Source of the DNA: Psammoneis japonica
Lineage: Eukaryota
Length of the DNA stretch: 26,105 bases
Direction of reading: 5' to 3'
Assembly (NCBI GenBank): GCA_008632985.1
Contig: QPGO01000185.1
Span: forward strand, 124,001 to 150,105
Made by a program: the position numbers and the translations under genes
The notes under the pieces: generated by a model
Told to the model about the DNA's origin: nothing
The model's database searches: none
The model's input: the letters and a program-made list of their open reading frames with translations, nothing else
Shown here: positions 1 to 26,105 of the stretch, piece after piece
Layout: each line of letters starts with the position of its first letter
How positions within the stretch are numbered: position 1 is the first letter of the stretch

Positions 1-1283
1 CTTGTTGCAACAGATGATAATGAAACCTCATGCTTGAATGCAATCTCTTCGAGTGTCTTTATCACCAACCGTTGATATCTCTGCCACGCTGTACCTTTTG
101 CATCTTCATGATTGCTGGCCCATTTCCGTTGCGTTGACTGAAGGTGCGCTCGTTCAGATGGGGTCATTTCCCATGGCATGGGTGGTTCGCGTTCTTTGTT
201 TAAATGACGTTCCGTCAGTAGTCCTCCACAGAGTGGACCAGACATCAAAAGCTTTCCTCCAAAGTCAGAGCAAATCTGTCTCATGTCGCGAGAGTATTCC
301 GTTGGATCAAGTAGGTTGCACGCTATTTGGAGACTATCAAAGTGGAACCCACAGTCTTCCGCTGATCGAACAAGACCTACCGGCATTTGTGAACCAGAAA
401 TTGAACGCACCAAGCCGTCTCGTTGAAGATCACTTAACATATCTAGAACGTCAAGGTGGTAATGAGAAGTGGGTAAATCTTGGGTATTCAGTCAACAATG
501 AGCACGGGTGAGAAACTTTGTACAATGATCAAACAACGCATCCATAGGATCATTACGCTTACATTTCAGTTGCACACTGTCGGCGCAGTCAGACCCCATT
601 CGATGCAAGGAACTGAGCAATGAGCGCCGAGCCGAAGAGACAGGGTCGATCGAGTCATTAGACGGCATTTGCAGTGGGACAACAAAATGACAATCACGCA
701 ACACTGACGGCGGAGTTTCATGTCGAAGTCGACCATACACATTCGCTTCTCCCCATTCTTGCAGGAGCACTGAAGATTCCATCTCATCCTCGGTACTGAT
801 CGCATCTGTCAATAGGTCAGATTTCAGCTGAAAGGTCGTCAAGCCAGAATCAATGAATTTTTGCATATCTTTCACGATACCATCTGGATCTAAAGTATAA
901 GATTCAGTTTCAGAAAATGATAAGCCTTGCTTTGTTAGATCAACCGCCACGGTGGAGAGACATGTTCGAACAGGATGGTATTGAGGAAGACCGAGAAGGC
1001 GGTATGCGTTGGGAGGGAGAGGGCCATCCGCATCAAGGGAACGTACACTGGGCACTTTCTGATCCGCAGAATTGTCGACTTTTTCTGTAACAGTGAACCA
1101 AAAGTTGGACTCCGATTTCAGGTGCACGGAACCGTCGGGTGCCACCTTTGTTTCTTCCTGGCTCTCGTGCAATCGGGATCGAGAAACACTCTTAGTTCTT
1201 CCAGGCCATGATGGGGAGAAGCCATCCCCTAAAGTCACGAAGAACCCAATCCCAGTACCAACCAGACAAATGTTAACTTTCAT
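1..1283 (-). CDS. Aldo/keto reductase-superfamily protein, probably plastid-targeted; 3' end beyond window. Exons 1283-563 and 478-<1
   Basis: ORF 492..1283 joined through a GTAAGC...CAAG intron (562-479) to an open frame reading YLPTSHYHLDVLDMLSDLQRDGLVRSISG...NLLDP...GPLCGGLLTERHL...KTLEEIAFKHEVSLSSVATR, an AKR C-terminal half pattern. N-terminus is hydrophobic, followed by GDG|FSPSW and an S/R-rich transit-like stretch. Confidence 0.75.
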
Positions 1284-1840
1284 TGGTACAGTATCACCTT
1301 TAGCAATGGATAAGCTCTTCTTTAGAGTCGCCGCCGCTCATCTTGTTGTTGACGATACTCTAATACAAGCAGATGAAGTTTTAAATAGAAGATTAAGGGA
1401 GCCTATGTAGAGCGGAAGGGAACAGCAGAGGGAGGCACGGAGGTAGCTGTAGAGACGGTAGAGTAGAAGGGTCGAAGGACGCAAGACGAAGGGCGTTTTG
1501 AGGAAGTAAGTTTCAATTTTATTTTCGCTAACAGATCTGAAAGAGCACACGAGACCATGCCTGATTCACGCTTCGAACATTGCACGTCATTTTTGCGTCA
1601 CGCCAAAATTTTCGAAAAAGCAAAATTCCCTCCGACGACAGTGAAGAAAGGAAGAGCGTCGCCAATGGTAAAAGGCCGTATGAAATACTGTAGCCGCAAG
1701 GGACCCCCACACTACTAGTAAAACCCTACCATCGGTCACTTGCTCCTTTTGCACCAGATCTCGAATTCCTGGAGTCAGTCAGAAGCTCTGACGACGAAGC
1801 GTAGATCCATCCTCAATCCAGGGGGGCGACTTCCGACACG

Positions 1841-3246
1841 ATGAAAACTTCCGATGAGGGAGCTTGGGATAGTTGGCATGAGAATGATGGGAAATCTCAG
1901 TATGGTGGTCGTGATGTGAAAGGATACGCCAACGCTCCGCCTCATGTAAAATGGCCGGGTGGGGCGAAGGTTGGTAGGTAACTGTTGGTGTCTGGCAGCC
2001 GTTGCCGTTGCACATTTCTGGCTCGATTGCCCTTATCATATCTTTTCATGGGTCGCGTTATGCATTTGATCCAGCCTTAAATTTTGTCTTGAATTATGAG
2101 GAAGGAGGCGAAAAGTGTCTTCTTCATGGTGACGATGAGAGTGAAAAGCTTCTCTCGGAAATTGTGGGCGCATCAGCTTATGGTAAATAGGAGAGTGTCT
2201 CTTTTCTTGTTTAGTGCAGCGCGTTTCTCATTCTGTTTCATGTTTTGGCGGTGTTAGTTGGGCAGCGCCATGGTACGTCTATTTTGCTGCACTGTGGTGC
2301 TTTCAGGTTTCCAATCCATTCTAATGCAAATACTTTGAATTCCCAACAGCCAACATGGAAAGCCTCTATGATTATGGATCGCGAGCTGGATTTTGGAGAC
2401 TTCATAGGTTGCTTACTCAGAAAGATGTAACTTGCACGGTTTTTGGAGTTGGAATGGCCCTCGAAAGGAATCCGGATGCTTGCAATGCTATGGTCGAGGC
2501 GGGTTGGGAGGTAGCTAGTCACGGCTATCGCTGGGTGGACTACCAAAACGTTGATGAAAAAACCGAACGTGAGCACATCAAGAGGACAATCGACATCCAC
2601 GAGAGGCTTATTGGAAAACGACCTGTAGGAATGTACCAAGGCAAGGTGAGCTAAATGCCATATCAGCAAGTAGTCGTAAGAAGCTGATGACGTTAACACA
2701 ATCTGGTGCAGCCGAATGTAAACACCAGGAAGTTTGTGGTTGAAGAGGGTGGATTTCTTTATGATTCGGATGCTTATGACGACGACTTGCCCCACTGGTC
2801 GCTTGAGCATGGTGATTCTCCTCACCTCATCATTCCATACACGTTGAGTGAAAACGATATGAGGTTCGCGATCCCGAATGGGTTCTCCACCGGAAGAGAT
2901 TTTTCAACTTATCTTCAAGACAGTCTCAAGTAAGTAGGTGGATCATCGTCTTCTTATCATCTCGCTTTCTTTGTCGAATCCGTACCTGTTACGCTTACAC
3001 ACGCCCTTTAACTCATCTAGGTACCTTGTTGAAGAAGGAAAGAATGGTAGCCCGAAAATGATGAGTGTAGGGCTCCATTGTCGTTTGGTTGGGCGTCCTG
3101 GAAGAGCTGCTGGACTCGCGGAGTTCATTGATTTTGCAAAGAACTACGGTGATGACGTATGGATTTGCACGAGGGAAGACATTGCTAAGTACTGGCACGA
3201 GCACTACCATCCTACAAAGTCACCGTGTGCTGCGACGACTGGGTAA
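1841..3246 (+). CDS. puuE: PuuE-type allantoinase (polysaccharide deacetylase family). Exons 1841-1973, 2075-2182, 2258-2272, 2350-2645, 2712-2929, 3021-3246
   Basis: Spliced product has PPHVKWPGGAKVALNFVLNYEEGGE, VGQRHANMESLYDYGSRAGFWRL, WEVASHGYRW, YDSDAYDDDLP, IIPYTL..NDMRF and PKMMSVGLHCRLVGRPGR, which are PuuE-family motifs. All five introns are GT-AG and phase-consistent. Confidence 0.9.
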
Positions 3247-3299
3247 AGTACCGCGGACAATTCGAAACCACGAACTATAAACAGTAAGAAGCGGTTTCT

Positions 3300-6200
3300 C
3301 TACGTCAATTCGAATCCAGCTCCCGACTCTATCGCATACAGCAGTCGTTCTCGCATTATCTTTTCGCTGCTGTAGGAAGGCAGCTTTAACGTGTTGAAGC
3401 ATGTACTGGCAGTCGGTAGCTTGTCACCGTCACTGATTATTCCCACCCTCTGGATCGTGAATGGGGGGTTCATGCTGGCAAACCCGAGAGGTGGTGGCCG
3501 TTCACAACTTGTCACAAAACGAAGGAGATCTGCCTGTTGCTTAGTAGAAAACGTCGAGACCACCTTCCAGAACCGATTGATGTTCCGATCAATCCCGGTG
3601 AAGCCAATATACCGCGTATTCGAGCGCATGTCTGCAATGTCAATTGTTCCGTCCGAAGACCCACTTATCAGTACCTGTAGCTCCGGTTCATTGAACAAAC
3701 ACAACCATTCTTTGTCGATCACATCCCACAAGCCTCTTGTAAACGCCTCTGACTGCTCCCTGAGACGATCACAGACATGATGTTTTGCGACAAGACCTGA
3801 CGAAAAGAAAGGCGAAAAGATGAATCATGATCGGGAAAAGAACATACGATACAAACATATCGAAGATATTACCGATGTATCGCTGTTTGTTTTCATTGGT
3901 GACCTCAACGTCCCCTCCCTTTGGAATTAGAGGAACCTCCACGGTCTTGCCAAAATCCGCAATAGCTACAGTAAATGTCAAAGACAAGTCTCTTGCATCG
4001 CCATCGTACGTTTTGAGAAACATCAAATTGTTGTAGAGTTGTGGGTCCATCGTACTGAGATCCGAAAGCATGTGAAGATAGTTGTAATCACCTCGGAGAA
4101 AGGAAAGAAAGACGTGAGCAAACTGTGGGTGAATGGTGATTCCTTCGTAAAGAGCTTTACCCAAGATGCGTCCGAGGAATTCAAACAGCGTTATGTGATC
4201 AGGGCCATGTGCTGCACTAGATGATGGATTTGGATACAGACAATTTCCGGCTCCCTCGGTGACTCGGAACAACGCATAGTTGGGGTCGAAAGCAAGCTCG
4301 CTCAGGTCAGTCCAGAATTCCTTGAACAAGCCTCCTGCATCAACACCAACTTCCTTTGCACCGGCTTCATTCACATATTGAACTATAATTCGCTGTCTGA
4401 GATTTCGGCCAAGCTTGTTCAGCGTAGCGAGGCCATCCTCGAGAACTCTTCCTCTAACAATGCGCACCGAAAGTCCGGGCTTCTGTGAGAAGAACTCAGC
4501 ACTACCTTGTACATTAAGCCGATTCGTCGCAACGATTCGTTCAAACAGCTTAAGCCTTCGCTTAAATGAAACAAGAAATGGGCAAACCCTGAGAACGGGG
4601 TTTGAAAGCAAAGCCACATATGACTCGTGACTTTTGCACCGCCGGATCTCTTTATCGAGCAAGTCGTTCACTATCCATAGTTTCGGTACACAAAGTGGCC
4701 GACGACTTGACCGATCATAAAGATCTCGCATTGTCCTTGACGACGACGATGTCAACGCAAGGCCGAAATAATTAGGAACCTGATTGGTCTTCGCGGCCGC
4801 TGACGAACCGATCGAGTCAGCGTAGCAGGCTTTCTTCAGAAGCTTCTTAAGAACGCGGATACAACGACGGAGCTGATGGAGTGGTAGAGGATTATCTAGC
4901 TCGTGTATCTCAACGTCGTCGGTTACGATGAGTACGTGTGACAACGATCTCACGAACAGGTACAAGAGAGCAGCACCACTTCCTTGCTCAGCTCGTCCCC
5001 TCTGACTGCACTCGGTGAATTTAGGCACGACATTTGTCGAGCTGACCAAGCTACCGTTTCAAAAGAAGACAGAAAGACTTTCAGAAAGGAGAAATCGAAA
5101 TAACAAGCGTCCACCCAAATACACGTACCTTTCATCAGAATCAATGAGAGCAAAAATGTCGGCCGCGATTGATTTATCAGACTGAATTATACCCCAAGAC
5201 GAGGACACGACGTTTGTTGAAAAACAGATTGCGTTTAAGAGGGAGAGGGTGCAAGGATCTGCCGACGGAGACACTTTGTCCTTCTGATACCTCTCGTTAC
5301 TTGATTTCCCAGACGAAAGCTTCGCAATGTCTTTGCCCCCTCCGCCCCATCGTGCCAACACGATGCCATACGTGCGAGCAAGTGCAACAAACAGATTTAG
5401 ACTGTAAGTCATGGGACGTGGTCTTTCCGCAGCAGCAGTGCTGACTTCCAATTTTGCATTCCTGCTTGCCGAAACGGCATCCGCTAACTGACGATCGAGT
5501 TTGCCGTCGCCACGAGCGAGCTTCAGAGATACAGACGAAGTATTCACCAATCCTTCTTTCGGTTGAGAATTGGGTTTTCGATTCACGTTATCTCCTGTAA
5601 GCATTTTACTCTAATTGACGGAGGTTAGGGTGAGGGTAGGGTTGATCATGATAGGTCATGGATGATGAATGGCATCAGATGTGGATAACGTACCATGCTG
5701 GTCGATAGCTTGCGGGCCCATTTGCTGCTTTGCCAGAATCCTTTTGTGCGGTCCATCTTTGCTTCTTTTGCTGCAAGGTTCGTGGCAGAAGCCGTACCAG
5801 CGTCGTTGAGGGCTTTTTCATCCTTCAAATCGCTGTCATTCTTCGTTGACAACACGCGATCTGTATCCAGTGAAATGTCGTCGATCGCCGCATTAAAAAG
5901 GTTTCGAACATATGAATCAACCAGCAAGAGCTTACACTGATCGATTATGACTGGAGATAGCACGATCGGTGAGTGGTGAGCTTTTCCGTCTGAAACCCAT
6001 TCCACTGACGTTTCTTTCGACGACAATGTTGAAAGCGGAACAACGTCAACCAATGTTGCAATCACGTTGAAAAACAACGAACCAGCTTCAAGAACAAAAT
6101 ACAGACGATACAGGATTGGTCAATAAATCTGAACAATTACCAACCTCCACGCAACAACAGCGGAGAGACAAAGAACTTACCTGTATAGTCAACTTTGGTC

Positions 6201-7633
6201 GGGTCCGAGCCATTGATCGAAGGACAAATTCTACCTATCTGTAACAAGTTGGCCAACATAACCTGCACGTTCACAGCAGGACTTCGTCGAATATCCAAGA
6301 CCGGCAATAGATGAGCGACCTCCCCCGTAGACAAGGCAGTCGAGTGCCGCGCAACAAATGACTGCAGTAGGCAAATGAATACCAAAGACCCGAAAGACGC
6401 TACTGGCTTGGTAGCAAAGCCAGAAGGGGCGACAGCAAGTAGCTTAGAGACAGAATCAGAGGTCACCTTCCATGAGAGTAAGGGGACTGTGAATATCTCA
6501 GCAACAAATCGGGACTGGAGAGCCTGGAAATCAGATGTTGAATGTCTGGTTAGCACTGCATCAAGGGTCAGCTGAAACAGCACATCTGCCCGCTCTCGTT
6601 CTTTTTGGGGAATACAAGCTTCTCTCATCCTTTCAGCGCTTGGTGGAATTGGATCAGAATGCCCAACATGAAAGAGTAGGTGATTCCGGAGTTCATGAAT
6701 CAAATCCAGAGATTTTCCGATGGCAAGGTTCTCCGGTTCCACACCCGTAGATCCGCCACTCTCCAATCTTTGTGTTTCGGGAAGAAACAGGGATCGACAC
6801 GGTCGGACGACATCATCAGACACCCCTCCGTTGAGACCAAGCACAGCACGCAAAAACGTTTGAACTGCCCCCAACGCGTCATTCGTAGCACCACGAGTAG
6901 TAGCAACGACTAGAGAGAACCGCAAAAGTCTCAGCAGACGGACTCGTCCGTCTGGGGAAGTCAGCCATGGAAGGATGGGGTCCAGATGACTATCCTTGTT
7001 CAGCAAGCCCGGCAAAAGAACATAGCTAAAGAGCTGATAGACAGTACGCATATCTTCTTCTCCTCGTAAACGAAATTCGTCAGTATCGCCTTTGCGCCCG
7101 AGGGGAATGGTTCTCGCGACGAAAAGTAGCTGCCTCACAAGGGCACTAGCGGTGGCAGGCGGTGGGACATAATCTGCCTGATTTCCAGCTTTCTTCAGCA
7201 AGGCTCGAAGAGTAACCAAGTCTGCAAGACACCTGTTCAGCACAGAACGCTGTTGCTCTTGCAGAATACGATTCGATCTGCGAGCCCGAAACAACGATTG
7301 AATGACAACGACGCAACGCTGCTGATGCTGAAGCTCTTGACGAAGCCGTCGTTTCTCCAGTGTGACCGCTACAGACGCTTTTTTAGACGTATCGGAAGGC
7401 AGAGATGACACAAACGGTGCAGCGGAGCCAGCGATACCATCAGAAGTAGGGGCACTTGCGATCTTCGAAGAACTCTCCGATGCTTTCTTTTCCGTCACTA
7501 CAGTTGCTGCGCCGACAGACCCTCTCTGGCTAGAGACGCTTTGTCGCTGACGCTCCTTAATCTGTCTTCTTCTTTCTTTTGCTCTGTCCTGTCTTTTCTT
7601 AGAAGCATTTCCCGAAAGCTCTTCAGCGAACAT
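3300..7633 (-). CDS. HECT E3 ubiquitin ligase with N-terminal IQ motif (UBE3B/UBE3C, UPL6/7-like). Exons 7633-6181, 6085-5694, 5610-5129, 5050-3873, 3796-3300
   Basis: IQ-like VIQSLFRARRSNR. HECT motifs GVDAGGLFKEF, FEFLGRILGKALYEGI, LLRFVTSCERPPPLGF, catalytic LPTASTCFNTLKLP and terminal GAGFELT. Four phase-consistent GT-AG introns. Confidence 0.93.
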
Positions 7634-7790
7634 GGTGTCTTGATCTTGCCCGGAGCTAATGCCGTCGTGCCTTTGATCGTTTTATGTCGACTACCGGAGC
7701 GCCGCGCTGGAAAAAACAAGCAAGGAAAAAAGAAGAAAACAGATCGATCTCAACCGTGTAGGGGCGGGGACAGACCACGACGCCGATTTC

Positions 7791-7990
7791 TACTAGACGT
7801 AGACCTACCGTATCTATCTAGAGGGCCCTGCTGCTACTCTACTCTCTACTACTACTCTACTCTAGAGAGAGCTCTAGCTACAGTAGAGTAGAGAGCTACA
7901 TAGCGGTAGATGGAAGTAGAGAGGGCCTAAAAGCTACCGGTAGAGTAAGAGTAGGGACAACCAGCTCTAGATAGAGCTAGAGTGCGCGAC
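7791..7990. repeat. CTA/TAG-rich low-complexity, imperfectly palindromic intergenic tract upstream of the HECT gene
   Basis: Runs of ctactctac then gtagagtagag around ctagagagagctctag. About 30 TpA in 7791-7980 (hand count). Confidence 0.7.
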
Positions 7991-8050
7991 TATTCTACCT
8001 CATTTCATTCATCGAATAAATCCAAGTTAGTGTCAGTTAGCGAGATATGG

Positions 8051-8087
8051 TCTCTCTCTCTCTCTCGCTAGAAAGAGAAGGAGAGAG
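8051..8087. repeat. (TC)8 microsatellite followed by a GA-rich arm (imperfect inverted repeat)
   Basis: tctctctctctctctc-gcta-gaaagagaaggagagag. Confidence 0.6.
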
Positions 8088-8358
8088 CGACATTAAAAGC
8101 TTAGCGAACTGATCAATGCTGTAGCTTGAGCTTTCAACGTCCCTATCCGCCCAGCACAGGTTCGTCACTCAAAACCCGAACTTGAAGTATTGTAGTATGC
8201 CGGTGGCAATGTGACGCGGTAAAAGAAAAGGCGTGTGGAGGACAACCACCGCAGAATCGTCCTTGCCAAAACAACAAACGTACGAATGGAGTCAGATTAT
8301 GGGTTCGACTTCGCCGAAAACTTTGATCCAGCGGGGACTATGTCTTGGTGAACGAGAT

Positions 8359-11300
8359 CTATTGATACCCGTTCATACTCCTCTGAAGCCAGTCGTACGT
8401 CGACGTGCCCCAGCTGCTCACTGTGGATGCCGAAAGACAAACGCACGTCAGAATGTGTGAAGTTGGAGTCGAAAAACATGGCGCCAGCAAATCTGAGCCA
8501 GGATATCATACTTACATGCTCCGTTGACGAGCTCCATTACAAAGCTTTTCTGTTCCACAGAATTGGGCTGACCTCGCATGGCCAACCTCGATCTCACGTC
8601 ATTCGCAATCGACCTCGCTTCATCGGGATCCCGAGTAAGATTCAAGACCGCCCCTTCTACCAAGCTTACAATCTCTTCGACATGGGACGCTGCACAGGCA
8701 AAAGCAATTTCAAACATTTTACAGAATTGAACGCCGAGTCCACCGTCGTTCACATTCCAGCCTCCAAGTACGTCCCAAAATTCGGCACTCATTTTGAATG
8801 GCGCTCTCTCACTGAATAAAGGTACCTTACTCATCTTTGGTGTATCACCCAGAACGAAACCAAAGTCAATATGCATGAGATGCCCTTCTCTATCGATCAA
8901 AATGTTTGCATTGTGTCTGTCTTTGATTTGCAAAACGTAGGAAACAAGGCTGTATCCAACAAGCGAACGAAGAAAGTTATCCTGGGCAACTTCAAACGTC
9001 ACAGTTTTGTCGCCCATCGTTGCTCCGTCTTGAATATTATTTGGGGGCCGCGGTGCGTGACGTTGTTGTGGAGGCGCATTCCGCATCATAGGTTGAGAAA
9101 GTCTGGGAAGCCGGGTAGGTGATCCGTAGGCGCGCTCAAAATAGTCACGGAGCGACACAAAGCCGTCTGTTAGCTTCTTTACTTCGTCCACGCTTTTTGC
9201 GTCGTTGATGCATTCCAACAGTCCGGCATCACCACCAACGCACATGATTCTGTACGGACGCAGGAATGGGCGACTATGCTCAGGGATATCTGACTGAAAC
9301 CATTCATTCATTTTTGTGATAAGTTGCATGACCAGCGCCTCGCGACGAATATCTTCCCCAGCTTTCGTTATGAAGGATGCCATTCTCCACCCAGTCACGT
9401 TTCCGTATGGAGATGCTTGTCGTACCTGCTTACATTTTTCCGACCAGGGAACTCCAAAAATTCTGTCTAGCAACGCCGCTTTCATTGTGAGCTGCGGTCT
9501 GGGAGGCCAACAAGGAACACGAACTATGTTAGCCAACATATTTTCAACATAAACGAGAGCAAGCGCCAATGAGGAGACGATGAAACATACCTTTGTGCAC
9601 TGGACTGCTGCCAACCACTGGTAAGATAGGGTCGATGCTGTTGGAAACTCATTTGTTGATGGAGCTGCTCGTACTCCTGCTGCCTCACAATATCATATGG
9701 ATTCGTGTACATGTAGTCAGAAGCCCCGGAATTGTAGAAAGCCTCGTCATCGGCCCACCCACCCCGTACGCTATTTCTGTCCGAAATGCTCATTGAGCCG
9801 GGGGCGTCGCCGGCGTCGTTTTCCGCTTCATTGTCAACGTCAATGACAGTCCGTGGAGACACTGGGATTGCACTTGCACGCCGTTCTTTCGTAGCGGGTG
9901 CCGCCATCAGCTCAGAAGGAATCTGACAGCCGGGAAACCCGGTGTAAGGCGTATTGGAATCCTCATCAACAGCTGATGCATCGGAAACCATTCCTAGCGC
10001 CTCTTCTATTGTTGTGCCAAGGTCTCGACTGCCACCCGCGTATAGTCTAGCGTCGCTGCCATCGAGTCCTGTTTCAGCCAGTTCCAACTGTATCAGATAC
10101 GGGCAACGTTCGCGAGAAGCAAGGATTCGACATTCAGAGACGACAATATTTAGCACTCTCATGACACCAGCTCTACCCAGAGTGTCGTCGGAGCCTTCTG
10201 GTGTAGACTCATCGTCTCCCGTATGAAATGGGCACTAACAGTTCATCGGACAAGAGAAGATTGTAAGCTAAATCGGGAACAAGGAGACAAGAGCCACGCT
10301 GTGAAATTCTTGTTCCTTACCAAAGGTTCGAGTGGGAGATGAACGGAATATTTCAACATGTCGACAGTCAAGTCCGACACTTCTGGCCAGTCATATGGAC
10401 CTCTATTGTCTTCGACATCAAGACTGACGTCTCCAGCGGTTACCATTCGTCTCCGTAGACGACGATTCATTTCAGCTAATGCTTCTGCCAGGTAGGTCTA
10501 AACGAAAAAGTAATAATGCAGATAAGTTAGAGAAAAAGGACTAGACGAGAGCAATTGTCATGTAAAAAGGACTTTACCTCTCTCTGCAGATTTGGAACCA
10601 AGCGTAAATCTAGAGAGATTTGTGTAAGTCGATCAATAAAATGCATCGTGTCTCCAAAATGACTACATCGACGCATGCTCAGGCTGGACGGCAGTCTCGG
10701 CGGTGACGGTTCTGCATCGTACATTGCTGGATGATCCATATCTGGCAACAAGTAGCCATAAGCTGTAGCCTGTTCGGCATCCTGTAGCAAATGAAAAGCG
10801 CCCTGTTTCTCCATGCCAATCTTGGCCAACGCTACTGCTCTTTCGGCGGGCAAGACCACAATTAATCTCTTTCCCGTTTGTTGTCGGTGCTCAAAGAGAG
10901 TTTTCCATGCCCTGCCAACCTCAGCCTCAAGCAGCCAGCACAGATCAATCCCAAAGCTAGCATCCTGTAGACATCTTGTCAATATCAGTCGGCGGAGTTT
11001 CCGTATTGGATCCAAGCCTTGCACCTGTGTGAGTGCAGGTGGCGAATGCAACACGGCAGACACAATCTGAGGCAAGTACTCCCGTAGCTGCAACACCATA
11101 TGTTGCGCTTCTTTTGCTTCCTTTGCCATTGCACCAGTTGTTTCCTCTATTCTATCATTTTCACTTTGAGTCGGCATCGGTTCTTCCCCTAGAGACTCCG
11201 GTATCTTCTGAGAAGGCGGAACAACATCGGTGCCGTCCTCGGATATGACCAACGTGGCTTCCTCTTCAGAGCGTTGTTCCTCTAAATCATTCATGGTGTC

Positions 11301-11819
11301 TTCCTCCATCTTTGTTGCTTCACCAAATAGCCGAACAATTTCCACGTCGGTTTCTAAGTACGGGTCTTCGTCATCATCGTCTTCGTATTCTGATTCGTGC
11401 AAAAGCCGTTTTCGTCGTTGACACAAGGCGGCAAACCGTTGGAGTGTGTTGTCGGATTTGCTCAATTGATGATTTAACTGTTGAATCAATTCTATTCGAA
11501 GGGCATCCATTGCTAGCAAGCGCTGAGTTCCCGGAGGGTAAGATAAAATTCCTCTTAAACACTCGTCTCTCCATTCTTCCTCCTCGTCCCTGTAATGATG
11601 AAAAGTACCGCTTGTTTCTGCGGATTGAGTCGCCGAAGGATCCTGAGGGGAATTAGACAAAGGCGGCGGATGAGGTGGCTGATGCTGCATGTGATGCTGT
11701 TGGTATTGATGTTGTTGTTGTATTAAGGGTGTGTAAGGTAAACTTTGTATTTCAGCGCGATCACGAACAAGATTGCAGAGATAGAGCCATCGCATCAAGA
11801 AGCTTGTGACATCAAACAT
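8359..11819 (-). CDS. Phosphatidylinositol 4-kinase (type III beta-like). Exons 11819 (or 11690)-10578, 10497-10321, 10234-9591, 9498-8516, 8420-8359
   Basis: Helical-domain EYLPQIV...LCWLLEAE, then ILASRERCPYLI, ITKAGEDIRREALVMQLI, YVLQIKDRHNANILID, HIDFGF, ERAPFKM. The last exon gives the typical C-terminus SWGTSTYDWLQRSMNGYQ*. Start codon is uncertain. Confidence 0.9.
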
Positions 11820-12073
11820 TTTGTTCCCTTGATTTTTTTCTATTCATCGGAATAAGTCACAAATTTAGCTAAACAAATTTCCGCTTATCCAGAAAGAGCA
11901 GCTAGAGCCTTGACGTTGAGAGCTAATGGTGGAGAACAGTGGAGTCGCCGCCAGGATGCCAACAACATGTTCCATGTTGTGAATCGCGTTGGCATCAGGA
12001 AACGAAGAAGAGAAACAGAGACGTCTCGCACGTGAGACGCAAGGACCGACACGTGGAAGAGTGAACGAACCAG

Positions 12074-12151
12074 TGACGTCATCAAAGGCTTATTAAATTA
12101 TCAAGCCTTTAAGGCATAATAAATGCGCGCCCAAAAATATAACCGCCAAAA
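12074..12151. promoter_or_regulatory. Divergent PI4K/Wee1 promoter region with TGACGTCA palindrome and E2F-like sites
   Basis: TGACGTCA at 12074-12081. GCGCGCCCAAAAA at 12125-12137. CCGCCAAAA (reverse complement TTTTGGCGG) at 12143-12151. Motif matches only. Confidence 0.3.
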
Positions 12152-12577
12152 CGCTATCCGGTATTGAACAATACCAATATATATATTTGTACTCATAAAC
12201 ATCTATTTTCCCAACGACTATGCGTCGAAAAGTGCAACGATTTCAAATTTCCAGTACCGATTTCTAGTAGAAAATCTCGTAGAAATGCTCACAGAGGATT
12301 TCTTCCCGCCTTTTGTTCGCAATGCTCAACCGTCAAAAACACACACGTCGGTGCGATTTCTGAAGATCGGACGAGAAGGTGTGTTATCAAGTCAACCAAG
12401 AGCAGTGACGTTTCAGCAGCTAGAGACGAGACTTACAGGACATCAGCTGATAGCGTTCGTTGCTGGAGAGGTCGGGTATTAGTTTGCTTCGAGTTTCGGT
12501 CTCTTCGATAAGGCTCCAGAGTGATCATTGCACGAAACTCGAAGAGTCACGTACCGCAACAGCACTTTTCGAAAGGT

Positions 12578-14835
12578 ATGACGCCCATGAAGGCTGCTCG
12601 TGGCGCTGTTTTTCCTACTTATGACGAAGGAGAGACCGAGGACGATAAAGTAGAGTCCTTATCGCCACCTCGGACAAGCAGTAAGCTCCACCTCAGCAGT
12701 CGCTTGTTTGACGACGATTTTGAAGCTGAAGGCGAAGCACACCGTCGCTTCAAGCACAAGCTCAACAAAGACGATAGCTTCATCAGTGACATCAGTGGCG
12801 ACAGTTCTCCGGTATTGCGTACAGTTGATATGAACATAACGACCTCTCCATCGTCTCACAGTCGCAAGCGTCCGAGCGATCAGCGGCCTGCGGGGCGAGA
12901 AGATACCGGTATGTTTGATGATGATGACGACGGTATGTTTCTTGCATCGCCTCGCAGCTCCCAATCAGGGAGCTCTCCGACCTTTCGTACTCTCGATGGC
13001 AGGACAGTCACCTCCAAGAACCCCTTTTCGCCGTATACGCCCATGACGGAAGAGGAGACGGCCACTTCAGAGCAGATCGTGATTCAAGATGCTGCACCGT
13101 CCTTCCCACTTTCGTTCTACAGCAGGAACAACGCTCTTCGTTTGATTATAGCGATGTATCCGACTCAAGCAAGAGCACCTCGCTCAGTAGGAAGCCCGCT
13201 GCTGCACCTCGACAGTCCAAAATACATCTGCAGAGACGCGAATCAAAGCCTAGCGTGACGTGGGGAAAGAGCTCGACTGAACCTCACGGATATCCTGCTC
13301 GCCATGGTCAGTACTCCTTTACAGGCTCTCCCATTGAAGAAATTGATATTGCCGAAAAGGACTGTACCTCTGGTATGGGTCGCAAGATTCGCAAACTCTG
13401 CCTTGAAGACCGACCCACCGCCAAGGCTGAATCGGAACGTCCTGTGCAGCTCTTTGTGGACACCGATGAAAAGTCTTTTAAGGAGGATGAAATCAGCCCG
13501 ACTGACGTTTTGAGCTTCCCAGCTTCTCCGTCACAAATTAAACGGGCAAACCGATACACTCCAGTACGTCCACAACAGCCCGAGACGCCAATGACGAAAC
13601 GACGGGGTCTTGCTCGTGCTTCCTCGTCCTTTGATGACGATGATAGCAAGACGTCCTTTTCTCAACAGAAATCAAGGTTCGGGGAGGACTTTGATGTCAT
13701 TAGCCAGCTCGGAAATGGATCGTTTGGAACTGTCTACAAGTGTCTCTCGAGATTGGACGGCTGCATGTACGCTGTCAAGGCGGCAAAAAGGAAAGCCAAG
13801 GGTAAATCTGATCGAGACAGAATGCTAAAAGAAGTAAGTACTCCTCGCGAGTGGCCCGAAACAAGAGTATTCGTTACTGGTAACGTTCTCACGTTTGCGT
13901 TCTTTTGAACCACAGGTTTATGCTCTTGCGGCCTTGTCTGACCAAGCCGACACAGCCGCGTTCCATATTGTTCGGTACCATCAGGCTTGGATGGAGGAGA
14001 ATCGATTGTACATTCAGACCGAGCTCTGCACATCCACCCTCTTTGCTGAAATGAATCGTGGCGTCATGGACGAAGAACGTCGTTATAAGCTACTCCGTGA
14101 GATGTTGCTTGCCTTGGAGCTCATTCATAAGAATGGAATGGTTCATTTGGATATCAAAGTAAGTTTGCATACGCCAGCGGTTTAGTCAGGACCACTCTTA
14201 ACGTTGTATTGCTCACCGCGCCGCTCCATCGTTGTTCCTTTCTGTAGCCTGAGAACATCTTCATAAAGACCGATCAATTTAAGCTAGGGGACTTCGGATT
14301 AGTGAGCACAATATCGAATCGCGACGTCGAGGAAGGCGACTCCCGATACATGAGTATGGAATTGCTTTCTGGAGATACTAACGACCTTACGAAGGTACTA
14401 TAAAACTCTCTTGTCGCTCTCTTGATTTGCACGGATTGAACTCACGCATTCCTTCTCCCGTTTACACAGAGTGACGTGTTTTCCTTGGGTGTGACTCTAT
14501 ACGAGATTTGCATTGGCAGACCTCTCCCAATGGACGGGCAAGAATGGCAGGACATTCGCGCTGGCGTTTTCTCCCCTTTTCAAAACACACCCAAGGAAAT
14601 GGAAGCTATCGTCAAGCATATGATGAGTCCGGAGCCGAATGCTCGGCCCAGTGCTTCGGCTCTTCTGAAGCGAAGGCAGTTGCTGAGCAAGGAACAAAAG
14701 CAACTTATGGAAGAACGAAGCAAAGTTCTGGAGGCTAATCGGGCGCTGGCTCTGCAAACTCAAATGATGCAGAAAGTCCCTGCGCCAGGCAAAGGTCGGC
14801 TGATGCGTGCCAATACTTGGAACGGGACATTCTAA
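12578..14835 (+). CDS. WEE1: Wee1-family protein kinase. Exons 12578-13833 (frame break near 13115), 13916-14158, 14248-14394, 14470-14835
   Basis: SRFGEDF, LGNGSFGTVYKCLSRLDGCMYAVK, VRYHQAWMEENRLYIQTELC, HLDIKPENIF, KLGDFG, the Wee1 signature EEGDSRYM, and SDVFSLG. N-terminus is S/P-rich with KNPFSP. Confidence 0.92.
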
Positions 14836-16680
14836 CTGATTATCGTACATATTTTACATAATTCCGTGTCGCACCGCTTTGTTCCTCCGAGCAGTAAAGC
14901 GAGGATCCGGTGCGCCAAAACAAGACACGGGGACTACACAATCTTAGCCGAAAGTTGATCGGTATCTTGCGTGAAACAATAACATGATCTTTGAAACTCT
15001 ATTTTTATCCATTATTCGTTACACATTCTCATTTGTGCTTGTAATGAAATAGATACCTTTGTACGAGCGGCATGAACAGATCGTCGAGGAGCGACGAAGG
15101 ACCAACCGACGGGATGTCCAATATCCAACACTGTGTTGACGACTCTCCCTACAGAAGCACTGTACTGCTCCTGTTATAGCACGCGCCTGAGACTTGATCG
15201 TACGACTACCTATCCCTGAAACATTGCACACCACATCGTTGAGACTTACAGGACATTGAGGCGCGAGCAGTAGAATGATCCACATTTCACGGCATTTCAC
15301 AATCACTTGGACGATTCTGCAGATGACGATTTCGAAGATGGTGTGACGGCTTTGTGACTGCATCTGTGATCGAGAGGCTAGAGTAGACTATTTGGCGGCG
15401 CTCTCTTGCCAGCAATTTCATGGCGCGGTGGGGACTGTCTCAAGAACTCAGCGGTGGGACCATCCCATTATTCTACGCATGCAACATTGTAGCTGCCGCC
15501 ATGAGACAATGTACAAAGTACAACATGTACTGTATTAGGGATTTCTAAAGCGCAAACACCTTTCGCACTAACAAGCCCAGCATGCTTTCGCTTTGTCACT
15601 GCAGTTGGCGTTTTTCTCGTGAACTAAAAAATCGAGATCGGCATTGTCGATTAAAGTCTTGTAGGTGCTAAAGGTGTCTACGAGTAGCAAATTAGAAACC
15701 CCAATAAGATGGAGGTTTGGCATGTTCAACAGTCGTACATTAGAAAACCCCCGTTGTCTATCTCTCTCTCTACTAGCTAGAGTAGAGGGCCCTAAAACCT
15801 ACACTAAAACCAACATCGCAGCCTGAAGCCTGCTACCGTACGTTAGAGTGACGAGTCCAACATAAAGACATTTTTTTTGAAAATCCAAAGGGAAGGTCCG
15901 GATTATCTCTATTTTCACAAAACTACAGTTACGAACAAACAAATAAAAAATGCGCTGCAGAATGACACATCATGATCTCCGCCTCGAACTGCCCCCGCCT
16001 TTGGAAGGCAGGAGGTAGGTAGGTGGCGACGATGGGTCGTCGTTCGGACGAGAGAAGAGAAAGGGTTGCAACTGGGCAACGGCCGATCAAATCAAAGCAC
16101 CGAAGCGGGAGGAAGATAAGATCGTATGTGCTGTATACGTATTCTTTACGGGACTATTCTGCTGGTAGTGAGCGACGCCACACCTTTTCGTGAAGCATGT
16201 TGTTCTGCACCGTGATCTTTCAGGGGAAAGCAAACAGAAAATCGAGATTGACCTACCTTCAGTACTACCGCTGTTTACTGTACTGTACACTTTGAACTTT
16301 TGGATACAGTATTCCAAAGGGACACTTGAGGGAAAAGCGCAATTAAGGTGAAGTCGGAATGTCGCATATTTCCGCGACGTCGTATCGCCGAGAATGACCT
16401 TTGCGATCGTATGTATTGCCTTCTTACTGCCCCTCTTTGTTAAAAATGCCGAAACCCCAAGAATGAATGGTGAGCAGAGGACGACGTTGCGCAGCGTGCG
16501 TCGTCGATTTACGGACAAAAACACGTATCGCGAAAAAATACTCGCCGTAGTTAGTTTTCTCATATTGTACCGGTAGTGTCATTACTCTCTACAAGTAGGA
16601 CTGAGCTGCTCGTAGCCAGGCGAGAATCACCTCTATCTCACCAGTCGAGTTGACAGTTGACAGTCCTAAGTGGTAGTAGC

Positions 16681-18482
16681 ATGAAGAGCCAAGAATCTCT
16701 AACTAGCAATGACAATCTAGTCCAGAACGAGCAGGAGCAGGATGATGGTGAGATTCGATGACGGACGAGGAGCAGCATGAGCAGGAAGCCACTGCTGCAC
16801 CCAGTCACACAGCCTACAATGAGTCATCATCAAGAGCAACCGTCATCGGCAGTCATCCTCCAAGCACAAGCATTTTCGCAAGCAGCAGTGATGAAAGTGA
16901 TGATGACAAGAAAACACCAGCAGCACCAGAGCAAGACGGCCGCCTGGAAGAACAGCAGCAGAACGATGACAGTGGTACCGATCCAAAAGATGCCGATGCA
17001 AAAAGATCACGGAGACTTGCCATGAATAGAGATCAGCACGAAGAAGAAGAAAAAGACAACGAGACCTTATCACGGATCTGCAAGAAACCCATTTGGAGCT
17101 CACTTCTGAAAACCGACTCCTTGGCAGAGAAAACGAGGAGCTAATACTGAACCGCGACCGTCTAGTAGCCCAACTAGCAGGAGATCAGGGAGCAGGACAA
17201 GGTACAGCAGATGGGGTGGCTGTGAGTCGTCCTGAAGTAGGTGCCCTTGCCGACTCCGGATCAGCCATACCGGGCTTAAGCCCATATGCTAGCACTGCCG
17301 CTCTGCTGACCAGACAGCCGCCGCTAGGACTTCTTGCTGACACCACTTCTACTCCACCACGATCCTCAATCTTCTCGAGACAAGAGCTCGCAGAACTTCA
17401 AATCCTTCGTGAAGCTGGAAACATGAACCGCTCACAAGAGACAGCAGGAATATTGCCGCCGTCAGTAGCAAGGATCACGAGAAATGCATTGTTGGGGCGA
17501 GCCACCCTACCTGCAGCATCAACTACTGTGGCACACCTTCTTTCCGGCGAACGAGGCGCTGCTCCGATAACTGCTGCCGATGCGGTCGCCACACCAACAG
17601 GCGCTGCGGAGAGGCGTCTTGTGCTTGAAAACCAAGCTCGACGGCGGCAACAGCGAGAGCTCGCCCTGGGCAATCCATTCGGAAACCCCCTTGGCGCGTT
17701 GGATGCTCACGAGGAATTTGCGCATAGACAGCGAAGGAAACTGAGAGAGCTCATTCGTCGTGAATACCGAGAGTCCTCAGGGAAAATGGGAGTGAGTGTA
17801 TTGAGTTGCATCACACGCAATAGCATTGAGTGTGATGCAAATACCACTAGCTGCCGTGCCATGGTGAATATCGGTTCATCGTGTTTTATCTTTCTCATGC
17901 GTGTTTTTCTCTGCGATTGTTTCTCCTTCACGTGCTTCGCTCTTAAAAGACCCGCAGGCCTCCTCCTACTGCTGGAAAATCCTCGGGCTATGATTTCCTC
18001 CAGAGACAACAGCAGGCTGCTCGTGTGCGCATGACCGAGGCAATTCATCGTGAACGACAAACAACGGCCTCGGCTACTAGTCCTACTTCGCAGGAGCGTC
18101 ATCAGCCGTCGCCTACTTCAAGCATTCGGAGAAGGAGTACACCAGATGGTGGGGAAGGAACCCTGCGAAGAGAGCAGCAGCAGGAATCTCACGAGGAGGG
18201 AGAATCCCCCGCTGATGAGCTTTGAGACGTCAGAAGGAGGCTCGTTTGAATGCTGCAAATCGTAGTGAACAACCAAGAACGGAGGCAGCGAAAGGTGTCG
18301 GATCGCAGGGGTGTGAGCCGTCGTCTACGTCGACAAATGCGAGGAGTGAGGTGCGGGATAGTCCTAAAGACGACCGTGTCCGTGACGGTCAATCGCAACC
18401 GCAACAAGGACTACCGGAAGCATATTCGTCGTCGGCTGCACAAGAAGAGAAGGAAGCAGATCTTGGAAAAGGTGATACATGA
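16681..18482 (+). CDS. bZIP transcription factor; as assembled it has three -1 frame breaks (~16755, ~17032, ~18221); intron 17792-17949
   Basis: Restoring one base at 17032 gives KRSRRLAMNRESARRRRKRQRDLITDLQETHLELTSENRLLGRENEELILNRDRL, a basic N-x7-R motif plus leucine heptads. The GTGAGT...AAAG intron is phase 0 and joins the frame of ORF 18025..18225. Confidence 0.8.
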
Positions 18483-19253
18483 ATCGAAAGTGCAGCGATT
18501 TGTTGGGATATGGGGACTGTGGAATGCAATAGCAACAAGCAATGATGTTGTACATACTGTACCCAGTGCCGCAAGGTGCGGCGTACGTGCGGCGAACCGG
18601 AGAAAAAGTGCGCCAACGTACTGTAACACGTAACGCACCCGCAAAGATCAACTAATGTAGCCCGAGGGTTTATCAGCGCTCCTGTGTAGGTACTACTTCT
18701 ACAGAGAGCTCCTATTAAAGAAAGTAGCTACAGTACCTCATAGGGCTACAGTAGGGCTACCTCTAGAGACTGGAGAGAAGATTGACGAGTCGTCGTCTGG
18801 GGGGGGGGGAGAATATTATGGAACTTGTTGTGTTGATGTGTTCATTGACGAGGAAAGACCAAGAAACGCAGTTGGATAGCTACTACCACTAGTAAAATCA
18901 AAGCTAGATATCATTTCCTACAACAGGACGCCACAAACAAGCAAAGCCAGGGCAGGACTGGCATATCGATCTCAAACGAGATGTATTTCCATTGATATTG
19001 CTGCCGTGTCCCTGAATGCAGTGTCTATCATTGATGTTGAATCTTGTAGTTGTATGAGCCAGAACCAGAGAAACAGTCCCAATTCCGCGTTTTTCAAGTT
19101 CAGTTTGCCCTGCCTTCTCCGTCATCTGTGATCCCTTGGTCGAAAAATGTCATGGACGACGTGGACGGGATGAATGGGCTCTCCTAGAAAAGTTGTTGGC
19201 TAGTCCAACGAAGCGCTGGCCGACACCATTGTTCCATACCATTCTCGTTTTGT

Positions 19254-22200
19254 TCATGTTTCTTCCTCGACAAGAAAACCTTTACACCGTTCCCGCTCTG
19301 TCAAATCGACGACTTCCAGCGCTCCATCAGTACCGCCCACTGCCAGGTAGTTTCCGCCCGATTCATCAAATGACGGCATCCATCTAACTCGTCGCATTGA
19401 GTTAGAACCCAGGTTTCGGCGCAGTTGTACCGAGCACACGATGCCTTGTCTCTGCCAGTTGTAATCCATCTCGTTTACTGCCCATCCCGACCGCAAGTAT
19501 CCCAAGTCTAGAACGGAGACAGTCCCATCACCAATAGCAACGGCCATAATTCCATCGCTATTCCAGTCAATATCATACACAACCCCAGCACGCGGAATTT
19601 CTAATACCGTTTCCCATGTTTCCTCTTGAGTTCGAACCTCAATCACAGTTACTTTCCGTCCTTCGCCACCGTATGCCAAGTATTGTAATCCATTTAGATC
19701 CATCGGTGCCCATGCAAGAGCTAGGCCAACTTCTTCGATCGGGAGTGAAAATATAATACGCCAATGACCAACTAAAACGTTGCTCGTGTCGTAGATGGTG
19801 AGAGTCTGATTTTCTCCTATTGTCGCCAACCAAGTTCCGTCAGGCGACCACGAGTTTGCGATAGTTCGACCATTTCTCCACTCTCGTACGCAAGAAAAAT
19901 CATCTGCAACATCGAGAATCCGAGTTGTGCTTCCGCCGACAGCTACAAAGTTGCTGTCTCCATCAATCGACAAAGACTGAATATCCTCTTGAAATCGAAT
20001 CACTTTGCGGACGGAAAATCCGAAAGTATTGGAAGGGCTCTCGCATGCATTCATAGGAGCGACTTTCCGAGAACAACGAGCGATCTTCTGCTGCAAACAA
20101 TTACAAATTCCCCACAGGTACTCCATTCGATAGATTGTGAGCCTCCCTCTGCTAGAACCATTTCGTAACAGGTATCAAATGTTGGTTCCGACATTCTGTA
20201 GAAGGAGACAATACCAGAGTCGTTTCCGACGGCAGCCACAAGCCGATCGGGAGAAAAAGCCACAGAGGAGATTGGTGCAGTGCTTCTTAGACAGAACCCA
20301 GTCATGAGGCGAGCATCAGTCGTTTCAATCGCCTGAACACTGTTATTCTGTCCGGTAAGAACCAAGAACTGGTCCTCAGGATGCCACCTAGCTGAAAGAG
20401 GGACCAAGCCTTTGAGCTCGACCTTCATTACAGCCTCCCAGTTTTCAAGTGCGGAAAGAATCGTCACCTCTGAAGCGACACCGCCGACGGCAATGTGTGA
20501 ACCAGAGTGCGACGAGCTGATGAATTGAACCCATCGCTCTCGTGGGATCCTCGCAATGATTTCCCAACAGGTGGTGTCCACCACAGTTACAGCCAAATCT
20601 TCCCCACCTGCGTACAAGCACTTCGCATCAGGTGACCATTCGACGGTGAGAACCGAATCTTCCAGCACAAACTTTGCAACTCGTGAAACAGCAGATGGGG
20701 TGTTCTGTGCTTCTTCGTAGCTATATACTGCTAGCTTTCCGCTTCGATCTCCAATTGCGATTAAATCTCCTCCCGGACTGAAGCAAACCGCGTTGGCCCA
20801 GTCAACGCGTGCAATTGTGTGCAGGATCTTGCTATCTATTCGTCGACCTCGACCAGGTGGATTACCACCATCGTCGTTCGTGGCGTCAACCTTGACGATT
20901 AAACATTTATCTTCTCGACTTCCGATTGCCAGTAGGTCTGAATTTGGTTTCCAATGAAGCGACCCTACAAATCCAGTCTCTTTTATCGTATGTACAACGG
21001 GATAGGGTTCGTAAGGCGCAAGAATTGACACGGTTTTCCCAGTTCCACCAACAGCAATAAAGTGCGAACCCCACGCAATGGCACGAATTGAGCCCATCGA
21101 ATCTTTCCTTGTCGTGCTATTGATTCGTCTATCGTACTTGACTCTCCAAACAGTTGAGCCCGACGTCTCGACAACAGCAAGGTGATGGTTCTCTGTTGCG
21201 ATTGCAAGGCACTTCCCATCGGGTGACCACGCCGTGCACCAAGTCCAATCACCCCGTACGATTTCGTGAACAATAATCGTTCGAGACTGTTCTAGCAGAT
21301 AGCCATCCCATTGATCCTGATTGTCTTCTTCTGCTTCATCATGGCACAGACAGGTACTTCTGCTCGCTGCGATATCCATGATGGCATTCGTGGATCAACA
21401 CTCGAGAACATGGCGTCGTTGGTTTGAGAACAACTCGGTGACTTGGTACTTCCAGTGAAAAAATTTGAAGCCTTGATGAGCATTCCTTCATAGTGGCCTG
21501 CACTTCCATCAGCCAAAGAGTCAACAATCGAATGCTCTGGCTGAACTGCAGTGCTTCCCCATATGTAACCGAGAAGGCCCGTTGGAGTATTGGGTGGATT
21601 TTGCCATTCTTTTTTGAACGTAGGCTCTATTCCATCAATCTTATTCAGCATCACATCTCTACTTATATTAGGCGAAGATGATAGCTTTGATGGAAGGTGA
21701 GCGACGGCCGTTTCAAAGTCGTCTGAGGAAATAATGCTGATGTTTGGAGACGTGAAATGCTCCTCCTCATCATCTTTCTCTGTCGGTTTTTCGCTCACAG
21801 TCGGACTTTCTTCTTGCTCACTTATCCCAGGAACCGACAGTACTTCGCCTGCGAGTTGCAAAACCTCATCAGTCGACCTCATTTCAGCATTATTGTTTGC
21901 TTTTTCTCGAAGGGCATCTTTAATAATTTTCTCTGTGCGTTTGTCTCGATAGCCTACCCGAGCGTCAGAGACTGATATAGCATTCCGAGCTTCCTGAATA
22001 ATTTCATCATATAACAGTTCCTGTGACTCCCATTCCGCTTCGTCTCCGCCCGCCTGCTGAGAAGTCGTATCGTTCTGGAAAGTTTCGTCATTATTTGCTT
22101 CCGTCATCGTCATAGGCTTTTGCACATCCGTTTGCCTCTCGTTCAGTTTTCTACTTTTCCCATCATCTTGTTCAATACGGTCTTCTACGTCAAACGAGTC

Positions 22201-22257
22201 GCATGATAGTGACAAAGATTTTATAAACCCCCCCAACCCAAAGAGGTCCGACGACAT
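19254..22257 (-). CDS. Large WD40-repeat protein with acidic low-complexity N-terminus; two -1 frame breaks (~21350, ~20065)
   Basis: ORFs 21292..22257, 20051..21379 and 19254..20126 overlap in successive frames. Many WD-like units: CTAWSPDGKCLAIA, AVCFSPGGDLIAIGD, VEWSPDAKCLYAGGED, SVAFSPD, SWSPDGTWLA. Confidence 0.8.
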
Positions 22258-22679
22258 GCTATCTCATGGCCATGTCCTAGCAAAGTGCGGAGTGCATTGG
22301 TGCGTTTGTCGGCGAGAGGGTGCGATCGGATTGTTGGTACAAATTTTACGTAGCATTCCACGTAACCTTACTGCACAAACCTTCATCCCCTTTCGACCCG
22401 TCCGTCGACCGTACTGTACATATTTTCCTTTGACTGGCATCGGCGCTCCTGGGAATTGCGGCTGAACTCATGAGCATTATTGACTCTAACTTGCATCTCA
22501 ACCATTACGATGAGAGGTGGAGTGAGCAAGTCCGGCACTCGATAGCTGAGAGGGCATAGGGCGACCCTAGTAGAGGGAGAGCATTTTCTAGTTTTCTAGC
22601 GCTAGCCGAGTACTTTTCCGGTATGTCAAATACGGCTGCTCTGTAGCTACTGGCATTTTGCAAATCGGTTCCCCTGACT

Positions 22680-23362
22680 TTAGCATGATTCAAGTTCTTT
22701 CATTATAGCCACGCCGTTCGATGTTCCTATTCGATTTGCACCCGCCGCTATCATGTTCTTGACATCAGCAAGGCTGCGAATACCTCCAGATGCCTTGACA
22801 CCTAATTTGCTTCCCATTGTCTCGCGCATCAATTGCACGTCCGCCGCTGTCGCTCCCGCAGATCCAAAGCCTGTGGATGTCTTGACGAAATCTACCCCGG
22901 CGTCTCGACAGATGTTACAGGCTTGGATCTTTTGTTCGTCAGTTAGGTAGCAAGTTTCCAAAATCACTTGCAAATCACACCACCAGTCCCGTCTTCTCCC
23001 TTGCACGCTTGAACCAATTGTTCGATCTCACTCCTGATGTAGTCGTGGTTGCCGTTCTGCAGTTCAAACACGTTGAGGACCATGTCGACTTCGGTAGCAC
23101 CGTGTTGAATTGCATCTTTGACTTCGTAGATCTTTACATTAGACGTACTCTGTCCTAACGGGAACCCAATGGCTGCCCCAACACGAACGTCAGTGCCTGC
23201 AAGTATCTCCGCACAGCGCTGGACTTGAGCGGGATTGACAGCTACCATGGCAAAGCCGTAGTGGGCAGCTTCTTGACAGAGTTGTTCAATATCTTTAGGT
23301 TCTCCGTGAGGTTTCAGATATGTATGGTCAATCATTTTGGCTAGAGTCTTTGGGTTCAGCAT
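22680..23362 (-). CDS. deoC: Deoxyribose-phosphate aldolase (DERA) domain, probably the C-terminal part of a PfkB-DeoC fusion; frame break at ~22968
   Basis: [36 protein letters not shown], Schiff-base [26 protein letters not shown]. Intronless. Confidence 0.92.
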
Positions 23363-24554
23363 AGCTTCAGGTGCGTCGGTCGTTGGAGTCCGCTCTGCAC
23401 ACGCTGGATAAAACTTTCCACCATTTCTTTGGTCGGAAGAGCGGGAATAGCACCGGGTTTGGTACAGGTGAGACCAGCAACGACATTCGCATAGTCCAAG
23501 GCATCTTGTACCACTGCTTTTCGATGGATTTGAAGGATCCACCGAGTCTTTGAAATTCTGGAAGCAGTCGTGATATCATGGCAGCCATAAATGAATCACC
23601 CGCACCCGTAGTTTCCACAACTTGGATATCCTTTAGCGCCGGGCTTTCAATGAGGAAGTCACCGGTGCAAGCCAACGCCCCTCCTTCTCCTCGGCTAAGT
23701 ACCACTAGCTCCACGCCCTGATCCAACACAGCCTGAATTCCTTTCTCAATGTCGTCGTGACCCGTCACAAAGCTAAATTCTTCTTCACTAATCTTTGCTA
23801 AACTGGCGTAACGAAATCCGTCAAAGATTGTGCGTCGCGCCGTGGCCTCATCTGGCCAAAGAGTCGGACGATAGTTGGGGTCGTATGTCACCATGAGATT
23901 TTTTTCTTTCGCTTGCTGCAAAAGTCTACGTTGTGCGGAAGCACCGGGTTCATCAATCAACGTGATGGATCCACAGTGAACACATTGAGCAGACTCAAAC
24001 ATGTCCATGGAAATTTCCGTCTCGAGCAACGATCGATCGGCGCCTCGATAAAAGCACATGTCTTTTCTACCATCGTCCCACACCGAAACAAAGACAATTG
24101 TTGTCTGTTCGTCATCATCGACGAGCAATCCTGAGGTATCGACGTGCGCTTGATTCAACGTTGTGCGCAACTTGACACCAAACGGATCGTTGCCGACTTT
24201 TCCAACAAAGGCACTCTGGAACGAGCCCAACCTTTGAACACCGACCGCCACATTAGCCGGAGCCCCACCTGGAGCACATGTAAAGGAGGACACGTCGGGA
24301 AGATTGACGTTGGATTCTTCAGCCACAAAATCAATCAAGAGTTCTCCAATGCAGACAACCTTTACAGCCTCTGATGAATCTTGCATTCGAAGAAGAAAAG
24401 CAGAATCCGAGTGTCGGAGGCAGTTACGACGAGAGAAGCGTGGCTGCTGGAAGCTATGGCATACAAAAGAAAGCGAAAGAATCAAGCTCCATAGCAGCCG
24501 AAGGAGCATCATTGAGGTGGATGAACCCGTCATCGTCATTCGGCGTCGTCGCAT
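23356..24554 (-). CDS. PfkB-family carbohydrate kinase (fructokinase-like) with bipartite plastid presequence; start probably 24512; frame break at ~23520
   Basis: CIGELLIDF, PGGAPANVA, VGKVGNDPFG, YDPNYRPTLW, KISEEE, VETTGAGDSF. After one restored base it continues DALDYANVVAGLTCTKPGAIPALPTKEMV. N-terminus MMLLRLLWSLILSLSFVCHS|FQQPRFSRR. Confidence 0.88.
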
Positions 24555-24890
24555 CGCCCATCATGGTGCTATTTCGTCTGATTTTGATTTTTTGTATTTT
24601 TTTAGACGACAAAAACGACATTTCCGTCGAAAAAAAGAAAACCAGGCAAAATACAATGGCTATCCAGCAGTTCCTCACATCCAGCCACGGTTACATAATA
24701 AGTAGGATTTGTACAGTAGAATTCGTTGAAACATACTGTACGACGTCAGCAAGAACATGTGTCTGGTATGCATCCTACATAACACATACAGTACATACTA
24801 CCGTAGGGCTATTGCACCCAATCGACGGACGCCTTCCGTTTTGTTTCGCGGTTCTCGCCATTAGCGAGCGGCGTAGCATCAGTCACTTTC

Positions 24891-26105
24891 ATGGAGTGCA
24901 CCGCTGGTCGTTGTCGACAACCTCCGTGTCTTGTGTTATACACCACTGTGGAGGAATCGGATGCAACGTCGTCTCATGAAAAGGACACGTCTCTTGCAAA
25001 GGAAATCGAAGGCACCGTTGCCGCAACGCTGGCGTCTCTTGCACCGCCGCGCAACGCAACGATCACAACTGCGACCGCGGAGGTAGCGTCGACTTCAACC
25101 ATGACGAACCAACCGTCGTCGTTGGTGGAAGGAGATGTGCCGGTGTCGCAGACGACAGCAAAACCGCCTGCAAAGGAGCCAATCGCCCTCCCCCCATTGA
25201 TCCCTTGCAAGGCATCCGAAATCTGTGGAGGACTGGATTTGGTCACCACACACAATCACTTGTCGGCAAACCCAAGCGGCACCATGCATTTTGAGGATCC
25301 GAACTGCAACATGAGTTCGATCCACACAACCGAAGCAAAAGCAGATGCAAACAACCCGGATCCTGGAAACAACGAAACAACTGAGATGGCAGCAAAGAAG
25401 GACGCGAAGAAGAAATCAAAGGAGATGGCATTGCTCAAAGATGTGAGAGACTGGCAGAGTTGTCACGCCACCGCACAGTCGTTCATTGATTTCATGAGCG
25501 GCAAACTTGCAGATCCACCCACCATCATTGCCAACGGTCCCTGGTGCGACAGCATCGGTCAGATTGGTTGGAAGCGGGATGACTTGGAATTCGTGAAAAA
25601 GATGGAAGGCAAGCTGTGCCGGTGGTGCTGGTTTCACCCTGCTGGTTCAGTGCCGACACAGCTGATGTGTGGCAATCTTCAGGAGGCGTTCGACGAAAAT
25701 TGGCGGCTTCGCCTTCAGATGCGCGTTAAATTGAAGGTGCCTTGGAGGGATCACATCGAAATCGGTCGTTCTCAAAGGAAGGGCGCAGGACTCGGCGTCT
25801 TCGCATCATCTTTCTTCCAGAAACAAGAGGTCATCGGCGTGTGCATTGGCACGGAAGTGTCCAGAAACCCAACTCCCTTCACTCACTGCTCTCATGACGA
25901 GCAGCACAGAATCGACCACAGTGTCTGTTTCCTGACACCACGCGAGCCCAACGGTCACTGTGTGACGGCAGCTCCCCAACCCTTGGAACTGGAAGAGGGT
26001 GAGAACACCAAGCCTCTGTGCCTGGGCATGCATTGTGTGAACGATGCGGAGGACACCTTTGAAGACCCCACCAAAATGACGAAGTCGGAAGTCAATGCCA
26101 ACAAC
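24891..26105 (+). CDS. SET-domain-containing ORF, 3' truncated; probably a hypermutated or repeat-associated copy (possible pseudogene)
   Basis: Open frame of 405 codons from ATG 24891 to the window end (hand-translated, not in the ORF track). Contains IEIGRSQRKGAGLGVFASSFFQKQEVIGVCIG (SET N-terminal GxGxFA...GxYxG) and PLCLGMHCVND (NH-motif equivalent). Confidence 0.65.
   Translation, partial: MECTAGRCRQPPCLVLYTTVEESDATSSHEKDTSLAKEIEGTVAATLASLAPPRNATITTATAEVASTSTMTNQPSSLVEGDVPVSQTTAKPPAKEPIALPPLIPCKASEICGGLDLVTTHNHLSANPSGTMHFEDPNCNMSSIHTTEAKADANNPDPGNNETTEMAAKKDAKKKSKEMALLKDVRDWQSCHATAQSFIDFMSGKLADPPTIIANGPWCDSIGQIGWKRDDLEFVKKMEGKLCRWCWFHPAGSVPTQLMCGNLQEAFDENWRLRLQMRVKLKVPWRDHIEIGRSQRKGAGLGVFASSFFQKQEVIGVCIGTEVSRNPTPFTHCSHDEQHRIDHSVCFLTPREPNGHCVTAAPQPLELEEGENTKPLCLGMHCVNDAEDTFEDPTKMTKSEVNANN

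Follow-up and report, generated by a model that had tools for sequence, protein, structure and literature searches.

The 26,105-nucleotide stretch of DNA analysed here (the window) carries on its (-) strand a gene in which a PfkB-type sugar kinase and a deoxyribose-phosphate aldolase (DERA, or DeoC) share one reading frame. Taken together, the data are probably best explained by an intact fusion gene that originated from a bacterial gene pair and whose product would carry out two consecutive catabolic steps. From its N-terminus, the predicted protein of ~625 residues would comprise a presequence, a fructokinase-like PfkB kinase, a linker and a short-type DERA. We propose that a bacterial pfkB-deoC pair of the Chloroflexota kind would have been acquired horizontally and then become one reading frame, with the fusion taking place after transfer or already in an unsampled bacterial donor. 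The kinase would transfer phosphate to a furanose at its terminal hydroxyl, with O5 of 2-deoxy-D-ribose as the most likely acceptor, the DERA domain would then cleave the product to glyceraldehyde 3-phosphate and acetaldehyde, and the presequence may carry at least one isoform into a complex plastid. The features of the locus are as follows:

24454..24564, (-) strand: upstream ATG-ATG (24564, 24561) in another frame, opening a 36-codon overlapping frame
22680..24554, (-) strand: PfkB kinase-DERA fusion, whole coding region, ~625 codons after three 1-base repairs
24453..24554, (-) strand: signal-peptide-like N-terminus, residues 1-34, by pattern only
24363..24452, (-) strand: transit-peptide-like stretch, residues 35-64, by pattern only
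23395..24362, (-) strand: PfkB kinase domain of a fructokinase-like subfamily, by Pfam, NCBIfam and structure-chain alignments
23513..23514: frame break 1, in the C-terminal part of the kinase, 1 base missing from the window
23345..23394, (-) strand: inter-domain linker, ~17 residues, Thr/Pro/Ala-rich
23393..23394: frame break 2, at the kinase-DeoC junction, 1 base missing
22683..23344, (-) strand: DeoC (deoxyribose-phosphate aldolase) domain of the short bacterial type, by Pfam, NCBIfam and motifs
22966..22967: frame break 3, inside DeoC, 1 base missing

The coordinates given in a first-pass annotation of this DNA are exact, and the first ATG of the kinase frame (24554), the TGA (23358-23356), the DeoC ATG (23362-23360) and the final TAA (22682-22680) were all found again. 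The motif ATGCTGA, in which the TGA overlaps the ATG, is likewise present in the assembled sequence, and matches to Pfam families PF00294 and PF01791 bear out the described order of PfkB and then DeoC on the same strand; the coding region has no intron. As assembled, the region is distributed over (-) strand ORFs at 23367-24554, 23356-23514, 22964-23542 and 22680-23006. The annotation had placed one extra base at the junction; the assembled coding region is in fact interrupted by three single-base breaks (near 23513/4, 23393/4 and 22966/7). When the pieces of the repaired frame (347, 39, 142 and 94 residues) are joined with X at each break, there are no stops.

The evidence for these repairs comes from contigs built from two DNA runs (X1 and X2) of one sample of the same organism; this sample is possibly the source of the window assembly, so that the contigs test the assembler and not the organism. 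At break 1, there is an extra C behind 23513 in X1 (depth 48.7/48.7) or an extra T behind 23514 in X2 (25/25); both versions put a Val codon after a Gln codon, and the difference between them is therefore only synonymous. At break 2, an extra G stands behind 23393 at full depth in both X1 (48.7/48.7) and X2 (25/25). An extra base at the junction had been postulated at ~23389; the base exists, but the reads put it 4 nt away, and moving it to behind 23393 alters two linker residues. Two allelic contigs bridge break 3 in each run and both carry an extra base, with one version per contig (C behind 22966 or T behind 22967). Each of the three insertions restores the frame to give one intronless ORF of ~625 codons. 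Two of the three dropped bases lie at sites of allele difference, and one allele has an in-frame 3-base insertion behind 22991. Further upstream in the gene, the read contigs have no indel across 23666-24653, so that the assembled N-terminal region needs no correction. All three frame breaks result from errors in the assembly of the window, and we are highly confident that the locus is a real fused gene.

Two other readings of the interrupted frame need to be weighed. As an alternative to a fusion, the first-pass annotation had considered an operon-like overlap, and two separate cistrons joined by ATGCTGA are indeed what the assembled sequence reads as; bacterial pfkB and deoC relatives also overlap or closely abut. 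This arrangement is nevertheless very improbable, because the base behind 23393, present at full depth in both runs, removes the stop: the false TGA and its overlap with the ATG arise because this base is missing from the window. Moreover, homologues run continuously over the junction, which together with the single ORF restored by the read contigs upholds the fusion. A downstream overlapping cistron is not normally translated from a eukaryotic nuclear gene. The second reading is that of a pseudogene in decay in which all three frameshifts are genuine, as might be supposed from three breaks within 1.9 kb of the assembled window. We consider this very unlikely given that the restoring base is found in every read contig that bridges a break, and in both alleles where two were seen. 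Of the 23 codons at which the window and the read contigs differ, 15 differ synonymously when read in the repaired frames, where 30% would be expected (binomial P 5e-4), and neither domain has lost its catalytic motifs. The same kind of break also interrupts conserved genes elsewhere in the window, for example a HECT domain that is split between ORFs 3769-5058 and 3300-3824, and this points to the assembly rather than to the fusion gene as the source. Since the assembly drops single bases, apparently 'frameshifted' genes in the window, and probably in the whole genome, need a check against reads before they are called pseudogenes.

The same window holds HECT, PI3/PI4-kinase, protein-kinase and WD40 ORFs, and the PI3/PI4-kinase ORF falls within Eukaryota in the protein atlas. 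The fusion is a nuclear gene of a eukaryote, probably of an alga. The two halves are 58-65% identical to Chloroflexota genes, as could be expected of a bacterial contaminant or a chimeric assembly join, but such an origin is scarcely credible: the gene is flanked by eukaryotic-type ORFs on one contig, GC is even across the window (0.46-0.54), one read contig extends from within the gene to 24653, and there are two alleles, as at a diploid nuclear locus. In addition, the protein has a 65-residue presequence that is absent from the bacterial relatives, and lacks a two-residue stretch found in 60 of 78 of these.

Proteins that combine PF00294 and PF01791 are rare. A search for such architectures, as suggested by the first-pass annotation, did recover fused homologues in metagenomic data, where they make up 7 of the best 120 kinase matches and 11 of the best 120 DeoC-part matches of 323-1029 residues. 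No PfkB+DeoC combination occurs among protein atlas clusters of at least 50 members, and a metagenome contig scan gave no fused locus among its best 80 matches; locus L085 is an unfused bacterial pair, and L114 has deoC and a ribokinase-type kinase in the opposite order. A ribokinase-type PfkB has also been joined to DeoC independently, in P0369 and in the fragment P0492. The fused proteins have a signature of their own, as 12 of 13 fused rows contain FYRGAD, a motif two residues shorter than the 8-residue FYR..AD form that is present in 60 of 78 bacterial loci and in 21 of 22 stand-alone metagenomic kinases. Within the fused clade, a eukaryotic setting is established for the window gene alone. 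Judged by title or abstract, none of the papers listed in literature searches treats DERA in diatoms or a fusion of PfkB with DeoC.

Bacteria carry unfused relatives of the gene. Among bacterial loci, 37 encode a kinase with at least 53% identity, and deoC is present in 10 of these, beside only about a third of the close kinases; the encoded proteins share 58-64% identity with the DeoC portion of P0014, one of the fused homologues. The deoC gene lies directly downstream of the kinase gene and on the same strand in 9 of the 10 (9/37), and in seven pairs the genes overlap by 4-14 nt or stand 3-9 nt apart. Loci with more distant kinases have deoC in 0 of 43 cases. Among 35 scanned ORFs of the 95 listed in the flanks of the 10 pairs, there is no recurring family and no nucleoside phosphorylase, phosphopentomutase or sugar transporter; the flanks, being otherwise unconserved, thus hold no further clue to the pathway.

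Trees of both halves were made by quick search (IQ-TREE with 113 rows for the kinase; 67 rows for DeoC). In the kinase tree, a single clade (SH-aLRT 100) unites the window gene with mg_P0010 and 12 fused homologues; it is nested among Chloroflexota, near L001, L002 and L003/L009 (Aggregatilineales, Anaerolineae). For DeoC, one clade (SH-aLRT 99) holds the fused rows together with each of the 10 bacterial deoC that lie beside a kinase; within it, the fused rows group weakly (SH-aLRT 82). The same clade contains, next to the Chloroflexota sequences, a Parabacteroides-type deoC (P0237, 97% identical to P0265); given its presence and the weak grouping of the fused rows, the DeoC tree cannot name a donor. 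Horizontal acquisition, raised as a possibility in the first-pass annotation, fits these results well, as both halves are of bacterial type and separate from ordinary eukaryotic enzymes. We consider it likely that a pfkB-deoC gene pair of bacteria was the source of both halves.

In the aldolase half, PF01791 matches both of the later ORFs, and each piece alone passes the cut-off of TIGR00126 deoC (117.3), with 129.3 bits for positions 2-116 and 134.2 for positions 119-210. The motifs EVDMV, FVKTSTG and GVKASGG are retained and align column for column with those of the solved DERA chains 5dbu, 3r12, 8qps and 3ngj; chains of the E. coli type (1jcl, 1ktn, 6z9i) were matched by one DeoC piece, and weakly (E ~2e-6). 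We take FVKTSTG, GVKASGG and EVDMV to correspond to the Schiff-base K167, the second active-site lysine K201 and the aspartate D102 of E. coli DERA. The kinase PALP motif and the DeoC MIDHT motif bound a region of 33 residues in the window and of 26-41 in homologues. An AlphaFold model of P0014 (mean pLDDT 78.7, pTM 0.57) has two folded domains and, in the linker, pLDDT values below 50 at residues 344-352; the ~17-residue linker of the window protein is probably flexible.

In the kinase half, PF00294 matches the 395-aa ORF with an E-value of 6.8e-58 (196.8 bits vs. a gathering score of 25.8), covering profile positions 3-270 of 302 on this first ORF, with the C-terminal rest encoded by the piece that follows. 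Sugar binding and catalysis motifs are retained (GGAPAN at the sugar site, the arginine of DPNYR and the catalytic aspartate of GAGD), and GGAPAN and TTGAGD align with G45, A46, N49 and D266 of chain 5ey7_A. At the level of the subfamily, the best NCBIfam models are TIGR04382 (5-dehydro-2-deoxygluconokinase, IolC N-terminal domain; 181.4 bits) and NF006957 (fructokinase; 179.7 bits). Both miss their cut-offs (300 and 450 bits, respectively), the latter on an ORF from which frame break 1 has cut off the final ~40 residues of the kinase. Ribokinase and deoxyribokinase models also stay below cut-off (TIGR02152, 94.7 vs. 299.65; NF008353, 60.7 vs. 341), as do two fusion models to which only the kinase part matches (NF041633, 69 vs. 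700 bits; NF047869, an IolC/IolJ fusion, 103.2 vs. 600 bits). The nearest solved structures, 5ey7 (E 7e-41) and 3hj6, are fructokinases.

The Vibrio cholerae fructokinase contacts fructose via D26, D30, G45, A46, N49, R176, D266, F113 and F115 (PMC6240065). Six of these nine residues (G45, A46, N49, R176, D266 and F115) recur unchanged when the kinase is aligned with 5ey7, and D30 is kept according to the alignment with the H. orenii chain 3hj6; by our own reading of the H. orenii alignment, D30 and D26 correspond to the Asp and Glu of the GELLID stretch in the window. At the lid, F113 of the Vibrio enzyme is replaced by Met and E110 by Arg. Conservation of the pocket does not by itself decide which sugar is used. 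Models, structures and pocket alignment therefore all agree with the earlier view that the kinase resembles fructokinases and not ribokinases.

What does this mean for the reaction catalysed? Linkage of deoC to this kinase subfamily only (10/37 vs. 0/43), together with the fusion, argues for consecutive steps, and on this basis the two domains would rather probably act in one pathway. Deoxyribose as the kinase substrate is a tentative proposal, to which we give slightly less than an even chance. The resemblance of the kinase pocket to that of a true fructokinase, and the failure of any ribokinase or deoxyribokinase model to pass, count against our preferred explanation as a whole. Conceivably, then, the gene is fused but encodes an ordinary fructose-6-kinase or a kinase of some other ketose or deoxy-sugar, and the pair is no unit for deoxyribose salvage; DERA would in that case take its substrate from other routes or cleave an unknown phosphorylated product. 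The two best-scoring models, the two closest structures and the retention of the hydrogen-bonding fructose-site residues of the Vibrio enzyme all favour such a kinase. Set against this are scores for NF006957 and TIGR04382 that are far under the cut-offs, the replacements at both lid positions, and the association with deoC through linkage in close loci, as opposed to distant ones, and through fusion. On these grounds we consider an ordinary fructokinase or related kinase rather unlikely, although it carries appreciable weight. DERA is not known to cleave fructose 6-phosphate.

The N-terminus suggests where such an enzyme might reside. Residues 1-34 comprise an Arg-rich start, a run of hydrophobic residues (the Kyte-Doolittle mean over 12 residues peaks at 2.27, for 20-31) and then the small residues C and S at -3 and -1. 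Residues 35-64 begin with Phe, and the first 20 of them include 4 Arg, 1 His, 3 Ser and 1 Asp and are net positive; Phe is at +1 if cleavage occurs after residue 34, which is an assumed site. Presequences for red complex plastids (of the 'ASAFAP' type) have F, W, Y or L at +1, followed by a transit part with hydroxylated residues, few acidic residues and net positive charge (PMC4329603). In the homologues P0006 and P0010, too, a hydrophobic stretch is followed by a small residue and Phe. Two observations count against targeting. First, the start is preceded at 7-10 nt by two ATGs in another frame; the sequence there is confirmed by gapless read contigs, and the 36-codon frame that they open terminates ahead of Met58 of the main frame (24383). 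Second, 4 of 7 complete or near-complete fused homologues checked lack an N-terminal extension and start at the kinase core. Judged by its pattern, the presequence could direct the protein to the plastid, and we would put this at a little short of evens.

A more far-reaching version of the proposal is that the alga fused a Chloroflexota-like pfkB-deoC module and added a bipartite presequence, and thereby obtained a plastid bifunctional enzyme with a new, non-DeoK lineage of 2-deoxyribose kinase. The conjunction of all these parts appears unlikely to us. Were it true, the plastid would convert deoxyribose derived from DNA or deoxynucleosides to glyceraldehyde 3-phosphate and acetaldehyde, and the Chloroflexota pair could be assigned this function as well. 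An analogy for such salvage is the recycling of ribose in plant plastids (PMC12589546). If deoxyribose is the substrate, wherever the enzyme resides, deoxyribokinases would have a second, fructokinase-derived origin, and a deoxyribose salvage step would be added in an alga. The locus also illustrates cleanly how a pair of bacterial genes became a eukaryotic fusion gene, with the unfused relatives visible and a two-residue deletion marking the fused clade, and it suggests a testable function for an uncharacterised kinase subfamily that is paired with deoC in Chloroflexota.

Several known systems resemble the window gene in part. The best solved relative of its kinase, the V. cholerae fructokinase (5ey7/5eyn; PMC6240065), is a stand-alone enzyme without an aldolase partner. 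Coupling of a PfkB kinase to DERA is shared with the classical deoK/rbsK-deoC loci and with the fusions P0369 and P0492, as well as with L114, in which deoC adjoins a ribokinase-type kinase under a LacI-type regulator. However, ribokinase-type kinases fused or linked to DeoC have GGKGANQ where the window kinase has GGAPAN, and the latter, if it is a deoxyribokinase, represents a lineage separate from the classical deoxyribokinases and ribokinases. The principle of a PfkB kinase joined to the aldolase of the next step is also seen in fusions of KDG kinase and KDPG-KHG aldolase (NF041633; 570-587 aa), and PfkB+PF01081 fusions form the nearest large protein-atlas clusters (scores 0.88-0.89). These proteins are bacterial, their aldolase is PF01081 and not the DeoC of PF01791, and the kinase occupies the second half, judging from the matched profile positions 236-438.

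Among diatoms, the main text of PMC2173943 describes Phaeodactylum tricornutum fusions (TIM-GAPC3, UGP/PGM and G6PDH/6PGDH) that likewise combine consecutive enzymes in one nuclear ORF, with spacers of 8-25 residues and with at least one fusion imported into an organelle as a unit. They involve other enzymes, and their description there does not include descent from a pair of bacterial genes; the words 'fructokinase', 'deoxyribose', 'pfkB' and 'ribokinase' do not occur in that main text. Further counterparts are the Chloroflexota pairs (for example L001 of Aggregatilineales, L014 and L037 of Anaerolineales, and L015 of Anaerolineae), for whose function no characterisation was found in the literature searched. 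Their kinases are 54-64% identical to that of the window, and the type of deoC, the order of kinase and then aldolase, and the strand are as in the window gene. Unlike the fusion, each pair consists of two genes, each with a start and a stop of its own, without presequence and without linker, and has two extra residues in the FYR..AD motif that the fused clade does not.

As assembled, the gene consists of two adjoining coding regions on the same strand:

24554 (start ATG), minus strand, PfkB kinase ORF (PF00294, E 6.8e-58)
directly after the kinase without intergenic space, ending at TAA 22682-22680, minus strand, DeoC coding sequence

An ORF check of the assembled sequence found the coordinates of the first-pass annotation to be exact, including a TGA at 23358-23356 that overlaps the ATG at 23362-23360, a layout it had read as either a fusion or an operon-like overlap. 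The assembled coding region falls into four frame pieces (24554-23514, 23511-23395, 23392-22967 and 22964-22683), and each DeoC piece on its own scores above the 117.3-bit cut-off of the NCBIfam deoC equivalog (129.3 and 134.2 bits). Two DNA sequencing runs of the same organism, X1 and X2, contain 86% and 75% of sampled words of the stretch; they represent one sample, possibly the source of the window assembly itself. Aligned to window 22600-24700, their contigs have one extra base at exactly three places:

break 1, extra base behind 23513 or 23514
break 2, extra base behind 23393
break 3, extra base behind 22966 or 22967

The insertion is present in all contigs that bridge a break. Breaks 1 and 3 each have two versions with a different inserted base and the same encoded residue, represented at break 3 by two allelic contigs in each run and at break 1 by single contigs of X1 and X2. 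With the three bases restored, the four pieces (joined with X) become one stop-free ORF of ~625 codons, and the base behind 23393 puts the fusion in frame across the junction. The three frame breaks are assembly errors. Between 23666 and 24653 contigs and window show no indel relative to each other, which leaves the assembled N-terminal sequence unchanged. One allele additionally has three in-frame bases inserted behind 22991, at a loop where the homologues also vary. Inside the coding region, contigs and window differ at 24 single bases in 23 codons, of which, in the repaired frames, 15 changed synonymously and 8 nonsynonymously, against 30% synonymous expected for this sequence and its transition/transversion mix (binomial P 5e-4). 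By this synonymous excess both halves are under purifying selection, and a pseudogene does not fit. The two-cistron, operon-like reading likewise does not fit the restoring bases in the contigs and the selection on both halves.

Other parts of the window look similar. A HECT ubiquitin-ligase gene (3300-5058, minus strand) is split into ORFs 3769-5058, covering HECT profile positions 3-151 of 306, and 3300-3824, which holds the remaining domain in a different frame; a further single-base error of the assembly is the likely cause, a short intron being the less likely alternative. A WD40 gene lies in three overlapping ORFs (19254-22257, minus strand), and a PI3/PI4-kinase ORF (8448-10162, minus strand) and a protein-kinase ORF (12521-13908, plus strand) each have an upstream partner. 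These same-strand runs overlap by a few to ~90 nt and are probably further dropped bases. The similar breaks in the HECT and WD40 genes point to the assembly as the source of the fault rather than to the kinase-DeoC gene. Region 22600-24700 is heterozygous: single-base differences among the allelic contigs or against the window number 28, besides one in-frame indel of 3 bases, and two of the three dropped bases fall where two contig versions carry different bases, suggesting that the consensus step fails at heterozygous positions.

By sequence, the kinase half is fructokinase-like rather than ribokinase-like, as the first-pass annotation had judged: among solved structures it comes closest to the fructokinases of Vibrio cholerae and Halothermothrix orenii, and ribokinase models score weaker than the best NCBIfam models, fructokinase and IolC N-terminal domain, which are themselves far below their cut-offs. 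Of the residues that PMC6240065 names as contacting fructose in the Vibrio enzyme, G45, A46, N49, R176, D266 and F115 are identical in the aligned window kinase. D30 appears kept and D26 appears as Glu (H. orenii alignment and our own offset), while F113 is replaced by Met and E110 by Arg. Because 2-deoxyribofuranose amounts to fructofuranose lacking the hydroxymethyl group at C1 and the hydroxyl at C3, it is conceivable that a pocket of the fructokinase type was adapted to it. The DeoC half aligns full-length with the solved deoxyribose-phosphate aldolases (DERAs) 5dbu, 3r12, 8qps and 3ngj (E down to 4e-29); with the E. coli-type chains 1jcl, 1ktn and 6z9i, one DeoC piece matches only at E about 2e-6 and the other falls outside the 1e-5 limit. 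The motifs to which we assign the Schiff-base lysine, a second lysine and the aspartate are all kept, and by these alignments this half is a genuine DERA of the short type.

The PfkB-DeoC architecture recurs among metagenomic homologues. PF00294 and PF01791 occur together in 7 of the best 120 matches to the kinase ORF (570-669 aa, 58-62% identity), and two shorter matches, P0001 and P0008, extend into the DeoC start; a search with the DeoC part of homologue P0014 against proteins of 323-1029 residues found both domains in 11 of the best 120. Linkers from PALP in the kinase to MIDHT in DeoC measure 26-41 residues in homologues, with unrelated sequences, and 33 in the window. The fused architecture is rare: it was not found among protein atlas clusters of at least 50 members, and only 5 of the best 150 matches against 1.84 billion representatives span both domains in a single match. 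These five include P0369 (538 aa) and the fragment P0492 (294 aa), which have a ribokinase-type kinase with a GGKGANQ motif, and the bacterial-looking P0354 (562 aa), whose fructokinase-like kinase has the bacterial form of the FYR..AD motif; their sequences suggest independent sugar kinase-DERA fusions. DERA seems often to be joined to other domains: among the proteins from the search with the DeoC part (P0121, P0122, P0135, P0153 and P0185, for example), many DeoC proteins of 400-560 aa have an N-terminal part without a Pfam family, and others are joined to RpiB/LacAB (PF02502), NUDIX (PF00293) or a flavoprotein domain (PF02441).

The gene lies among HECT, PI3/PI4-kinase, protein-kinase and WD40 ORFs, GC content is even across the window and the locus has two alleles; the window is eukaryotic nuclear DNA. 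The kinase half shares 69% identity with the stand-alone proteins P0002 and P0003 and 54-64% with Chloroflexota kinases (Aggregatilineales, Anaerolineae, Caldilineaceae, Roseiflexus); a few kinases from Brocadiia and Desulfobacterales fall among these relatives too. Kinases with at least 53% identity were found at 37 bacterial loci, 5 of which have a downstream flank shorter than 900 nt; 10 of the 37 also carry a deoC with 58-64% identity to the P0014 DeoC part. In nine of these ten, deoC follows the kinase immediately on the same strand. Seven of the nine pairs have genes that overlap by 4-14 nt or are separated by 3-9 nt, and the other two have an uncertain deoC start (L022) or kinase frame (L053). 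One HEAT-repeat ORF separates the genes in locus L003, and locus L017 has a deoC of distant type ~500 nt away. No deoC was found in 43 loci with more distant kinases, and no shared flanking genes beyond the pair were found around the bacterial pairs. In L053, from an Actinomycetes MAG (5839-6970), the kinase is split into ORFs 5839-6486 and 6452-6970 upstream of an intact deoC, reflecting either decay or sequencing error. A gut-metagenome contig (L114:4876-7815) has the classical arrangement of LacI-type regulator, deoC and ribokinase-type kinase, whereas the Chloroflexota pair has the opposite order, kinase then deoC.

Trees of both domains were built by quick search with midpoint rooting. 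The kinase tree (113 rows, including 22 stand-alone metagenomic matches and leaving out L053 and L059 as too short and P0126 for its short kinase part) unites the window, 12 fused homologues and P0010 in one clade (SH-aLRT 100), inside the starred set with P0002-P0005 and P0021; next out are L001, with adjacent deoC, L002 and L003/L009. The fused clade shares a two-residue deletion: P0010 and all but one of the 13 fused rows read FYRGAD, whereas the 8-residue form, two residues longer, occurs at 60 of 78 bacterial loci and in 21 of the 22 stand-alone kinases from metagenomes. In the DeoC tree, whose 67 rows include 44 representatives chosen at 78% identity out of 227 candidates, the grouping of the fused rows is weak (SH-aLRT 82); they fall within a clade (SH-aLRT 99) that contains all 10 kinase-adjacent bacterial deoC. 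As this clade also includes the Parabacteroides-type deoC P0237 (97% identical to P0265), the DeoC half alone cannot name the donor phylum. With the kinase beside Chloroflexota rows and DeoC with kinase-adjacent bacterial deoC, the horizontal acquisition that the first-pass annotation had raised as a possibility gains ground, and a bacterial gene-pair origin is well supported: a pfkB-deoC pair would have been transferred and then fused, the support concerning its origin and not the place of fusion.

The two halves would act in one pathway because they are fused, because bacterial deoC coupling is specific to this kinase subfamily and because ribokinase-type PfkB-DeoC fusions appear to have arisen independently. 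In the most economical route, the kinase would convert deoxyribose to deoxyribose 5-phosphate, which DERA would cleave to glyceraldehyde 3-phosphate and acetaldehyde; we propose this tentatively, as a serious candidate a little short of probable. That the kinase is instead a true fructokinase or acts on another sugar is less likely.

The window protein has 65 residues before the kinase core, beginning Arg-rich and continuing with a hydrophobic stretch, small residues at -3/-1 of a presumed cleavage site, Phe and a Ser/Arg-rich net-positive stretch. This pattern resembles the bipartite presequence with Phe at +1 described in PMC4329603. P0006 and P0010 have a like arrangement (hydrophobic stretch, small residue, Phe), P0014, P0020, P0009 and P0001 lack residues ahead of the kinase core, and the extension of P0016 and P0018 is short and not hydrophobic. 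Plastid targeting is a fair possibility, a little short of probable. Two out-of-frame ATGs precede Met1 by 7 and 10 nt, with A at -3 of the ATG-ATG pair, and open a 36-codon frame (24454-24564, minus strand) that overlaps the main ORF start and ends before Met58; if this frame is transcribed, which depends on the transcription start, initiation could move to Met58 and yield an isoform without the presequence.

A literature search found no report of a PfkB-DeoC fusion. A survey of Phaeodactylum carbohydrate metabolism describes three other enzyme fusions, and the words fructokinase, pfkB, ribokinase and deoxyribose are absent from its main text (PMC2173943). Undescribed in the literature searched are this kinase-aldolase pair, its unfused bacterial relatives and a possible new deoxyribokinase lineage; known in principle are fusions of a kinase with the next-step aldolase, fused metabolic enzymes of diatoms and algal genes of bacterial origin.

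Follow-up and report, generated by a model that had tools for sequence, protein, structure and literature searches.

What can remove nearly every TA dinucleotide from a gene, and conserved tyrosines of the encoded protein along with them? This question is raised by the last part of a stretch of 26,105 nt of Psammoneis japonica DNA, which as a whole is called the window in the following.

Results

Loss of a single dinucleotide

In the zone from position 24941 to 26105, which runs off the 3' end of the window, TA occurs twice in 1165 nt, at positions 25084 and 25727 alone. The observed/expected ratio (O/E) of TA is 0.03 in this zone, against 0.59 across the whole window and 0.40–0.80 in its 18 other open reading frames (ORFs) of at least 150 amino acids. 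Close by, 18 TA are found within the 151 nt from 24661 to 24811. An earlier note on this DNA had put two TpA in about 1165 nt against 18 in that segment, and both counts were reproduced exactly. The longest TA-free gap in the window measures 643 nt and the runner-up 167 nt, while for the other dinucleotides the longest gap anywhere is at most 205 nt. Other segments of 1165 nt from the window (n = 2378) hold 29–74 TA, with a mean of 47.7. Had the zone the TA rate seen in 12 other ORFs, 40 instances would be expected in it, and the Poisson probability of two or fewer is 3e-15. The erasure of TA is thus real, extreme and far past chance.

The rest of the dinucleotide spectrum gives a direction to this loss. 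CpG is retained (76 instances, O/E 0.90), whereas TG (O/E 1.56) and CA (O/E 1.31) are both elevated, in agreement with the earlier description of CpG as abundant and of TG and CA as common. TT is not depleted (O/E 1.21, compared with 1.09 in other ORFs). Relative to the 12 other ORFs the balance is -30 for TA, -10 for CG, +22.6 for TG and +22.4 for CA. The symmetric gains bear out the proposal that A was changed to G at TpA on either strand. Of the two residual TA, the one at 25084–25085 lies in a GTA valine codon, at the third codon position, and reads TG in another genomic copy; the one at 25727–25728 straddles the codon boundary GTT-AAA.

Silent routes around TA

The zone lies within an ORF of 405 codons on the forward strand (24891–26105), whose 3' end is open and whose true start codon is uncertain; TA ceases about 50 nt inside this predicted frame. 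Over 24942–26105 the ORF frame contains no TGA, compared with 4–12 in each of the other five frames. Its single tyrosine is codon 17, and the last 388 codons hold 14 Cys and 14 His and, as had been claimed, no Tyr at all. The ban on TA nevertheless operates at the nucleotide level, beyond mere loss of tyrosine. When the Tyr-free protein was kept fixed and its codons were redrawn 20,000 times with the usage of the 12 other ORFs, 42.5 ± 5.3 TA were expected and the minimum was 20, so that two or fewer occurred in 0 of 20,000 draws.

The codon boundaries are especially informative. Where a pyrimidine-ending codon of this ORF precedes an A, its third base is T once and C 48 times; before any other base it is T 71 times and C 68 times. 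In the 12 other ORFs the corresponding numbers before A are 196 T and 267 C (Fisher's test, 2.4e-11 within the target ORF and 4.6e-10 for the target against the other ORFs). Codons starting with A are not depleted after pyrimidine-ending codons (49 of 188; in the other ORFs, 463 of 2181), and therefore the silent change from T to C was the route used there. Within codons, there is a single GTA and no TTA, CTA or ATA, whereas TTG, CTG and GTG are common. Since the silent escapes are near-universal and the A-starting codons are not depleted, selection at the protein level must have been active throughout. What purged TA were transitions from A:T to G:C, on either strand, and they followed silent routes wherever there was one. 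By the genetic code, changes of TA to TG or CA cannot create an in-frame stop, and therefore the open frame is no argument against heavy mutation.

A divergent relative of SET and PR domains

Two word-index protein searches gave no close relative of the ORF, and a Pfam search with the ORF (24891–26105) gave no family at E ≤ 10. An exhaustive phmmer search against 1.84 billion representatives yielded 12 weak matches (E from 5e-9 to 8e-4), and a profile search returned four proteins, by which three new members were added. The Pfam SET family (PF00856) is recognized in six of the 12 relatives with 13.0–17.4 bits, under the gathering cut-off of 22.4 bits; no family member, nor the ORF itself, scores above it. 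When the family profile (alignment A1) was compared with the PDB, SET domains were matched, the best being KMT2C (5f59_A, E = 9.9e-6), followed by LegAS4, KMT2D and PRDM chains. The aligned part spans the Trp...Tyr...Ser...Gly-Leu-Gly...Tyr-x-Gly stretch. Furthermore, the AlphaFold model of family member P0004 (pLDDT 73.9) has 119 PDB matches at E ≤ 0.001, among them PRDM5, SET7/9, PRDM9 and MLL3, and the top ranks listed are all SET or PR domains. For the fragment encoded in the window, which is cut inside the domain (model pLDDT 65.8), Foldseek gave no match at E ≤ 0.001.

Judged by profile and model, the ORF is a member of a divergent, fast-evolving family with the SET/PR fold, the fold itself being that modelled for P0004. 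The SET domain named in the earlier note therefore holds at the level of the family, through the match of the A1 profile to SET structures and the fold of P0004. The putative SET/PR-like domain occupies 25683–26105 on the forward strand (about ORF residues 265–405), that is, its N-terminal two thirds, and the window ends before the C-terminal motif. On its 5' side lies a predicted helical region (25401–25682, forward strand) common to family members, in which the Tyr-Arg-Trp of the relatives reads Cys-Arg-Trp. Family members are short proteins, with this helical region at the N-terminus and a Lys/Arg-rich, basic tail. The likeness to SET/PR lysine methyltransferases such as KMT2C, SET7/9, PRDM5 and PRDM9 consists in the profile match to the N-terminal part of SET and in the fold of P0004; the extra helical region, the basic tail and the sub-threshold Pfam score set the family apart from them.

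Inside the 26,105 nt neither a second family member nor a second copy of the segment was found. With A2, P0012 and P0007 as queries the family was not detected on viral contigs, nor was DNA of the relatives detected among metagenome contigs with the ORF protein and A2 as queries. The neighbouring genes are ordinary eukaryotic ones, coding for a PfkB kinase, a WD40 protein, a HECT protein, a PI3/4-kinase, a protein kinase and a DeoC aldolase.

Fate of the conserved tyrosines

Tyrosine makes up 0% of the last 388 codons of the ORF, 0.4% of P0007 and 1.1% of P0001, compared with 2.6–6.4% in the other 12 members. Alignment A1 sets these three Tyr-poor members against 10 Tyr-normal relatives. Where at least half of the normal relatives have Tyr in a column, the 25 filled cells of the Tyr-poor members hold nine Cys, five His, four Phe, three Glu and one each of Asn, Val, Ala and Tyr. 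Cys and His are reached from Tyr codons by a single transition, whereas Phe is the usual functional substitute for Tyr; together, Cys and His outnumber Phe.

It had been suggested that Cys and His stand at positions which are usually tyrosine or aromatic in SET domains, and the A1 columns of the Tyr-normal relatives bear this out. The Cys of GVCIG falls in a column where nine of 10 relatives have Tyr; for the two Cys in PLCLGMHCVND the numbers are six and seven of 10. The His of RDHIEI stands in a column with seven Trp and three Tyr, and the Glu two residues on in one with Tyr in nine of 10. In the order ORF, P0001, P0007, the Gly-x-Tyr-x-Gly column reads Cys, His, His; in the Pro-Leu-Tyr...His-Tyr motif the first Tyr column reads Cys, Cys, Phe and the second Cys, His, Cys. 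Such differing residues at the same column fit separate hits on Tyr codons.

Conserved Tyr residues of SET domains serve the cofactor and the lysine pocket. The ORF has Cys at Gly-x-Tyr-x-Gly and at both Tyr positions of Pro-Leu-Tyr...His-Tyr; the window stops short of the C-terminal Tyr motif. With Cys where SET domains and the rest of the family retain Tyr, methyltransferase activity of this copy is doubtful.

P0001 and P0007 seem to share the phenomenon. This bears on whether homologs, too, would have Cys or His at these sites, which had been named as evidence that would refute the mutational idea: these two do have them, yet both are Tyr-poor themselves (1.1% and 0.4%). All three sit on long terminal branches, with lengths of 2.64, 2.21 and 1.91 where the median is 1.24. 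The tree neither shows nor rejects a single clade of the three (p-AU 0.206), and one old origin is as compatible with it as several.

Genomic copies and the upstream repeat

Copies of the gene were sought in a DNA sequencing run of the organism (X1), possibly the assembly's own sample, in which the depths given here are summed over contigs and are not true copy numbers. Matches were found on 86 contigs: 33 at ≥99% identity, 29 at 95–99%, 19 at 90–95% and five at <90%. Summed depth is 48–84 in the flank at 23000–24559, 1988 at 24664–24767, 70 at 24976–25079 and 125–473 in the gene body at 25080–25911. The gene body is present as several diverged copies, and the earlier claim of a repeated segment agrees with both the number of contigs and the depth relative to the flank. 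Two contigs of 151 nt from a marine-sediment metagenome (X2) also match, with six and seven differences.

Directly upstream of the gene lies a short high-copy repeat (24650–24772; summed depth about 1988 as against 48–84 in the single-copy flank), to which four different upstream flanks are joined at 24647–24653. Its TA content is normal (O/E 1.03; 1.13 for 24650–24941). A label as MITE was considered and dropped, as terminal inverted repeats are unconvincing, and LTR-like ends were not found either. Rfam gave no match over 24400–26105, and Tandem Repeats Finder reported two short, low-scoring arrays alone (scores 32–33).

The differences between copies listed for the zone amount to 17, three of which make up one replaced codon, and 14 are single. 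Among these 14, eight are CpG transitions, three involve TA and three neither. At 25052 and 25862, both silent codon-boundary sites, CA stands here and TA in another copy; at 25085 the TA found here reads TG in another copy. The copies therefore differ in which TA they have lost. The share of TA contexts among the listed differences (3/14) has to be read with the few TA targets that remain. CpG-linked differences account for 8/14 of those listed in the zone and 5/17 in the flank, numbers too small for a claim that the copies are methylated. At seven of the 14 sites the third codon position changes silently, a share which suggests ongoing constraint on the copies.

Discussion

Possible causes of the TA loss

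As the driver we tentatively favour a mutational pressure directed at TpA and tied to this transcribed or repeated unit; we infer both the mutational nature of the pressure and its agent. The zone covers the coding sequence of one member of a multi-copy SET/PR-like family, and TpA was purged from it on both strands. Silent outcomes (NNT-A to NNC-A, NTA to NTG) were taken where they exist, while Tyr codons, which lack a silent route, turned into Cys or His codons, the best-conserved Tyr positions of the domain included. Under the favoured pressure, selection among copies would then have kept those still working, and the surviving lineage would be a TA-free footprint, now immune to the agent. 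The agent might deaminate the adenine 3' of T, or it might modify the T of TpA in a mutagenic way; these two are indistinguishable because TpA is its own complement.

Several observations argue for the mutational explanation. TG (+22.6) and CA (+22.4) have gained equally where TA has lost 30, Cys and His dominate over Phe in the Tyr columns, and the gene is multi-copy, with long branches in its Tyr-poor members. The copies vary in which TA are gone (25052, 25862, 25085), and a natural adenosine deaminase preferring U at -1, the eukaryote-wide Tad2/Tad3, is known from the editing of fungal mRNAs. However, selection against TA or UA predicts all the same sequence results. An unfiltered burst of mutation is contradicted by the third-base ratio before A (one T to 48 C) and by the undiminished A-starting codons. 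The sparing of the adjoining high-copy repeat (TA O/E 1.03) speaks against a process that marks repeats, unless this repeat is too short, and a zone that begins about 50 nt inside the predicted frame suggests a cause at the level of the transcript. Also against mutation are the listed copy differences, which are mostly CpG (8/14, with TA at 3/14 and silent changes at 7/14), the compatibility of a single origin of the Tyr-poor members (p-AU 0.206) and the fact that no candidate enzyme was seen. Of the mutator proposed in the earlier note, the purge, its direction, its symmetry and the repetition of the segment stand, but the mutator as cause does not follow from them, as selection fits them, too.

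Selection against TA in DNA or UA in the transcript is, indeed, a serious if somewhat less probable explanation. Each TA would have to be costlier than the loss of a conserved Tyr, for example if the mRNA escapes a UA-specific endoribonuclease, maybe in a conflict between a selfish element and a defence, or if UA destabilizes the mRNA. As the upstream DNA is TA-rich, selection explains the start of the zone more easily than a mutator does: TA disappears near the start of the ORF, and the DNA on the promoter side is rich or normal in TA. It also suits the use of silent routes wherever available in a protein otherwise conserved, and the count of in-frame TGA (none, against 4–12 in the other frames). 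In mammalian cells, fewer UU and UA in coding regions are reported to make mRNAs more stable (PMC3345983). On the other hand, TT is not depleted (O/E 1.21), unlike the UU/UA pattern of the RNase L type, our literature search gave no natural eukaryotic gene with a near-complete ban on a dinucleotide, and no nuclease is known here. It also counts against selection that conserved Tyr became Cys or His rather than Phe, that Phe was never restored since, and that other copies have TA at the silent sites 25052 and 25862.

A special case of the mutational explanation, which we regard as improbable, is the editing footprint of a retroelement. Retrotransposon RNA (TA to TG) and first-strand cDNA (TA to CA) would be deaminated after U or T in each cycle, so that the transcribed part alone is purged, and this would reconcile mutator and selection. 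It is in line with the multi-copy state, with the purge being limited to the ORF side of the boundary, with the short family proteins and their Lys/Arg-rich tails, and with the summed depth, which climbs from 70 to 473 in 5'-to-3' direction along the gene as 5'-truncated copies would have it. Yet summed contig depth is not copy number, the upstream search gave no terminal inverted repeats or LTR-like ends, and the window, which ends before any second ORF, contains no reverse transcriptase, integrase or LTR.

Still less probable is a foreign origin, in which the gene was transferred from a donor or virus that is poor in TA throughout its genome, with the composition of the host not yet reached. 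The composition is unlike that of the 18 other ORFs of the window and the two word-index searches gave no close relative, but the family is absent from the viral contigs searched and we know of no donor with a TA O/E near 0.03. Such a transfer would, moreover, shift the question to the donor and leave the change from Tyr to Cys or His relative to Tyr-normal relatives unexplained. Chance, ordinary codon bias or amino-acid composition, to which the mild under-representation of TpA throughout the window (O/E 0.59) might point, can be rejected with near certainty on the Poisson value of 3e-15, the resampling (two or fewer TA in 0/20,000) and the other segments (fewer than 29 TA in 0/2378).

A few further ideas were considered and dropped. 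GC-biased gene conversion is at odds with AA, TT and AT, which are not depleted, and a WA bias like that of polymerase eta with AA, which is not depleted. Against hidden overlapping ORFs stand the 4–12 TGA in each of the other five frames. Immunity to TA-targeting transposons was discarded by reasoning, the benefit per site being far too small against a conserved Tyr.

In the literature searched, which excluded most subscription journals, neither TA-free genes nor an A-to-G hypermutation directed at TpA were found described, be it for diatoms or for other eukaryotes. Whichever cause applies, a nuclear gene family that does almost entirely without one dinucleotide, and hence lacks tyrosine, offers an unusual chance to see, as in a natural experiment, how proteins evolve when a ban acts on nucleotides. 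Should selection be the cause, the organism reads TA or UA strongly enough to override conserved catalytic residues, which would point to a nuclease or decay pathway not known so far, as well as to conflict with a repeated element. Should the mutational explanation be correct, it would be the first case in nature of a context-specific hypermutation from A:T to G:C that targets repeats, a type of genome defence new outside fungi and animals, and possibly a natural editor of adenine (or thymine) in TpA. The more specific conception, to which we give less credit than to mutational pressure as such and which is rather unlikely as it stands, is a natural TpA-specific A:T-to-G:C editing in a marine protist, acting on DNA or on RNA and cDNA and aimed at a repeated or mobile family, with the TA-free SET-like genes as its immune survivors.

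Comparison with known systems

The suppression of UpA in mRNAs and RNA viruses and the avoidance of short words by phages resemble the pattern described here, as they, too, remove a dinucleotide at synonymous and codon-boundary sites. The UpA suppression known from eukaryotes and viruses is partial and genome-wide. Here, in contrast, O/E is 0.03, one gene family is concerned, conserved residues are sacrificed and UU is not co-depleted. An avoidance of UU and UA of the RNase L type does not apply (TT O/E 1.21 against 1.09 in other ORFs).

Deaminases leave footprints on mobile and viral genomes, such as the depletion of APOBEC3 target motifs or ADAR hyper-editing fixed in retro-copies. Common to these cases and ours is a repeated or parasitic lineage that loses the target motif of an editor, filtered by selection for function. 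The TpA context and the strand symmetry differ, and evidence of a retro-copy was not found; ADARs, furthermore, are animal enzymes which act on one RNA strand. A further comparison is with the A-to-I editing of fungal mRNAs by ADAT (Tad2/Tad3), for which a strong preference for U at -1 is reported, with UAY tyrosine codons recoded to Cys and UAG stops to Trp (PMC11156358). In both systems A after U or T would be read as G and Tyr be recoded to Cys. The fungal editing is a matter of RNA: it takes place in hairpin loops of the sense strand during the sexual stage and leaves the DNA as it was. The change described here stands in the genome, and one half of it, TA to CA, concerns the opposite strand. 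A footprint of A-to-I editing of the sense-strand RNA is excluded, since the gains of TG and CA are equal and Tyr has become both Cys and His.

There is also a likeness to repeat-induced point mutation (RIP) of filamentous fungi, which produces near-saturating transitions in a dinucleotide context, on both strands and in multi-copy sequence. The requirement of RIP for duplicated DNA has its counterpart here in the 86 X1 contigs and in depths of 125–473 against 48–84. RIP changes C:G to T:A, mostly at CpA, and thus creates TpA (PMC2621366). The direction is reversed here, with TpA destroyed and CpA and TpG gained (TA O/E 0.03). RIP makes stops and kills genes, whereas 405 codons are stop-free here and silent routes were preferred; the stop-free ORF is by itself a weak test against a RIP-type mutation, as transitions at TA cannot make stops. 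Finally, the neighbouring high-copy repeat is unaffected (TA O/E 1.03). RIP itself is excluded by the opposite direction, the absence of stops and the untouched adjoining repeat. A simple RIP-like process acting on the whole repeat is likewise made less probable by the normal upstream repeat, the start of the zone inside the ORF, the intact frame and, as far as the few remaining TA targets allow, the share of TA in the listed copy differences (3/14). If, nonetheless, a TpA-specific editing of this repeated family were true, it would be the mirror image of fungal RIP.

Spacer and start of the TA-free gene

The TA-free gene, a multi-copy SET/PR-like ORF, and a PfkB-family kinase gene (23367–24554, minus strand) are divergently oriented and have a spacer of 336 nt (24555–24890) in common. 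This spacer contains a T-rich/A-rich imperfect inverted repeat (24570–24653) and a short repeat (24650–24772) whose copy number is very high. At the latter, the summed contig depth in the organism's DNA sequencing run, which is not a true copy number, reaches approximately 1988, compared to 48–84 at the single-copy flanks. Four different upstream flanks meet the high-copy repeat, with joints at 24647–24653. Its TA content is normal and GTAC/ACAGTAC-like words are abundant; a search for terminal inverted repeats within it yielded no clear ones.

Further downstream, the TATA-like element TTATAC can be read off the sequence at 24936–24941, followed by an upstream ORF of 36 codons (24976–25086, plus strand) in a frame other than that of the TA-free gene. 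This ORF begins with the ATG at 24976 and ends with a TAG (25084–25086) that coincides exactly with one of the two residual TA dinucleotides of the TA-free zone (25084–25085). The ATG at position 25101, which is in frame with the gene, lies 15 nt further downstream. Given this ORF and the TATA-like element, the transcript may start near 24942–24975 and 25101 may be the real start codon.

Alternative contigs and related sequences

Inside the kinase gene, at 23562–23695, two alternative contigs of 134 nt differ at 9 positions and have similar depths (35.6 and 28.8), which looks like the two haplotypes of a heterozygous diploid. A single contig of 1993 nt from the same run bridges 24692 to 25743 and 25870 to 26023, with approximately 87% identity. 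It may represent a paralogue of reduced length, in which the long N-terminal region is missing and the upstream repeat has been kept, a weak reading because the shorter side of the first joint (24692/25743) comprises only 35 letters.

In P0001, a Tyr-poor protein relative (1.1% Tyr) encoded outside the window, the final approximately 100 residues are rich in Cys, Leu and Arg and show no family similarity. On these grounds, the stretch resembles the product of translation out of frame or of read-through. Such a tail is the expected product of a gene caller where the DNA has few off-frame stop codons.
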